This document shows, in pieces, positions 1 to 64,000 of a stretch of 64,000 nucleotides of DNA; within the stretch, counting starts at the first letter, position 1, and each line of letters begins with the position of its first letter. Source of the stretch: Nitrosopumilus sp. (lineage in GTDB: Bacteria; Desulfobacterota; Binatia; UBA1149; SPBQ01); assembly GCA_964225545.1 (NCBI GenBank), contig CAXQPB010000037.1, positions 1,989 to 65,988 on the forward strand, written 5' to 3'. The translations under genes were made by a program, and so were the position numbers. The notes beneath the pieces are model-generated. The model ran no database searches, was not told where the DNA came from, and worked only from the letters and a program-made list of their open reading frames with translations.

Positions 1-249
1 ATGGGCAGACCGTCGGGTCCTCCAGAGTCTGCAGGCCTCGGTCCCGCCCCACGCGAATCAGCGCCTTCCCCTCACTCGCGACCGGATTGAAGGTGAAGTT
101 CGCGCGGCGGTCCGTTGTGAGCAGAGTGAAGTCAGTCGCCGAGGCGACGCTGCTGAATACAGAACCCGCGGCAAGTGCCGCACACAGGGCGCTTGAGTGG
201 ATCCACGCGCGCCGGTCGGCCGCGCTGCGACTTTCTTTTGTTTTCATCG
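1..249 (-). CDS. Partial CDS for a secreted hypothetical protein; the C-terminal part continues beyond the window start. ATG at 247-249 on the minus strand, then a signal-peptide-like N-terminus (MKTKESRSAADRRAWIHSSALCAALAAGSVFSSVASA...).
   Basis: My own translation of the reverse strand at 1-249. Open to the window edge; GGGGAG Shine-Dalgarno-like sequence upstream. Not in the supplied track because it has no stop inside the window. Confidence 0.3.
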
Positions 250-649
250 GAACAGGCTCCCCTGGGGCCGGAGGCGGACCGATCACACCCCGCAGCCGCC
301 GTCGCCCCGGGTTGTCCGGGCCCCGGGCTCGCTTCTCAGGCCCACGAAAGGCTGACACGCGGGAGCGAATACGTCCAACTTGAATCCGCGGAGCAGGTGC
401 GGGGACATGTGAACCCCCCCCCCCTCTGGCGTCGGGTAAGCCGATGTGATTCAAGCACGCCTCGCAAGGCGAGCCGTTTCCACTGCCGATCCCGCTCCAA
501 CGGGACTCCGGCCTGCGACAGAAAGACGCAGAAACCGCAATTTTGGTGGGTGAAGACGGCACATCGTCTTGCGCACCGGGGGGACCCGGTAGCGAAATCA
601 AAGCAAGACACGGGCGCAGTTTGGAACTGACGCTCGCGCATGGAGTTTC

Positions 650-940
<291 letters not shown>

Positions 941-1004
941 AATCCGAGCCGACCGCGCGCCGTCATCAGCCGGCGTGCGGTCGTTGCTCGTCTTCCGTGC
1001 CGAA

Positions 1005-2456
1005 TCAGGCGGGGATTCCGAAGCGCCTGAGAGCGCTGCGTGCGGCGTGGTAGCCGCACATCCCGTGTACGCCGCCACCCGGCGGCGTTGATGCCGAACA
1101 CAGAAAAAGTCTTGGGTTCGGGGTCGAGTACGGGTCGATACGTGCGACCGGTCGGGTGAACAGCTGCGTCGCGTCCGCGACGCCGCCGGTGATCGCGCCA
1201 CCTACGTAGTTGGGGTTGTATGCCTCGAGATCGCGGCAGTCGGTCCTGCTGCGTGCGAGGATCAGATCACGGAAACCCGGAGCGAAGCGCTCGATCTGAT
1301 CTTCAATTGCATCGGTCATATCGATGTTCGATGCGTGCGGAACGTGACAGTACGCGTAGCCGGTGTGCTTGCCTTCGGGCGCCCGACTCGAATCGAACTG
1401 GCTCTGCTGGACCACGATCAGATAGGGGCGCTCGCTGTGCCGTCCTTGCCACATGGCGGACTCGCTGGCGGCAATCTCGCCGAGAGTTCCCCCGACGTGC
1501 ACGGTTGACGCCTCCAGACACGCCGGGTCCTTCCATGGAATCGGCCCGTCCAGTGCCCAGTCGAGCTTGAACACTCCGGGCCCATAGCGGTAGCGTCGCA
1601 GACGTTTCACATAGCGTGCCGGCAACGACGTTGATGCAATGTCCGCGAGCTGGCGCGGATCGGTGTCAAAAAGAACCACTCGCGAGTCCGGGATGTCGGA
1701 AAGCGACCGCACGCGAACGCCGGTGACGATCTTTCCCCCGAGGTCTTCGAGATGAGCCGCAAGGGCGCGCGTGATCGCGATCGAACCTCCACGCGCGACC
1801 GGCCAGTCTTCCATGTGTCCGGTCAGCGCGAAGATAACCGCAAGCGCCGAGGTCAACGGATGCGAGAGCGGCAGGATCGAGTGTCCGGCACATCCCGCCA
1901 GAAGAGCCCGTGCGCGCTCCTCACGGAAAAGAGCCTGCGCGAGCCATGTTGCCGGCCAGGCGGCGCGCAGTCCGAAGCGAACGAACGCCAGCGGCTCGGA
2001 GGGAAATGCGAGCGGCCCGAGCACGTCGCGAAGCAGCCCCTCGGAGCGCGGAAGCAGAGGCTCGATCAGCCGTCGGTAGGCAGCGCCGTCGCGGCCGAGC
2101 CCGTCGCAGGTCGCGTCGAGCGAGCGACGCAGCATGACCGCCGGTCCGTCATCGAGCGGGTGGGCTATCGACGCCTCAGGCCGGACCCACTCCAGACCGT
2201 GCTTTTCAAGCGGGAGCTCGCGCAGAAACGGCGAGAGGATGCCCATCGGGTGAGCACCCGAGCAGAAATCATGCTGAAAGCCCGGCAGCGTCAGCTCAGC
2301 GGTCCGAGTCCCGCCGCCGATGCTGTCAGCAGCTTCGAGCACAACGACGGAGAGGCCCTCGCGGGCCATCGCAACCGCTGCCGCGAGCCCATTCGGGCCC
2401 GCACCGACGACGACCGCGTCGGCTCCTGCACTCGAGTCGGCGTTGGGCTCGCTCAT
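1005..2456 (-). CDS. FAD/NAD(P)-dependent oxidoreductase, phytoene desaturase (CrtI-like) family.
   Basis: N-terminal dinucleotide-binding motif VVVGAGPNGLAAAVAMAREGLSVVVLEAADSIGGGTRT. Start set at MSEPNADSS (ATG at 2454-2456), which is more plausible than the longer track ORF. Confidence 0.8.
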   Translation of the reverse strand: MSEPNADSSAGADAVVVGAGPNGLAAAVAMAREGLSVVVLEAADSIGGGTRTAELTLPGFQHDFCSGAHPMGILSPFLRELPLEKHGLEWVRPEASIAHPLDDGPAVMLRRSLDATCDGLGRDGAAYRRLIEPLLPRSEGLLRDVLGPLAFPSEPLAFVRFGLRAAWPATWLAQALFREERARALLAGCAGHSILPLSHPLTSALAVIFALTGHMEDWPVARGGSIAITRALAAHLEDLGGKIVTGVRVRSLSDIPDSRVVLFDTDPRQLADIASTSLPARYVKRLRRYRYGPGVFKLDWALDGPIPWKDPACLEASTVHVGGTLGEIAASESAMWQGRHSERPYLIVVQQSQFDSSRAPEGKHTGYAYCHVPHASNIDMTDAIEDQIERFAPGFRDLILARSRTDCRDLEAYNPNYVGGAITGGVADATQLFTRPVARIDPYSTPNPRLFLCSASTPPGGGVHGMCGYHAARSALRRFGIPA

Positions 2457-2690
2457 CGCTTCAACTGATACCCCACGTGGCAGCAGATAGAAACGGCGAG
2501 GACGGTCGGAGCCCCGGTCGGGCCCACGATCGGGCCAACCGGACATGTCGGGCATGGCAGACAAGGCGGGCACGCAATGACAGCCGGGCAACGCGGTCGC
2601 GACATGACTCACGACGGCCGCCCCGCTAGGCTGCCGCCCCGCGTTGTCCGCACGACCAAAGACTGCCTGCCCGGGCGCGCACTCCGAATC

Positions 2691-4385
2691 ATGAGCGACG
2701 AACAGCAAGACCTCCCCCCTTACGACCTGGAGCGCCTGAGGGCGGCAAGCTACCCCGAAAGAATCAGACTGGTCTGCCGGATGTGGCTGTACCAGATCAA
2801 CGCGACCCCGGTACCGATCTACATCGGTTACGTTGTGAAGATCGCCCTGCTCTTCGTCGGCGGCTGGTGGTTCTTCTGTACATTCACGCCGGGGATGGGC
2901 TCACCTGCAGATTTCACGAGTTGGGCCTTTACCTCGATCGCGTTTCAGAAGGCCGTTCTCTGGGCGCTGACCTATGAAGGTCTCGGGTTCGGTTGCTCGA
3001 CCGGACCGATGACGGGACGCTTCATCCCGCCGATCGGAGGGCTGCTCCATTTCCTCAGACCGGCCACCACCAAGCTGCCTTACTTTCCCGGCTTGCCGGT
3101 CATCGGCGGAACCCGTCGCACCGTACTCGATGTGGCGCTGTACGCGGTAATCCAGATTGCAGCGTTTTATGCCCTGACTCGCGCCGAGATCACGCCTGCG
3201 CTGCTGACGCCGATCATCATCCTGCTGCCGATCCTCGGCTTCAGTGACAAGACCGTCTTCCTCGCGACCCGCGGCGAGCATTACTATACGGCGCTGGTCT
3301 GCATATGGTGCATGGCCTCCGGACCGGCATGGATCGCAGGAAGCAAGATGGTCTGGGTCGCGATCTGGTTCTGGGCGGCCACCTCGAAACTCAACGGACA
3401 CTTCCCCGGCGTCATCTGTGTGATGCTGACCAACAGCCCGTTCATTCCGGCGGCCTTTCACCGCAAGCTCTACAAAAACTTCCCGGATGACCTGCGTCCG
3501 TCACGGCTGGCAGCAACGATCGCCCACTTCGGGACGGTCGTCGAGTACACGTTCCCGATGGTCCTGCTGGCGAGCGCCGGCGGCCCGGCCACGCCTTGGG
3601 CGCTGCTCGTGATGGTCTCCTTTCATTCTTTCATCGCGGGCAACTTCCCGATGGGCATGCCGGTCGAGTGGACTGTCGCGATGGTTTACGGCGGATTCTT
3701 CCTGTTCGGCTTCAACGGCGGCATCCCGCTGGCCGCACTCGGCTCGACCCCGCTTTTGCTGATGTTTCTGATCGTGATGGTCGTGTTGATCCCGCTGTAC
3801 GGGAATTTCTATCCGTCCCGCGTGTCGTTCCTGATGTCGATGCGTTACTACGCCGGCAACTGGGCATACAGCGTCTGGCTGTTCCGCAAGGGCTGCGAGC
3901 GAAAACTCGACCGGCTCGTCAAAGCGATCCCACTGCTGCGTGACCAGCTCGAGCGGATCGTGCCCGAACCGGAGATGGTCGACATGGCCATCGCGATGCA
4001 GCCGTCATTCCGGCTGGCGCATCTGCACGGGCGCGTGCTGCACTGGGTTCTTCCGCGCGCGGCCGACGACCTCGATGAATACGAGTGGATGGACGGCGAA
4101 ATGGTCGCAGGCCTCGCGCTCGGATGGAACTTCGGCGACGGCCACCTGCACTTCAGCCAGCTGCTCGAGGCAATTCAGGAGCAGTGTGAGTTCGACGAGG
4201 GCGAGCTGCGAGTGATCATGGTCGAGTCACAGCCGCTGTTCGGCGATGCCAATGCCTGGGTCATCGCGGATGCTGCTCGCGGCGTGATCGACGAAGGTCA
4301 GGTCCCGGTGCAGGACTACATTGAGCTGCAGCCATGGCCCACCGGGGCCCATGCCGAGGCGCTCCTGCCCGACCGGGCGCGCTGA
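2691..4385 (+). CDS. Large polytopic integral membrane protein of unknown function (10 or more predicted TM helices plus a roughly 170 aa soluble C-terminal domain); possibly DUF3556-like.
   Basis: Hydrophobic-segment pattern throughout. Start chosen at MSDEQQDLPPY (ATG 2691), giving a divergent intergenic region with the upstream gene. Confidence 0.6.
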   Translation: MSDEQQDLPPYDLERLRAASYPERIRLVCRMWLYQINATPVPIYIGYVVKIALLFVGGWWFFCTFTPGMGSPADFTSWAFTSIAFQKAVLWALTYEGLGFGCSTGPMTGRFIPPIGGLLHFLRPATTKLPYFPGLPVIGGTRRTVLDVALYAVIQIAAFYALTRAEITPALLTPIIILLPILGFSDKTVFLATRGEHYYTALVCIWCMASGPAWIAGSKMVWVAIWFWAATSKLNGHFPGVICVMLTNSPFIPAAFHRKLYKNFPDDLRPSRLAATIAHFGTVVEYTFPMVLLASAGGPATPWALLVMVSFHSFIAGNFPMGMPVEWTVAMVYGGFFLFGFNGGIPLAALGSTPLLLMFLIVMVVLIPLYGNFYPSRVSFLMSMRYYAGNWAYSVWLFRKGCERKLDRLVKAIPLLRDQLERIVPEPEMVDMAIAMQPSFRLAHLHGRVLHWVLPRAADDLDEYEWMDGEMVAGLALGWNFGDGHLHFSQLLEAIQEQCEFDEGELRVIMVESQPLFGDANAWVIADAARGVIDEGQVPVQDYIELQPWPTGAHAEALLPDRAR

Positions 4386-4388
4386 CGA

Positions 4389-6569
4389 TTACTCGGCGCA
4401 GGGAGTGACGCGCACGGGGATGTCGCTCATGCGCGGCAGCCCCGTGAACCGGTCATAGTCACGGTCTACGGGCGTGAGACGTCCGGTGTTCGAACCGATC
4501 TCGCGCAAGCGACCGTCCTGCTCCGGCACGTCGCCGAACGAGTGCGACATCGATACCAACCCCTCGCGGACCGTCGGGTCACTCTCGACGATACCGAAAA
4601 TTGCCGCGTGGTCGGACGCGATCTCGACGCGATCGCCGCTGCTCAGTCCGAGCCGCTTCAGGTCGTTGGGATTCATGTACGCGGGATTGTATGCGCGCCT
4701 GCGACGCAGCCTGGGCAGATCCCGCCCGGAGGAATTGTACGCGGTCATCAAACGCCGCGAGATCAGCCGGTAGGGGTAGCCGTCGCCGTCCATCTCGCGG
4801 CGCGCCTCTCGGGCCAGCAAACCTAGCTCGTTCATCATGTCGGCGTTACCGATATCGAGCCGCCCTTCCCAGCCGTCGTCTTTCGGCTCGACTCGGACAT
4901 CGTGATCGCGAAACACCGCTCCGCCGGGGTGGCGGCGCACCTCATCGAGAGGAACGCGCGATCCGCGCGCGAGCACCTCGCACAGCTCAGCCGTGGTCGG
5001 CTTGTGCGCGTAGTCGAACGTCACCGGCTCGCCTCGGGCCGGTCCGGTCAGTGAGACCGGTTTGAACTGGATCTCCAGGCCCATCCGCTTGCCGGTCTCG
5101 TAGAACAGTTCCCAGTCCTCGACGACGTCGGCTCCCTCCGGCGGGTCGAGCAGCGGGTCGGCATAGTGACCGTAGGATTCCGGATAACCGAACCCCTGGC
5201 TGTACATCGACAGGAAGTCCTGCATCAACGTCATCCCGGTCATTTCGAGCGGAACGGTCGACGCAATGACGTAGTCGGCCATGCGGGCAGTCGCGGACAT
5301 CTTCACATCGATCTGTACGAGCAGATCGAGCTTCCTCATCGCCTCGATGGTCCGCAACTGGTCCGGCCACGCAGCAACCGGATTGCCGCCGATCGAAACG
5401 AGCGCGCGAACCCTTCCTTCGCCTTCGGTCAGGATTTCGTCGGCCAGCGCGGCAGTCGGCATTCCGGCGGCGGTGTTCGCCAGTCCCCGGACGCGCAACT
5501 GCTCTCCGAAGCCGTACGCGCGATACGGTCCGAACGCCTGCGCCTTCGCGAAAAACTGCGGGACCAGCGTCCCGGGATTGAGCACACGCTCGCCCTCGCG
5601 CATCCAGCGTCCGCAGACCGTGTTCAGGCACAGCAGGAGATACTCGAACAGCGTGCCGTGTCCGGCCATGTTCGGGCCGGTTCCAGCACTCGCCGTGCCG
5701 CGACCCGCCGCTGCGAATCGCGTGGCGGCGTCTGCAATCTCTTCGGCGGTGATCCCTGCCCGCGCAGCCGCCTCGTGCGCGGTGAATGGCTTCACCGCAG
5801 CGCGCAGATCTTCGAGTCCGTCGACATTGGCGGCGAGGAACGAGCGGTCCTCGAGTCCCTCATCGAGGATGACCCGAAGCATCGCTGCGAGGATCGCGGC
5901 GTCATGCCCGGGCCTCGGTTGCAGGTGAAGGGTGGCCCTGGACGCCAGCTCTGTACGCCGCGGATCGATCACGATGAGCTCCATCCCGCGCTCGAGAGCT
6001 TCGGTAAGGAAGCGGCCGGGATTGCCCTGCGGGATGCCGCCCGACATCGCGACCAGCGGATTGGCACCAACGAGGAGCGCGACACTGGACGTGCTGAACG
6101 GCTGGAAAGGCGCCATCCACATTCCGTGCAGCGCCTGAGCGACAGCCTTGCCGGGCTGGTCGATGGTGTTCGAGTTGAAGGCCATCCGCGAGCGCAGCGC
6201 CTTCATCCACGCCGTTGCCATCGCGCCGGTCGCAGGGTTGGCTACGCTGAAGGTCCCTGCGTAGGTCGCGATCGCGCGAGGCCCGTACTTTTCACGGATC
6301 GCCTGCAGCTTCTCGGCGATCTCGTCGAACGCGACCCGCGAGGCGATCGGGCGGTGCGCCCCATCCGCCTCTCGCTTCATCGAAGTCAGCAGCCTGTCGG
6401 GATGTTCGCGTGCCTCGAGAAGCTGCTGCCCCTTCACGCAGATGAACCCCTGGTAGATCGGGTCGGCTGCGTTGCCTCTGACGCGCACGGGCTTTTCGTC
6501 CTCGAAATCGACGAGGACACTGCATGCGTTGAAACAGAATCGGCAGATGGTCGGTCGTGATTCCACCAC
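4389..6569 (-). CDS. Molybdopterin-dependent oxidoreductase catalytic subunit (MopB superfamily; formate-dehydrogenase-like / anaerobic dehydrogenase-like, substrate unknown).
   Basis: N-terminal CxxCxxxC...C [4Fe-4S] motif (ICRFCFNACSV...GFICVKG) and molybdopterin oxidoreductase domain architecture. GTG start. Paralog of the gene at 45369..47759. Confidence 0.8.
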   Translation of the reverse strand: MVESRPTICRFCFNACSVLVDFEDEKPVRVRGNAADPIYQGFICVKGQQLLEAREHPDRLLTSMKREADGAHRPIASRVAFDEIAEKLQAIREKYGPRAIATYAGTFSVANPATGAMATAWMKALRSRMAFNSNTIDQPGKAVAQALHGMWMAPFQPFSTSSVALLVGANPLVAMSGGIPQGNPGRFLTEALERGMELIVIDPRRTELASRATLHLQPRPGHDAAILAAMLRVILDEGLEDRSFLAANVDGLEDLRAAVKPFTAHEAAARAGITAEEIADAATRFAAAGRGTASAGTGPNMAGHGTLFEYLLLCLNTVCGRWMREGERVLNPGTLVPQFFAKAQAFGPYRAYGFGEQLRVRGLANTAAGMPTAALADEILTEGEGRVRALVSIGGNPVAAWPDQLRTIEAMRKLDLLVQIDVKMSATARMADYVIASTVPLEMTGMTLMQDFLSMYSQGFGYPESYGHYADPLLDPPEGADVVEDWELFYETGKRMGLEIQFKPVSLTGPARGEPVTFDYAHKPTTAELCEVLARGSRVPLDEVRRHPGGAVFRDHDVRVEPKDDGWEGRLDIGNADMMNELGLLAREARREMDGDGYPYRLISRRLMTAYNSSGRDLPRLRRRRAYNPAYMNPNDLKRLGLSSGDRVEIASDHAAIFGIVESDPTVREGLVSMSHSFGDVPEQDGRLREIGSNTGRLTPVDRDYDRFTGLPRMSDIPVRVTPCAE

Positions 6570-6575
6570 GAGTGA

Positions 6576-7061
6576 TCAGGGCTCCCAGCCGAAAAGGCGG
6601 ACAGGTTTTTTCGGGGGCGAGTGAAGCCGGCGTGAAGGTTTCCAACCGCTTTCTTTCATGACCTCGAAGACGTGGACCATGTTGAGCAGGTCCTGTTCGA
6701 AGGAAAACTTTCCGTCTCCGGCGTAAATCATCCTCGACACGCCCGGAGCCTGCCAGTAGCCGCCATCTTCACGTCGACCCGGCAGGCGGTTCTGCCAGCC
6801 GATCGTCAATCGGTCTCCATCGACGAATTCCCACTCGTGGGGGAACGTCCAGTCCTCGAGCCCTTCCATGCTTTCAATAAAGAATTTGCGGATGTTCTCG
6901 CGCCCCTCGACGCGTCCCCAAGCCGGATCGACGAAGACAGCGTCTTCGGTGAAAAACTGGGCCAGCGCATCCCAACCGAGCTCATGCGACTCGATCTGCC
7001 CGCGCACCTCGAGGTAGCGGCGCAACGTTTCAAGCACTTCCCGTTCGTCATGTTCTGCCAA
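6576..7061 (-). CDS. NTF2-like / SnoaL-like small protein (likely polyketide-cyclase-like or limonene-epoxide-hydrolase-like fold).
   Basis: About 160 aa; composition and motifs typical of SnoaL-like NTF2 superfamily proteins. Immediately upstream of the Mo-enzyme gene on the same strand. Confidence 0.55.
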   Translation of the reverse strand: MAEHDEREVLETLRRYLEVRGQIESHELGWDALAQFFTEDAVFVDPAWGRVEGRENIRKFFIESMEGLEDWTFPHEWEFVDGDRLTIGWQNRLPGRREDGGYWQAPGVSRMIYAGDGKFSFEQDLLNMVHVFEVMKESGWKPSRRLHSPPKKPVRLFGWEP

Positions 7062-7101
7062 CGATCAGTCCCCCTGCCCTCTGGGCTCAGCGAAGCTCGG
7101 A

Positions 7102-8163
7102 TCAACCACGCAGCCGCGCGTGCGCACGTCCGCATGTGAATGGTAAGTCCAGATATGTCCTGATTCCGGGTTCGGCCTGACAGACTACCGGCACCGCGTT
7201 CACACAGTGCATCGCGGTCGCGATCAGACCCGGATTCTCGCGCAATCCCGATTCGATGTCGTGGGGGTGCAACCCCTTGAAGTGAACCTCCATTGCCGGC
7301 TCACCGCGCACCTCGATCTCAAAACGCTCGCCTTCCACTCCGAAGGACCAGGGAGGATCGAGGTTTTCCTCGCCCATCAGCCAGTTCACGCGGACCGTGA
7401 TTACCGGCTCGCCGTTGACGAGGCCTTCCCACGTGAAGCGTTGCGCCGCGACGGTTCCCTTCTCGAGAACGCCGAACGGTGCCTCGATCGGCGCGGTCGC
7501 GACTGCCATCTCGTGGGTCGGTCGCGGCGGACCGTCGAGTCTGATTCCGAGTGCATGGGCGACCATATCGATGGACTGACAGAACCCCTGCCCCAGCAGA
7601 TCTGTCATGGGGCTCGAGCGTGCATGTTCGACGGTCTTCCCGAAGAGCATGACTTCCCGCACAACAAACTCCGCTGCGTACGAACGAATGTCGGAGAATT
7701 CCTCTGCCCGGACATGCTCGACGTCTCGACAGAGGTTGGAGATCATCAGCGGGAAGCGCTCGGTGATGCCGCCAGGGTGGATTCCGGTTCCGTGCAGGGT
7801 GACCCCTGCGCTCTTGCAGGCGGCATCGATCTCGCGAGCTCCGTCCACTGAAGCGGGGAAAAACCAGCCCAGCGGCGTCACCACGTTCTTGCCGGCATCG
7901 ATGATCCGCCGAACCTCAGCCGGGTCGGCCAGCAGCGGGGTATAGATGACGCAGTCCGCGTCCGAGGCCAGCAAACCCTCTACATCGCGGGTGGCGGCGA
8001 CCCCGACCGGGCCTACCCCGCAGATCTCACCAACGTCGAGGCCGTCTTTGGCCTCCCCATGGACCCAGCAGCCCGCCAGTTCGAGGTCCGGGTGGGCCAG
8101 AACCCCCCGAATGGCCTGTTTTCCAACGTTTCCGGTTGCCCACTGGATCACGCGATGAGGCAT
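7102..8163 (-). CDS. NAD(P)-binding protein of the dihydrodipicolinate reductase (DapB)-like N-terminal domain family.
   Basis: MPHRVIQWATGNVGKQAIRGV... Rossmann motif typical of DapB-like / amine dehydrogenase-like enzymes. Paralog at 12545..13618. Confidence 0.65.
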   Translation of the reverse strand: MPHRVIQWATGNVGKQAIRGVLAHPDLELAGCWVHGEAKDGLDVGEICGVGPVGVAATRDVEGLLASDADCVIYTPLLADPAEVRRIIDAGKNVVTPLGWFFPASVDGAREIDAACKSAGVTLHGTGIHPGGITERFPLMISNLCRDVEHVRAEEFSDIRSYAAEFVVREVMLFGKTVEHARSSPMTDLLGQGFCQSIDMVAHALGIRLDGPPRPTHEMAVATAPIEAPFGVLEKGTVAAQRFTWEGLVNGEPVITVRVNWLMGEENLDPPWSFGVEGERFEIEVRGEPAMEVHFKGLHPHDIESGLRENPGLIATAMHCVNAVPVVCQAEPGIRTYLDLPFTCGRAHARLRG

Positions 8164-8242
8164 CAGAACCGATTATTCGCATGCCGGGGGTAACGGAAGA
8201 TCAGTGCGCCCGCCCGCCGTCAGCTTTTGTCCAGTATAAAAC

Positions 8243-8272
8243 TTGACACGCGGCGGCACAGGCGTAGATTAT
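8243..8272 (+). promoter_or_regulatory. Candidate sigma70-type promoter for the gene starting at 8333: TTGACA(8243-8248), a 16-17 nt spacer, then TAGATT/GATTAT.
   Basis: Near-consensus -35 and plausible -10 about 60 nt upstream of an AAGGAG RBS and ATG. Found by inspection only. Confidence 0.35.
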
Positions 8273-8332
8273 AAACAGGTAGCGATGCCTCGGGCCCGCT
8301 CAAGATTCGGGGCATCGCGAAGGAGATACCAG

Positions 8333-8770
8333 ATGGCAATGGAAACACCTGACATTTTCGGCCCTGCACTGGTCATGCCGGAGCAGTTCTTCGGAGCGGA
8401 CGAGTCCCTCTCGGCCGTGAGCGGGGAACGGCGTCTGATGCTGGCTGTGCTGGAAGATGCGGTTTTCTGCTACCAGAGCTACGCGCTTTCCCGCGACGCT
8501 CGACGTAAATTCGAATTCTCGGAGGCCAAAAGCTGGATCGAGAATGACGATCGGGATTGGCCGTTCTCCTTCGAAAACATCTGCGCGGTATTGGGGTTCG
8601 ACCCCGAGTGCCTCCGCAGCGGCCTGCGCGAGCAGATCGGCGCGTCGAACCGACTCGAACGTTCGAGGATCGACCCGCACATCATGCCCCTGGAGGCACG
8701 ACGACGGCAGATGGCGCTGCAGACGGCGGCAGAGGAACGAGAACATCTTCAACAAGATGTCGCTGCCTGA
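8333..8770 (+). CDS. Hypothetical protein (about 145 aa), no recognisable domain.
   Basis: ORF with a strong RBS (AAGGAG, 8320-8325) and ATG at 8333 (MAMETPDIFGPALV...). The longer track ORF from 8243 would overlap the promoter-like region. Confidence 0.5.
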   Translation: MAMETPDIFGPALVMPEQFFGADESLSAVSGERRLMLAVLEDAVFCYQSYALSRDARRKFEFSEAKSWIENDDRDWPFSFENICAVLGFDPECLRSGLREQIGASNRLERSRIDPHIMPLEARRRQMALQTAAEEREHLQQDVAA

Positions 8771-8833
8771 TCTGTCTGCCTGAGACCTTCTGAAGAGTTG
8801 CCGGCGAGGAAACTGCCGGCGCGAAACGAGCGA

Positions 8834-8871
8834 CGCCCCGACACCCGGGAGAGAGTTTGGGTATCGGGGCG
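8834..8871. terminator. GC-rich hairpin (13 bp stem, 1 mismatch, 12 nt loop) between convergent genes; candidate bidirectional intrinsic terminator without a U-tract.
   Basis: cgccccgacaccc ... gggtatcggggcg inverted repeat seen directly. Confidence 0.3.
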
Positions 8872-8896
8872 CCGACGTGGTGGTGAAGCCGAAGCG

Positions 8897-9562
8897 TCAG
8901 TTGCGGACGACGCGTACTTCCATGCGGGTCTTGATCATCGGCCCGCTGAAACTTCTCGGGTTAAGCCTCAGTTCGAACTTGTAAGTCTTCAACTGCTCCG
9001 GATCGAAGGACGGTCCGGCGAAGACAGGATTCTGCGCGGTCTGGAACAGCGTGGTGTTTCCTGGCAGCAGGAACAGATCGCTGAGGTCGATCGTCCTCAT
9101 TCTTCCCGAAACATTCGTTCTCAACTCGAACTCGTAATCCGCCAGGGCGGTTCCGGCGGCTTGGCCGTGTGCCTGCCCGAGGTCGAGATGCAGGTCGAAG
9201 TTCCATGTCGCGCGTCCAAGTGCGTCTGATGTTCCTGCGTCAGCAATGTAAATCCCCTTGTGTCCTTGCTTCACATTCGGTAGCGGGTCGATGTGTTGAG
9301 TGAAACGTCGCTCAGCCCGAAGGCCGATCTCGACGCCGTTTACGCTGGTGACCACAAAGTCACCATTCACCTGTCCCGATCCACCGATCGGGAAGATGCC
9401 GTTGAGCGGGTCCGTTGGAACGCTGGAATCCCAGACGCTCACGTGGGCTCCGAACCTGGTGTCCGATGCCGATGCCGGCAGTGTCACAACAAGCGCCACT
9501 ACCATCCACGCTATGAGAACCGTTTTCTTCAAATCGCGATCTCCCTGTCTGTTGCCGGCCAT
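8897..9562 (-). CDS. Secreted hypothetical protein (signal peptide KKTVLIAWMVVALVVTLPASA).
   Basis: Start set at MAGNRQGDRDLKK (ATG 9560-9562), immediately preceding a classical signal peptide. No known domain recognised. Confidence 0.55.
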   Translation of the reverse strand: MAGNRQGDRDLKKTVLIAWMVVALVVTLPASASDTRFGAHVSVWDSSVPTDPLNGIFPIGGSGQVNGDFVVTSVNGVEIGLRAERRFTQHIDPLPNVKQGHKGIYIADAGTSDALGRATWNFDLHLDLGQAHGQAAGTALADYEFELRTNVSGRMRTIDLSDLFLLPGNTTLFQTAQNPVFAGPSFDPEQLKTYKFELRLNPRSFSGPMIKTRMEVRVVRN

Positions 9563-11207
9563 CTCGCCGGCAGACTGCCATTCGCGCCTTCTTTGCCTCT
9601 CCGAGGCTGCATTCGTTGTCGCACACGACGAACTGCCCCTTCCGATCCGTACTCTGCCCTCCTGCATTCGATTCGCACCGTGCGAGACGCAAAGACACCA
9701 CCCCGGCGGTCCTGGTGTCGATCGTCGCGATTCGCTGATCGTCACCCCGGGAGCTGCTGTACTTCACGTTCACTCTCATCGCGTACACTTTCATCGATGG
9801 CTGCGAATGATTCTCGCTCGAAGCGTGCCGGCCGTTCCCCAACGACCGCTGCTTGATTCGACGACAGGTTGTCTGCGCTTCGTCGGTCACTCGTTGATAC
9901 GCGTTCAACGTTCGAGTGATTGTGCGCGAAGATCGTGTTCGTTGAATCGAGCAGGGTGAGAATAGCAGACGTTTTTTATTCGTTCGATAACGACTTCGAA
10001 GAACGATGAACTTTTCTTGCTTCGCACAACAGCACGCGTTCGTTTTGCATCGTAGTTTACCGAACGAATCACACTTCATGATTGAGCGTTACTTAAACTC
10101 ACGCGCTGTTGTTGTCGTAATTTTTAAACTGCAATCGTGATCGTGTTTTCATAACGTTGCTATCGCATCGCGATGCGTCGCGATTGATCCATACGAAACC
10201 GTCCGAGATGTTTTTTGCGCGTTCATTTCGCATGCTCATTTCGCATGCGTGTTTGGTACACGGCGCAACGCCAACACACTTGTACGATAACGACCGATTG
10301 ATCAGTGCACGTTGCCGTTCGCTGAATCGCATCTCTGATCGTACGGCGCGCGGCCAGGCAGATTGATCCGGTGCATTGATGCCGACGACGAACAGTTCGT
10401 GGCCGGCCGGCAGCGCTGTGTACGTGAACGCACCGCTGAATTCCGTTACATCCCGCGACATCACACGACGGGACATGAGATCGAGACGACGCGGATCAAA
10501 GACGAATCCATGGTGCGCGATTGGACATCAGGCTGCAGGCCGAATCGGGCGGCAACGAAGACGTGCCGAACAGGAGCGAACGTTCTCTCCATTCTTCCGT
10601 ACTTCTCCACGCGAGCCGCCGAGCAGAAACCGGCGAGACTCGGACTCGCCGCGCGTACAGTTCCGTTCGTAAGGCGCGGCCTGGGAACAGAGTGCCGGGC
10701 GAAGACCGTACAGGCGTGTCCGCGCAGGCAGGGTGCAGCGGGAAGCGTGACCGAAATCGCGGTAAAACCGCGCCGTAGCGTGCCCCCCCGAGTGCGCACG
10801 CGGGTGTTCGGCCGGAGACGGCCGCTTACGGTCGTTCAGGGCAACCCGCGGCCTGCAGTGCGAAACGAACTGGCTGCGCCGGCGGATCGCCTCGCGGAGT
10901 GCGGCCGCGGCGACGATACCCCCTTCAGACAGTGGCTTCGGGCGCGCAATACAGGATCAACGCGCAGATATGGACCTCATTCGGCAGCCGCCCCCTGAAC
11001 GCCGTTCATTCGAAGAACTGCAATCACGTTTTAGCCCGACTTATCACTGTGCTTGCAGAAGATAAGAAGTGTGTAAGTTTCATAAGGTTACCGTGCTGCG
11101 TTCGCCGCCAAAGGCAACGTCGCCAAGCCTGTCCGATTTGGGGGCCCGAGCTTCGGAACAATCCGACCGGGTCGCTCGAGATTTCAAGAAAGGAGCTCGA
11201 AAGTCCG

Positions 11208-11477
11208 ATGATGCAACTTCTCTACTTTGTCCCGTTGATCGCCTGGCTGATCTTCCTGAAGGTCTCTTACGAACAGGGTGATCGTCCGGTTTCGTTCGGT
11301 TGGCTGGCGCTGCTGGCCGGTCTGGGAACCTTTGAATGCGCGAAGGGTTTCTTCGGGCTGTTCAACAACGCACCGTCCTTCCCGATGGCGCTCGGCGCGG
11401 GACTTCTCGCCACCGGCGTGATCCTGGTCGCACGCTCGCGTCGCATGTACGCGAAGTCGGAGGCCGTTGCCGGCTGA
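11208..11477 (+). CDS. Small hydrophobic membrane protein (89 aa, 2-3 TM helices).
   Basis: AGGAG RBS at 11191-11195, 12 nt before ATG 11208. Followed by a canonical intrinsic terminator. Confidence 0.5.
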   Translation: MMQLLYFVPLIAWLIFLKVSYEQGDRPVSFGWLALLAGLGTFECAKGFFGLFNNAPSFPMALGAGLLATGVILVARSRRMYAKSEAVAG

Positions 11478-11535
11478 TCACACCCAAAAAGCACGAATCG
11501 AACGATCTCAGCCGATCGGATCGATCTGCACCAGC

Positions 11536-11562
11536 GCCGACCTTCGGGTCGGCGTTTTTTTT
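11536..11562 (+). terminator. Rho-independent terminator: GCCGACC-TTCG-GGTCGGC followed by T8.
   Basis: Perfect 7 bp GC stem, tetraloop and an 8-T run seen directly downstream of the small membrane protein gene. Confidence 0.6.
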
Positions 11563-11626
11563 GACGCCGCGCACATCTCCGGTCCGACGCTTTCCAATAA
11601 TCGCTTCATCCTGACAACTTCGCTCG

Positions 11627-12493
11627 ATGAAGTTCGTCTGCTCTCTGGCCTTCAGCCGATCCACCGACTACTGCCGTATCGCACGAGCCTGCGAAGATGC
11701 AGGAATCGACGCTGTCTCCGTGTCCGACCACGTCGTTCATCCCCGCCAGATCCAATCGCCCTACCCGTACACCCCTGACGGAAAGCCTCGATGGGAACCG
11801 TTCACGGAGTGGCCGGACCCCTTCGTGGCAATCGGAGCCATGTCTTCGGTGACGAAACGGCTGAACTTTCTCACCAGCGTCTATGTTCTGCCGATGCGCA
11901 ATCCGTTTCTGGCTGCAAAGTCGGTAGCGACCGCCTCAGTGATGTCGGACGGCCGCGTCGCGCTCGGGATCGGTGTCGGCTGGATGAATGACGAGTTCGT
12001 CCTGTTGGGTCAGAACTTTCATACCCGAGGGAAGCGAACCGACGAGATGATCGAGATCATGCGAAGGCTCTGGGCCGGCGGATGGGTCGACTATCACGGA
12101 GAACTTCATGACTTCGACGCGCTGGAGATGAGCCCGGTGCCCGCCTCGGACATCCCGATCTACGTCGGAGGCGTGTCGGAACCCGCTCTCCGCCGTGCTG
12201 CGCATCTTGGTGACGGCTGGATCTCGGACCTGCACGATACCGCTGAGCTCGCCGCGATCATCGAGAAGTTGAAGACATACCGACGCGACAGTGCGCGGGC
12301 AGATCGGCCGTTCTCGGTCCTTGCATCATGCAGCGACGCTTTCGACCTCGAAGGGTACCGCCGCCTCGAGGAGATCGGAGTCACTCACGTGATCACGATG
12401 CCCTGGGTCTTTTACGGTGCCGCGCCCGGACAGATCGAGGGACAGCTCGAAGGCATCAAGCGTTTCGGCGAGGACATTATCGCGCGGCAATGA
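11627..12493 (+). CDS. LLM-class F420-dependent oxidoreductase (luciferase-like monooxygenase family).
   Basis: TIM-barrel LLM signature regions (SVSDHV..., LGIGVGW..., C-terminal subfamily typical of TIGR03619-like F420 enzymes). Confidence 0.75.
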   Translation: MKFVCSLAFSRSTDYCRIARACEDAGIDAVSVSDHVVHPRQIQSPYPYTPDGKPRWEPFTEWPDPFVAIGAMSSVTKRLNFLTSVYVLPMRNPFLAAKSVATASVMSDGRVALGIGVGWMNDEFVLLGQNFHTRGKRTDEMIEIMRRLWAGGWVDYHGELHDFDALEMSPVPASDIPIYVGGVSEPALRRAAHLGDGWISDLHDTAELAAIIEKLKTYRRDSARADRPFSVLASCSDAFDLEGYRRLEEIGVTHVITMPWVFYGAAPGQIEGQLEGIKRFGEDIIARQ

Positions 12494-12544
12494 CACCGCA
12501 GCGGCCGGGAGACTCATGACTGCCCCGGCCGCGACGGCCGCGAT

Positions 12545-13618
12545 TCACACGGGTCGCAAAAGGCCCCGGCCGATCACCAGCGGCAGGTCGAGCACGTCGA
12601 GAAGGCCCGGTTCTGCGCGACAGACCGCGGGGATCGCGTTGACGACATGCGCGGCAGCCGTAGCGTTCCCGCCTGCGACGCGATCGCCACCGGGGTAGTC
12701 CGACTCGATCGAAAGGTCGATACACGGTTTTCCCGTGATGCGTACCCCGTGGGCCCCGTGTCCGTCGGGCGATCTCGGCCAGTCCGGCGCGGCGTCATCG
12801 TGGATCCGAGTGATATGCTCGACGACGATGCCCGGCTTGCCGTTTACGATACCGAGAACCTCGAAACGCAGCGCCCCCTGCGTGCCCTTTTCGAACGTCC
12901 CGACCGGAACCGTGACAGTCTCCGCGAGCGGGAGGCGCTCCTCGGTCTCCACGATCTCGTCGAGTTCGACGCCGAGCGCGCGGGCAACCAGTCGAAGCGT
13001 CCCGCCCCATACCATGCTCGGTACGCCCGGCAGGACCATGGGCGGAGCGTTCTCGAGCGAGGTGCCGAAACCGACGAGGTCCCGCACCGCATCCGGCGCA
13101 TGATAGGTCGCGTAGTTGAAGATCTCGTAACAGCGGATCTCGTTGATCTCTTCACAGAACCCGCTCATGACGAGCGGGATCAGATGGTTGATGAAGCCCG
13201 GGTCGATACCCGACACGAACAGCGAGCTGCCGCCGTCCCTGGCCGCCGCTGTAAAACGATCGGCGATGTCTTCGGGCGCAGATCGGGGATCGTAAAGAGG
13301 GTATACCGACGTCGAGACGACGTTGGCGCCCGCGCGTAGACACCGCTCGATGTCGTCCAGGGCCTCTTCGGGCCTGAAATCGCCTGATGCACAGTAGGCG
13401 ACCGCATCGAGATCGGCCTCGGCCAGCACAGCCTCGGCATCGCTCGTCGCCGTGACACCGAGCGCAGTGCCGCCTGCGAGTTCACCCGCATCGCGTCCGA
13501 CCTTGTCCGGGCTCGCCACGATCACCGCCGCGAGCTCGAGTTCCGGATTCGATACAACAGTTCGCAACGCGGCCTGGCCGACATTGCCTGTACCCCAGAC
13601 TGCTACTCGTATTCCCAT
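12545..13618 (-). CDS. DapB-like NAD(P)-binding oxidoreductase (paralog of 7102..8163).
   Basis: MGIRVAVWGTGNVGQAALRTV... Same architecture and length as the 7102..8163 product. Confidence 0.65.
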   Translation of the reverse strand: MGIRVAVWGTGNVGQAALRTVVSNPELELAAVIVASPDKVGRDAGELAGGTALGVTATSDAEAVLAEADLDAVAYCASGDFRPEEALDDIERCLRAGANVVSTSVYPLYDPRSAPEDIADRFTAAARDGGSSLFVSGIDPGFINHLIPLVMSGFCEEINEIRCYEIFNYATYHAPDAVRDLVGFGTSLENAPPMVLPGVPSMVWGGTLRLVARALGVELDEIVETEERLPLAETVTVPVGTFEKGTQGALRFEVLGIVNGKPGIVVEHITRIHDDAAPDWPRSPDGHGAHGVRITGKPCIDLSIESDYPGGDRVAGGNATAAAHVVNAIPAVCRAEPGLLDVLDLPLVIGRGLLRPV

Positions 13619-13676
13619 TCCTGCACTCTACGTCACCGTTCAGAATGTGCCCACCGGTACCTCGCGAACCGCCTGC

Positions 13677-14147
13677 TCAGTTCTCGGCGTGCCCTGCCGG
13701 TGCACGCGTGGTCAGCTCCGGCTCACCACGCAGAACCTGCCGGAGCACAAGGTAGGAGCCCAGCCCGATAGGGCCGGCCAGGAGCGTCGCGATCAGACAG
13801 GGAACCACCAGAACATGCCGTATCCCGTTCCGCGACGCGTCGCGTGTCAGCCAGGCACCGACGAAAAGATCGAAGGCGAGATAATGCACCCATCCCGCGA
13901 GCACGAGCCAGGGGCTGGTGAACAACCGCATTACGCCCTCGAGACTCATGAACCCGGCATCCACAGGAGCCTCCGGATTGCTCGCGAACGCCCAGACGTA
14001 AACAAGCGCGAGAATCAGCGGAGCGAGACCCGAGTGCACGAGCCGTCGGGTCCACAGTCCATCGGGTTGTACGATGAGAAGTGCCCACGCCGGAAGGACC
14101 GCAAAGTTACAGACCAGAAAGACGTCGTGGATACAGATCTCCACCAT
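13677..14147 (-). CDS. Small integral membrane protein, ABA4-like / DUF4281 family.
   Basis: Four hydrophobic helices. Sequence resembles the ABA4-like family (family assignment is from memory and tentative). Confidence 0.45.
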   Translation of the reverse strand: MVEICIHDVFLVCNFAVLPAWALLIVQPDGLWTRRLVHSGLAPLILALVYVWAFASNPEAPVDAGFMSLEGVMRLFTSPWLVLAGWVHYLAFDLFVGAWLTRDASRNGIRHVLVVPCLIATLLAGPIGLGSYLVLRQVLRGEPELTTRAPAGHAEN

Positions 14148-14151
14148 CGCC

Positions 14152-14556
14152 TCAGTCGTTCAGAACGGCGGAAGCCTGAATTTCGAGCTTGAGCTGTGGA
14201 GCGATCAGCGAAACCACCTGGACTGCGGTTCTCGCCGGATACCGCTCTGGAAAGAATTCGGAGAAGACGGCATCGACTTCCTGCGCTTCCGCGATGTCGG
14301 TGTAGTACATCGTCATATGCGTAACGTTCTCGAGCGAGGAGCCCGCAGCCTCGAGGACTGTCTTCAGATTGACGAACGCCTGCCGCGCCTGCTCGGTGAT
14401 GTCCTCGGAGATCTGCATGTCCGAGGTGATGCCGACCTGACCGGAGACATCAACGCGGTCCCCCGCTACAACGGCCTGCGAGAACTTGTATGCCCTGGCA
14501 ATTTCTTCCGCACCCGGCGGGTTCACCCTTTGTATTCTCTCTGCCTTTTCCGTCAC
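14152..14556 (-). CDS. RidA/YjgF/TdcF family reactive-intermediate deaminase.
   Basis: Length of 134 aa and conserved RidA motifs. 4-nt overlap with the upstream redoxin gene indicates an operon. Confidence 0.85.
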   Translation of the reverse strand: MTEKAERIQRVNPPGAEEIARAYKFSQAVVAGDRVDVSGQVGITSDMQISEDITEQARQAFVNLKTVLEAAGSSLENVTHMTMYYTDIAEAQEVDAVFSEFFPERYPARTAVQVVSLIAPQLKLEIQASAVLND

Positions 14557-15263
14557 GACTCTTGCCTCCTGGTCATTTTATCCGCTCGAGGAACTGGCAC
14601 GGCTCGTGCCTCTGCGCCATGCGTTCCAGGTTCGCTACCACGAACACTCGTGCGTTCGGTTCCAGATTCGCGCTGAACGCGCATTTTTTCCCAACACCGG
14701 ACCTTCTCGATCAACGCCGGGTCTCCGAAGAAACGGCTGCTGCGTCCGCGCTGCATCCAGCCGACGCGGAGATCCGGGTCGAGCATGAGAATCGCGGGAA
14801 CAAGTTCATCCGGACCAAGCACCAGGTCGAGGTCGCGCGCGATGCGCAGCTCCTCATCAGCAATGAAAGGATGATCGAAGCCGGCAGCCTCACGAAGCTG
14901 CGCGAGCTTTCCAGCCGGACCGGGACCGAGCACGAGGAATGACACTCCACACTCGGCCAGCTCTGCGCGCCGGCGACCGATCCGTTCGAGCTGCTGTCGG
15001 CACACCGGGCAGGTCGGGTCCTTCACCGTGACGACGACAATCGTTGTCTCCATCGCCAGGGCCGAGACGTCCAGCGACGCGCCGTCGATCGTCGTAACTT
15101 CGGGGGGAAATCGGAGTTCTTCGGTGCATTCCGATACCACTCCGACCGTGGACCGGGTGGCTGAATCCCGGGCAACACGCGCAGCTGAGGCGGCCGGAAT
15201 ACCCGCGAAATCAGCGACAGCGGCGAGAAAAGCGAGCAGAATCCAATGTATTTTCCTGTCCAT
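14553..15263 (-). CDS. Secreted thioredoxin-fold thiol:disulfide oxidoreductase (redoxin / AhpC-TSA-like), CxxC = CPVC.
   Basis: Signal peptide (MDRKIHWILLAFLAAVADFAGIPAASA) and the ...DPTCPVCRQQ... active-site motif. Confidence 0.7.
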   Translation of the reverse strand: MDRKIHWILLAFLAAVADFAGIPAASAARVARDSATRSTVGVVSECTEELRFPPEVTTIDGASLDVSALAMETTIVVVTVKDPTCPVCRQQLERIGRRRAELAECGVSFLVLGPGPAGKLAQLREAAGFDHPFIADEELRIARDLDLVLGPDELVPAILMLDPDLRVGWMQRGRSSRFFGDPALIEKVRCWEKMRVQRESGTERTSVRGSEPGTHGAEARAVPVPRADKMTRRQES

Positions 15264-15470
15264 CAGTAACCGCGGCGAAGCCCGGGCTGCGCAGCTTACG
15301 GCTCGTGATTATTTGTGGGAAGAACCCTTCGCTTGGGTGTTGCATGTGTGCTCTAAACCTTGACAGCGCGGTGACGGAAGCCGCGACTCGAGCTGTCCGC
15401 CGAAGAGATGCTTTCCCTTCCCCGAGACCCAGCCCGCAGTCAGAGCCGCCCACCAAGCTTGAGGCAGCAG

Positions 15471-15505
15471 GCATATTCGAAGCATTTGGAACGTTTCGAA
15501 TATGC
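15471..15505 (+). promoter_or_regulatory. Perfect 11 bp inverted repeat (GCATATTCGAA-N13-TTCGAATATGC) in the 5' region of the second RRM gene; candidate operator or RNA stem-loop.
   Basis: Seen directly, about 85 nt upstream of the ATG at 15592. Confidence 0.4.
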
Positions 15506-15591
15506 CAAGAAAGGACTCCCGTACAGGGAAGGAAAAGAGAACCATGCATGTGCCAGTCACCTGCACGGGATCAAGGAGCTACGGATCAGAA

Positions 15592-15876
15592 ATGTCGAAG
15601 AGGATTTACGTCGGAAATCTCCCATTCACTGCCAGCGAAGATGACGTGCGCGCGCTTTTTGGCGCTCACGGGGAGGTGATCTCCGTTGCCCTCATCACGG
15701 ACCGCGAGACCGGACGGCCGCGTGGCTTCGGCTTCGTCGAAATGGACGATGCCGGTGCGACCAAGGCGATCGAAACGCTCGATCAGACCGATCTGCAGGG
15801 ACGCAACCTGACTGTGAATGAGGCGAAGCCTCAGCAGAATCGCGGAGGAGGCGGCGGCCGGCGCGAACGCTGGTAA
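15592..15876 (+). CDS. Small RRM-type RNA-binding protein (second paralog).
   Basis: MSKRIYVGNLPF...RGFGFVEM with a Gly-rich tail. AAGGAG RBS at 15573-15578. Confidence 0.85.
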   Translation: MSKRIYVGNLPFTASEDDVRALFGAHGEVISVALITDRETGRPRGFGFVEMDDAGATKAIETLDQTDLQGRNLTVNEAKPQQNRGGGGGRRERW

Positions 15877-15889
15877 GAGTTTCAGTGTC

Positions 15890-15921
15890 GCAGCCGGGCG
15901 AGTGTTTCACCGCCCGGCTGC
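15890..15921 (+). terminator. Hairpin terminator candidate (11 bp perfect stem GCAGCCGGGCG / CGCCCGGCTGC, 10 nt loop) right after the RRM gene stop; no U-tract.
   Basis: Seen directly 14 nt after the TAA stop. Confidence 0.45.
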
Positions 15922-15980
15922 AAAACCATTCGGCATTCGGTCCGAGCCCCCTGGCTTTGTTCGCGTAAGCGGAAGACCGC

Positions 15981-17204
15981 ATGGACAACATCGCCCCGAC
16001 CATGGCCGACCAACCAATCTTCGAGCTGCGCGAGGCAGAGAGCTGGCGCGACCCCTTCTCGATGTATCGCGCGTTACGCGATCACGATCCGCTTCATCAT
16101 GTCGAGCAAGGCGATTACTGGGTGCTGTCCCGCTTCCGGGATGTCTTCGACGCCGCCATCGACTTCGAGACTTTTTCGTCGGCAGAGGGGCTGACGCACC
16201 AGTACGGCGAACGTGAGGCACTCGGCGTCGAGAACGCGCCCATCGTGATGCTCGACCCTCCCGAGCACACCGAGCTTCGAAAACTGGTCAGCAGCGGGTT
16301 CACACCCAGAAGGGTCAGTGACATCGAAGGCGACGTACGCGCCTTCGTTCGCGAGCGAATCGAACGGATCCGGGGACTGGCGGAGTGCGACGTCGTCACG
16401 GAGTTGATCGGGCCGTTACCGAGCTACGTTGTCGCTCACTATCTCGGAGTCCCGCAGCAGGATCGTGAGCTCTTTGATCGGTGGACGGACGCGATCGTCG
16501 CAGCCAATGCCGCAGGCGATCTCGCCAGCGCCGGGGCTGCGGTGGTCGAACTCTATGAATACTTCAACGGGCTGATCGATCTGCGCCGTACCGAGCCCGG
16601 AGACGATATGGTCTCGGCCCTTGTGGCCGCCCGCATCGGCGAGGATCAGACCGATGAGGTACCGCTGATCAAGATCCTCGGCTTCGCGTTCACCATGATC
16701 ACCGGCGGCAACGACACGACGACCGGACTGCTCGGCGGCGCGCTGGACCTGTTGACGCGATATCCGGACCAGCGACGGCTGCTGATCGAGGACCCTTCAC
16801 GGATACCGGCGGCGGTCGAGGAATATCTGCGATATCTTTCGCCTGTACAGGGTCTGGCCAGAACCGTTACGCGAGACGTGGAGCTGCACGGTCAGGTCAT
16901 CCCCCGAGGGAAGAAGGTGATGCTCCTGTACGGGTCAGCGAATCATGACGAGCGGGAGTTCGGCTCGTCGGCAGGACGATGTGATGTCACCCGCCGCTTC
17001 CGCCACATGCTCAGCTTCAGCTACGGACCGCACCACTGTATCGGGGCCGCCGCTGCACGGTTGCAGGCACGCGTGACTCTCGAGGAGCTTCTGAAACGCT
17101 GCCCGTCCTTCGTGGCGGACGGCGAGCGCGGACGCTACGCGACCGGGCACTTCGTGCGGCGTCACGAGACGCTCCCGTTCCGTGCCTCCGGACTCGAAAC
17201 CTGA
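15981..17204 (+). CDS. Cytochrome P450.
   Basis: Heme-ligand loop FSYGPHHCIGAAAARLQ, the EXXR region and P450 length. Confidence 0.9.
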   Translation: MDNIAPTMADQPIFELREAESWRDPFSMYRALRDHDPLHHVEQGDYWVLSRFRDVFDAAIDFETFSSAEGLTHQYGEREALGVENAPIVMLDPPEHTELRKLVSSGFTPRRVSDIEGDVRAFVRERIERIRGLAECDVVTELIGPLPSYVVAHYLGVPQQDRELFDRWTDAIVAANAAGDLASAGAAVVELYEYFNGLIDLRRTEPGDDMVSALVAARIGEDQTDEVPLIKILGFAFTMITGGNDTTTGLLGGALDLLTRYPDQRRLLIEDPSRIPAAVEEYLRYLSPVQGLARTVTRDVELHGQVIPRGKKVMLLYGSANHDEREFGSSAGRCDVTRRFRHMLSFSYGPHHCIGAAAARLQARVTLEELLKRCPSFVADGERGRYATGHFVRRHETLPFRASGLET

Positions 17205-17261
17205 ACCCGGCTCCGCCGCCTGATACACGGCCGCCTCCGACCGCTCCGCCGAAGCGGTCGC

Positions 17262-18464
17262 CTACTGCTTCGGCGCCCCGTTGGTGATCCAGTCCGCGAC
17301 GTAGTCGGTGAAGGCCGCGTCGAGCGCGAAGCCCGGAGGCATCGGGTTCCCGCAATCCTGGGTCCGGAGCAGCTTGGCCATGAGGAAACTGTTCGCAACG
17401 TCACCGGCAGCGACACGGCTGGTGAGAGCACTGGTGCCGCAGGTCACGGTCTCGAGAACCAGCTCGTTGTAGCCTGCATCAAAATCGCCGATATTACCGA
17501 GACCGGCGGCTCCGCTTGAACCGCCATGGCAGAACGTACCTGCGCAGCCGCCGACCTGGACGAAAACTGCCTGAACACCGGCCCAGGTCGGGGCGCTTGA
17601 CTGGTATGCAGACTGGAAGACCGCCTCGGCCGAAACATCGGCCTCATCGAACAGGCAGGTATTGAGATCGCCGACCGATGTTGTCGCGCAGGAGTCGACG
17701 GACACGAGGTTGGCCGACCCGCACGACTTGCTCACCTTGTCCTGAGCCTTGATTCGTGCGGACGCGATCTTGCCCGTCGGGTCGAGGTCAGCGCAGCCCG
17801 TAAGGTCGGTGGCGCCATCGTGCTCGGCCGTGGCCTGACACTTCGAGCGCTCCTTGAGTACCGTCCCGAAGAACTTCGACTGCTCCTTCGCAATCGTCGA
17901 GTGGCACTTCGCATCATCCTTCGGAAGCGGAGGGGTCGGTGCCCCGAGCGATGCTGTGAACATCGCCGTCTCATCGCCCTCGGTCGTACAAACCAGACAG
18001 TTCGCCAGATCGGCCATCGTCGAGATGACGGGAACCGTCGCGTTGCAGGGGGCAGGGCAGGTGGAATAACCGAGCATGCCGGGGATCTGTCCGGCACAGC
18101 GGCTGCGCGAACCCGCGATCGCGTCGACGAACTTCGACTCCGACTTCGTCAACTTGCCCTTCGGATCGGTGCCCGGAGCATCGAGATCGGAACAGTCGTT
18201 TCCAGCATCAACGGTGCCCTTGAGCCGGTTCTTGTTGCACCCGGTGACCGTCTTGCCGACCGCCTTGGCCAGCTTCTCGACACTCTTGGAGATCGCCCCG
18301 CGGCACTCCAGACCCGGGTCCAGGTGGTTGTGGGCCTCAGCGACAGCCGGAGCCAGCAGAAGGACTCCTGCCGGGAAGAGCGCGAGCAGCGCAACAATGA
18401 GACGACCCGAGGAGCAGGCCCGGGGCCGCAGCGTCGAAAAAACAGGCGTCAGAGATGATTTCAT
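17262..18464 (-). CDS. Secreted cysteine-rich protein (about 400 aa, more than 30 Cys in recurring C...C pairs), unknown function.
   Basis: Start at MKSSLTPVF... (ATG 18462-18464) followed by a signal peptide ...LLAPAVAEA. Regularly spaced Cys throughout. Confidence 0.6.
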   Translation of the reverse strand: MKSSLTPVFSTLRPRACSSGRLIVALLALFPAGVLLLAPAVAEAHNHLDPGLECRGAISKSVEKLAKAVGKTVTGCNKNRLKGTVDAGNDCSDLDAPGTDPKGKLTKSESKFVDAIAGSRSRCAGQIPGMLGYSTCPAPCNATVPVISTMADLANCLVCTTEGDETAMFTASLGAPTPPLPKDDAKCHSTIAKEQSKFFGTVLKERSKCQATAEHDGATDLTGCADLDPTGKIASARIKAQDKVSKSCGSANLVSVDSCATTSVGDLNTCLFDEADVSAEAVFQSAYQSSAPTWAGVQAVFVQVGGCAGTFCHGGSSGAAGLGNIGDFDAGYNELVLETVTCGTSALTSRVAAGDVANSFLMAKLLRTQDCGNPMPPGFALDAAFTDYVADWITNGAPKQ

Positions 18465-18574
18465 TGCGAGCGAGTAGAACAACCCGGGCAAAGTGTGACA
18501 AAAAACAGCGCGCCCCACAGGGGCAAAACCGCGCAGTTTGCGGAAATTCGACGCTGCCGGGGCGTTGCCCTCTT

Positions 18575-18586
18575 GGGGGGGGGGGG
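18575..18586. repeat. Homopolymeric G12 tract in the upstream (promoter) region of the Cys-rich secreted protein gene.
   Basis: Seen directly (tcttGGGGGGGGGGGGattg). Confidence 0.9.
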
Positions 18587-18649
18587 ATTGTTCCCCGAGA
18601 GTGGGGCCGCGGCAGCTCTCGCCGACTGTGCGCGAGAGCCGCCGCGGAG

Positions 18650-20224
18650 TCAGATCGCCCGGTCCTGCCCCTCCCAGTACGGGTCGCGCAACCTGCGCTT
18701 GTACAGTTTCCCGTTGGGGTCGCGGGGCATCTCGTCGGTGAAGTCGAAACTGCGCGGCGTCTTCATCTTGCCTACGCGCTCTATGCAGTATGCCATCAGC
18801 TCATCGGCGAGCTCATCACCGGCCGTTGCGCTGGAGGCCGGCTCGATGACCGCCTTGATCTCCTCACCCCAGTCATCGTTCGGGATACCGAACACCGCCA
18901 CGTCGGCAACCTTCGGATGAAGGCTCAACGCATTCTCGATCTCGGCTGGATAGATATTGGCACCGCCCGAGATGATCATGTCGATCTTGCGATCACACAG
19001 GAACAGGAAGCCTTCCTCGTTCAGGTAGCCGATATCGCCGACCGTGAAGAAGGTTTTTCCGTCCTCGGTGTTGATGCGATTCTTACGCGTTTTTTCCGAA
19101 TCGCCCTTGTACTCGAACTTCTGGGTGTCACCGAGCAGGATGAACACGGTCCCGCGTTCCCCCGTTTCGAGCTGCTTCTCATCGTCATCGAAAATGCGGA
19201 TCTCCGAGCCCATCCACGCCTTGCCGACGGTGCCGGGATATTTTCGCCACTCCTCAGGCGTCACGATCGTGCCGCCGCCTTCGGTAGCCGCATAGTACTC
19301 GTAGATCGAGTCCCCCCACCAGTCGATCATCGCCCGTTTGACGTCCGGCGGACACGGCGCTGCCGCGTGAATCATCGTTCGTGTACTGGAAACGTCGTAC
19401 TTGGCCTTGACGTCATCCGGCAGTCGAAGCAGCCGGTTGAACTGCGTCGGAACCATATGACTGGTTGTGCAGCGGTAACGGTCGATCAGCCGCAGCATAT
19501 CTTCCGCCTCCCACTTGTCCATGAGAACGACCGCGTGCCCGTAGTGCAGTGCCGTTGTCGAATGGATCAGCGGCGCGGTGTGATACAGCGGGGAACCGCA
19601 GATGTGGACGTTATCGTCTTCGGCCTGGATACCGAACATCCCGAGGAACACCGTCATCAGCGCGAAGATGTCATCCGGCGCGAAATCGACCGGGGCAAGG
19701 TCCCGGCGAACCCCTTTGGGATTTCCGGTCGTGCCGGAGGTGTAGTTCATCACGGCGCCGGCACACCGGTCCGTGGGAGGATTCTCCGATTGGCCCTCTC
19801 CGAGTTCCGAAAACGGCCGAAACCCTTCGACGCTTCCGATGGCATAACAGACGTCGGAGGGCATCTCGGCATCGGCGGCGGCACGCCGGCAGACGTCAGC
19901 GCAGCGCTCGTGCCCGACAAAGACCTTCGCACCACAGTCTTTCAGAATGTAGGCCACCTCCGGCGGTGCGAGGTGCCAGTTGATCGGCGTCAGGTACGCT
20001 CCGATCTGCGTGCATGCCAGGTGCAATGCATAATACTCGGCGCAGTTGACCGCATTGATCGCGACCGCATCGCCACGCGCGACTCCGGCGGCTCTCAGTC
20101 CGTTCGCGATACGATTGGCGGAGGCGTGCAGTTCTCCGCGGTTCCATTCCCTGCCATCGGGGTCGACAAGTGCGAGCTTTTCAGGCGCTTCCTGCGCGAG
20201 CTTCCAGAATCCGAGCGTACTCAA
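18650..20224 (-). CDS. AMP-dependent synthetase/ligase (acyl-CoA synthetase, long/medium-chain fatty-acid CoA ligase family).
   Basis: AMP-binding signature (YTSGTTGNPKGV), the overall ANL-superfamily layout and a 524 aa length. Confidence 0.85.
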   Translation of the reverse strand: MSTLGFWKLAQEAPEKLALVDPDGREWNRGELHASANRIANGLRAAGVARGDAVAINAVNCAEYYALHLACTQIGAYLTPINWHLAPPEVAYILKDCGAKVFVGHERCADVCRRAAADAEMPSDVCYAIGSVEGFRPFSELGEGQSENPPTDRCAGAVMNYTSGTTGNPKGVRRDLAPVDFAPDDIFALMTVFLGMFGIQAEDDNVHICGSPLYHTAPLIHSTTALHYGHAVVLMDKWEAEDMLRLIDRYRCTTSHMVPTQFNRLLRLPDDVKAKYDVSSTRTMIHAAAPCPPDVKRAMIDWWGDSIYEYYAATEGGGTIVTPEEWRKYPGTVGKAWMGSEIRIFDDDEKQLETGERGTVFILLGDTQKFEYKGDSEKTRKNRINTEDGKTFFTVGDIGYLNEEGFLFLCDRKIDMIISGGANIYPAEIENALSLHPKVADVAVFGIPNDDWGEEIKAVIEPASSATAGDELADELMAYCIERVGKMKTPRSFDFTDEMPRDPNGKLYKRRLRDPYWEGQDRAI

Positions 20225-20318
20225 GGTTTTCGTTCCTCCCCTTCGTGTCGTTCGTGGGACCTGAGAATGTGTCCGACGGCGACGGCAGACGCGAATCCGC
20301 GGGGGCCCGAAGTCGCAA

Positions 20319-20750
20319 TCACTGCTTCCGTTCGAGAATGACGACCGGTATCCGCCGCCGCGTTCGGGCCTGATAGGCGTCGTAGTCCGGAGTGCGAGTC
20401 ACGACCTCGGCCCACAGTCTGTCGCGTTCCTCGCCTTCGGCCTCGCGCGAGCGTACGGCGAAGGTCCGGCCACCGACTTCTACCTGCGCATCGGGATGAG
20501 TCGTCAGATTCAGCCACCACGCCGGATGCCGGGGCTCTCCGAGATACGAAGCGATCACGACGAAATCATCGCCTCTGGGCAGGTATGTAAGCGCTCGCGT
20601 ACGCGCCTCGCCCGAGCGGCGTCCACGCGTGGTCAGCAGCAGGACCGGCATTCCCATCATATGCCCGCCGATCCGCCCACCGCTCCATCGGTAAAGCCGG
20701 GGGTGCACCTTCCAGAACATCTCTACAACCGCGTTTTTCTTTATCGCCAT
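20319..20750 (-). CDS. Deazaflavin (F420)-dependent nitroreductase-family protein (Ddn/DUF385-like, split-barrel).
   Basis: About 143 aa; MAIKKNAVVEMFWKVHPRLYRWSGGRIGG...VLLLTTRGRRSG is typical of the F420-dependent Ddn family. Start set at ATG 20748-20750. Confidence 0.7.
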   Translation of the reverse strand: MAIKKNAVVEMFWKVHPRLYRWSGGRIGGHMMGMPVLLLTTRGRRSGEARTRALTYLPRGDDFVVIASYLGEPRHPAWWLNLTTHPDAQVEVGGRTFAVRSREAEGEERDRLWAEVVTRTPDYDAYQARTRRRIPVVILERKQ

Positions 20751-20937
20751 GGTCTGTCGTTTTCCCGCTTCCGCCCTTGCCCGAGCGCAAGCGGGGCCCC
20801 CGCCCGATTTCCATAGGACAGCGGCGGCTCTCTTGAAAGCCACTGCCGGCCGGATCGCACGGAACGCGCACTTCCGAAATTCATAAAAAGTGGACAACGC
20901 GTTCGCGATGGCGCGTCGAAGGCCGTAACTCCGGTTT

Positions 20938-21726
20938 ATGGACGGCTCGATCGCACAGTTGCTGATGACCAACCTCGCTCTGGTTTTTGCGGCGATGCTG
21001 ACCCTCTGGGCCCTGAGCGTCGCTCTCGGCGATGCCAGCATTGTCGATATCTGGTGGGGCCCGGGCTTCGCGGCGGTTGCCGTGGCGTCGTATGTCATGG
21101 CTGCGGACGGCAACACACTGATCACGACTCTGACGGTGGTCTGGGGCTTGCGCCTGGGCATCTACCTTCTGGTCCGCAACGCCGGCAAGGGAGAGGATCC
21201 GCGATACCGGGCCATGCGCCGCCACCATGAGCAGCGCGGACGCAGTTTCGCGCTCGTCAGCCTGCTTACTGTATTCGGACTCCAGGGCGTCCTTCAGTGG
21301 TTCATCTCGCTGCCCGTCCAGCTCGCGCAGCATGCGGGAACCCCGCCGCTCTCGTCGTGGCCGGTAGCCGCGGGGACACTGCTGTGGGCAGTCGGGCTGT
21401 TCTTCGAGACGGTCGGCGACCTCCAGCTTTCTCGCTTCAAGAAAGACTCCGCGAGTCGCGGCCAGGTGATGGATCGTGGTCTGTGGCGATACACGCGCCA
21501 CCCGAACTACTTCGGGGACTTTTGCGTATGGTGGGGTCTGTACCTCGTCGCGCTCGGTTCTCAGGCGACGTGGATGTCCATCGGCAGCCCGCTGCTGATG
21601 AGCTTTCTGCTGATGCGCGTGTCCGGCGTCCCGATGCTGGAGCGGACGATCGGCAAACGGCGACCCGGCTACGCGGAGTACATCCGTCGCACGAGCGCCT
21701 TTTTCCCGATGCCGCCGCGGGGTTGA
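20938..21726 (+). CDS. DUF1295-family membrane protein (steroid 5-alpha-reductase / isoprenylcysteine carboxyl methyltransferase-like fold).
   Basis: Multiple TM helices and the C-terminal RHPNYFGDF motif characteristic of the family. Confidence 0.7.
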   Translation: MDGSIAQLLMTNLALVFAAMLTLWALSVALGDASIVDIWWGPGFAAVAVASYVMAADGNTLITTLTVVWGLRLGIYLLVRNAGKGEDPRYRAMRRHHEQRGRSFALVSLLTVFGLQGVLQWFISLPVQLAQHAGTPPLSSWPVAAGTLLWAVGLFFETVGDLQLSRFKKDSASRGQVMDRGLWRYTRHPNYFGDFCVWWGLYLVALGSQATWMSIGSPLLMSFLLMRVSGVPMLERTIGKRRPGYAEYIRRTSAFFPMPPRG

Positions 21727-21732
21727 CGCACG

Positions 21733-22722
21733 CTACCGCCGGGCGAGATCCTCACGAATCAGCCGAAGGCCCTGCTCGTAATCGATCCGGGGCTTCCAGC
21801 CGATCGATCGGAGACGCTCGGTGTCGAATCGGTTGTCCGAACCGATCAGATTGAGGGCCTCGAGCGGAAGGACCGTCGGGTCGATCGGGTCGCCGCATGC
21901 CGCGAGGTCTTCGTTGGCGCAAGCCGCCTCACGCAGCGCCGCCTGCGGCGCGCGCGGCAGCGGCGCTTTTCCGATCATCCCGGCGAGATCATCGAAGTAG
22001 CGTGCCCAGGTGACATCGAGGCCGTCACAAACATTGTACGTGCGGCCGACCGCATCCTCGTCAGAGGCAAGTAAGAGCAGCGCGTCGGCGAGATTGTCGA
22101 CGTGCAGCAGGCCGGCGTTGCCGCTGCCCTCGTCGAGCACAGCGAGCAGATCGGCCTCGATCATCGCCAGGATCCCCTCGACCCACGGCCCGCTACCGAC
22201 GCCGTAGACGTTCGATGGCCGAACAATCACGACTTCGAGGCCCGTCGCCTCACGAACCTCGTGAGCGATGTCTTCCTGCGCCTGCTTGGCGCGGCCGTAT
22301 GCCCCCTGGTACGCGCCTCGCGGGCTTTCTTCCGAGCAGAGATCCGCGGCGATGCGATCGCCGTAGGCACAAATCGATGTCGTTACTACCACTCGCGCGC
22401 CATGCTGCGCTGCGGCCTCGTAAATGTTTCGGCTGCCCTCGGCCGTAACGCTCCAGTGGTCCTCGTACGTTCCGCCTATTCCGACCAGCGCCGCGAGATG
22501 AATGACGGTCCCGACGCCCGATATGGCCGCCTCGACCGCGGCCCGGTCACGAACGTCGCCGCGAGCTACGCGTACACGCTCGCCCCACTGCGCAGGCAGC
22601 GCCTCGTCGGGAAGCGCCATCGCCACAACCGTTTGCCCGGACTCCAGAAGCGACGCGACAACGCGCCGGCCGATGAATCCGCCGGCACCGGTCACCAGCA
22701 CCGGTCCACGAAGATCACCCAT
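21733..22722 (-). CDS. NAD-dependent epimerase/dehydratase (extended SDR; 3-beta-HSD-like).
   Basis: GAGGFIG Rossmann motif near the N-terminus. Start at MGDLRGPVLVTGAGGFIG (ATG 22720-22722), 2 nt after the stop of the upstream ADH gene. Confidence 0.8.
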   Translation of the reverse strand: MGDLRGPVLVTGAGGFIGRRVVASLLESGQTVVAMALPDEALPAQWGERVRVARGDVRDRAAVEAAISGVGTVIHLAALVGIGGTYEDHWSVTAEGSRNIYEAAAQHGARVVVTTSICAYGDRIAADLCSEESPRGAYQGAYGRAKQAQEDIAHEVREATGLEVVIVRPSNVYGVGSGPWVEGILAMIEADLLAVLDEGSGNAGLLHVDNLADALLLLASDEDAVGRTYNVCDGLDVTWARYFDDLAGMIGKAPLPRAPQAALREAACANEDLAACGDPIDPTVLPLEALNLIGSDNRFDTERLRSIGWKPRIDYEQGLRLIREDLARR

Positions 22723-23770
22723 CACGGACCTCGAACCCGCCTTCACGCCAGGGCTCGACGAGAACCTTCACGTGTTCGTTCGGCGCAGAGAGAACTTCGA
22801 ACGCTTCGGAGACCCCATCGATTCCGACCTTGCCCGTCACCCAGAGCGAAGCGTCGAGTCCACCCGCCGAAATCGTCTCTACGGCGGCCATGAAGTCCTC
22901 GGGCGCGTAGTAAAACGCGAACTTCAGGTCGAGCTCCTTCTGCATCGCGATGAACGGCAGAATCGAGACGTCCTCTGTACACAGTCCCACGAAGACACAC
23001 GTCGCCTGCTGCGGAGCACGGTCGATAATCTGCGACAGCATGAAGGGGCGACCGACGCACTCGTAGATGACTACCGGCTGACCGGCAGCGTGCTCGTTGA
23101 TCCGGTCCATCTCCTCGCCACCGGCCGAATCGACGATATGCGTGGCCCCGCTCGCGGACGCCAGATCCCGCCTCGACTCGACCGGATCGGCTGCGACGAT
23201 TGTCTCTACGCCAGCACTACGCAGCGCGGTGATCACTGCCAGCCCGATCGGGCCGCACCCGAGAACGAGCGCGGCCTGCTGACCGTCGTGCCCGGAGCGC
23301 GCGACCGCGTGTATCCCGACAGCGAGCGGTTCGACCAGAGCGGCGGCCTCATCCGATACATGATCCGCGATCGGGATGAGAAGCGATTCGTTGCACAGGA
23401 AGTACTCCGAGTAGGCCCCGGGAACGCCGGGCTCGGCACCGATCGCCCGGTTCCCGTCGGCCGTCGGCAGGAAAGGCATCGAGCAGACGCGCTGACCGAC
23501 CGGGAGTTGCCGCTGAGTCTCGGGACCGAAGGCCGCGATCTCTCCGACGAACTCGTGACCAAGCGCGATCTCCAGCTCGAAGTCGTCCGGAAGCGGCATG
23601 CCGACGTGCTCCGCGATGTGAGCGAAGTCACCGGCATTGTGGACCATGTGGAGATCCGATCCGCAGATCCCGCAGGCGCGACTGCGGACCAGAACTTCGC
23701 CCGGGCCGGGCTCGGGTTTCGGCGTATCGTCTAACTCGATCCGGCCCTTACGGAGCAATACCGACTTCAT
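22715..23770 (-). CDS. Zinc-dependent alcohol dehydrogenase (MDR family; sorbitol/threonine-dehydrogenase-like).
   Basis: GHEFVGEI catalytic-Zn motif, the C-x2-C-x2-C structural Zn site and the GxGxxG NAD motif. Confidence 0.85.
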   Translation of the reverse strand: MKSVLLRKGRIELDDTPKPEPGPGEVLVRSRACGICGSDLHMVHNAGDFAHIAEHVGMPLPDDFELEIALGHEFVGEIAAFGPETQRQLPVGQRVCSMPFLPTADGNRAIGAEPGVPGAYSEYFLCNESLLIPIADHVSDEAAALVEPLAVGIHAVARSGHDGQQAALVLGCGPIGLAVITALRSAGVETIVAADPVESRRDLASASGATHIVDSAGGEEMDRINEHAAGQPVVIYECVGRPFMLSQIIDRAPQQATCVFVGLCTEDVSILPFIAMQKELDLKFAFYYAPEDFMAAVETISAGGLDASLWVTGKVGIDGVSEAFEVLSAPNEHVKVLVEPWREGGFEVRDG

Positions 23771-24303
23771 TTGGACGCCAGTTGCTCCTCACCCGACACG
23801 ATGACCTTGGGATCGGGATGTCCGGCCTCCGCGCACAGCGCACGATACACATCGAGAACGAACGACGCCGTGACCATCGACGTCACGTTTCCCTGCTCAT
23901 CGATATTGATGTTGGAGCCGTAGATCGCGAACCAGACCTCGGTCTGCTCTTCCTGGTCTGCCGGTACGGTCAGCGTGTGAACCGAGCCTGCGGGCTCGTA
24001 CAGGTACGATCCGGCCGTATTCTGGTACTGCGGATATTCTTTGTAGTTCCACCGCCCGGAGAGAGTGACCGCGAACACCGGGCCGGTATGGTAGTGCTTC
24101 TGAATCGTGACACCGGGATCGAAGCGGGTCTTCACGACCCACAGACCCTGCGAGAGGTCGATCTGGAGGACCTGCATATGCGTCCCGTCTCCAAGGTCGA
24201 CAAAGGGCAGATCGTCTTCTCCGATGTGGAGGGCTTCGGTCACACCGTGAGTCGGCACGACAGGGATCTGGAGCGGCATCGGTTCCGGCTGGGCTTCGGA
24301 CAT
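23767..24303 (-). CDS. Cupin-domain protein (2,4'-dihydroxyacetophenone dioxygenase-like).
   Basis: About 178 aa, His-containing cupin motifs (HYHTGPVF...). 4 nt overlap with the downstream ADH. Confidence 0.55.
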   Translation of the reverse strand: MSEAQPEPMPLQIPVVPTHGVTEALHIGEDDLPFVDLGDGTHMQVLQIDLSQGLWVVKTRFDPGVTIQKHYHTGPVFAVTLSGRWNYKEYPQYQNTAGSYLYEPAGSVHTLTVPADQEEQTEVWFAIYGSNINIDEQGNVTSMVTASFVLDVYRALCAEAGHPDPKVIVSGEEQLASK

Positions 24304-24325
24304 GGGTTCTAATCTCCTTTGACAA

Positions 24326-24622
24326 TCAGCGGGATTCGCTGTGGTCGTTCATCACCGCCGCGAGGTCGAGGTCCCGCGCGGTGATTCCACCCGAGTCGTG
24401 GGTCGTCAGTTCGACCTCGACAGTGGAATAGACGTTACGCCACTCCGGGTGATGGTTCATCTTCTCGGCCACGATCGCGACGGCCGTCATCCACGAGAAC
24501 GCGGTCACGAAATCGCCGAATCGGAACGTTTTCGCGATCCGGTCAGTCCCGCGGCGCTCCCAACCGGGAAGTCCGCGCAACCGATCGTCAACCGCGGCAA
24601 TTTCCAGACAATCACCTGCCAT
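24326..24622 (-). CDS. Pterin-4-alpha-carbinolamine dehydratase (PCD/DCoH).
   Basis: 98 aa; the conserved E-x-H-H-P motif (EKMNHHPEW). Confidence 0.85.
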
Positions 24623-24974
24623 CCAGTCGCACTAGCAAGCGGCGGCCGCTGAAGGAACCCGCGGACGCGGCTGGCGCGGTATCGGCGCGCGCGCGTAGAA
24701 AGCTGCGAAACCGTGCCCCGTCTGGGGGTAAACCCGTCCTGCAGCGCCTCAGCGAGCCCCAGGGTAGTGGCGAAATGCTTCACCGATACCGAGGATCATC
24801 ACCAGCGATGAACCGGTCAATGCCGGACCGCAGCGTCTGTACAACACCGCTGTTCGGCGTTCAGCGCGTGAGATGCAAGGTAAGGGATTTTTGCTTCGCA
24901 GGGCTGCGCGCCTTGTGCGCCAGCACAGGAAGTCTACCCCCCTGATTCCCTGACGCAGAGCGTGCGCTTTGCCA

Positions 24975-25484
24975 TCAGCGGTCTTCGCGTTCCGGCCGGT
25001 AAGGCTTCTTCAGCCGCGGCTCTACACCTGCTTCGAGATACGGCTCGAGCCAACCGTGACCCGCATCCGGCCAGGCATCCACCATCGGCAGATACGGCTT
25101 GATATCGAGCAGCGGAGTTCCGTCGAGCAAGTCGATGCCGCGCACTTCGACGACCCCGCCACGGACGTCGACCGAACGGATCTGGACGCTCGTAAGCCCG
25201 ATCTGTGACGGGCGGTTCGGAGCACGCGTGGCGAAAACGCCGCGTTTCGGTCCGCCACGCGGCGGTTTGACGCGATTGGCCCATCCCGTGCTGCGGTCGA
25301 AGACGAAGAGCAACCATGCACGTTCAAACGAATCGAGATCAGCCAGCGCGTCACGATAATCGCCCGCGATCTCCAGCGTGCCCTCGCTTTCCGACGCGGC
25401 AGCCGGCTGATGAGGGGCATCTTCGCGGCGACGCCACGGCGTGCGGGCATGACCGATGATACGAAGCTCGAGTGCCGCGCCCAT
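24975..25484 (-). CDS. trmO: tRNA (adenine37-N6)-methyltransferase TrmO/TsaA (YaeB-like).
   Basis: Conserved IIGHARTPW...FATRAPNRPSQIGLT... TsaA motifs. Start chosen at MGAALELRIIG (ATG 25482-25484); the alternative is ATG at 25526. Confidence 0.7.
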   Translation of the reverse strand: MGAALELRIIGHARTPWRRREDAPHQPAAASESEGTLEIAGDYRDALADLDSFERAWLLFVFDRSTGWANRVKPPRGGPKRGVFATRAPNRPSQIGLTSVQIRSVDVRGGVVEVRGIDLLDGTPLLDIKPYLPMVDAWPDAGHGWLEPYLEAGVEPRLKKPYRPEREDR

Positions 25485-25531
25485 CGAAGCCGGACTTTGA
25501 GGCGCCGATCCGCCGGAGCTTTTCATACGGA

Positions 25532-25939
25532 TCAGCCGGGCAGACGCTCGAAGGTCGGCACGTCTTCGGGCACGAGGTGGAACGGTTGCTTGTCGCACGC
25601 GTAGATCACCACCTGCGGCCCCTCGAAACATGCCGGATCGTCGAAGGTTCCGACCTTGAACAGGACTGCGCCGGGCAGACCCTCGCTTCGCGTGAGCACG
25701 TGCGTCCCGCACTCCGCGCAGAACTCGCGCCCGACTGCACCGTCGAGATCGTTCCGGCGGAAAACTTTCGGAGCGCCTTTGGTGTAACGGAACCCCGCTT
25801 CGGCCATGCCCTGCACGTAATTCGGACCTCCACCCGAGATGTACTGACACTCGCGGCAGTGGCACTGTCCGCGAAAGAGTACGTCGCCGCTTGCCTGATA
25901 GCGAAGAGCCCCGCAGTAACATCCGCCTTCGACTTCCAT
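25532..25939 (-). CDS. GFA-family (glutathione-dependent formaldehyde-activating enzyme / CENP-V-like) Zn-binding protein.
   Basis: CYCGALRY...CHCRECQ...CAECGTH cysteine pattern typical of GFA domains. Confidence 0.8.
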   Translation of the reverse strand: MEVEGGCYCGALRYQASGDVLFRGQCHCRECQYISGGGPNYVQGMAEAGFRYTKGAPKVFRRNDLDGAVGREFCAECGTHVLTRSEGLPGAVLFKVGTFDDPACFEGPQVVIYACDKQPFHLVPEDVPTFERLPG

Positions 25940-26090
25940 AGTGAACCTCCGGATTCGGCGCGCTCGAACGCCGATGATCGGCGCATGCTACCCGCCGGCA
26001 GCATGCTTGCCCAGCACGTCGCACGCCGACTTGCCCGGGAGCCGCTCGCGTATATATGTTGCGCACGCGACAAATCCTCGCGGTGACCTC

Positions 26091-26570
26091 ATGACAGAGA
26101 CACATCTACCTGATTGCGGTTTGTACCGGACCGGGATCGCGCTCCCGTCGCGATCGGAAGACGTTCCGGCCGGATCGCTCGTCTACTTTCACAACCACAG
26201 CGACCAGGGCCCGCCGATGGTCGTCACGCCGCACGACAACGAGAACAACTGTTGGCGTTTTCATGAGCGCGGCTGGTCTGTCGAGGACAGCGACTTCGTA
26301 GAAAAGATGGTGCCGCTGAAACCCGAGGGGCTGTACCTCAACACCCGACACCTCCACATTACCCGTGAAGAGGTCATCCCCGAGCGCACGCTCATTCAGC
26401 TGGGATACAACCGGAAAGCCGATACGATCCTGTTCGTCGGACGCTTCGAGGGCAACGCCATCGTTTTTCCGCAGCAGGGATACGCGTTCGAATCCGCGCA
26501 GATCCAGGAGACACTCGAACCCGCGTTGTTCCACGTCCCGCGCAAGCCGAAGACCGAGGAGGTCAACTGA
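26091..26570 (+). CDS. Hypothetical protein (159 aa), no recognised domain.
   Basis: ORF with its ATG at 26091. The track's longer version (from 25941) carries an unlikely Arg-rich N-terminus. Confidence 0.45.
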   Translation: MTETHLPDCGLYRTGIALPSRSEDVPAGSLVYFHNHSDQGPPMVVTPHDNENNCWRFHERGWSVEDSDFVEKMVPLKPEGLYLNTRHLHITREEVIPERTLIQLGYNRKADTILFVGRFEGNAIVFPQQGYAFESAQIQETLEPALFHVPRKPKTEEVN

Positions 26571-26605
26571 GCAGCCGGTAACCGGCGCGCTCGCTACACA
26601 ACCAT

Positions 26606-27541
26606 ATGGCTTCCGGATCGAAAAAGGTCATCTACGCCGCGCTGATCGGCAACCTTCTGATCGCAATCACCAAGTTCATCGCCGGCGGGATCACCGGCAG
26701 CTCGGCCATGTTCTCCGAAGGCGTTCACTCGCTCGTCGATACCGGCAACCAGGGACTGCTGCTGCTCGGCCTGCGTCGAGCCGGCCAGGCTCCGGACGCT
26801 ACTCATCCTTACGGCTACGGGAAAGAGGTCTACTTCTGGAGCTTCGTCGTCGCGATCATGATTTTCGCGGTCGGCTCCGGAGTCTCCCTCTACGAGGGCA
26901 TCCATCGACTGCTCGACCCTCACCCGGTCTCAAGACCGCTGGTGAACTACATCGTACTCGCTCTCGCGATCGTCTTTGAAGGCGTGGCGTGGAAGATGGC
27001 GCTGAGCGAGTTCCAGGCGCAGAAGGGGAAACTCGGTTATCTCGAGGCTGTCCGGCGAGGAAAAGACCCGACCAACTTCGTGGTTCTGTTTGAGGACTCG
27101 GCGGCGATGCTCGGCTTGATCATCGCGCTCGCCGGCGTCGCGCTCGGTCAGATCACCGGCAATCCGATCTGGGACGGCGTCGCCGCGACATTGATCGGGA
27201 TCATCCTCGCATTGGTGGCAATCTGGCTCGCGTTCGAAACCAAGGGACTGCTGATCGGCGAATCCGCGCGCAGGGAAGTCGTGGAGGCCATTCAGCGGCT
27301 GGCCCGCGCAGCCGAGCACGTCGAGGCGGTCGGCGAAGTCCTGACCCTTCACATGGGTCCGAACTTCATCCTCGTAAATCTGAACGTCGGCTTCGCCGAT
27401 GTCAGCGCCGACGAGATCGAACATTCGATTGCCGGCCTCGATCGCGAGATCAAGTACCTGTTCCCGGAGGTCAAGCGCGTGTTCATCGAGGCGGAGGCGA
27501 TCAGCGGCAAACGCGGCCCGAAGAGCACCCCGCGCGGCTGA
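26606..27541 (+). CDS. Cation diffusion facilitator (CDF) family metal efflux transporter (CzcD/FieF-like).
   Basis: Six TM helices, the CDF signature (SEGVHSLVDTGNQ...) and a C-terminal cytoplasmic domain. Confidence 0.9.
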   Translation: MASGSKKVIYAALIGNLLIAITKFIAGGITGSSAMFSEGVHSLVDTGNQGLLLLGLRRAGQAPDATHPYGYGKEVYFWSFVVAIMIFAVGSGVSLYEGIHRLLDPHPVSRPLVNYIVLALAIVFEGVAWKMALSEFQAQKGKLGYLEAVRRGKDPTNFVVLFEDSAAMLGLIIALAGVALGQITGNPIWDGVAATLIGIILALVAIWLAFETKGLLIGESARREVVEAIQRLARAAEHVEAVGEVLTLHMGPNFILVNLNVGFADVSADEIEHSIAGLDREIKYLFPEVKRVFIEAEAISGKRGPKSTPRG

Positions 27542-27547
27542 ACTCGG

Positions 27548-27841
27548 ATGGACCTGCTCATGACTGCGGCGGCCTGGATGCCCGCGCTGATCTTCCCCGC
27601 CGCTACTTTCAGTCAGCTGCTCACAGTCTGGCGCGCCACGGACCGCTCGGCGGTAAGTATTCCAACGTGGTCGCTGTTCGGCTTCGCGAACCTCGGCGCG
27701 CTCGTACTCGCCGCTCCGGACGGCTCGATCGCATGGCTGCAGGCCGGGGTCGGCTTCGGCCTTACGGCCGTTCTCGATCTGCTGATCGTGATTGTCGCGG
27801 CTTCACGAATCGGCATCCCGGACGCTGCCGGCACTCACTGA
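27548..27841 (+). CDS. Small membrane protein (97 aa, 3 TM helices); possibly PQ-loop/SemiSWEET-like.
   Basis: Hydrophobicity pattern only. Begins 7 nt after the CDF stop. Confidence 0.4.
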   Translation: MDLLMTAAAWMPALIFPAATFSQLLTVWRATDRSAVSIPTWSLFGFANLGALVLAAPDGSIAWLQAGVGFGLTAVLDLLIVIVAASRIGIPDAAGTH

Positions 27842-30801
27842 CGCACGATCAGCGGGACGCCGTCATTGGAAGCCCCCATCCATGTCAGCCGAAGAGCGTC
27901 GAGACGCAGGCGCGACTCTGCGACGTAACCGAGGAGCCCTTCGAGCTCGGACTCGACCGATTCAATCTCTTCCGGCCGAATCGCGTCATTGACGAGAGCC
28001 AGAGAGCGAAGACGCTCCAGCTCCGCGCCAAGCGCGCCCTCGAGCGCAGACCGCGCCGAGCAGCGCAAAGATTCAGCCCGCTCCGCCCCGAGGGCTTCAC
28101 AACGATCGATCATCTTTGCCAGCACCGGGCGCAAGGCCGCCTGCTGTCCGGTGAGCCAACTCGCAGCGCCGCGCCGGAGTCGGCCTTCCGTCGCCGAGTC
28201 CAGCTCATCGCTACAATCCGCGAGCGTCGAATCGGTAGCGACGACTACGGGCGTTGGCGGCAGGAAACGGTCCACGTGCAGGTAGCCGGGCGCGATCGAT
28301 TCGAGGATGAAAACAGCTTCCAGTTGTAAAGCCGGAGTCTTGCCTCGCGTCTGACCGGAACGCTCGACCACTGCGAACGAAGCATTCCCCGCTTCGGATG
28401 CGAGCAGAAGCTCCATGGCATCGCCGAGCAGCGGGTGGTCCGCCGTTACGAACCCCATGTCTTCGCGCACCAGCGCCGTCGCACGATCGAAGGTCAGGGC
28501 TGAGCGACCCTCGGCGACGGCCGGAAGCTCACTGCCCTGCATGGCGTTGCTGTCGAGCCTGTAGGTGCGCGGCTCGATCTCCTCGGCGTAGACCCGGAAG
28601 TGCTCGAGCAGCCGCACGAACAGCTCCTCGAGCGGGCGATCTTCATCTCCACCGGTGACCTTCGCGATCAGCTCCCCGGCGACCTCATGCCGCAGCGAGG
28701 CCATTTCGAGCAGGCGATCGCGACCGCTCTCGACACGAAGACCGAGTTCGTCGCGCATTGCCGAAGTCTCCTCGATCAATTCGGAAACGGCGTCGTCCTC
28801 GTCCGCCGACGAGGACGCGGCAACAGCGACCAGACGGCTCCCGAAGTGCGAAATCAGTGCCTGGCCGACTGTCGAGCCGCGCTCGAAGGAACGGGCGCCG
28901 TCTCGTTGCCAGCGAGCGACCGATTCGAGCGCAGAGCCACGATGCGATGGAACGGCGATATGCACCGTTCCGCGTTGGCCGATCCGATCGAGCCTTCCGA
29001 TCCGCTGTTCGATCAGATCCGGATCGAGCGGGACGTCGAACATCACCAGGTGCCGCGCATGCTGGAAATTCCGACCCTCGCTGCCGATCTCCGAGCAGAC
29101 CAGAAGACGTGCGCCCTCCGGCGAGGCGAACCAGGCAGCGTTCCGGTCACGCTGCACGAGAGTGAGATCTTCATGGAACAACGCGATGTCGACGTTGATT
29201 CGATCCTCGATTGCGGCCTTTATCGCCACTGCCTTTGCCGCGCTGGCACAGATGACCAACAGCTTTGTCGAAGACTCTTCCTGCCGGAGTCGCTCGACCA
29301 GCCACGCGATGCGCTCGTCGTATGCATCGATCTCCGGCCGCGTCGAGCTATCGTCCGACAAGCGCAGCGATTGTCGCCACGCAGGCGCCTGTGTTTCGAC
29401 CATTCGATCGAACTCCTGACGCAGACATGCGTCGAGATCCGAGTCCGGGGCCGGCGTCGGCAGTGACGGGAACGCCCCTTCGCGATCCGGCATCTCCGGC
29501 AGAACGGCGCGGGTGTTTCGAAACATCACCCGTCCCGGGCCGTGCCGATCGATCAGAGCTGCCAGGAGGCCGCGGCGCCCCTCGTCGTCACGGGCTCGCG
29601 CCCTGACCGTATCTGTATCGAGGTCGAGCGCCGCGGCGAGCGCAGCGAAGTCTGAGTCGGTCGTCTTCCCTGCCGGATCCGACAGGCGCTCCGCAACCGC
29701 CGCGGTATCTCTGTACCCTTCGGCTTCTTCACGCCACGCCTCGAGGGACGAGTAGCGGTCGGGGTCGAGAAGCCTGAGCCGCGCGAAGTGACCCTCCTCA
29801 CCGAGTTGTTCCGGCGTCGCAGTCAGCAGCAGCAACCCCTCGCTCGCCTGGCAGATCTGCTCGACGGCTTCGTATTCCGGACTCGGGGAATCGGGTGACC
29901 ACGCGAGATGGTGGGCCTCATCGACAACCACGATGTCCCAGCCGGCATCGGCCGCCTGCGCAGCGCGCACGGGATCCTGCGCGACAAGCTCGATCGGCGC
30001 CAGCACACACTGCTCCGACAGAAAAGGGTTCTCCACGTCCGCGAAGTCTTCGACCGGATCGTCCCCCTGCTGCTGTGACCCCGGGCCTTCCACGGCTTCA
30101 CACCTCTCCTCATCGAAGATCGCGAACGAGAGATTGAAGCGCCTGTGAAGCTCCACCAGCCACTGATGGATGAGTGAGCCGGGAACGAGAATGAGCACCC
30201 GCGACGCGCGCCCCGTGAGAAGCAACCGGTTGATCGTCAGGCAAGCCTCGATCGTCTTGCCAAGCCCCGTCTCGTCCGCCAGCAGAACACGCGGTGCACG
30301 CCGCGCCGCCGCCTCTGCCGCGACGTAGTATTGATGCGGCAGCAGCTCGATGCGTGCACCGCACAGTCCGCGCACCTGCGAGCGCCGCACCTGATGAAGC
30401 CGACGCGCCGTCTCCACCCGCAAAGCGAAATCCGCCGGCGGGTCGACGCGGCCGGCGGTCAGTCGCTCCCGCGCACCACCCAGCGCGACATCGGGTGCGA
30501 CTCGCGTCTCCGCGACATCACGGCCCTGACAGTGATAGACAAACAGCCCTTCCCGCTCTGAAACCTCGTCGACCTGCAGCCGACTGCCGTCTTCTGTCGC
30601 GATTCGGTCGCCGGGTGCGAATCGAACGCGTCGCAGCGGCGCCGAACGCACCGCGTACCGACGGGTAACGTCCGCCGCGGCGAAATCGACGGTCATACTC
30701 CGACCGTCATCGCCGATCTCGACGACCATACCCAGCCCGAGTTCCGGCTCTGCGTCGCTGGTCCAGCGTTGCCCGATCGCGATCAATGACGTCCTGTCCA
30801 C
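27835..30801 (-). CDS. rapA: RNA polymerase-associated SNF2-family ATPase RapA (HepA).
   Basis: N-terminus (IAIGQRWTSDAEPELGLGMVVEI...) matches RapA's N-terminal domain. DEAH-box helicase motifs (LLADETGLGKTIEA...DEAHH) and a length of about 988 aa. Confidence 0.85.
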   Translation of the reverse strand: MDRTSLIAIGQRWTSDAEPELGLGMVVEIGDDGRSMTVDFAAADVTRRYAVRSAPLRRVRFAPGDRIATEDGSRLQVDEVSEREGLFVYHCQGRDVAETRVAPDVALGGARERLTAGRVDPPADFALRVETARRLHQVRRSQVRGLCGARIELLPHQYYVAAEAAARRAPRVLLADETGLGKTIEACLTINRLLLTGRASRVLILVPGSLIHQWLVELHRRFNLSFAIFDEERCEAVEGPGSQQQGDDPVEDFADVENPFLSEQCVLAPIELVAQDPVRAAQAADAGWDIVVVDEAHHLAWSPDSPSPEYEAVEQICQASEGLLLLTATPEQLGEEGHFARLRLLDPDRYSSLEAWREEAEGYRDTAAVAERLSDPAGKTTDSDFAALAAALDLDTDTVRARARDDEGRRGLLAALIDRHGPGRVMFRNTRAVLPEMPDREGAFPSLPTPAPDSDLDACLRQEFDRMVETQAPAWRQSLRLSDDSSTRPEIDAYDERIAWLVERLRQEESSTKLLVICASAAKAVAIKAAIEDRINVDIALFHEDLTLVQRDRNAAWFASPEGARLLVCSEIGSEGRNFQHARHLVMFDVPLDPDLIEQRIGRLDRIGQRGTVHIAVPSHRGSALESVARWQRDGARSFERGSTVGQALISHFGSRLVAVAASSSADEDDAVSELIEETSAMRDELGLRVESGRDRLLEMASLRHEVAGELIAKVTGGDEDRPLEELFVRLLEHFRVYAEEIEPRTYRLDSNAMQGSELPAVAEGRSALTFDRATALVREDMGFVTADHPLLGDAMELLLASEAGNASFAVVERSGQTRGKTPALQLEAVFILESIAPGYLHVDRFLPPTPVVVATDSTLADCSDELDSATEGRLRRGAASWLTGQQAALRPVLAKMIDRCEALGAERAESLRCSARSALEGALGAELERLRSLALVNDAIRPEEIESVESELEGLLGYVAESRLRLDALRLTWMGASNDGVPLIVRQ

Positions 30802-30823
30802 ACCACCTCCACCGGAAATCCGA

Positions 30824-32032
30824 TCAAGCCGACATATGCGAAATCAGCTTCTCGCACTGCGCCTGGTTCATGTAGCGAGGCACGGGGTAGTTCAGATACG
30901 CCTCGCCAAGTGCCTGCTTTGCAATCGGTTCAATGTCGCGCGGACGCAGTTCGGCGAGGGTGGAAGGAATTCCGATCTTCCCCATCAACTCACGAACGGC
31001 CGTGATGAAGGCGTCTGCCCGCGCGGCCTCGTCGCGCGATCCGCCCGCATCGAGGCCAACCGCATCCGCGAGCTCGGCCAGACTGCGCCGCGCCGGCTCT
31101 TTGGAAAACTCGAGGACATGCGGGAGTACGATCGCATTGGCCATGCCGTGCGGTGTTCTGTAGTACGCGCCGAACGTGTGGGCGATGGCGTGAACATACC
31201 CCACACCGGTACGCGTGAAGGCGAGACCTGCGTAATAAGCAGCGAGCGCCATCGACCGACGTGCTTCGACATTCGAACCGTCTGAATACGCCACGGGGAG
31301 ATTCTCGAATACGAGCCTCGCTGCTGTCACTGCGTATGCACGCGTCTGCTCGTTCGCAGTTCGCGCCAGGTACGACTCGACCGCGTGGGTGAGCGCATCC
31401 ATGCCCGTCGCCGCTGTGATGTGAGGGGGCAGACCCGTCATGAGCACCGGGTCGAGCGCGGTCATCGACGGGATCAGCTTGGGGTCGACGAAGAATTTCT
31501 TGGTGTGGGTGGAAGACTCAGAGACGACCGCTGCGAGCGTCACCTCGGAGCCGGTCCCGGCCGTGGTGGGAATGGCGAACAGCGGCGCCGGGAGCCTGCG
31601 CACCTTCATCCATCCTTCCAGCTTTGACGCCGGCTTCGGGTTGGTCGCCGCGGCAGCAATCACTTTCGCGGCGTCCATCGGCGATCCTCCGCCCACGGCC
31701 ACGATCCCATCACACCCCTCGCTTCGGTATGCGGACAAACCGGCCTCGACCTGATCGAATGTCGGATCCGGCTCAACGCCATCGTAGATCGCGGACTTCA
31801 CGCCGGCAGCCTCGAGATGGTCTGCGATCTTTCCGACGATCCCGATCTCGACCAGTCCACGGTCGGTCACGATGAGCAGCTTTTTCGAACCCGACTGCCC
31901 GATCGAGTTGCACAGATCGCGCGATGCATCGGGCCCGATGAAGGTCACCGGCACCTTGTCGGGCATCAGCCGCATGAGCGGCTTCGTGAGGGCAATGACA
32001 ATTTCATGAAGAATACGTTTGATCTCGGCCAT
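30824..32032 (-). CDS. Iron-containing (group III) alcohol dehydrogenase.
   Basis: GGGSPMDAAK NAD-binding motif and the Fe-ADH His cluster. Confidence 0.85.
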   Translation of the reverse strand: MAEIKRILHEIVIALTKPLMRLMPDKVPVTFIGPDASRDLCNSIGQSGSKKLLIVTDRGLVEIGIVGKIADHLEAAGVKSAIYDGVEPDPTFDQVEAGLSAYRSEGCDGIVAVGGGSPMDAAKVIAAAATNPKPASKLEGWMKVRRLPAPLFAIPTTAGTGSEVTLAAVVSESSTHTKKFFVDPKLIPSMTALDPVLMTGLPPHITAATGMDALTHAVESYLARTANEQTRAYAVTAARLVFENLPVAYSDGSNVEARRSMALAAYYAGLAFTRTGVGYVHAIAHTFGAYYRTPHGMANAIVLPHVLEFSKEPARRSLAELADAVGLDAGGSRDEAARADAFITAVRELMGKIGIPSTLAELRPRDIEPIAKQALGEAYLNYPVPRYMNQAQCEKLISHMSA

Positions 32033-32330
32033 GGGCGCGAAAACCTCCTGAACTGCCTCCGAGTCTTCCGGTGAACGCCGTTCGCGACGCTCGGGGCACT
32101 CGGACAGCCGTTCTTTATACCTGCAATACCGTCTCTCGCCACGCCCGGGTCGAACCGGATCGAACCCGGTCAGGGACTTCGAAGTTCACGCAGCCGGGAT
32201 GCCGACCGTGACCTTTGACAGGGTTCCGGCAGCGACCGACAACGGGGGTGGATGGACTGCCGTAATCGCGCGGCGCGGGCTCCGGACCCGGCTCCGGCAT
32301 CGGATTGAAAACCAGACAGGAAAGAAGCGG

Positions 32331-32708
32331 ATGATCGGCTACACCACCATCGGAACCAGCGACCTCGGGCGGGCGACCGCCTTCTATGATGCCCTCCTCG
32401 CAGAGGTCGGCTCCAAGCAACTATTCAACGCCGAGCGAATCTTTTTCTACGGAACCTCGCTCGAGGGCGGCGGAATGCTCGCAGTCTGCACGCCCTACGA
32501 TGAAAAAGATCCGGCACCGGGCAACGGCAACATGGTCGCGATCCCCGGGGGCTCACCCGAGGGAGTCGACCGGTTGTACGCGCGTGCGATCGAGCTGGGG
32601 GCTACCGATGAGGGTGAACCCGGCGAGCGCCTGCCGATCTTTTACGGCGCTTACGTAAGGGATCTCGACGGCAACAAGCTCTGTTTCTTCCACATGTCGC
32701 TCGGCTGA
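32331..32708 (+). CDS. VOC-family protein (glyoxalase/bleomycin-resistance/dioxygenase fold).
   Basis: 125 aa from ATG 32331 (MIGYTTIGTSDLGRATAFY...), the typical VOC N-terminus. Confidence 0.7.
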   Translation: MIGYTTIGTSDLGRATAFYDALLAEVGSKQLFNAERIFFYGTSLEGGGMLAVCTPYDEKDPAPGNGNMVAIPGGSPEGVDRLYARAIELGATDEGEPGERLPIFYGAYVRDLDGNKLCFFHMSLG

Positions 32709-32751
32709 TACCCGGCTGCGGCGCGCAAGCGATCCGCCTGGCACATCGGGG

Positions 32752-33804
32752 TCAGGCCGGATCGCTCCGCGTCGGCGTCACCGCGTCCATCGAATAGCGC
32801 GGCGTACCTTCCTCGAAAAGTTTGAAGAAGTCCTCACCGAACGGGTCGACCCCGAGCATCGGCATGGACCCGCGGCGAATGGTCCAGTCCCGAGGCGAGA
32901 GCTTTCCAGCTGTCTCGAAGTGTCGGGCAGCGGCCTCCTTGCGCCCGTCTTCGTAGAGAAACCAGGCCAGCGCCCGCTCGGCTCTGGACAGCTGTGATTC
33001 GTCGGACGGACCCGGCTGGTGCTCACGAACCGCACCGGCCTCCATCGCTCCCTTTCCGGTCTTGACCCATTCGCGAATCATATCGAGATACGGCGCGGAC
33101 CGCTTGCCGTGGAATTCCGTGAAAATGTCGGTCCCGTACTGGGCGTCATGCGGCCGACAGATCACGCCTTCCTCGTTGATCCAGATCATCGTCGGAACGT
33201 TGGAGATGTTGTAGAGCTCCGCGACGACGTGACCGGTGTCGACGACACTGGGATGCGTCGAACCGGCCCGTTCGATAAACGGCCGGATGTCATCAGCGCT
33301 CCGATCCAGAGCGACCGTGAACGGGACAAAACCCTGATCGCCGAGCTCCTCGTAAAGTGCCTGCCAGACCGGCAGGTCCTCACGGCATCCTCACCAGGAC
33401 GCGTGGGCGATGAGCAGTACTTTTTTGCCTCGGTGCTGCGACAGGCTGTGAAGATTCCCGTCGAGATCGGGCAGGGAAAAATCCGGCGCCTCCAGGGACT
33501 CCATCTGCGCAGCGCGCGCGGCGCGGGGTGTGCCGATTGCAGCAGCTCTCTCGGCGACGTCGAGCGCCAGGGGGCGGTCGAGAAGGTCGGCCAGGCCCCG
33601 AAGGTCGACCTCGCCATCGACAACGAGACGAGACGGGTCCGAGACTCGGACGCAGACTTCGCCGCGACACAAGCCTTCGGGCTTGAGCTCCCATCCGATA
33701 CCCGAGTTCAGGGCATCCGGCGCGATCCGCACAGCCCCGTCGCGGATCTCCACCGGAAGCTCAATCCGTTTTTCTCCGTCGATCAAAAGGACGGGACGGT
33801 TCAT
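32752..33804 (-). CDS. Candidate selenoprotein: TlpA/ResA-like thioredoxin-fold thiol:disulfide oxidoreductase with an in-frame UGA (33391-33393) at the first redox-active position (..LLIAHASW-U-GCREDLP..). It has an N-terminal extra domain and a C-terminal extension.
   Basis: Track ORFs 33391..33804 and 32752..33189 are in the same frame, separated only by one TGA. I translated the intervening 67 codons myself and they are open. The alignment to the WCxPC redoxin motif puts the TGA exactly where the first Cys would be. A SECIS-like hairpin follows. Confidence 0.6.
33357..33383 (-). promoter_or_regulatory. SECIS-like stem-loop 8-14 nt downstream of the in-frame UGA: GUG-AGGA-CCUGCC-GGUCU-GGCAGG-CAC (mRNA sense).
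   Basis: Perfect 6 bp upper stem plus a 3 bp lower stem. The apical loop GGUCU resembles the GGUC loop of the E. coli fdhF SECIS. Position relative to the UGA is appropriate for bacterial SelB recognition. Confidence 0.45.
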
Positions 33805-34084
33805 GGCAATTGACCTCCAACCCCCCTTTTACGCCTCTGCTCGGCTGAAGGAAAAAACGCCGGATCAGGCAGCATTCCCGGCCGTGATCAGCGTCCGTTA
33901 TGCGTGCCGCGTCGGCGCCTTATGCAACGGCTCGCGAAAACTCCGAATCGGCAAGAAGGACCCGCCCGACCCGAAACATTGCCTTCCAAACCGGGGAGAA
34001 TTTGAGATACTGTCCGGAAAACCGAGCGCCTGCTCATGATATTCCGCTGACTATCGTCAGAGAACACCGGAGATTGTTGAATCG

Positions 34085-37000
34085 ATGCGCCTGAAAAACG
34101 CCCTTGCTGCCGTCAGCCTGGCTGCCGTTGTGCCGACTGCAGCTCATGCCCAGCCGTCTTACGTGAATTTCGAGTCCGGCTCCGTTCGCCCGATGGCACT
34201 CAGCCCGGACGGCACGCGGTTGTTCGCCGCGAACACACCGGACAACCGCATCGAAGTATTCGATGTCCATGCCGGTGGCATCACTCACACGGAGTCGATC
34301 CCGGTAGGAATGGACCCGGTAGCGATTGCGGCGCGCAGTAACTCCGAGATCTGGGTCGTCAACCATTTGTCCGACAGCGTATCGATCGTCGACGTGTCGG
34401 CGATTCCCGGTCGGGTCGTGACCACGCTTCTCGTCGGCGATGAACCGCGCGATATCGTCTTTGCCGGCACCGGAGGAAACAGGGCCTTCATTACCACAGC
34501 CCACCGCGGACAGCAGCGAACCAATCCCGCGATCGCCGGCGTTCCCGGAGCGGGTGATCCCCAGTTCACAGCTCCGGGAGTCGGCCGGGCGGACGTATGG
34601 GTGTTCGATGCGAACAACCTCGGATCTGCCATCGGCGGAACGCCGCTGGAAATCGTCAGCTTCTTCGCGGACACACCGCGCGGGCTCGCGAAGAAGGCGG
34701 ATGGATCAACCGTCTACGTCTGCGGGTTCAACACGGGAAACCAGACCACGATCGTCAACGAAGGCACGGTATGCGACGGCTTCCAGTCGTCAGGCGGATG
34801 CTCCGGAGACGGGATTTCGATGCCCGGCGGATTGCCGGGAGGTCAGATGCCCGGCGGTGAGCCGGGACCGAGCGCCAACATTGATGGCGTGGCGGCGCCG
34901 GAGGTCGGACTGATCGTCAAATACGACCGGCAGTCGGGAATATGGACCGATGAGCTCTCGCGGAACTGGAATAACGCCGTCCGGTTCAACCTGCCCGACG
35001 AAGACTGCTTCGCCCTCGATGCAGCTACGCTCAATCAGACGGCCGTTCACGCTCACATCGGCACGACGCTCTTCAACGCAGCGGTCCACCCGGTGACCGG
35101 TGATCTCTACGTCTCGAACCAGGAGGCGATCAACGAGGTCCGATTCGAAGGCCCGGGGACCATGACGGGCTCGACCGTCCAGGGCCGGCTGGCCGAGGCT
35201 CGTGTGACAATCATCGAGGATCCCGACACGACCGATCCAAGCGGAGCGAATGTACTCGCACGACACCTGAACAAGCACATCAATTACGCGGTTCTCGCTT
35301 CCGACCCGGGTTTCGACCCGACGGTCCGTGACCACAGCCTCGCAACCCCGCTCGAGATGGTCTTCGACTCGACGGGCACGAAAATCTACATCGCCGCCTT
35401 CGGGTCAGGGAAGGTCGGGGTGCTCGATGCAGCCGCACTCAAGAACGATTCGTTCAACCCGACCACCGCGAGCGCCGACTACATTCAGGTTTCCGGCGGA
35501 GGCCCCGCCGGTCTCATCCTCGACGAGACCAACCAGCAACTCCTCGTCCTGACGCGTTTCGACAACTCGATCTCCGTCGTCGACCTCGGCAGCAACGCAG
35601 AAACGGATCACATCGCGCTGCACAACCCGGAGCCGGCCTCCGTCACCGACGGCAGGCGCTTCCTCTACGATGCCGACTTCACGTCGGCCAACGGCGAGGC
35701 TTCGTGCTCGAGCTGCCACATCTTCGGCGACACGGACCATCTGGCGTGGAACCTCGGCGTCCCCGAGGAACATGTCACCACCAACCCGGTAGGCCCCGGA
35801 GGCATCAAGCTCGGCATCGCAGCGCCGGGAGATACCAATGGTGGCGCAGGCGTCGCCGAGTTCCACCCGATGAAGGGGCCAATGGGAACTCAGACCCTGA
35901 AGGGGCTGTCGACGCATGGCCCGATGCACTGGCGAGGCGATCGCGCCGACGGTGTTTTCGGGAGCGGGACCGGCGAAGAGCTTTCGTTCAATAATTTCAT
36001 CGTCGCATTTCAGGGCCTCGTGGGTCGCGAGTTCGCAATCACGCCGACCGACATGCAGGCATTCACCACTTTCTCGCTCGGAATGATGTTGCCGCCGAAC
36101 CCGGTCCGCGCCCTGGACAATTCGCTCACAGCCGAACAGCAGGGCGGCGCCGATTTCTACCTGGGAACCAGGCTGTCCGATGGTATCCCCGGCTTCGGTT
36201 TCACCTGCAATGGCTGTCACGTGCTCGACAGCTCGCAGGGCTTCTTCGGCACCGATGGCGGCTTCAGCTTCGAGGCCGAGACGCAGATCATGAAGGTCGC
36301 GCATCTGCGCAACCTCTACACTCGAGTCGGCATGTTCGGGATGCCCGACACCGACTTCTTCCGAAGCGGAAACAACGGCGCGCAAGGAGATCAGATCCGC
36401 GGGTTCGGCTTCATCCACGATGCATCGACGGACACGCTTTTCCGGTTCTTCACAGCGGATGTCTTCCAGGAGAACGGAAGCGTGGGCTTCGATGGTCCTC
36501 AGAACGGAGACGACAAACGCCGGCAGATGGAGTCCTTCATGCTGGCTTTCGAGAACGACGTCGCCCCGATTGTCGGCCAGCAGATCACACTCACGAGCAC
36601 CAATGCCGCCACTGTAAATTCCCGAATCGACCTGATGAGCGATCGCTGTCAGACACCCTTCGAATCGGCGACGCTCGGGGGACTGGTCACGGAGTGCGAC
36701 CTCATCGTCAAGGGAGTGTTCGGCGGAGAGGCACGCGGTGCCGTTCTGCAGGGCGGCGTGTTCATCAGCGACCGAGCCGGGGATCCCTCCTTGACCGACG
36801 CACAGATGCGCAGCCTCGCCACGACGCCCGGGCAGGAGATTACCTACACGGCGGTGCCGCCGGGCTCCGGCACGCGCATGGGCATTGATCGCGATCTCGA
36901 TAGCGTTCTGGACGGCGACGACAACTGCCCCGGCACACCGAACGCGGGCCAGGCCGATTCCGACAACAACGGCGTCGGAGATGCCTGCGAGGGCGGCGGA

Positions 37001-37537
37001 GTCACGACAACGACCACCACGTCCACGACCTCGACGACCTCGACGACATCGACAACTTCGACCACTCTGTCCGGAACCCACGGCCCGTTCCCGACTCGGT
37101 CGCTGAAGATTGCCCGGCTGACCAAGCCGGCAGGCCAGCAGAAGCTCACTCTCAAGAGCGAGGACATGGACGGCACCGGCTTGTTCTTCACCCCGCTCAG
37201 CGAGGACCTGACGATTACGCTGTCGCTTCCAAATGGAACCGTTGTGGGTTCCGCGACGATTCCCGCTGGTGATCCGGACTGGAAGGCTTCAGCCTCATCG
37301 TTCCGCTGGAAAGCCAAGGCGGCGCCGCACCCGGAAGGTCTTCGCAGCGCAAGACTGGGCAGCTCCGGACGGCCGTTCGCGTTCAGCACGAAGGCCGGGA
37401 ATATCGACGCTTCGGGGGCTGGATCGGCGGGCGCGGGCGGCTTCGTGATCACGCTGACGATCGGAGATGATGCGTGGTCGGGCCCGACACCCGGATGCCG
37501 GCTCTCCGGGAGTGGAAACACGCTGAAGTGCGGGTGA
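34085..37537 (+). CDS. Large secreted multi-domain protein (1150 aa). N-terminal signal peptide, a YVTN-type beta-propeller repeat region, a di-heme cytochrome c (peroxidase-like) domain with two CxxCH motifs (CSSCH, CNGCH), calcium-binding TSP3-like D-rich repeats, a Thr/Ser-rich linker and a C-terminal domain.
   Basis: Signal peptide MRLKNALAAVSLAAVVPTAAHA. Repeated ...PDG..L(F/Y)..N...(N/S)..V(F/I)D... propeller blades. Two CxxCH motifs about 175 aa apart. DSDNNGVGDACEGGG followed by TTTTTTSTTSTTSTTSTTSTT. Confidence 0.75.
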   Translation: MRLKNALAAVSLAAVVPTAAHAQPSYVNFESGSVRPMALSPDGTRLFAANTPDNRIEVFDVHAGGITHTESIPVGMDPVAIAARSNSEIWVVNHLSDSVSIVDVSAIPGRVVTTLLVGDEPRDIVFAGTGGNRAFITTAHRGQQRTNPAIAGVPGAGDPQFTAPGVGRADVWVFDANNLGSAIGGTPLEIVSFFADTPRGLAKKADGSTVYVCGFNTGNQTTIVNEGTVCDGFQSSGGCSGDGISMPGGLPGGQMPGGEPGPSANIDGVAAPEVGLIVKYDRQSGIWTDELSRNWNNAVRFNLPDEDCFALDAATLNQTAVHAHIGTTLFNAAVHPVTGDLYVSNQEAINEVRFEGPGTMTGSTVQGRLAEARVTIIEDPDTTDPSGANVLARHLNKHINYAVLASDPGFDPTVRDHSLATPLEMVFDSTGTKIYIAAFGSGKVGVLDAAALKNDSFNPTTASADYIQVSGGGPAGLILDETNQQLLVLTRFDNSISVVDLGSNAETDHIALHNPEPASVTDGRRFLYDADFTSANGEASCSSCHIFGDTDHLAWNLGVPEEHVTTNPVGPGGIKLGIAAPGDTNGGAGVAEFHPMKGPMGTQTLKGLSTHGPMHWRGDRADGVFGSGTGEELSFNNFIVAFQGLVGREFAITPTDMQAFTTFSLGMMLPPNPVRALDNSLTAEQQGGADFYLGTRLSDGIPGFGFTCNGCHVLDSSQGFFGTDGGFSFEAETQIMKVAHLRNLYTRVGMFGMPDTDFFRSGNNGAQGDQIRGFGFIHDASTDTLFRFFTADVFQENGSVGFDGPQNGDDKRRQMESFMLAFENDVAPIVGQQITLTSTNAATVNSRIDLMSDRCQTPFESATLGGLVTECDLIVKGVFGGEARGAVLQGGVFISDRAGDPSLTDAQMRSLATTPGQEITYTAVPPGSGTRMGIDRDLDSVLDGDDNCPGTPNAGQADSDNNGVGDACEGGGVTTTTTTSTTSTTSTTSTTSTTLSGTHGPFPTRSLKIARLTKPAGQQKLTLKSEDMDGTGLFFTPLSEDLTITLSLPNGTVVGSATIPAGDPDWKASASSFRWKAKAAPHPEGLRSARLGSSGRPFAFSTKAGNIDASGAGSAGAGGFVITLTIGDDAWSGPTPGCRLSGSGNTLKCG
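37003..37068 (+). repeat. Tandem 9 nt (acgacctcg-type) repeats encoding the poly-Thr/Ser linker of the large secreted protein.
   Basis: Seen directly. Confidence 0.7.
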
Positions 37538-37580
37538 CCGCAGGTCCCTTTCGCGACGAACGGGCGCCGCTGGCCGGCGC

Positions 37581-38087
37581 CTATTCGTCGCGCAGGATGT
37601 GACAGTTATACCCGCCCGGATTCTTGTCGAGGTAATCCTGATGGTACTGCTCAGCAGTCCAGAACGGACCGAGCTCAGCAACTTCCGTCACGACCGGGTC
37701 TCGCCATCTTCCTGACTCGGCTTCTTCCTTCACGATCTCGGCTGCAATCCGTCTCTGCTCGAGCGATGAGACAAAGATCGCCGAGCGGTACTGCGTGCCG
37801 ACGTCGTTGTGCTGACGGTTGAGCGTCGTGGGGTCGTGGAGGCGGAAAAAGTAGCGCACGATCTCTGCGTAGCTGATCTTCTCCGGGTCGAATTCGACCA
37901 GGACCGCCTCGGCATGACCGGTGTGCCCTCCGCAGACGGACCGGTAGTCCGGCTTGTCCGTCAAGCCTCCCGTATACCCGACCTCCGTGCGAATGACGCC
38001 GTCGAGTTGTTTGAACAGATGCTCAACGCCCCAGAAGCAGCCTGCGGCGAGAACCGCGGTTTCGGTGGTCGTGAACGGGTCGGTCAT
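37581..38087 (-). CDS. msrA: Peptide-methionine (S)-S-oxide reductase MsrA.
   Basis: GCFWGVE active-site motif. Start set at MTDPFTTTE (ATG 38085-38087). Confidence 0.9.
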   Translation of the reverse strand: MTDPFTTTETAVLAAGCFWGVEHLFKQLDGVIRTEVGYTGGLTDKPDYRSVCGGHTGHAEAVLVEFDPEKISYAEIVRYFFRLHDPTTLNRQHNDVGTQYRSAIFVSSLEQRRIAAEIVKEEAESGRWRDPVVTEVAELGPFWTAEQYHQDYLDKNPGGYNCHILRDE

Positions 38088-38433
38088 TTCAAGTGTTCTC
38101 CACGAAACCCTCTGCATCCACAGAGAGACGAATACCGAGAATTTTCGAGAGCGTACCATCAGTCGGCTGCGACTCCCACTGCCGCCCGTCCGTCAATCGA
38201 TCGATTCAGGGGGGATCCGCTGAGACCCCGACAGCCGGCCCGAAGATCGCCGCACCCCCTGCCGGAGCGGTGACCGCCACAGGCGTCGCGCACGCCGAAG
38301 CCCGGCGTTTCTGGCTCTGCAGGCAAAAGACGCACCGGCAGCCCCGCAGACTGCTTCCCTCGAGTCGCGCGGCGGCGTATCCTCTCCCGAGTCCGCTGAA
38401 GTCTGTCGAAGGCTGCGGTGCGGACTTTTTACG

Positions 38434-39063
38434 ATGGCAGACGAATCGAAAACCATGTCACGCAAAGAGCGTGAGCTGCAGTTTCGCCTCGACCTCGTTC
38501 TGGACGCCGCCCTGGAAGTGTTCATGGAGCAGCCCTACGCGGCGGCCAAGATCGACGATATCGCGGAGCGCGCAGAGCTTTCCGTCGGCACTCTTTACAA
38601 CCTGTTCGACAGCAAGCAGGAGATCTACAAGGCGATGGTTTCGCGCCAGCAGGATCTCTATTTCTCTCGCGCACACGCCGAGCTCGACGTGCAAAGCGAC
38701 CCCAGCGAGCAAGTCCGCTCGGTCGTTCGCATTTTTCTCGTTCACGTCAGCGAGAACTTCAAAGCGTGGCGCTTCCACGTCTATGCCAGCGCCGGACTCA
38801 GCTCGACGATCCGAAACGAACTTTACGCCGACGCGCGCGTGTCCATGACAGCGTTTCTGCAACGGCTTACCGGCGTTTGCGCGACCGGGCTGGAATCCGG
38901 CGTGTTCAAAAGCGGGCTTCAGCCGCAGGACATGGCGCTGGCCATAAACGCCGTTTCCGAAGCGTGCACCAATCTGGCCTTCCAGAAAGACGACCCTGAT
39001 TTGCAAAAGCTGATGCCTGCCGCCGTCGAGGCTGTGGATCGTATCGCCGGTGTCGCCCACTGA
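38434..39063 (+). CDS. TetR/AcrR-family transcriptional regulator.
   Basis: N-terminal HTH (AAKIDDIAERAELSVGTLYNLFDSKQEIY) and an approximately 200 aa size. Confidence 0.85.
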   Translation: MADESKTMSRKERELQFRLDLVLDAALEVFMEQPYAAAKIDDIAERAELSVGTLYNLFDSKQEIYKAMVSRQQDLYFSRAHAELDVQSDPSEQVRSVVRIFLVHVSENFKAWRFHVYASAGLSSTIRNELYADARVSMTAFLQRLTGVCATGLESGVFKSGLQPQDMALAINAVSEACTNLAFQKDDPDLQKLMPAAVEAVDRIAGVAH

Positions 39064-39135
39064 CCTGACTCTCGGTCGCGGCCTTTCCTTACAGGGAATG
39101 ATCCGGCGCAGCTCGGTCATCCACGGGCGTGAGCC

Positions 39136-40539
39136 ATGAGAACGATTCAAATCATCCGGTTCCGCACGATCGGGTGTCTTCTGGTGCTCGCCGTCGGGGC
39201 CATGCCTGCCGGATGCGCGCGTTACCGTGCAAACCCCCCACTGGACTCGTGGGACCATACACGCCCGCTGCTCTCGATGGGCCGGTCATCGAAAACCGAC
39301 TCGGCATTGATCCTGCTGGCGTTTTCGGGCGGCGGCACTCGCGCGGCAGCCCTCTCATACGGCGTACTCGAAGAACTACGCGACACGCACGTCGAGGTCG
39401 ACGGGCAGAATCTGCGTATGGTGGATCAGGTCGACGTCATCTCGGGCGTCTCCGGCGGAAGTTTCACCGCGGCGTATTACGGTCTCTTCGGCGACCGGAC
39501 CTTCGAAGATTTCGAGTCGCGAGTCCTGCGTCGGAACCTGCAGCGTGATCTCTGGCGCCGGCTGCTGAACCCCTACAACTTGCTCAGACTGGCAAGCCCC
39601 CACTTCAACCGCAGCGATCTTGCCGCGGAGTATTACGACTCGAAAATCTTCGATAGGAAAACGATCGGTAATTTTGCGGACGTAGCCGGGCCGGCGATCC
39701 TCATCAATGCGACGGACTTCGTTCGCGGAAGTCGATTCGCGTTCATCCGGGAGTATTTCGATCCGATCTGCAGCGACCTGCTGAAATATCCCGTGGCGCG
39801 AGCGGTCGCCGCGTCCTCCTCGGTTCCTGGACCTTTTCCTCCTCTGAAATTGCGCAATCATGCAGGAACGTGCGGCTACAATGAACCTCCATGGATTGCG
39901 CAAACGCTCGAGACCGATACCGCCCACGGTCGCCGTTACATTGAAGCCCGTCTCGCGGCGTCGTATCTCGATCGCACTGAGGGCAACGACATCTACCTCG
40001 TGGACGGCGGCTTGACCGACAATCTCGGGATCCGCGGGACCTTCGACCGCGTGATCAAAGACGGGGGCATCAGCGAAATGCTCGACACCGCCGGCCGCGA
40101 AGAGGTCAATCAGATTCTGATCATTCTCGTCAATGCACAGACCGAACCGGACCTCGACTTCGACCGCGGCAGCTTCTTCCAATCCCTCGCACTCATGGCC
40201 GGCGTGAGCGCAGGCATCCAGATTCGGCGCTTCAACTACGAGACGATCGAGCTTGTCCGTAACAGCTTCCAGCAATGGGCAGAGCTGCGTAGCCATCGCG
40301 GACATCCGATCGATTTCCGAATGGTCGAGATCAGCTTTTCTCAGATTCGCGATGGGGAAACGCGACGTTACTTCAACAACCTTCCTACCAGCCTCGCCCT
40401 GCCTCAAAGCGCGGTCTTGCGTCTCAGGGAGGCCGGCCGCAACCTGCTCCGCGAATCGACTGACTTCCAGGAAGCTGTCGAGATTCTCAAATCGGGGCGG
40501 GTCCGTGAATCCGAGCTGCGCCGCACCGCAGCCGACTGA
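39136..40539 (+). CDS. Patatin-like phospholipase, lipoprotein.
   Basis: Lipobox (LAVGAMPAGC), the oxyanion GGGTRAA motif and the GVSGGS nucleophile elbow. Confidence 0.85.
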   Translation: MRTIQIIRFRTIGCLLVLAVGAMPAGCARYRANPPLDSWDHTRPLLSMGRSSKTDSALILLAFSGGGTRAAALSYGVLEELRDTHVEVDGQNLRMVDQVDVISGVSGGSFTAAYYGLFGDRTFEDFESRVLRRNLQRDLWRRLLNPYNLLRLASPHFNRSDLAAEYYDSKIFDRKTIGNFADVAGPAILINATDFVRGSRFAFIREYFDPICSDLLKYPVARAVAASSSVPGPFPPLKLRNHAGTCGYNEPPWIAQTLETDTAHGRRYIEARLAASYLDRTEGNDIYLVDGGLTDNLGIRGTFDRVIKDGGISEMLDTAGREEVNQILIILVNAQTEPDLDFDRGSFFQSLALMAGVSAGIQIRRFNYETIELVRNSFQQWAELRSHRGHPIDFRMVEISFSQIRDGETRRYFNNLPTSLALPQSAVLRLREAGRNLLRESTDFQEAVEILKSGRVRESELRRTAAD

Positions 40540-40724
40540 ATCGCCCCACCCCCCACGTGCGCCTCGAACCATCGCGGTCGTCAACGCCCCCGTTAAGGCC
40601 CGCGTCGGCGCCCCCATGGTGCAATGCGCGAAGCGGATCCTGCTTGCACTGTGATTTGCCGGGCCGCCGTGTTACCCGTTCCTCTATTAGGGACGCTTCC
40701 GCTCGACGTGGGAGCTTTCCGGAT

Positions 40725-41129
40725 ATGTCGCGTTTCTGGAGCAAAGCACTCAAGGTCCTCACAGTAGCGCTGTTTGCGCTCTGGGTGCCCCTCGGCCCGT
40801 TCCTTTCGGTCGCGGGCGCCTCCATGCAGTCCTCACCCTGCTGCCAGCACAAATCGGCTCGCAAGGTCGGCTGCCATGGCAGTGCAACGACTGCAGCCTC
40901 CCAGGAAGAGGCAAAGAAGTCCTGCCGATGCCACAAGCAACTCGAGCTGCGCAGCGCACGCTGCGGCTGCGGCAACCACGCTCAGGACTTGATGCTGCAG
41001 GCCGATCCGGCCCGACTCAGTATGAAAACGGTCCTGTCTCCCGCCCCGCTCAGCCATCCGGTGAGTGTCCAGGTCGGGGTGTATGAAGGGGCCCTGGTCC
41101 TGCCTGAACGTCCCCCTCCCATTTCCTGA
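40725..41129 (+). CDS. Small secreted Cys/His-rich protein (134 aa), unknown function; paralog of 58780..59142.
   Basis: Signal-peptide-like N-terminus. Motifs PCCQHK, GCHGSATTAAS, CRCHK and CGCGNH, with a C-terminal ...LPERPPPIS. Confidence 0.45.
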   Translation: MSRFWSKALKVLTVALFALWVPLGPFLSVAGASMQSSPCCQHKSARKVGCHGSATTAASQEEAKKSCRCHKQLELRSARCGCGNHAQDLMLQADPARLSMKTVLSPAPLSHPVSVQVGVYEGALVLPERPPPIS

Positions 41130-41456
41130 CTCCGACCACGAACAATTCGTTGTTGAGCCACGCATGAATTCGCGGCGTGCGCTCCGGCGACAGTATCGCT
41201 GCGATGCGCTCGTATGCGGGCGCGTCTCGGCGATGTAGAGCCGGCTCAGCGGACACGTATCAACACGCGACGGTTCCCGCCGGCTCTCAGAAGTTCGCTG
41301 GCAACCGCAACGTTCGGAAGTCCAGTCCATCACTGCTCCGCGCGGCCGTTGCCGCGTGGCAGATGGAACACGTGTTCACGACTTTCCCGGGGAGGCCAGG
41401 TGCCGTCCCGCGCAGTCGGGTTCACGCGGGGTGGTGTGGCGGACAGGAACATTGAT

Positions 41457-42515
41457 GTGAAGAAGCAGAATCGGAAGTACCGGCTCAGTGCGTTCGCGCC
41501 GAGCCTCCTCGCCGTTCTCGTTGCGGCGACGATTCACGGCTCCGCGCCGACGGTACACGCGTGTGACGTTTGCTCGATCTATATCGGCACAACCAAGCAG
41601 GAACAGCGTAAGGGACCGTTTGTCGCCGCTGCCGAGCAGTTCACGCGCTTCGGCACTCTTCAACTCAATGGAAAAGAAATTCCGAACTTCGACAACGAGC
41701 GCGTCGACAGCTCGATCACTCAGTTCGTGCTCGGTTACACATTCAGCCGCAGGGCTCACGTGCAGGTAAATGTCCCGTTCATCAACCGCGACTATCGGCG
41801 GGTTACGGCGACCGGGACCGAGTCAGGCAAGGAGACCGGTGTCGGCGACATTATGCTCGTCGGTCGCTACAGCGTGGTGCAGACGGTCTTTCCCAACAGC
41901 ATCCTCAACCTCGACCTCGTCGGCGGTTTGAAGTTGCCGAGCGGCAGTACCGATCGGCTCGGGGAAGATCCGATTCCCGTACCGGAGGCGGCCGAAGCCA
42001 GAGGGAGTTCATTTTCCCGGCAGACCATCGAGGGGCCGCGTCCGCACCACGATGGTGAAACGTCGATCAGCGGTGTCCACGGTCATGATCTGACACTGGG
42101 AACCGGGTCGGTGGACGGCATGATCGGAACGCGGCTTTTCACCTCGTACCAAAGGCTGTTCTTCGCCGCGGGCGTGCAATACATGCTCCGCACCGAGGGA
42201 GACTACAAGTACCACTACGCCAACGAGCTCCAGTGGAATTCGAGCATAGGCGCGTATGTACTCCTCAACCACGACTACACGTTCGCGCTCGAGTCGTGGA
42301 TCCACGGCGAGACCAAGGGCAAGGATACCCAGAACGGGGTGCGCATCGACGACACCTCGGTAACCGCCCTCTATATCGGCCCGAAAGCCCGATTCAGTTA
42401 TCGCGACCGGACCAATGCTGATTTCGGTATCGGTTTTCCGGTCATTCAGAACACTACCGATCTCCAGATCGTCGCAGACTGGAGAATTCGTGCTGCATGG
42501 ATCTGGCACTTCTGA
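41457..42515 (+). CDS. Outer-membrane beta-barrel protein (MetA-pathway/phenol-degradation-like transporter family, putative).
   Basis: Signal peptide RLSAFAPSLLAVLVAATIHGSAPTVHA. Alternating amphipathic beta-strand pattern. C-terminal aromatic residue (…AAWIWHF). Probable GTG start at 41457; the ATG-initiated track ORF would add about 80 aa of unlikely N-terminus. Confidence 0.5.
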   Translation: MKKQNRKYRLSAFAPSLLAVLVAATIHGSAPTVHACDVCSIYIGTTKQEQRKGPFVAAAEQFTRFGTLQLNGKEIPNFDNERVDSSITQFVLGYTFSRRAHVQVNVPFINRDYRRVTATGTESGKETGVGDIMLVGRYSVVQTVFPNSILNLDLVGGLKLPSGSTDRLGEDPIPVPEAAEARGSSFSRQTIEGPRPHHDGETSISGVHGHDLTLGTGSVDGMIGTRLFTSYQRLFFAAGVQYMLRTEGDYKYHYANELQWNSSIGAYVLLNHDYTFALESWIHGETKGKDTQNGVRIDDTSVTALYIGPKARFSYRDRTNADFGIGFPVIQNTTDLQIVADWRIRAAWIWHF

Positions 42516-42559
42516 CGCATGGAGCCCATGCAACGCGAACCACAAAAGGAATTGGGAAC

Positions 42560-43510
42560 ATGCATCACTTACAGGTGACAGGAACGCTCCGAAGCAGAAC
42601 TCGAGGCCGCACCACGGCAACCGCAATCGGCGCCGCTGCAGCAGTGCTGGTCATGTCGTTGTGCAGTCCGACGCCCGCGCAAGCAGACGATGAGGTACAT
42701 TCGGAAATCCTCTTCTACTCGGCCGCGGATGGCGGCGGACAGATCATGGCAGACTTTGATTTTTCCGAACATGTGCACGTCGCGCCAGTGGGATGCAGCT
42801 CAGGGAGCTGTGTTTACACCCACCAAGGAACGGGACTGGTGGCAGCGGGGCCGGGCGAGGCGCACCACGGTCTTTACCTGCTCGACGATGGCATTCTGTT
42901 CACCCTCGAGATCGTATCCATCAGCCCGGAAGTCTCGATCCGCTCCGGCAACGCGACACTGAATACGGACGGGCAGATCCTGCGACTGGGTTTCAGCCCC
43001 TTCCATCTCGACCTCGTATGGCAGTTGGAGCTGCCGGAGGGCGACGTTCACGAGGCGTCGGTTACATTCAAGGTCACGAGCAGCTCCCCTGCGTACCTCG
43101 ACTCGCCGCCGTACACGCTGTGGCTATCGAACGAGGAAGAGCATCATGAGACGACGACCACCACGATGGGCTTCGTCACCACCACGACGCACGACGCGCA
43201 TTCTCACTGCGGAGACGGGTTCGTCGACCACGGGGAGACATGTGATGAAGGGCATCACCATTGGTCCATGGGCCATCACTGCGGCGCGGATTGCAATCTG
43301 CTGGCCTGTGGTGACCCCGACGATACCGGCGAGGTCACCGTCGTCGATGCGCTCCATACGCTGAAAACCGCGGTCGATCTGGCCTCCTGTGACCTCTGCG
43401 TTTGCGACGTCAACAGCGACCGGAGCATCACGCCGAGCGATGCCCTTTTGAGCCTCCAGGAGGCAACCCAGAGCTCACACCACGCGATGGAGTGTCCCGC
43501 CTGCGAGTGA
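42560..43510 (+). CDS. Secreted protein with a His/Thr-rich region, a Cys-rich CGDG...ETCDEG motif and a C-terminal dockerin-like Ca-binding repeat (DVNSDRSITPSDALLSL).
   Basis: RBS AAAGGA then ATG 42560 and a signal peptide ending in AQA. Motifs identified by eye. Confidence 0.55.
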   Translation: MHHLQVTGTLRSRTRGRTTATAIGAAAAVLVMSLCSPTPAQADDEVHSEILFYSAADGGGQIMADFDFSEHVHVAPVGCSSGSCVYTHQGTGLVAAGPGEAHHGLYLLDDGILFTLEIVSISPEVSIRSGNATLNTDGQILRLGFSPFHLDLVWQLELPEGDVHEASVTFKVTSSSPAYLDSPPYTLWLSNEEEHHETTTTTMGFVTTTTHDAHSHCGDGFVDHGETCDEGHHHWSMGHHCGADCNLLACGDPDDTGEVTVVDALHTLKTAVDLASCDLCVCDVNSDRSITPSDALLSLQEATQSSHHAMECPACE

Positions 43511-43521
43511 TCCTGGGGAAA

Positions 43522-44412
43522 TCAGCTCCAGGCCGTGCCGGTGATTCGTCGATAGGCTTCGCGGTATTTGTCCGCGGTCCTCTCGACGATTTCATCCGGC
43601 ATGGCCGGCGCGGGAGGATTCTTGTCCCACCCGGTGCTCTCGAGCCAGTCTCGTACGAACTGCTTGTCGAAGCTGGGCGGGCTGATCCCGGTCTCGTACT
43701 CGTCGGCGGGCCAGAAACGGCTGCTGTCGGGCGTAAGCACCTCGTCGATCAGGATCAGCTCGCCGTCCAGCATGCCGAACTCGAATTTGGTATCGGCGAG
43801 GATGATTCCCTGCTCGCGCGCGTGCCGAGCGCCCTCGGAGTACAGGCGGATTGAAAGCTCCGCGACACGGTCGGCGATCTCTTTGCCGACGATCTCAGCG
43901 GCCCGCTCGGGGCTGATGTTCTCGTCATGGAATCCCTGCTCGGCCTTGGTCGAAGGCGTGAACAGCGGCTCGGGCAGTTGCTGAGCCTGGTCCAGTCCCG
44001 GCGGAAGCGGAATATCGCATACGGTTCCCTGCTTCTGGTACTCCTTCCAACCCGAACCCGCGATGTAGCCGCGAACACTACATTCGATGGCAAGCGGTTG
44101 CGCTTTCTTCACGACAACAGCTCTCCGATCGAGCTGCGCGAGCGAGTCCGCATCGTCGATGAAGTCGGCAGGAGTGGCGCCGGAAAGATGATTCGGAGTT
44201 ACGTCCGAGAAGCGGTCGAACCAGAAGTTGCTGATCTGCGTGAGAATCGCGCCTTTGTCGGGGATCGGCTTGTCGAGGATGATATCAAAGGCTGAGATAC
44301 GATCGGTCACGACGAGCATCAAGTGCTTGTCGTCCATCTCGTAAATGTCGCGCACTTTGCCGCGGTTGAGAAGTTTCGCTCCTTTGATCTGAGTTTCCAG
44401 CAATCCGTTCAT
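43522..44412 (-). CDS. purC: Phosphoribosylaminoimidazole-succinocarboxamide synthase (SAICAR synthetase).
   Basis: Full-length match to the PurC family (…GKVRDIYE…LMLVVTDRISAFD…). GGAGGAG RBS. Start at MNGLLETQIKG (ATG 44410-44412). Confidence 0.9.
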   Translation of the reverse strand: MNGLLETQIKGAKLLNRGKVRDIYEMDDKHLMLVVTDRISAFDIILDKPIPDKGAILTQISNFWFDRFSDVTPNHLSGATPADFIDDADSLAQLDRRAVVVKKAQPLAIECSVRGYIAGSGWKEYQKQGTVCDIPLPPGLDQAQQLPEPLFTPSTKAEQGFHDENISPERAAEIVGKEIADRVAELSIRLYSEGARHAREQGIILADTKFEFGMLDGELILIDEVLTPDSSRFWPADEYETGISPPSFDKQFVRDWLESTGWDKNPPAPAMPDEIVERTADKYREAYRRITGTAWS

Positions 44413-44814
44413 GGCTCCTCCGTGGAGGGCGGAAGATTCCGCATTCGCGAAGATTTTGCGACCCCGCAGACGGAGAAAGATGCTGTGACAGGAAAAACGA
44501 AGGGGCGTGCCGAACTCCGGATGGACCAGACCCGGCGGCACGCCCCTGTCGGGTCGAGGGGGACGACCCGAACGCCGTTCACCACCGGGCTCGTAGTTTC
44601 GGGGAGGCCCCTCGCCTGACGAAGCAGGCGCCGCCCGGGGTGAAATGCCTGCGCTGAGGGAGGATCGAACGTGTCCTCGTCTCCCGCGCACTGTCCATGT
44701 TGGCAGCCTCAGCCATAGCCGCAAATAGATAAATAGACTCGACTCTTCGGTTTTTCCGATGCCGAATTCCGGCCCGATTGACGCACCGGCGCCTTACTTG
44801 TATGTACAATCTTT

Positions 44815-45318
44815 ATGGGCAGCAGCCGACCGGATCTGGAAAACAGCGGAAAGTCTGACGTGCTCGCTTTGTGCGCCTGCTTCAAAGCGCGCAGCGCGGC
44901 CCGCGCCGTGACCGCGCTCTATGACGAGTCCCTCGAAACCACCGGACTCAAAATCACCCAGTTCGCCACACTCAGCGTCATCCGATCGCGAGGAACGGTC
45001 AGTATGCAGAGGCTCGCTGAGGAACTGGGGCTCGACCCGAGCACGATGTCGCGAACCCTGCGGCCCCTGGAGGCGCGCGAGCTTGTCCGATCCGGTAACG
45101 GCTCGGATCGCCGGATTCGGGAGCTATCCCTGACAGGCAGCGGCGAGAGGATTTTCCTCGAATGTCAGGCGCGGTGGACGCGAGCCCAGAGCAGGCTGAG
45201 AGAGCGCCTGGGAGAGGACACCTTCGTTCGCGTTCTCGCAGATCTGGAGACCGTGGCAGATCGACTCAACGCCTTCGACGACAGCCACGATAAGATTCAG
45301 CAGAACCCATCGAACTGA
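44815..45318 (+). CDS. MarR-family transcriptional regulator.
   Basis: Winged-HTH region (TQFATLSVIRSRGTVSMQRLAEELGLDPSTMSRTLRPLEARELV). Confidence 0.85.
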   Translation: MGSSRPDLENSGKSDVLALCACFKARSAARAVTALYDESLETTGLKITQFATLSVIRSRGTVSMQRLAEELGLDPSTMSRTLRPLEARELVRSGNGSDRRIRELSLTGSGERIFLECQARWTRAQSRLRERLGEDTFVRVLADLETVADRLNAFDDSHDKIQQNPSN

Positions 45319-45368
45319 AACCTCGTCTCGAACGAGATGGACCGGCGCCGCGCCGGAGGAGATCACCA

Positions 45369-47759
45369 GTGGGAGCAAACAGCCGAGCACAGGAAGCCCA
45401 TCCCAGCGTGTCGAGAAGCGCGATCGAGCTGGACGCGAAAAACCTGCCCACGGTCTGCGTGTTGTGCAGTCACAACTGCGGGATCCGGGTTGATGTGGAA
45501 GATGGGAGAATCACCGAGATCCGTGCCGACCATGAGAATCCGATCTCGCACGGCTACATCTGCAACAAAGCCGTTACATGCGACCGGTATGCCCATCACG
45601 AACAGCGCGTCCTGTCTCCGCTGCAGAAGCAACCCGACGGCAGCTTTGAACCTGTCGACTGGGACACGGCAATCGCCGATATAGGCGCCAGGCTGCGGAC
45701 GATTCGCGACGAACACGGACCGCGCGCGCGCGCGGCGTGCGGCGGCGGCGGGCAGGCCAACCACCTCGACATTCCGTTTCTCCAGATGTGGATGAACGCC
45801 GTCGGAACCCAGCGACTTTTCAACGCCTACGCGCAGGAGAAAACCCAGCACCACCTTATCGATCACTGGATGTTCGATGCACCTTCGACACTGGTCCTTC
45901 ATGCGGATGTGGACGAGGCGACCTACCTCGTGGTGATGGGAACGAATCCTCGAATCAGCAATCGCGGCCACAACCCGACGGAGACGTTCAAGGCCCTCGG
46001 CAAGAAAGACGCATGCAAAGTGGTGGCTGTCGACCCGCGCGAAACCGAGACTACGCGCGGCGCCGACCAACATGTCCGCGTCAGGCCGGGCGGCGACTCG
46101 TACCTGCTCATGGGGATGGCCGCATCGATCGTGCAGAACGAGTTGTACGACGCAGAGTTCGTCGAGGCTCACACAGCCGGAATGAACGAGCTCCGCGACA
46201 TCCTCTCGCGTACCGATGTCGACGAGATGGCACGGCGCGCTGGCCTCGAGGCCGCGACCATTCATTCGATGGCTCGTGAGCTCGCCGAAGCCGAACGCGG
46301 CTCGATCTTCTTCGACCTCGGTGTTGAACAGCAGCCTTTCTCAACGCTGATCTCTTATCTGATCCGTGTGGTCCTGGCGCTGACCGACAATGTCGGTCGA
46401 GCCGGCGGCGACGTGTGGCTCGAACTTCTCGTTCCTCCGACTCTCAGTTCGAGACGATTCGATGAGCCGGAGATAGCGCTGGCTTCGGGCATCCCGGCCG
46501 TGCGCGCGCTCGGCTCCGCGATGTTCTCACCGACGTTAATGCCGGAGGAGATACTCGTCGATCACCCTGAGCGCATCCGTGGCGCCATCATCGAAGGCGC
46601 CAACCCGCTCCTGTCGTACTCGGATACGAACGCATGGCGGACAGCGATCAAAAATCTCGACCTGCTGGTCGTCATCGACCCCGCCTTCACGGAAACGGCA
46701 CAGCTTGCCGACTACGTGCTGCCGCCACCTTGCGGGTATGAAAAGTGGGAGATGGCGATGTTTCCCAAGGGGCACCCGAAGGTCATGACCCAGGTGCGGC
46801 CACCGGTGATTCCAGCGCCGGAACAGGCACGAACGGAGGCCGAGATTTACTCGAGAATCTGCGAGGCGATGGAGATCCTCGAGCCGCTGCCGGACGACCT
46901 GGCGGAGATCGGGAAGCCCGAAACTGCCGAGGCGCGCGCGGCCTTCATGACACAAGCGATGGGACTGGTCGGAGATGTCGCCGCACGCGGGATCAACGCC
47001 GAATCGCAGATCACCTACTGGGCTTATCGTGGCATCGGACACCACTTTCCAGCGCCGAACCTGATCGCGGTGTGGGCACTGATGGTACGCAACGCGCTCG
47101 AACGGAGCGAGCATGTACTCGCGACGCTCGGTCCGGAGTGGGCTGAGCGCAATCCCTTCGAAATCGGCGAGGAGCTCATGCGCCGTGTTCTGGATCACCC
47201 CGAGGGCGTCGAGATCGCCGATGTTTCGGCCAAGGACAACCTGTTCGACAACATGGGCTTCGATGACAAGCGGGTGAGGCTGTCACCCGAACCGATGCTC
47301 GCCGAGATGGAGCGGTTGCTCGAGACCGACATCGCGCACGACCCCGACTACCCGTTTGTCCTCGCAAGTGGACTTCGAACACGCTGGACCGCGAACACCA
47401 TCCAACGTGCGCCGGAGTGGCGGAAAGGAAGCGGCCCGCATTGCGAGCTCAATTTGCACCCGGAAGATGCCCGATCACTCGGCGTTACCAAGGGCGACAT
47501 GGTTCGCGTGACGACAACGCGTGGCTCTTTCGAACTGCCGGCGACTCTCGACACCAAGCTGATGCAGGGTCATTGCTGGATGCCGAACGGCTTCGGCATG
47601 CAGTACGGCAAGGATGCGAACGGCCCCTTCGAGATCGAAGGTGTCAACATGAATGAGATCACCGACGTTGCGGAGCGAGACCCCTTTACCGGGTGCCCGC
47701 ATCATCGTTATGTACGGGTGAAGCTCACGTCTCTGACGACGGCCGAAGCAACGGTCTGA
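45369..47759 (+). CDS. Molybdopterin-dependent oxidoreductase catalytic subunit (MopB superfamily), paralog of 4389..6569.
   Basis: CVLCSHNCGIRV...GYICNKA N-terminal Fe-S motif and an approximately 800 aa MopB architecture. GTG start. Confidence 0.85.
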   Translation: MGANSRAQEAHPSVSRSAIELDAKNLPTVCVLCSHNCGIRVDVEDGRITEIRADHENPISHGYICNKAVTCDRYAHHEQRVLSPLQKQPDGSFEPVDWDTAIADIGARLRTIRDEHGPRARAACGGGGQANHLDIPFLQMWMNAVGTQRLFNAYAQEKTQHHLIDHWMFDAPSTLVLHADVDEATYLVVMGTNPRISNRGHNPTETFKALGKKDACKVVAVDPRETETTRGADQHVRVRPGGDSYLLMGMAASIVQNELYDAEFVEAHTAGMNELRDILSRTDVDEMARRAGLEAATIHSMARELAEAERGSIFFDLGVEQQPFSTLISYLIRVVLALTDNVGRAGGDVWLELLVPPTLSSRRFDEPEIALASGIPAVRALGSAMFSPTLMPEEILVDHPERIRGAIIEGANPLLSYSDTNAWRTAIKNLDLLVVIDPAFTETAQLADYVLPPPCGYEKWEMAMFPKGHPKVMTQVRPPVIPAPEQARTEAEIYSRICEAMEILEPLPDDLAEIGKPETAEARAAFMTQAMGLVGDVAARGINAESQITYWAYRGIGHHFPAPNLIAVWALMVRNALERSEHVLATLGPEWAERNPFEIGEELMRRVLDHPEGVEIADVSAKDNLFDNMGFDDKRVRLSPEPMLAEMERLLETDIAHDPDYPFVLASGLRTRWTANTIQRAPEWRKGSGPHCELNLHPEDARSLGVTKGDMVRVTTTRGSFELPATLDTKLMQGHCWMPNGFGMQYGKDANGPFEIEGVNMNEITDVAERDPFTGCPHHRYVRVKLTSLTTAEATV

Positions 47760-47819
47760 GCGCGGCGCTCGCGGCGGGGCGCTCGCGTGAGACGCGTGGG
47801 CGCCCCTCAATGATCGAAA

Positions 47820-48461
47820 TCAGTCGACCGAAGCCGGCGCGTACTGCATGACAAGATGCGCCACTGCGGGTTCCGAGCCCGGATTTTCGTAGCTGTGCGG
47901 GATATCGGCACGGAAGAAGATGGTATCGCCCGGACCGAGTCGACCTTCCTTCTCTCCGGCTTTGATGACCAACGTTCCGCTCTTCACGACGATGTGCTCG
48001 TACGTACCCGCCGCATGCGGCTCGGCAGGCTCGAAGCATCCCGGATCGAGAGTGAGCTCGTAGACCTCCGGGGTTCGCGGGTCCCCCTGGAGATACAGGA
48101 CTCGCGAGCGGAAGCTGCCGGCAGCATCGACGATGACGCTTCCGCGATCCGACGGCTGGATACGAAAGTCGGGATCAGAGGCCTGGGCGAGAACCGTGTT
48201 CGCGAGCAGCATTCCGAAGGGGACCTGCAAAGCCGTCGCAAGGTGCCAGATCGCACGCAGACTCGGGACCGCTTTTCCGCCCTCGAGCTTCTCGAGCAGA
48301 TCGACGCGGATTCCACTGCGCTCGGCCACTGTCTCCATGGACAATCCGCGGGCCTGACGATGTCTGGCTACATTCTCGCCGACCGCCCGACCGATCTCCC
48401 GCCCCTCGGGGCTGTCGGGACCACGCAGGCTGTCGATGCGATCCGCCCGCATCTCCTCCAT
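47820..48461 (-). CDS. XRE-family HTH transcriptional regulator with a C-terminal cupin domain.
   Basis: HTH (LSMETVAERSGIRVDLLEKLEGGK) plus a cupin with conserved His/Glu. Start at ATG 48459-48461; the alternative is 48452. Confidence 0.7.
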   Translation of the reverse strand: MEEMRADRIDSLRGPDSPEGREIGRAVGENVARHRQARGLSMETVAERSGIRVDLLEKLEGGKAVPSLRAIWHLATALQVPFGMLLANTVLAQASDPDFRIQPSDRGSVIVDAAGSFRSRVLYLQGDPRTPEVYELTLDPGCFEPAEPHAAGTYEHIVVKSGTLVIKAGEKEGRLGPGDTIFFRADIPHSYENPGSEPAVAHLVMQYAPASVD

Positions 48462-48913
48462 CAACGCCTCGGCGAGAGAGTCGTTGTTATCGGTGGTTTC
48501 CTTGGCGCTCACGGACCTGAACCAATCAAGTTTTCGGCACTGCCGCAATCCTTCGTGGCCCTGCGGCCAAAACCGGCGTCCCCGCAGCCGGCGGAACGCT
48601 TTGCGCGGGCCTCGGGCAGGTTCATCACGCCGTACCGCACTCCCGGGAGGGCATTGCGCGACCGACACCGCACGCTAAACTCATCCCGTGAGTTCGCGGC
48701 TCCAGAATCTGATCACGTTCGTCCTGCTGCTGGCCGTCCTGAACCTGCTGATGAAGGACCTGGACCTCGGCGTCCACTTTTCCATCGCAGGCAGCGTAGT
48801 GCTCACCCTGGTCGTGAATGCCCTTGTAAACGGCTTCGGAGGCGGGCGCGACGACTGAAGCCGTACGCTCAGTCTGCGCAAACCGGTTCGCAGTCCTGAC
48901 GGAGTGAGTTCGT

Positions 48914-50932
48914 TCAGGTCTCGAACTCGACAAGCACATCCCCGGCGTCGACCGCCTGGCCCACCTCGACGTGAATTTTTGCGATACGTCCGTCACGGGG
49001 GGCGGCCACACCGCTCTGCATCTTCATCGACTCGAGCGTAAGCAGGACATCCCCTGCGTGAACCTCATCCCCTGCCTCGACGCGCACGTCCACAACCAGG
49101 CCCGGCATCGGACAGTCGAGGACCCCGCTGTCGCCGCCGTCGGTCGGCTCCGGCATCAGGTCCGCAAGACGCCACTCCCTCGGAGTGTAAATCTCGAACG
49201 TCCGCTTCACGCCGCAGTGCGCCGCGCCGATGAAGCTCTCGTCGTAATACAGAACAAAGCGCTCTCGATGTCCGTCAATTTCCAGCCGCAGGCGGCGCCG
49301 GTAGAACTCGAACGGAGGCGTTGTCACATCGTAGCTGCAGTTGTCGACGCCGACTTTCCATCGACCGGCGCCGCCCTGCGCTGACAGCCGGACCTCGAAG
49401 GCGTCGTCGCCACACTTGGCGAAGTAGACAACTTCATCCGCCCCTTCGGCCCGCACCCCGCCACTGCGCGGCGCCATCGGCTTGAGCGACTCGACCACGA
49501 GACCGCGGCGGTTGTGATGCACAAGCACGGTCGCGATCGCCATGTAGTGAAGTCGCTCGATCGGCGGCACCGGTCGCGCGTCCTCCGGATCCATATGCTC
49601 GGCGATGAAATTCGTCGTCATATCGCCGGCAACGAAACGCGGATGGTTGAGGATCTCGTTTGCGTAGTCGAGATTGGTCGACGGCCCCTCGATGTGGTAG
49701 CCGTTCAGAGCGTCGATCAGCGTCAGGCGCGCTTCTTCCCGCGTCGCACCGAAACCCACGACCTTCGACAGCAGCGAGTCGTAGTACACGCTGATGTTGC
49801 TGCCCGCCTCGACGCCGCTGTCAACCCGGACAGCGGCGCCACGGGGCTCCGAGTAGCGGGTAATCGGCCCTGTCGAGGGAGCGAAGCCTCGCTCCGGGTC
49901 CTCGGCGCAGATTCTCGCCTCGATTGCCCAGCCGTTGATCTGTATCCGGTCCTGCTCGAGCCCGATCGGCTCGCCCATCGCAATGCGAAGCTGCCGCTCG
50001 ACGAGATCGAGGCCCGTGACGAACTCCGTGACGGGATGCTCGACCTGCAAGCGCGTGTTCATCTCGAGGAAGTAAAAGCTCTCGTCCTCATCGAGGATGA
50101 ACTCGACCGTGCCGGCGTTCACATACCCCGCCGCTCGCGCCAGCGAGCACGCCGACTCGCCCATACGCGCTCTCAGCGCCTCACCGACAACTGGAGACGG
50201 AGCCTCCTCGATGATCTTCTGATACCGACGTTGGATCGAGCACTCACGTTCCCCAAGATAGACGACGTCCCCGTGAGAGTCGGCGAGAATCTGGATCTCG
50301 ACGTGTCGCGGACGTCCAATGAATTTCTCGACGAAGACGCGGTCGTCGTTGAAAGCCTTGCGCGCCTCGGCCATCGACCCCGCCAGCGCCTCGCCCATTT
50401 CGGACTCGGCCTCGACGACCCGCATGCCTTTGCCACCGCCGCCGGCTGCCGGCTTGAGAAGCACCGGGTAACCGATCTCCGCGGCGGCAGCGAGCGCGGC
50501 CGATTCTTCGGCGACCGGCTCCTGCAAGCCGGGAATGGTCGGCACCCCAGCCTTGGTCGCGAGCTTCTTCGCGGCCATTTTGTCACCCATGACAACGATC
50601 GCATCCGCGGGCGGTCCCACGAAGTGGAGCCCCGCCTCGGCCACTGCACGGGAGAACGCCGCGTTCTCCGACAGAAATCCGTAGCCGGGATGGACGGCAT
50701 CGGCTCCTGTCTCTCGTGCGGCCTCGATGATTCGATCGATGACGAGGTAAGACTCCATGGCGGTTGCGCCGCCGAGTGCCACCGCCTCGTCGGCAGCTTT
50801 GACGTGGACGCTCCTGGCGTCCGGATCCGAGTGGACGGCAACGGTCGCGACGCCGAGTTTGCGACAGGTCCGCATCACGCGGACCGCGATTTCGCCGCGA
50901 TTGGCGATAAGAACTTTCTCAGGCAGCTTCAT
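48914..50932 (-). CDS. Acetyl-/propionyl-CoA carboxylase alpha subunit (biotin carboxylase with a biotin carboxyl carrier domain).
   Basis: Biotin carboxylase ATP-grasp motifs and a C-terminal biotinyl domain with the ESMKMQ biotinylation motif. Confidence 0.9.
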   Translation of the reverse strand: MKLPEKVLIANRGEIAVRVMRTCRKLGVATVAVHSDPDARSVHVKAADEAVALGGATAMESYLVIDRIIEAARETGADAVHPGYGFLSENAAFSRAVAEAGLHFVGPPADAIVVMGDKMAAKKLATKAGVPTIPGLQEPVAEESAALAAAAEIGYPVLLKPAAGGGGKGMRVVEAESEMGEALAGSMAEARKAFNDDRVFVEKFIGRPRHVEIQILADSHGDVVYLGERECSIQRRYQKIIEEAPSPVVGEALRARMGESACSLARAAGYVNAGTVEFILDEDESFYFLEMNTRLQVEHPVTEFVTGLDLVERQLRIAMGEPIGLEQDRIQINGWAIEARICAEDPERGFAPSTGPITRYSEPRGAAVRVDSGVEAGSNISVYYDSLLSKVVGFGATREEARLTLIDALNGYHIEGPSTNLDYANEILNHPRFVAGDMTTNFIAEHMDPEDARPVPPIERLHYMAIATVLVHHNRRGLVVESLKPMAPRSGGVRAEGADEVVYFAKCGDDAFEVRLSAQGGAGRWKVGVDNCSYDVTTPPFEFYRRRLRLEIDGHRERFVLYYDESFIGAAHCGVKRTFEIYTPREWRLADLMPEPTDGGDSGVLDCPMPGLVVDVRVEAGDEVHAGDVLLTLESMKMQSGVAAPRDGRIAKIHVEVGQAVDAGDVLVEFET

Positions 50933-50934
50933 CT

Positions 50935-52512
50935 TCAGAGCGGTACGTTCCCATGCTTGCGCGCGGGACCGTCGACCTCCTTTCCTTCAAGCATCTGGAA
51001 TGCGCGGATCAGTCGTCGTCGAGTTTCGCGCGGGATGATGACCTCGTCGACATATCCGCGTCGCGCGGCGACGAAAGGATTGACGAACGCGGCCCGGTAC
51101 TCCTCGAGCTTTGTCTCGAGAAACGCCTCCGGGTCATCGGCCTCGGAGATCTCTTTGCGGTAAACGATCTCGGCAGCACCCTTCGGCCCCATCACTGCGA
51201 TCTCGGCCGTCGGCCACGCGTAAACCATGTCGCCATGAATGTGCTTGGAGTTCATGACGACGTACGCGCCGCCATAGGCCTTGCGCACAAGCACCGTCAC
51301 CCTCGGTACCGTAGCCTCTGAAAACGCGTAGAGCAGCTTCGCTCCGTGTCGGATAATTCCGCCGTGCTCCTGCTCGGGGCCGGGCATGAACCCCGGTACG
51401 TCGACGAGTGTTACCAGCGGGATGTTGAAGTCGTCGCAGAAGCGCACGAACCGGGCCGCCTTCGCCGAGGCATCGCAATCGAGCACACCGGCGAGAACCG
51501 CCGGCTGGTTCGCGACCAGACCGATCGTCTCTCCGCCAAGTCTGCCGAGTCCGCAGATAATGTTACGAGCGAAGCCGGCGTGGACTTCCATGAACTCGCC
51601 ACCATCGAGAATGCTGCGGATCAGGATGCGCATGTCGTAGGTCTGCGTTGCATTCAAAGGAACGAGATGGTCGAGCGCGGGGTCGAGGCGATCGTCCGGA
51701 TCAAGCAGATCCAGCGTAGGCGCGGTCTGCTGGTTGTTCGACGGGAGATAATTGATCAACCGACGGACTTCGCGCAGGCAGCGAATGTCGTTGTCCGCGA
51801 CAAAATGAGCGACACCGCTCTTGCTCGAATGCACTCCGGCACCGCCGAGCTCGTCAAACCCGATCTCCTGATGCGTAACCGTTTTCACGACGTCCGGGCC
51901 GGTGACGAACATGAACGCGTTCGCCGCCACCATGAAGGTGAAGTCGGTAATTGCAGGGCTGTAGACCGCCCCACCGGCGCATGGGCCCATGATGCAGGAG
52001 ATCTGAGGTACCACACCGCTCGCGCGAACGTTTCGATGGAAGATCTCCCCGTAGGCCGCCAGCGAGTCGACGCCCTCCTGGATTCGGGCTCCGCCCGAGT
52101 CGTTCAGGCCGATGATCGGCGCACCGACCTTGACCGCCATGTCCATCACCGCGCAGATCTTCTGAGAATGCGCCTCGCCGAGCGAGCCTCCGATGACGGT
52201 GAAATCCTGACTGAAGACGAACACCTCACGACCGTCGACAGTGCCGTGGCCGGTGACCACACCGTCGCCGGGGTACTCGCCCTCGTCACCAAGCGCGCCG
52301 CCGCGGCCGACCTTCAGCATACCCATCTCCTCGAACGATCCCTCGTCGAGCAGAAGCTCGATTCGCTCTCGAGCGGTGAGCTTGCCTTTGTCGTGCTGTA
52401 CTTGAACCCGTTTTTCGCCACCGCCCTCGAGAGCCTCGGTTCTCAGCCGCTCGAGTGTAGCGATCGTCTTTGAGGCCGCGGCGTTTGTACCCCCGCGGAT
52501 ATTCGTTGCCAT
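50935..52512 (-). CDS. Acyl-CoA carboxylase carboxyltransferase beta subunit (propionyl-CoA carboxylase beta / AccD5-like).
   Basis: Carboxyltransferase domains. Start at MATNIRGGTNAAASK (ATG 52510-52512) with an AAGGAG RBS. 2 nt gap to the alpha subunit. Confidence 0.9.
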   Translation of the reverse strand: MATNIRGGTNAAASKTIATLERLRTEALEGGGEKRVQVQHDKGKLTARERIELLLDEGSFEEMGMLKVGRGGALGDEGEYPGDGVVTGHGTVDGREVFVFSQDFTVIGGSLGEAHSQKICAVMDMAVKVGAPIIGLNDSGGARIQEGVDSLAAYGEIFHRNVRASGVVPQISCIMGPCAGGAVYSPAITDFTFMVAANAFMFVTGPDVVKTVTHQEIGFDELGGAGVHSSKSGVAHFVADNDIRCLREVRRLINYLPSNNQQTAPTLDLLDPDDRLDPALDHLVPLNATQTYDMRILIRSILDGGEFMEVHAGFARNIICGLGRLGGETIGLVANQPAVLAGVLDCDASAKAARFVRFCDDFNIPLVTLVDVPGFMPGPEQEHGGIIRHGAKLLYAFSEATVPRVTVLVRKAYGGAYVVMNSKHIHGDMVYAWPTAEIAVMGPKGAAEIVYRKEISEADDPEAFLETKLEEYRAAFVNPFVAARRGYVDEVIIPRETRRRLIRAFQMLEGKEVDGPARKHGNVPL

Positions 52513-52984
52513 TCGCCCGGTTCTCCTTTTTCCAGCCGCAGCCCTCGGCGCGGGTCGACCGATCCTACTGAGTCGGACCGTCGGGTCTAACGCGCAGCGC
52601 TGCCTCGACAAGGGAGAACGAACACGCTGCCGATCGGAGCGCGGCAAAGATTGCTGAGGTCACTCAGGCGTAGAGTCAGCGGGCGACGCCGACACGGAAA
52701 AATCCCTTGGAGCACACCACATTTCCTCCCCACGGGCACAGAGCAACCGAATCCGTTGGCGGGCAAGATTCGAGGCGGGTGTCGCAAACACGTAGGGAAG
52801 GATGAGCCTGAGCACTTTCCCCCACATGCGTATCCACCTGGGTGAAAAATCAGGCCGAATTGAAAAAATTCCCTCTTGAAACCAGCCTTTTACAGTGAAA
52901 TTCTCACGGCACAGTTCATGCACATTCGTGTGCGGTGGGGGACTGATTCATGGCCGAGAGGTCAGAGGCCGACAGGAAACAAAG

Positions 52985-54460
52985 ATGCTTGCCCGAATCC
53001 AAAAAAACCCGCCAATTCTCAAAATTGCGCTCGCATTGGGGCTGATCCCCGGCGCATTCAGTTCACCCTCCCAAGCGGAAGGGCCCAATCTCGGTGATCA
53101 CCGAATCGACCATGCCCGCATCATCGATGGCTCGCTCTCACGCCGCCAGCTCCGCGCCGAAGGATTGCGAATCTTCACGACACCGTTCAACCGCCTCGAT
53201 GGCTACGGCGACGGCCCGATGAACCCCGAGGACACGCTGTCGGCAGGAGGTCGCCCGACTCTGGGAGGAAACGGAACCTACCTTCGTGTAAACGGACTCG
53301 ATGCCCAGACCTGCCTGGAATGCCATACCCAGATCAGCGCGGCCACGATCCCACCGAAGCTGGGCATCGGCGGAGTCGGCGGATCGGCGGCCAACGCGAT
53401 CATTCTACCAACCCAGATCGACACTGCGGACCTCCAGGACGGGGACGGCGAAGCCGGCTTCAATGGCCGATTCGCGAATCCGCCATTCCTGTTCGGAGCG
53501 AGCGGAGTCGAATTGCTGGCACTGGAGATGACCGAGGACCTGCTTGCGCTGCGCGATCAGGCAATCTCGCGGCCCGGCGACCGCATCGCTCTCGTGACGA
53601 AAGGAGTCCGCTTCGGCTCGATCGTTGCCGATGCGAATGGAGGACTCGATACCTCGGCCGTCGAGGGTGTGGACGATGACCTCATCGTGAGACCGTTCGG
53701 ACGCAAGGGTGAGTTCGCCACCACGCGGGACTTCGACATTGAAGCAATGCAGTTCCACTTCGGCATGCAGCCCGTCGAGGTAGTGGGACAGGGAGTGGAC
53801 GGCGATCGCGACGGCGTCGTTGATGAGATCACGGTCGGCGAGCTCTCCGTGCTTCAGATCTTCGCTACGACAGCACCGAGACCTTTCCAGCTCGAGCTGT
53901 CACCCGCCGGGGAGCGAGGGAGCGCGAGCTTTGTCGACCTGGGATGCGAAAACTGCCATCGATCCAGTCTCGATACGCGCGACACAAGCCTGCCACTGCG
54001 ATTTCCGGCGGAGGCCGACCAGCCGAGGCTGAACATCTACCGTCACATCAAGCTCACCCGAGGCGCCCCCGGTTTCGCTCCGAACGCCGGCGGCGGTGTA
54101 ACCGTCCCCTTGTTCGCCGATCTGAAACGACACGACATGGGAGAGGGTCTGGCAGAGGACTTCGGCCTTGTAACTTCCGAGCGGAACCGGGAGTTCACGA
54201 CCGCCAGGCTGTGGGGAATCGCGGATACCGCGCCGTACCTGCACGATGGACGCGCCACGACGCTGACCGATGTCATCCTGATGCATGGTGGCGAAGCTCA
54301 GACAGCCAGGGACCGCTTCGCGGCCCTCTCCGAAGAGGCGCGGTCGGATGTGATCGAGTTTCTGAAGAGCCTGAAAGTGCCCGACGGCAAGTTCTCCCGG
54401 CTTGTGAAACGCGAACCCAAACCGGGGAAAAAGCGTCGCGGAAAACGCGAGGGAAACTAA
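52985..54460 (+). CDS. Secreted DUF1111-family di-heme protein (putative di-heme peroxidase / thiol oxidoreductase-like) with two CxxCH motifs (CLECH, CENCH).
   Basis: Signal peptide (MLARIQKNPPILKIALALGLIPGAFSSPSQA), two heme-c motifs and an approximately 490 aa length typical of DUF1111. Confidence 0.7.
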   Translation: MLARIQKNPPILKIALALGLIPGAFSSPSQAEGPNLGDHRIDHARIIDGSLSRRQLRAEGLRIFTTPFNRLDGYGDGPMNPEDTLSAGGRPTLGGNGTYLRVNGLDAQTCLECHTQISAATIPPKLGIGGVGGSAANAIILPTQIDTADLQDGDGEAGFNGRFANPPFLFGASGVELLALEMTEDLLALRDQAISRPGDRIALVTKGVRFGSIVADANGGLDTSAVEGVDDDLIVRPFGRKGEFATTRDFDIEAMQFHFGMQPVEVVGQGVDGDRDGVVDEITVGELSVLQIFATTAPRPFQLELSPAGERGSASFVDLGCENCHRSSLDTRDTSLPLRFPAEADQPRLNIYRHIKLTRGAPGFAPNAGGGVTVPLFADLKRHDMGEGLAEDFGLVTSERNREFTTARLWGIADTAPYLHDGRATTLTDVILMHGGEAQTARDRFAALSEEARSDVIEFLKSLKVPDGKFSRLVKREPKPGKKRRGKREGN

Positions 54461-54496
54461 CCTGTGAAGAATCCGAATGCGTCGGGCTGAATTCAT

Positions 54497-54796
54497 TCAG
54501 TCCGACGCAACCCCGGACCCGCTCGGAGGTCCCTGCTTCCCCAGGTTCTTCGAATCTTTCTTCGACTCCTCGTACTTGCGCATGAAATCATGCGCCTCTC
54601 CGCAGGCCATCTCGTCGGCGTCGTTGTAGCAGGCAAGGCAAAGTCGACTGCAGAAATCCTGAGCGCGATCAGCCTCTGCCTCATAAGAACGGCACGCTGT
54701 GGCACATTGCTCCAGGTCACCGGCAAATAAAGGGCCGGAGCCGATCAGACACAGCGCGATCGCAGCGAGCGGCGCCCGAAAAGAGTTTCTCTCCAT
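54497..54796 (-). CDS. Small secreted Cys-rich protein (99 aa, 8 Cys), unknown function; last gene of an operon with the giant Kelch/Cys-repeat protein.
   Basis: Signal peptide MERNSFRAPLAAIALCLIGSGPLFA and paired Cys motifs (CATAC, CSRLCLAC, ACGEAH). Confidence 0.45.
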   Translation of the reverse strand: MERNSFRAPLAAIALCLIGSGPLFAGDLEQCATACRSYEAEADRAQDFCSRLCLACYNDADEMACGEAHDFMRKYEESKKDSKNLGKQGPPSGSGVASD

Positions 54797-54886
54797 AAGC
54801 GATCCGTAACAGCGCAGCCGACTCGTTGCACGCCGTAACCCCGGCCGGAAGACACAGGGTTACGGCGAGATCCCATGCACGGGCGA

Positions 54887-57800
54887 TCAGCGGGTACTGC
54901 AGCGAATTCGCGTGTTGCCCTCGCAGTCCATGTCCGGGTCGCTGATACACTCTCCAGATGCCGGATCGCCGAACGTGTAGGTGGCCGTAAGAGGTCCGAT
55001 CTCGTCGCTGATCGGCCCTCCGAGGTTCCCGAGATCAAGGTGGAGATCCCGGATCCTGGCCATCACCCGGATCGTCGAAGATGCCGAGTGGTACTTGATG
55101 CGCAGCCGCGACATTCCCGGTGCCTCGATCGACAGCCGACTCGGGTTGTAGCTGTAGGTCGAGCCGCGCACCCGGAAACCTTCAGCCGGCAGGATCGCCG
55201 CGTAGACGGGCTGGGAGTTCGCGTCGAGGATGACCATGTTGAAGCCGTCGAGCGAAGGCGACTTCGTCACCATCAAGCTGGAGAACGACACCTTGATGTC
55301 CATGCTGTCGTCAGCAGGGCGGGTAGACCGCTTGATTCGGATCCGGCCCTCATCCGCCCGGTTCATTTCACCCGAGATGCATTCCCCTGCCACGCAGAAG
55401 TCATTCATCGTACAGATGTCACCGTCGTCGCATCCATAGCCGTCATCCGCCACCGCCGGCTCGCAGGTGTCGGTCAGCTCGCGGCACTCCTCGATGATAC
55501 AATTCTCCGTGCTCTCACAAGGAGCGAGCGAAGACGCACATCCCGCACCGGCATGGCAGACTTCCGCGCCATTGCAGAACTGGCCATCATCGCAGTGCGC
55601 ATTGTTCGCTGCGTTCACGACAGCGTCGATATCCTCGTCGCAATAGTCATCGGTGCAGGCGACGCCGTCGTCGAGCGACGGGGACACGCCTGCCAGACAA
55701 CCTCGGAAAGCGTCACAGGTTTCCGCTCCGTTGCAGAACTGGCCGTCGTCGCAGTTGGCATCGTCCGTAGAGTGCACCATCGAATCCGTGACCTCGTCAC
55801 AGCTGTCTACCGTGCACGCGATTCCGTCGTCGGTCGACGGAGCCGTACCCGCGAGGCACCCCAGCGACACATCACACACTTCCGGACCGTTGCAGAATTC
55901 GCCGTCGTCACATGAAACGTGAAGCGGCGCATTTGTGATGACATCGGCGACCTCGTCGCAGCCATCGATCGTGCACGCCAGCCCGTCGTCCGTGGACGGC
56001 GGGGTACCCGGCTGACAATCGAGCGTCGCGTCGCAGCTCTCCACGCCGTTGCAGAACTGACCGTCATCGCAGTTGGAATCGTCTGCTGCGTACTCGCACC
56101 CGTCGATGAGATCGCAGATATTGTTCGTACAGCCGACAAAGTCATCACAACGCGCGTCGACAGGGGTGCTCGTGCACCAGCCCGCAACACAGGCCTCCTC
56201 CGTGCAATCTACTCCGTCATCGCAATGCGAGGCGCTGTTGCAGTTTCCGTAGAAGAATACCTCGTGAACCGTGGACCCGGAGAAGCCCTGGGTCGTGCCA
56301 CCGGAAACCGTATGGACGAGCGTGCGGCCGTTGTCCTCGACTGCGGCGACGCCCATGAATCCATGGCGCGGGGTCGGGATACTCATCAGGGAGCGCCATG
56401 TATCAGCGCGGGGGTTGTACTCGTGAACGGCATCCACCACCCCGTTCTCGTTTCCACCGGCTGCCAGTGAGAGCTCTCCAGCGAATACCACGATTCGATC
56501 TTCGACCACGGCTGAGGCGTAGCCTCCACGAGCGATCGGAGGCGGTGCCGCTGCACTCCAACTGCCGGTCGCGATATCGTAGACGTGCGTCGAGTCCACG
56601 ACGGTATTCGTCAACCCGTTCCGACCGGAGACGACGTAAAACTTCGAGTCGATCACGTGAGCCTGCGCGCTGTCCCGAGCCTGAGGCATCGAAGCCAGTG
56701 TGAACCACTCATTGTGTGCGCTGCTGTAAGCCCAGAAGCTGTCGACAGCCGGCTCAGGATCTGAGCCGGAGTCTCCCGTACCTCCAGCGCAATAGATCCA
56801 TCCATTGTGGGACGCGCACGCCATGGAACCGCGAGGCTCCGGCAGCGGCGCCAGCGATTGCCATCCGGCAGCAGGATTGTTCGCGTCGAGCACCAGGAGC
56901 TGGTCAGTCGGCTCACGGACGGTCGTCGAGAGACCTCCCGGCATATAGATCCGGTCTTCGATCACGACCGGTTGTACATGGTTACGACCGTGCCCGTCGT
57001 CATCGAGACCCGGAAGCGACGGCCCGGCCGACCAGGTGTCCGTCGCTATATCGTAAACTTCGACGCTGCGGCCTGCGCCCGACTGCTCACCGCCGATCAG
57101 CCACAGCTTGCCGGTCGTGGCCGCAAGCGCAGCCTCACCTCGAGCGATCGCGTTCGACGCGCGAACATCCCAGTAGCCATCACCCAGACAGTCGTCCTCG
57201 GCGGTGCCAGCGGCATCGGGGCAAAAGTCGCAGGCATCTCCGATCCCGTCGCCATCGCGGTCTGACTGCGAGGGGTTGCTGACCGAGGGGCAGTTGTCAC
57301 GGTCGGCGACAGCCGGCGAGGAGTAGCCTGCACCGGCGCAGATTCCATCGCCGTCTGCATCATCGGTCAGATCATCAGGGCAGAAGTCGAACAGATCGCA
57401 GGTGCCGTCGGCATCGGCGTCTACGCCTCCGGGAAGATGCACACAGTACTCATCGTCATTGCAGACATCGGCAGTGCACGGGTTTCCGTCGTTGCAGTCG
57501 CTATCCTTCTCACACAGCTGTACAAGCCTGTGGATCTCGACAGCCTTGAGTGCTGCGTTCGAGTCACCGCTGTCCGCGCTGTCCTCGGTCAGCTTGATAT
57601 CGAGCCGACCATCGGAGACCGTCGTCGTCGCGCTGCGAACGACAAGACCGCCACAGGCATTCGTCTCCCCGCTCTCGGCACGGGCGCTGGCATACGGATC
57701 GAAGCCGTCGCCTACCGCCGCGCCTCCGTAAACGCGATTCCCTTCAAGTTCGATGTCGATCGTTCGCGACCCTGCCTGACACGCGCCCTGGAATGTCTCG

Positions 57801-58324
57801 GCGAACAGGAGGTTCACGATGTAGTCGCCGTTGGCTACCGGATAGCTTCGCGAAAGCACCGCGGCCCAGCGCTCAGTCGCGAGTATCGCCTCGGTTGAAT
57901 CGTTGCTGCAGCCGAATGCGGCGGTCACCGGAGCGGAATGGAGCAGCACTCCGTGACTCGGGGAGCTTGTTCCTCCGGAGCCGTGATCGACGTTCCAGAC
58001 GTCACCGTTGCAATCGGTGGTCGGAAAAAACACGCCGAGGTCCAGCCGCAAATCAGAGCCGGCAGCACAGTCTGCCGCCCCGGAAGATACCGGAGCGCAG
58101 GTAGCGATCGGACCGTTGCAGCGGTTCAGCATGTCGGCAGGGCACGGATCTACCGCATCTGCCATGCCGTCGCAGTCTGTGTCTCCTGCGGGTGGAAACG
58201 CGCAGCTCGCATTTGCGAGACCGGGTAAGGCACATAGAGCCACACCGATGCATACAATCGCGATACCGGCACGAAGGTGCAGGCGAGAGGGAAGTGAGTG
58301 TTTTGAAATTTTGCCGAAATACAT
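54887..58324 (-). CDS. Giant secreted protein (about 1145 aa). Signal peptide, TSP3-like D-rich Ca-binding repeats, a six-blade Kelch-type beta-propeller, then four or more tandem roughly 50-aa Cys-rich repeats (CDDGxFCNGxExCD...GC..G..PS.DDG.ACT.D.CDE; Myxococcus-type cysteine-rich repeat).
   Basis: Start at MYFGKISKHSL... (ATG 58322-58324) with a signal peptide ...ALPGLANA. Kelch blades (LWLIGG, RIYMPGG, GWIYCAGG, KFYVVSG, RIVVFAG). Repeats read directly from the translation. Confidence 0.75.
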   Translation of the reverse strand: MYFGKISKHSLPSRLHLRAGIAIVCIGVALCALPGLANASCAFPPAGDTDCDGMADAVDPCPADMLNRCNGPIATCAPVSSGAADCAAGSDLRLDLGVFFPTTDCNGDVWNVDHGSGGTSSPSHGVLLHSAPVTAAFGCSNDSTEAILATERWAAVLSRSYPVANGDYIVNLLFAETFQGACQAGSRTIDIELEGNRVYGGAAVGDGFDPYASARAESGETNACGGLVVRSATTTVSDGRLDIKLTEDSADSGDSNAALKAVEIHRLVQLCEKDSDCNDGNPCTADVCNDDEYCVHLPGGVDADADGTCDLFDFCPDDLTDDADGDGICAGAGYSSPAVADRDNCPSVSNPSQSDRDGDGIGDACDFCPDAAGTAEDDCLGDGYWDVRASNAIARGEAALAATTGKLWLIGGEQSGAGRSVEVYDIATDTWSAGPSLPGLDDDGHGRNHVQPVVIEDRIYMPGGLSTTVREPTDQLLVLDANNPAAGWQSLAPLPEPRGSMACASHNGWIYCAGGTGDSGSDPEPAVDSFWAYSSAHNEWFTLASMPQARDSAQAHVIDSKFYVVSGRNGLTNTVVDSTHVYDIATGSWSAAAPPPIARGGYASAVVEDRIVVFAGELSLAAGGNENGVVDAVHEYNPRADTWRSLMSIPTPRHGFMGVAAVEDNGRTLVHTVSGGTTQGFSGSTVHEVFFYGNCNSASHCDDGVDCTEEACVAGWCTSTPVDARCDDFVGCTNNICDLIDGCEYAADDSNCDDGQFCNGVESCDATLDCQPGTPPSTDDGLACTIDGCDEVADVITNAPLHVSCDDGEFCNGPEVCDVSLGCLAGTAPSTDDGIACTVDSCDEVTDSMVHSTDDANCDDGQFCNGAETCDAFRGCLAGVSPSLDDGVACTDDYCDEDIDAVVNAANNAHCDDGQFCNGAEVCHAGAGCASSLAPCESTENCIIEECRELTDTCEPAVADDGYGCDDGDICTMNDFCVAGECISGEMNRADEGRIRIKRSTRPADDSMDIKVSFSSLMVTKSPSLDGFNMVILDANSQPVYAAILPAEGFRVRGSTYSYNPSRLSIEAPGMSRLRIKYHSASSTIRVMARIRDLHLDLGNLGGPISDEIGPLTATYTFGDPASGECISDPDMDCEGNTRIRCSTR
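55500..56100 (-). repeat. Tandem approximately 150 nt repeats encoding the Cys-rich CDDGxFCNG...ETCD modules (approximate coordinates).
   Basis: Four near-identical protein modules in the translation. Coordinates estimated from the protein positions. Confidence 0.5.
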
Positions 58325-58449
58325 TCCGTAGTCCTGCTGCGAAAACAGCGCAGTCACAGATCGGCGCGCGGCCGTTCCGTTGAGATTCCCGATCGAAGTT
58401 CGTCGCTCCGATTCTTCAGCTGCATTTCCCGAACAGCCAGACCACTTTC

Positions 58450-58457
58450 GGGGGGGG
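58450..58457. repeat. Homopolymeric G8 tract about 125 nt upstream of the giant secreted protein's start codon.
   Basis: Seen directly (tttcGGGGGGGGcgac). Confidence 0.9.
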
Positions 58458-58779
58458 CGACATGCACCACCCGGACGGGGAGTATGACGCCGGCCGCTAC
58501 CACCCGACTGCGCGAGTCCCCTTGCAGCACCGGCGGAGGACTCCAGCGGTCTTATTTTCAGGCACTTATCCAGCCTGCTCACCGGGGCGAGCGGTCGCAT
58601 GCATTGCTTCGCCCCGTGTTGATGATCGTGAGCGAGAGCGATCCGCGCGTTCGTCGCTTCCCTGAGGATTCCGACGAGACTTCAAAACCTCCGCTATGTA
58701 CTGCTTGATCCCTGATCGGGGGGGCGGTTGAAGAGCTAAGCTGTCCGGGATTCGAATTCTCGCGCCGGCCCTCGCGGCC

Positions 58780-59142
58780 GTGTGGATGCTCCGACCGTTC
58801 ACCCCCTTGCTCACCTGCGCGTCGATCGCAATTTCGGATACGCCGGAGGTCGCGGCAGCCATGCCGTGCCACGGATCGGCGCCGCAAGCCGCCGCTTCTT
58901 CCGGTGCTCCGGCAGACCGCAAATGCTGTGAGCGCACCGACGGAACCTGCTGCCTGGACGCGGCAGCGCTCGATACGACGCTCGACGCTCCGAACCACCC
59001 GGAACAACTCGCTTCGACACTGATCGTGTTGCGCGCCGATGGGGAAGCGGGGCGGCACCAGGAAGGCTGTCCCCCCAGGATCTTACCGGGCCCGAATCTC
59101 GGGCCACCTCCGATTTCGACCGTCTCGATACTCAGGCTCTGA
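58780..59142 (+). CDS. Small Cys-rich secreted protein (120 aa), paralog of 40725..41129 (shared CHGSA..AAAS motif and a C-terminal ...GPPPIS).
   Basis: Hydrophobic N-terminus and motifs PCHGSAPQAAASS, KCCERTDGTCC and ...LPGPNLGPPPIS. Sits 31 nt upstream of the CusA remnant. Confidence 0.4.
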   Translation: MWMLRPFTPLLTCASIAISDTPEVAAAMPCHGSAPQAAASSGAPADRKCCERTDGTCCLDAAALDTTLDAPNHPEQLASTLIVLRADGEAGRHQEGCPPRILPGPNLGPPPISTVSILRL

Positions 59143-59172
59143 TTCCCGGGCCTCACTCGCTCATCCTGGCGG

Positions 59173-60246
59173 ATGACCACAGCCTGCGCGTGCGAATGCG
59201 GGATGCGTATCGTTGCGCGTTCCCTGCTCGACGTGGCCTTCGCGGAATTCCGTATTGCGAAATCCATGACGCGGCTGGTTTTCAAACACGCCGCAGGCAG
59301 TGGAACCATGTATCGATCTATCACTACAGGAGTCAAGACGCCGCTCGGCATCAAGATCATGGGACCAGACCTCGACAGACTCGGGGAACTGGCCGAGGAG
59401 ATCGCGGGGCGGGTTCGCACGCTGGACGGAACACTGTCGGCGTACCCGGAGAAGACCGTGGGCGGTAATTACTTCGATTTCGAGATCGACCGCCGCGCTC
59501 GAGAACACGCGCGTCGCACCGCATGGGTTTACGCCGACCTTGCCGGAGTGGACATCGGCACTTATGTCGAACGCGCGCGGCGTCTCATCGGTGAGCGGAT
59601 CGCGTTGCCGCCCGGCTACAGCCTGATCTGGTCGGGACAGTACGAATACATGCAGGCGGCAAGTGCGCGACTGCGGGTTCTCATCCCGGTGACCATTCTG
59701 GCGATCTTCATTCTGCTTCGGCTGCACTTCGGCAATCTCGTCGAATCTTCCCCCGCCATGCTGACACTCCCGTTCGCCCTGGTCGGAGGGATATGGCTGC
59801 TCTGGTTGCTGGACCTGATCGCGCGGTCGAGCGCCGGCGGATCCTACAATCTTTCGGTTGCGGTCTACGCAGGCTTGATCGCGCTTGCCGGACTGGCAGC
59901 TGAAACCGGCATCGTGATGCTTGTCTACATCGACGGCGCCTACCAGCGCATGTGCGGCGAGGGGCTCCTGAACAGAACGGCTGATGTGAGACGGGCCGTC
60001 ATGGATGGCGCGGTCCAGCGCGTCCGACCGAAGGTGATGACCGTAGCGACGACGGCACTCGCGCTCCGGCCGATCATGTGGACCACGAGCACCGGTGCGG
60101 AAACCATGAAGCGAATCGCAGCGCCGACGATCGGCGGACTTATCAGTACCACGATTTTGACCCTGGTCATTGTGCCGGTCGTGTACGAAATCTATCTCGA
60201 GCGTCGCTTCTCGCGTGAACGCGAGGCGGACCGGACGCCTACCTGA
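59173..60246 (+). pseudogene. Remnant or fragment of a heavy-metal-efflux RND permease (CusA/CzcA family). It encodes only the C-terminal third (approximately TM8-TM12).
   Basis: The 357 aa ORF matches the C-terminal region of HME-RND pumps (…GVKTPLGIKIMGPDLDRL…ALRPIMWTTSTGAETMKRIAAPTIGGLISTTILTLVIVPVVY…). A full-length CusA is about 1040 aa, and no N-terminal two-thirds lies upstream. Confidence 0.55.
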
Positions 60247-61438
60247 TGTCGAATGAGATGCCGGCGCTGACGACAGCCTTGACGAAGATGTTCGGCTCGT
60301 AGACCGGCGCACCGATCACGCGGAGGTTGCGAATGCGCGGGACCAGCTCCTCGAGCAGTGTCCGCAGTGTCATCCGTGCGAAACTGGCGCCGAGACAGAA
60401 ATGCGTTCCGAGCCCGAAGGCGATGTGTGGATTCGGATCTCGAGTGACGTCGAACCGATAGGAATCATCAAAGACGTCTTCGTCCCGATTGGCCGACGGG
60501 TACAGTAAGGCGATTCTGTCCCCGGCCTGCAGGCGGGTTCCACCCAGCTCGGTATTCGTAGTCACGCGGCGGAACATATTGTTGAGCGGCGTCACCCAGC
60601 GCAGCATCTCTTCAACCGCACTCTCGATCAGCTCCGGTCGCTTCGCCAGCAGATCCCACTGATCATTATGATCGCAGAAGGTGAGCAGCCCTCGCGCGAT
60701 CGTCGTGCGTGTGGTCTCGGCACCGCCGGAGACCATCAGCCCGGTCTCGTCGATCATGTGCTCCATGCTCATGCGATCCGATGCTGCCCATGCAGAAATG
60801 ATGTCATCGGCGGGGCATCGCCGACGTTCCGGAACACGAACCGCGAGCTCGCGGGCATACTCCTCAACGGCGGCGATTCCGTCTGCAAGCAGGTCCGGCC
60901 GCCTGTCAAAGACATCGAGCCGCATGAGCCGCTCTGACCAGCTTTTGACGGCGCGCCATTGGGATTCATCAAATCCCATCATCGTGGCTGTCAGTCTGGC
61001 GGGCAGCTGCGCGGCGAGCTCATCGACAACTTCGAACGCCCCTCGCTCGACAAAGCCCTCGATCAGGCTCCGCACGGTCGCGCGGACGTCATCAACGTTC
61101 GACTCCACTCGGCGCGGCGTGAAACGTTTGGAGATGAGCTGACGCTGCTCGAGGTGCTCCGGGTCATCCTGACTGATCATCGTCTTCTCGTCCGGATTGA
61201 CCAGCACACGAAAGACACCTTTGCTCGAGAACAGATCGTCCCGGCGTTCTGCTTCACGCAGGTCGGCCATCCGCGTGATACCCCACATCGCGTTCTTCTC
61301 GTCGCGGTAAACCGGCTCATGTCGCCGCATCCAGTCGAATGCGGGGTGAATATCGCCGACGTAGAAAAAGGGATCGAGGAGATCGACGGGCAGCCGAGAC
61401 ACTTTCATTTTGTTGCCTGCTCCCGTCGCACGATTCAC
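60239..61438 (-). CDS. Cytochrome P450 (second copy).
   Basis: Heme loop FGLGTHFCLGASFAR. Start ATG 61436-61438 overlaps the rmuC stop (ATGA coupling). Confidence 0.85.
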   Translation of the reverse strand: MNRATGAGNKMKVSRLPVDLLDPFFYVGDIHPAFDWMRRHEPVYRDEKNAMWGITRMADLREAERRDDLFSSKGVFRVLVNPDEKTMISQDDPEHLEQRQLISKRFTPRRVESNVDDVRATVRSLIEGFVERGAFEVVDELAAQLPARLTATMMGFDESQWRAVKSWSERLMRLDVFDRRPDLLADGIAAVEEYARELAVRVPERRRCPADDIISAWAASDRMSMEHMIDETGLMVSGGAETTRTTIARGLLTFCDHNDQWDLLAKRPELIESAVEEMLRWVTPLNNMFRRVTTNTELGGTRLQAGDRIALLYPSANRDEDVFDDSYRFDVTRDPNPHIAFGLGTHFCLGASFARMTLRTLLEELVPRIRNLRVIGAPVYEPNIFVKAVVSAGISFDIR

Positions 61439-62898
61439 TCGGGATCTTCGAGGAGCTCCGCTTCGGCATCGAGCCGGGTCGGATCGTTCTCGAGCGCCAG
61501 TTCAACACGCTCGATCCGCTCGAATCGTGTACTGATCTTGCGCGCCGAGATGTTGACCTGATCGACATCGTCGTGAGCCTGCCGAATACGGGTCGACAGT
61601 TTGTCCATTCGCTGCTGGAAGCGGCCGAAGTCTTCCGAGAGGCTGTGCAGGTGGTCCTGGATGATGTGAACCTGCTTGCGCGTCGCCTCGTCTTTCAGGA
61701 CGGCTCGTGCGGTCGTCAGCACTGCCATCAGAGTGGTCGGCGAAACCAGCCACACGCGCGCGCGCTGGGCTTCCTCGACAAGTTCGGGGAAGTGGGCGTG
61801 AATCTCGGCGAAGATCGACTCTGCCGGCAGGAACATCACGGCCCCCTCCGAAGTCTCACCCGGGATCAGATACTTCTCGGAGATATCCCGGATGTGCTTC
61901 TTGATGTCTTGAACGAACTGACGCCCAGCCTGTCTTCGCTCGGACTCGGCGAGCTCGGGATCGACCAGGCGCTTGTAGCTCTCCAGCGGAAACTTGGCAT
62001 CGATCGCGACATTTCCGCTGGGGTCGGGCAAGGTCAGGAGACAGTCGACCCGCGTTCCGTTGCTCAGTGTCTTCTGCAACTCGAAGCTCCCCTCCGGCAT
62101 GACGTTACGAACAAGACCCGCCAGCTGGACCTCCCCGAAGGCACCGCGTGATCGCTTGTCGGTAAGAACCTCCTGAAGACTGACCACGTTACTCGAAAGC
62201 TCGGTGATCTTTTTCTGGGCCTCGTCGATTCGCGTCAGATGCTGAAGCACCTGCGAGAACGTCTCGGTTGTCTTCTCGAATCCCTTCGCGAGTCTCTGCT
62301 CGACCTGCCCGCTGATCTCCTTGAGCCTTTTGTCCGTGGTCTCGGCGAGGCCCTCGACACGCTTGCTCAACTGCTCCGCAGACCGGCCCAGTGCCTCACC
62401 CACCTGCCGGCTGACCTCGCTCATTCCCTTGGTCAGGGCTTCCTGCTGGGCCTTGAGAGCGTCGCCCTGCCGCTGCTCGAATGACTGGCGGTGGTTTGCG
62501 AGACCCGTCTCGAGGGACTGCTTGAGTTCGGCCAGCGACCGTTGCTGAACCAGCTTCCCGTCCGAGAGTTGGTCGTATGTCGACTTGCTCAGCTGTTCGA
62601 ACCTTTCCATCAGATCGGTTCGCAGCTTGCCCCCATCTTCAAGCATCGCCCGCTGAACACCGTGGACTTCGTTCTGGAGCGTACTCTGGCTTCGCGCCAC
62701 CGCTTCGAGCAGATCCCTGCGCGACTGGTCGATCTGCGCAGCCTGCTTCTCGTAAAGCCGCTCGAGGTCCCCCTGACCACCGAGCGCGGCGGAGCCGCCT
62801 CCGCGCCGAAGCGCGATCAGCAGAACCCCCGCGACCAGCAGGAGATTAGCGAGCAGCAGCCAGGGGGTGAGTTCGTCGAGTGACATCTGTCCGTACAA
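61435..62898 (-). CDS. rmuC: DNA recombination protein RmuC.
   Basis: N-terminal TM helix, long coiled-coil and the C-terminal RmuC nuclease-like domain (…VDCLLTLPDPSGNVAIDAKFPLESY…). Confidence 0.85.
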   Translation of the reverse strand: MYGQMSLDELTPWLLLANLLLVAGVLLIALRRGGGSAALGGQGDLERLYEKQAAQIDQSRRDLLEAVARSQSTLQNEVHGVQRAMLEDGGKLRTDLMERFEQLSKSTYDQLSDGKLVQQRSLAELKQSLETGLANHRQSFEQRQGDALKAQQEALTKGMSEVSRQVGEALGRSAEQLSKRVEGLAETTDKRLKEISGQVEQRLAKGFEKTTETFSQVLQHLTRIDEAQKKITELSSNVVSLQEVLTDKRSRGAFGEVQLAGLVRNVMPEGSFELQKTLSNGTRVDCLLTLPDPSGNVAIDAKFPLESYKRLVDPELAESERRQAGRQFVQDIKKHIRDISEKYLIPGETSEGAVMFLPAESIFAEIHAHFPELVEEAQRARVWLVSPTTLMAVLTTARAVLKDEATRKQVHIIQDHLHSLSEDFGRFQQRMDKLSTRIRQAHDDVDQVNISARKISTRFERIERVELALENDPTRLDAEAELLEDPE

Positions 62899-63035
62899 CG
62901 GATCGAGCTGCTCTCGGCGGCTCCGTGCTACACGGCGACGCTACCAAACGCAGTGGTTCCGTTGGACGGATAGTAGGTGCGCGGCTGACTTCTCGCCAGC
63001 GCAGGCTCGCTTCGCGCCGGCGCTCGTCCAGTCAA

Positions 63036-64000
63036 CTATTTGCAGTAGAGTTTCGTGTCGATCTCTGCACCGCAGATGCCGGTCGTGACACCTACCCGGT
63101 CGATGTCCCCGGTCGAGATCTTCACCTCGAGGGGCCCGACCAGAGGACCGCTGAATGAAAGTTCCTTCAGCTTAACCTTGAACGGGACAGGGGCGTCCGC
63201 GTGTTTCTTGTTGATTCTGAACTTCGCGGTGACGTTCCGGTCCGAGGATCTGCACTGGATCTTGACGGAGCGAGAGTTCTCGAGCTGAACGCAATCCGAA
63301 ACGCCAACCGCTCCGCTCACGTCCATCGCCGCGGCATCCGTGAACTTGATCACGAAACCGTTCGACGCATCCAACGGTGAGATCGTCTCCCCTGTCGCAA
63401 CGGCCTTGCCGAGCGCCTTGCTCGTCTCGGCGAATGCGGACGCCTTGTTCACCGTAAGCGGTGCATCTACATAGTCACAGATGTCGGAGATTCCGTCGTT
63501 GTCGAAATCCTCGCCCAGAAGATTCCCGTCCGGACAGAACCCGAAATCGTAGGTCGTGGAGGCGCCATCAATACCGATGGTGAAGGCGTCCATGTTGCCC
63601 GTAAAATCAGGCCACGGTCCGCCTGCCTTGAAGAATAAGGCCCCAAGCGTCGAATGAACGGCGGCGTCAGGATAGCTCGCGAGGATCGTCGCGAGATTGC
63701 AGGGATCGTTCTGCCCGCAGATACGTCCCTCGTTGACTCCACCGACAATCGCGTCGCCGGTCATCCACCAGCGAGACTCGGTCGCCAGCAGGTCCCAGGA
63801 GTACCACACGTCGCTCTCGATCGTCCCTGAACCGGCGGTAAAGTAAGGCTCGTAGACCAGCCGCCCCTGCCAGGCGGTGCTCGCGTCGGTACTGTCGTAG
63901 TCGACGTTGATCTGCATCGCGACGGCCAGCTGGTTTCCGGCATCGAAAGAGGTTCGCACTGAGTCGTACGACAACTCAGTCAAGCTATCGAAGCGCACAC
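63036..64000 (-). CDS. Partial CDS (N-terminus beyond the window end) for a secreted protein with a dockerin-like/Ca-binding motif (GEDFDNDGISDICDYVD).
   Basis: The ORF is open to the window edge. A D-x-D-x-DG motif is present. Confidence 0.45.
   Translation of the reverse strand, partial: VRFDSLTELSYDSVRTSFDAGNQLAVAMQINVDYDSTDASTAWQGRLVYEPYFTAGSGTIESDVWYSWDLLATESRWWMTGDAIVGGVNEGRICGQNDPCNLATILASYPDAAVHSTLGALFFKAGGPWPDFTGNMDAFTIGIDGASTTYDFGFCPDGNLLGEDFDNDGISDICDYVDAPLTVNKASAFAETSKALGKAVATGETISPLDASNGFVIKFTDAAAMDVSGAVGVSDCVQLENSRSVKIQCRSSDRNVTAKFRINKKHADAPVPFKVKLKELSFSGPLVGPLEVKISTGDIDRVGVTTGICGAEIDTKLYCK

What the first reader, a model, noticed from the sequence alone, without database searches (positions are those of the whole stretch)
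40725..41129. Paralogous pair of small secreted Cys/His-rich proteins ending in ...PPPIS (first copy, next to an outer-membrane barrel)
40725..41129 and 58780..59142 encode about 120-135 aa proteins that share a CHGSA(xx)AAAS motif, CC/CxC clusters and a near-identical C-terminus (LPERPPPIS versus LGPPPIS). I recognise no family. The Cys/His content and the genomic neighbours (an OMP here; a CusA remnant for the other copy; a CDF transporter elsewhere in the window) suggest periplasmic metal binding or chaperoning, but this is speculation.
Basis: partly seen in the sequence, partly recalled or inferred. Interest (0 to 1): 0.55.

Follow-up and report, generated by a model that had tools for sequence, protein, structure and literature searches.

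The report
Metal-sensing leader peptide genes (CutF-like)
The two small Cys/His-rich genes belong to a rare, unannotated family that has the hallmarks of known "leader" proteins, which sense metals while being made and exported and then switch on the next gene; one copy is intact and the other is a broken remnant of a metal-efflux operon.

Summary
ORF 40725..41129 (134 aa) and ORF 58780..59142 are homologous: both have CHGSA, Cys clusters and PPPIS. They belong to a family of about 13 metagenomic proteins with no Pfam or NCBIfam assignment.

Copy 2 does not end in PPPIS; it runs on to ...SILRL. It is a pseudogene remnant. Its start region carries ATG>TTG, a nonsense codon, a 32-nt deletion and a ~124-nt upstream deletion. 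The czcCBA-like operon it once headed is deleted down to a czcC'-'czcA fusion.

Every intact copy-2-type relative with context lies 105-169 nt upstream of an OEP gene, and CusB/CzcB follows wherever the contig extends.

All intact members (the window's truncated copy 2 aside) share these features:
- an N-terminal export signal
- Cys/His motifs
- a poorly conserved, low-confidence linker of fixed length (47 or 49-50 residues)
- a C-terminal (G/R/S)PP(P) motif (one relative, P0016, has AP instead)

That is the architecture of CutF, CruR and CopL, the cis-acting metal-sensing leader peptides. CutF ends PEPEGPPPRL.

In relatives, and in the fold predicted for copy 1, the stop-codon region pairs with the downstream Shine-Dalgarno sequence.

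Best reading: a divergent, undescribed clade of CutF-like regulatory leader proteins rather than a metallochaperone. Sequence membership in DUF2946, CopL or CzcI is not demonstrated. No experiment supports the mechanism here.

The parts
40725..41129 (+). Copy 1: intact 134-aa leader-type ORF (ATG start, TGA stop at 41127..41129)
   Evidence: ORF list. A 93%-identical homolog P0001 occurs in the same synteny. Family profile hit E = 7.8e-42. No Pfam or NCBIfam family.
40725..40820 (+). Predicted Sec-type export signal (residues 1-32): n-region MSRFWSKALK (+3), hydrophobic core with the family-invariant W20, P22 and P25, and an AGA|S cleavage-type site
   Evidence: Heuristic analysis. AlphaFold2 gives a confident helix only for residues 2-34. 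Invariant columns are from alignment A3. No dedicated signal-peptide predictor was available.
40839..40979 (+). Cys/His cluster (C39 C40 H42 ... C50 H51 G52 ... C67 C69 H70 ... C80 C82 H85): the putative metal-binding part
   Evidence: Residue positions. C50, H51, C69 and C82 are invariant across the 12 aligned family members.
40971..41111 (+). Linker (residues 83-129): poorly conserved in sequence but fixed in length (47 residues from the last cluster Cys to the first C-terminal Pro)
   Evidence: Spacing is 47 in all four copy-1-type proteins and 49-50 in the copy-2-type members that have a C-terminal PP. The CH-to-CC distance varies from 16 to 24. pLDDT is below 50 for residues 83-126.
41112..41120 (+). 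PPP codons (P130-P132) within ...PERPPPIS-stop: the candidate ribosome-stalling motif
   Evidence: Sequence. A C-terminal PP(P) is conserved in 11 of the 12 aligned family members. CutF's experimentally required motif is PEPEGPPPRL (bioRxiv 10.1101/2025.02.05.636593).
41123..41140 (+). 5' arm of the predicted long-range helix: last codon, stop codon and the next 11 nt
   Evidence: In the minimum-free-energy fold of 41090..41480 it pairs with 41435..41449, with pair probabilities of 0.7-0.99. Duplex energy alone is not unusual for this G+C-rich genome (fraction of background at least as stable = 0.19).
41130..41456 (+). 327-nt intergenic region between copy 1 and the next gene; no terminator-like site predicted
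   Evidence: About 95% identical to L001, whereas the region upstream of copy 1 diverges. No terminator-like site in the intergenic region. No Rfam family. Fold z-score -1.86.
41435..41449 (+). 3' arm of the predicted helix, containing the AGGA Shine-Dalgarno (41445..41448) of the GTG start at 41457
41457..42515 (+). Downstream gene 1: 352-aa secreted protein with a CDVC motif right after its signal peptide, His-rich segments (HHDGE, HGHD) and a C-terminal ...WIWHF. Outer-membrane-protein-like but unverified; the candidate regulated gene
   Evidence: ORF and synteny in L001. No Pfam hit, no PDB hit, AlphaFold2 model unusable.
42560..43510 (+). Downstream gene 2: 316-aa secreted His/Cys-rich protein (poly-Thr, HHH, weak DUF4215 / dockerin / myxo_disulf_rpt-like C-terminus)
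   Evidence: Conserved in L001.
58732..59142 (+). Copy 2: 5'-truncated remnant of a copy-2-type leader ORF (open frame from 58732; GTG ORF 58780..59142; NCBI aa from M28). PPP at 59104..59112; ends ...SILRL-stop
58728..58749 (+). Wreck of the original start region: TTG (was ATG), AAG, AGC, TAA (was TAC), followed by a 32-nt deletion and frameshift. A ~124-nt deletion lies just upstream
   Evidence: DNA alignment with the intact relative L003. Sequence.
59173..60246 (+). Remnant of the efflux operon: the 5' leader and first codons of the OEP (czcC-type) gene, through ...MYRSIT (junction near 59326), fused in frame to the last ~305 codons of a CusA/CzcA RND pump
   Evidence: The N-terminus aligns with the L003 OEP gene. 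The C-terminal part matches TIGR00914 positions 823-1045 at E = 1.4e-73 and ACR_tran positions 807-1018.

Best explanation
Both ORFs belong to a rare, unannotated family of small exported Cys/His-rich leader proteins. They work like CutF of Rhodobacter, CruR of Bordetella and CopL of Xanthomonas, which are cis-acting nascent-chain metal sensors.

Proposed mechanism for the intact copy 1 (inferred by analogy, not shown here):
1. The protein is exported co-translationally through Sec.
2. When the ribosome reaches the C-terminal PPP (41112..41120), the Cys/His cluster lies about 47 residues back. That is just long enough to have emerged on the periplasmic side.
3. Metal binding to the cluster changes the pulling force or folding of the nascent chain. 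This changes how long the ribosome dwells on PPP-I-S-stop.
4. A ribosome parked there covers the stop-codon region (41123..41140). That region is otherwise predicted to pair with the Shine-Dalgarno region (41435..41449) of the next gene.
5. Dwell time therefore sets expression of the downstream OMP-like gene, and probably of the His-rich gene after it.

A CruR-style alternative, in which stalling controls Rho-dependent termination in the long intergenic region, is equally compatible. The direction of regulation cannot be deduced.

The copy-2 type does the same job at the head of czcCBA/cusCBA-like efflux operons. The window's copy 2 is a dead remnant of such an operon.

The metal is unknown. 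Cysteine-rich motifs and CusB-type adaptors with a heavy-metal-binding domain suggest Cu/Ag or Zn/Cd/Co.
For: 1. Architecture shared by all members:
- The intact members have a positively charged n-region plus a hydrophobic core (P0016, whose called start falls inside the hydrophobic core, shows none; the window's copy 2 has lost it).
- All have invariant C-H(-G) and further Cys pairs.
- 11 of 12 aligned members have PP(P) within the last 13 residues.

2. Fixed spacing. The distance from the last cluster Cys to the first C-terminal Pro is 47 in all four copy-1-type proteins and 49-50 in the eight copy-2-type sequences that have a C-terminal PP. The linker sequence is not conserved and the upstream CH-to-CC distance varies from 16 to 24. 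[quoted passage not shown] CutF has a 45-residue distance (PMC9973294).

3. C-terminal motif. The family has PERPPPIS, PDPGPPPIS, PDIPPPIS and PDVSPPGC. [quoted passage not shown] X. citri CopL ends ...LIRPPIG.

4. Genomic position. All seven copy-2-type loci with context have the small ORF first, 105-169 nt upstream of an OEP gene (169 nt to the lipobox start in L003). CusB/CzcB with HMBD follows wherever the contig extends. OEP is the commonest downstream neighbour of CutF-like proteins (PMC9973294). Copy-1-type ORFs precede secreted proteins after intergenic regions of 250-330 nt.

5. Shine-Dalgarno masking.
- In L011 and L019, a 10-bp helix joins the last codon, stop codon and next 5 nt to AGAACUCAGA at the OEP start.
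- In L017, CCUCCGU one nucleotide after the stop codon pairs with ACGGAGG.
- Duplex tests give fractions of 0.0035, 0.0055, 0.044 and 0.067.
- The same arrangement appears in folds of the known CopL-copA region and of two further small-ORF-TolC pairs on pLH201.1.
- It also appears in the fold of the window's copy 1 region.

6. The mature part is not predicted to fold. Mean pLDDT is 53, and below 50 for residues 83-126.

7. Two relatives give sub-threshold hits to NCBIfam CopL_fam: E = 1.9e-4 and 2.4e-3, covering most of the profile.
Against: - There is no experimental evidence for any member.
- Sequence homology to known families is not demonstrated. Pfam DUF2946 hits none of 12 members. hhalign against a CzcI/DUF2946 alignment gives 0.7% probability and against X. 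citri CopL 2.5%. The CopL_fam scores of 22 and 18.5 bits fall below the 40-bit cutoff, and the window's own proteins do not hit it at all.
- The Cys motifs are CxC/CC, not CXXC or CXXXC. The residue before PP is not conserved, so this is not a RAPP-type arrest motif.
- For copy 1, the stop-codon/Shine-Dalgarno helix is not statistically distinguishable from chance in this G+C-rich genome (0.19). It is not the minimum-free-energy solution in the close relative L001. There is no covariation to test.
- The 327-nt intergenic region is long for a CutF-type stem-loop mechanism.
- In copy-2-type genes the PP lies 11 codons before the stop. A ribosome stalled there would not reach the stop-proximal arm, so the simple model needs a second pause at the conserved ...[IV]LRL-stop, or another logic.
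- The low AlphaFold2 confidence may only reflect the 12-sequence alignment.
- The downstream genes of copy 1 have no demonstrated link to metals beyond their CxxC and His-rich composition.
Confidence: 0.58

Rival explanations
1. One reading: stable periplasmic or membrane-anchored metal-binding proteins. These would act in trans as a metallochaperone or buffer for the efflux system (CusF-like), or as a sensor or regulator (as has been suggested for CzcI).
For: - Export signal and conserved Cys/His residues.
- Constant association with HME-RND operons.
- CzcI occupies the same position upstream of czcC and has been discussed as a regulator (PMC9973294).
- The long uncharged N-terminal stretch could be an uncleaved membrane anchor.
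Against: - No CusF or other metallochaperone domain is detected.
- The mature part is predicted with low confidence and lacks a compact fold.
- What is conserved is linker length rather than sequence, plus a PP(P) motif at the extreme C-terminus. A chaperone fold does not explain either.
- CutF-type proteins with these same features are rapidly degraded after export and act only in cis.
Confidence: 0.25
2. The proteins are something else entirely: Cys-rich precursors of modified peptides (chalkophore or RiPP-like), or anti-sigma or other envelope signalling proteins. The resemblance to CutF/CopL would then be superficial.
For: - Small Cys-rich proteins with N-terminal leaders are typical of RiPP precursors.
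- DUF2946 genes occur in methanobactin-type operons (PMC9426467).
- Homology to the known leader families is undetectable.
Against: - No maturase, radical-SAM enzyme, ECF sigma factor or peptide-export genes are adjacent in the window or in any related locus.
- The neighbours are OEP/CusB/RND genes or secreted proteins.
- The fixed Cys-to-PP spacing and the Shine-Dalgarno-masking helices would be unexplained.
Confidence: 0.07
3. Copy 1 is, like copy 2, a non-functional relic or a mis-called ORF.
For: - Copy 2 is demonstrably decayed.
- dN/dS for copy 1 against its only close relative is 0.55, based on 16 substitutions.
- The family is extremely rare.
Against: - Copy 1 is intact, with an ATG start and an export signal.
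- Relatives at 45% identity (P0005, P0015) keep every motif and the exact 47-residue spacing.
- Synteny with the two downstream genes is kept in L001.
Confidence: 0.05

Closest known systems
CutF of Rhodobacter capsulatus and the operationally defined 'CutF-like' proteins (Ozturk et al., mBio 2023, PMC9973294; bioRxiv 10.1101/2025.02.05.636593)
   Same: - Under 150 aa with a Sec-type signal.
- A Cys motif about 45-50 residues before a C-terminal GPPP-type motif. CutF has PEPEGPPPRL; the family here has PDPGPPPIS, PERPPPIS and similar.
- First gene, on the same strand as a metal-homeostasis gene. OEP of RND systems is the commonest neighbour.
- A structured intergenic region able to mask the downstream Shine-Dalgarno sequence.
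   Different: - No detectable sequence homology: Pfam DUF2946 does not hit.
- Cys motifs are C-H-G plus CxCH/CxC or CC...CC, not CxxxC.
- Copy-2-type members have 8-9 further residues after the PP(P) motif, ending in a conserved [IV]LRL.
- Copy 1's intergenic region is 327 nt, against fewer than 100 nt for most CutF-like genes.
- Copy 1's downstream genes (an OMP-like protein, a His-rich protein, or CHRD proteins in relatives) are not among the reported neighbours.
- Nothing has been tested experimentally.
CopL of Xanthomonas / Stenotrophomonas (NCBIfam NF033807 'CopL family metal-binding regulatory protein')
   Same: - About 140 aa with a hydrophobic N-terminus.
- A PDCCKSS..C.C.C cluster, comparable to SDCCKDVEGNCC in P0008.
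- The C-terminus ...LIRPPIG-stop resembles ...PERPPPIS-stop.
- It sits upstream of its regulated gene (copA), and its stop-proximal sequence pairs next to the copA Shine-Dalgarno sequence in the fold.
- Two family members give sub-threshold CopL_fam hits.
   Different: - Scores fall below the curated cutoff.
- hhalign gives 2.5% probability.
- The window's proteins do not hit the model.
- The downstream gene is a multicopper oxidase, not an OEP or OMP-like protein.
CruR (Bp2923) / Pfam DUF2946 (PF11162) (Roy et al., mBio 2022, PMC9426467)
   Same: - Exported upstream ORF heading a metal-related operon.
- Conserved Cys motif, a fixed ~45-residue spacing and a C-terminal Pro-Pro arrest motif.
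- A long intergenic region (162 nt), as in copy-1-type loci.
- The downstream gene encodes an outer-membrane protein.
   Different: - No PF11162 match.
- CXXC and RAPP are replaced by CxC/CC and xPP(P). Only copy 1 has an Arg (RPPP).
- No rut-like C-rich, G-poor tract stands out in the intergenic region.
CzcI of Cupriavidus metallidurans pMOL30 and its plasmid-borne relatives
   Same: - Same genomic slot as the copy-2 type: a small exported protein immediately upstream of czcC.
- A C-terminal P-[ED]-R-P motif (PERPQW), comparable to copy 1's PERPPP.
   Different: - hhalign gives 0.7% probability.
- CzcI has the His-rich H.GHHEH.H and DC..CH motifs and lacks the Pro-Pro motif.

Membership tests
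Pfam DUF2946 (PF11162) / CruR family | Match to the PF11162 profile | tested here: not met
   None of 12 family members matches at E <= 10. The library does contain the model, because CzcI hits it at E = 0.026.
Pfam DUF2946 (PF11162) / CruR family | Conserved CXXC motif | tested here: not met
   Copy-1 type has CC, CxCH and CxC. Copy-2 type has CC-x6-CC. No member has a conserved CXXC.
Pfam DUF2946 (PF11162) / CruR family | C-terminal RAPP motif a few residues before the stop codon | tested here: not met
   Copy 1 has RPPP two residues before the stop. Other members have IPPP, SPPP, GPPP or SPP, and one has AP. The Arg and Ala are not conserved.
Pfam DUF2946 (PF11162) / CruR family | Fixed spacing of about 45 residues between the Cys motif and the Pro motif | tested here: met
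   47 residues to the first Pro in 4 of 4 copy-1-type proteins, and 49-50 in the 8 copy-2-type sequences with a C-terminal PP, despite an unconserved linker sequence. The reference value comes from PMC9426467.
Pfam DUF2946 (PF11162) / CruR family | N-terminal export signal (signal peptide or N-in/C-out anchor) | tested here: met
   Charged n-region plus a 25-32-residue uncharged stretch and (-3,-1) sites in all intact members except P0016, whose called start falls inside the hydrophobic core. Absent from the window's copy 2. This is a heuristic only; SignalP was not available.
CutF-like proteins (operational definition, PMC9973294) | Under 150 aa, PP within the last 15 residues, signal peptide, and a same-strand downstream gene within 1000 nt | tested here: met
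   Copy 1 is 134 aa, has PPP at residues 130-132 of 134 and a signal as above, and the next gene is 327 nt downstream on the same strand. Relatives meet the criteria too, though P0015 is 152 aa.
CutF-like proteins (operational definition, PMC9973294) | Reachable by iterative sequence search from CutF (membership of one of the 29 SSN clusters) | not testable with these tools
   No CutF sequence or cluster HMMs were available. The proxies (PF11162, a CzcI alignment, CopL) gave no significant link.
CutF-like proteins (operational definition, PMC9973294) | Intergenic stem-loop that masks the Shine-Dalgarno sequence of the downstream gene | tested here: inconclusive
   Clear in L011, L012, L019 and L017. 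For copy 1 it is predicted with high pair probability, but its energy is not significant (0.19) and no covariation is available.
CutF-like proteins (operational definition, PMC9973294) | Metal-dependent, cis-only control of the downstream gene through ribosome stalling | not testable with these tools
   Needs reporter, toeprint or Ribo-seq experiments.
CopL family (NCBIfam NF033807) | Score at or above the curated cutoff (40 bits) | tested here: not met
   P0008 scores 22.1 bits (E = 1.9e-4) and P0006 18.5 bits (E = 2.4e-3). The two window proteins and the other members give no hit. hhalign against X. citri CopL gives 2.5% probability.
CzcI family | Sequence similarity to CzcI (H.GHHEH.H and DC..CH motifs) | tested here: not met
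   hhalign of A3 against a 10-sequence CzcI/DUF2946 alignment gives 0.7% probability. The motifs are absent.
CzcI family | Small exported protein encoded immediately upstream of czcC | tested here: met
   True for all copy-2-type relatives with context, and historically for the window's copy 2. Not true for copy 1.
Periplasmic metallochaperones (CusF and similar) | Recognisable metallochaperone domain or fold | tested here: not met
   No Pfam, NCBIfam or PDB sequence hit. AlphaFold2 shows no compact fold.

The most novel reading that the evidence does not exclude
This family arose independently of DUF2946 and CopL. It would then be a convergent nascent-chain metal sensor with its own ligand set (C-H-G plus CxCH/CxC or CC...CC) and the same molecular-ruler linker of about 47-50 residues. 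The copy-2 type may use two pause sites, PP and the conserved [IV]LRL-stop. The copy-1 type would control a previously unknown envelope system: a CxxC-bearing OMP-like protein with a His-rich secreted partner, or CHRD-domain proteins in relatives. That would tie these uncharacterised proteins to metal homeostasis.
Probability: 0.25. Interest if true: 0.65.

Novelty: new variant of a known kind. Interest (0 to 1): 0.45.

Why it matters
Control of gene expression by exported, metal-sensing nascent chains (CutF, CruR, CopL) was worked out only in 2022-2025. It has so far been tied to the DUF2946 and CopL sequence families.

A family that the Pfam DUF2946 and NCBIfam CopL models do not capture above threshold, yet keeps the same export signal, the same Cys-to-PolyPro ruler length, the same GPPP-type C-terminus and the same operon position, would have two consequences. 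It would show that the mechanism extends beyond the annotated families. It would also support the view that the ~45-50-residue spacing is the physically constrained feature, set by the combined length of the ribosome tunnel and the SecY channel.

The result also gives a functional handle on the unannotated OMP-like/His-rich gene pair and on bacterial CHRD-domain proteins. The window further preserves a clear example of decay of a czcCBA-type operon together with its leader gene.

Tried and rejected
- Pfam and NCBIfam scans of both ORFs and all relatives gave no family. The only exception was sub-threshold CopL_fam hits in two relatives.
- PDB sequence search with the family profile and with the neighbouring gene found nothing.
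- hhalign against a CzcI/DUF2946 alignment built from ten PLSDB plasmids gave 0.7% probability. Against X. citri CopL it gave 2.5%, and against a second pLH201.1 small ORF 7%. Plasmid CopL genes are all more than 90% identical to each other, so no CopL profile could be built.
- Scans of genome contigs (twice) and metagenome contigs (twice) for further loci found nothing. Two alignments were too diverse to seed a scan. The organism therefore could not be named. RapA and the other housekeeping genes indicate a chromosome.
- AlphaFold2 of copy 1 gave low confidence. AlphaFold2 of the OMP-like neighbour without an alignment was useless, so no fold search was run.
- Rfam found no family in the window. 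There is no terminator-like site in the intergenic region and no obvious C-rich, G-poor rut-like tract.
- Two bait sequences recalled from memory, a Pseudomonas-type DUF2946 protein and a CopL, found nothing in plasmids. They were not used as evidence.
- A lipoprotein reading of the copy-2 type (LLAC / LLTC) was considered and dropped, because positions -2 and -1 do not fit a lipobox.
- A Shine-Dalgarno-masking structure for L003 was not found once its OEP start was moved to the lipobox-bearing MFRSIT....
Full report
**1. Observation**

Both ORFs are present as described.

Copy 1 (40725..41129, +, ATG) encodes 134 aa:
MSRFWSKALKVLTVALFALWVPLGPFLSVAGA|SMQSSPCCQHKSARKVGCHGSATTAASQEEAKKSCRCHKQLELRSARCGCGNHAQ...LPERPPPIS-stop.

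Copy 2 is listed as a GTG ORF (58780..59142, 120 aa). It has CHGSAPQAAAS, two CC pairs and LGPPPIS, but then continues TVSILRL-stop. So only copy 1 ends in PPPIS.

The resemblance is not chance:
- Pairwise BLASTP gives E = 9e-5.
- Profiles of the two subfamilies align with E = 5e-5 and probability 68%.
- A profile built from both types, searched against 1.84 billion representative proteins, recovered only further small proteins of the two types plus a few repetitive false positives.
- A second profile search added six more members.
- No third copy lies in the window.

The family is tiny. About 13 distinct sequences are known, all from metagenomes or MAGs, none named and none with a Pfam domain.

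**2. The genes are real, but copy 2 is a wreck**

Copy 2 against its 73%-identical relative P0003 gives dN/dS = 0.32 at dS = 0.51. Copy 1 against P0001 (93% identical) gives 0.55, but on only 16 substitutions.

P0003 is 148 aa and begins MRTYAAGAMRSRQRNRRRIRILALALAAVWVLGPF.... Aligning the DNA shows what happened to the window's copy:
- The ATG has become TTG.
- Codon 4 has become TAA (58737..58739).
- A 32-nt deletion removes the Arg-rich n-region and shifts the frame.
- About 124 nt further upstream are also missing.

What remains has no charged n-region and only a 14-residue uncharged stretch. NCBI annotators call a 93-aa product from Met28.

Downstream, the ORF 59173..60246 begins like the leader of the P0003-linked OEP gene (...AAGSG[TP]M[YF]RSIT). 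It then switches in frame to the last ~305 residues of a CusA/CzcA pump (TIGR00914 positions 823-1045, E = 1.4e-73). The window therefore holds the stump of a leader-czcC-czcB-czcA operon.

The same stump, with an identical small ORF, is present in three NCBI MAGs and in ENA and Logan contigs.

**3. Context in relatives**

All seven copy-2-type loci with sequence context have the small ORF as first gene, 105-169 nt upstream of an OEP (TolC/CzcC-type) gene (169 nt to the lipobox-bearing start in L003). These are L003, the JGI contig of P0008, L011, L012, L013, L017 and L018. A CusB/CzcB adaptor with a heavy-metal-binding domain follows wherever the contig extends, and then the start of an RND pump.

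Copy-1-type members behave differently:
- In the window and in L001 the small ORF is followed, after 327-328 nt, by a 352-aa secreted protein. That protein has CDVC just after its signal peptide, His-rich loops and a C-terminal ...WIWHF. It has no Pfam or PDB hit, and its AlphaFold2 model without an alignment is useless.
- Next comes a 316-aa His/Cys-rich secreted protein.
- In L015 and L016 the downstream gene, 250-260 nt away, encodes a secreted CHRD-domain protein.

The CDF transporter (26606..27541) is 13 kb away and unrelated by position.

**4. Anatomy of the family**

- Intact members have a positively charged n-region and a 25-32-residue uncharged stretch. That stretch contains an invariant Trp and two invariant Pro, and ends in small-residue (-3,-1) sites. 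The exceptions are P0016, whose called start falls inside the hydrophobic core, and the window's truncated copy 2.
- Next comes an invariant C-H(-G). The copy-1 type then has CxCH and CxC; the copy-2 type has CC-x6-CC.
- A linker follows with almost no sequence conservation but a fixed length. From the last cluster Cys to the first C-terminal Pro there are 47 residues in all four copy-1-type proteins and 49-50 in the eight copy-2-type sequences that have a C-terminal PP. The CH-to-CC distance, by contrast, varies from 16 to 24.
- The C-terminus is P-[DE]-x-x-PP(P): PERPPPIS, PDIPPPIS, PDSPPPIA, PDPGPPPIS, PDVSPPGC. One relative, P0016, has AP at this position.
- The copy-1 type ends 2-8 residues after the PPP. 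The copy-2 type always ends 11-12 residues from the first Pro, in [IV]LRL-stop.
- AlphaFold2 with the 12-sequence alignment is confident only for the N-terminal helix. Mean pLDDT is 53, and residues 83-126 fall below 50.

**5. What this matches**

The literature search points to the CutF/CruR/CopL class.

- *CruR.* DUF2946 proteins are exported upstream ORFs with a CXXC motif and a RAPP motif three residues from the end. [quoted passage not shown] That is 47 residues to the first Pro, the value found here.
- *CutF.* It has a Sec signal, CxxxC and, 45 residues later, P109-EPEGPPPRL-118. Copper binding to the exported part of the nascent chain prolongs stalling on PPP despite EF-P. This lets the ribosome melt a stem-loop that masks the cutO Shine-Dalgarno sequence. 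CutF acts only in cis and is degraded after export (PMC9973294; bioRxiv 10.1101/2025.02.05.636593).
- *CutF-like proteins.* They were defined operationally: under 150 aa, PP in the last 15 residues, a signal peptide and a same-strand downstream gene. Their commonest neighbour is the OEP of RND efflux systems. Copy 1 and its relatives meet every operational criterion.

**6. mRNA structure**

In L011 and L019, the last codon, stop codon and next 5 nt (UCUGAGUUCU) are perfectly complementary to AGAACUCAGA, which abuts the OEP start codon and overlaps its GGGAGAA Shine-Dalgarno sequence.

In L012 and L018 the arms differ but still pair (CUGAG/CUCAG plus CUCC/GGAG or UCCC/GGGA).

In the distant L017, CCUCCGU one nucleotide after the stop codon pairs with ACGGAGG.

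Against 2000 random 33-mers from the window, these duplexes rank at 0.0035, 0.0055, 0.044 and 0.067.

For comparison I retrieved the annotated CopL gene of X. citri plasmid pLH201.1 and two further small Cys-containing ORFs upstream of TolC genes on the same plasmid. In all three, the minimum-free-energy fold pairs stop-proximal sequence with the downstream Shine-Dalgarno region.

For the window's copy 1, the fold of 41090..41480 pairs 41123..41140 (UUCCUG = last codon plus stop, then UCCG and CCACG) with 41435..41449, which contains the AGGA of the GTG start at 41457. Pair probabilities are 0.7-0.99. A ribosome with PPP in its P and A sites would cover this arm.

This prediction has clear limits:
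- The duplex energy is ordinary for this G+C-rich genome (0.19).
- The close relative L001 folds differently in its minimum-free-energy structure.
- No covariation exists to test it.
- The overall z-score of the intergenic region is only -1.86.

The intergenic region is as conserved between the window and L001 (~95%) as the coding DNA, whereas the region upstream of copy 1 is not.

**7. Membership versus mechanism**

Sequence membership in the known families is not shown:
- PF11162 hits none of the 12 members, although it detects CzcI weakly.
- hhalign against a CzcI/DUF2946 alignment built from ten plasmids gives 0.7%.
- hhalign against X. citri CopL gives 2.5%.
- NCBIfam CopL_fam gives only sub-threshold hits to two relatives: 22 and 18.5 bits against a cutoff of 40.
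- The Cys motif (CxC/CC) and the residue before PP differ from CXXC/CxxxC and RAPP.

I therefore file the family as working like CutF/CruR/CopL. It is a new variant, either a very remote relative or a convergent one, and not a demonstrated member.

**8. Verdict**

The most likely function of copy 1 is a cis-acting, exported, metal-sensing leader peptide. It would control the downstream OMP-like/His-rich gene pair through ribosome dwell time at PPP-I-S-stop. Confidence is about 0.58.

Copy 2 is a pseudogene left over from a deleted czcCBA-type operon.

The mechanism, the metal and the direction of regulation are all inferred. None was tested.

Noticed in passing
window 58600..60246: A decayed heavy-metal RND operon. 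The leader gene has lost its start (ATG>TTG, TAC>TAA, a 32-nt and a ~124-nt deletion). An in-frame deletion fuses the first codons of the OEP gene to the last ~305 codons of CusA/CzcA. The identical arrangement is found in several MAGs, so it is fixed in this lineage.
   Followed up: yes
L023-L029 (PLSDB plasmids; e.g. pMOL30 NC_007971.2 75176..75523): CzcI-family genes carry a hairpin whose loop contains their stop codon. The stems show compensatory changes: GTCTCGC/GCGAGAC, CCTCGCC/GGCGAGG and GCTCGCC/GGCGAGC. This suggests a conserved RNA element at the czcI-czcC junction (strings).
   Followed up: partly
L034 9513..9902 (+) and L033 16054..16410 (-) = NZ_CP018859.1 109513..109902 and 146054..146410: Besides CopL, X. 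citri plasmid pLH201.1 has two 'hypothetical' small ORFs directly upstream of TolC-family genes. One ends ...VSDPPPCSASVAC and has 48 residues between a CDQHC motif and PPP. The other ends ...FRPPIAG. Both look like further unannotated CutF/CopL-type leaders.
   Followed up: partly
window 39136..40539 and L026 (Aquincola plasmid B, NZ_CP097638.1): A patatin-like phospholipase gene lies immediately upstream of the small leader-type ORF both in the window (before copy 1) and on the Aquincola plasmid (before a CzcI-family gene). This may be coincidence.
   Followed up: no
window 42560..43510: A 316-aa secreted protein rich in His and Cys. It has a poly-Thr tract, HHH, CGDG..C..C patterns and weak DUF4215 / dockerin / myxo_disulf_rpt-like signals. 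It is conserved next to the OMP-like gene in L001 and its function is unknown.
   Followed up: partly
L015 1173..2285 and L016 1132..1452: In two copy-1-type relatives the downstream gene encodes a secreted protein with tandem CHRD domains. This hints that bacterial CHRD proteins may be under metal-responsive leader control.
   Followed up: partly
window 54887..58600 (-): A 1237-aa secreted protein with Kelch/beta-propeller domains, a weak malectin hit and many Cys-rich DUF4215-like repeats lies just upstream of, and divergent from, the copy 2 remnant.
   Followed up: no
window 41388..41410: An in-frame alternative GTG start at 41400 for the OMP-like gene has a strong GGGGAGG Shine-Dalgarno sequence in the window. 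In L001 this is weakened to GGGCAGG. It sits inside a local hairpin in the predicted fold, so the true start codon is uncertain.
   Followed up: partly
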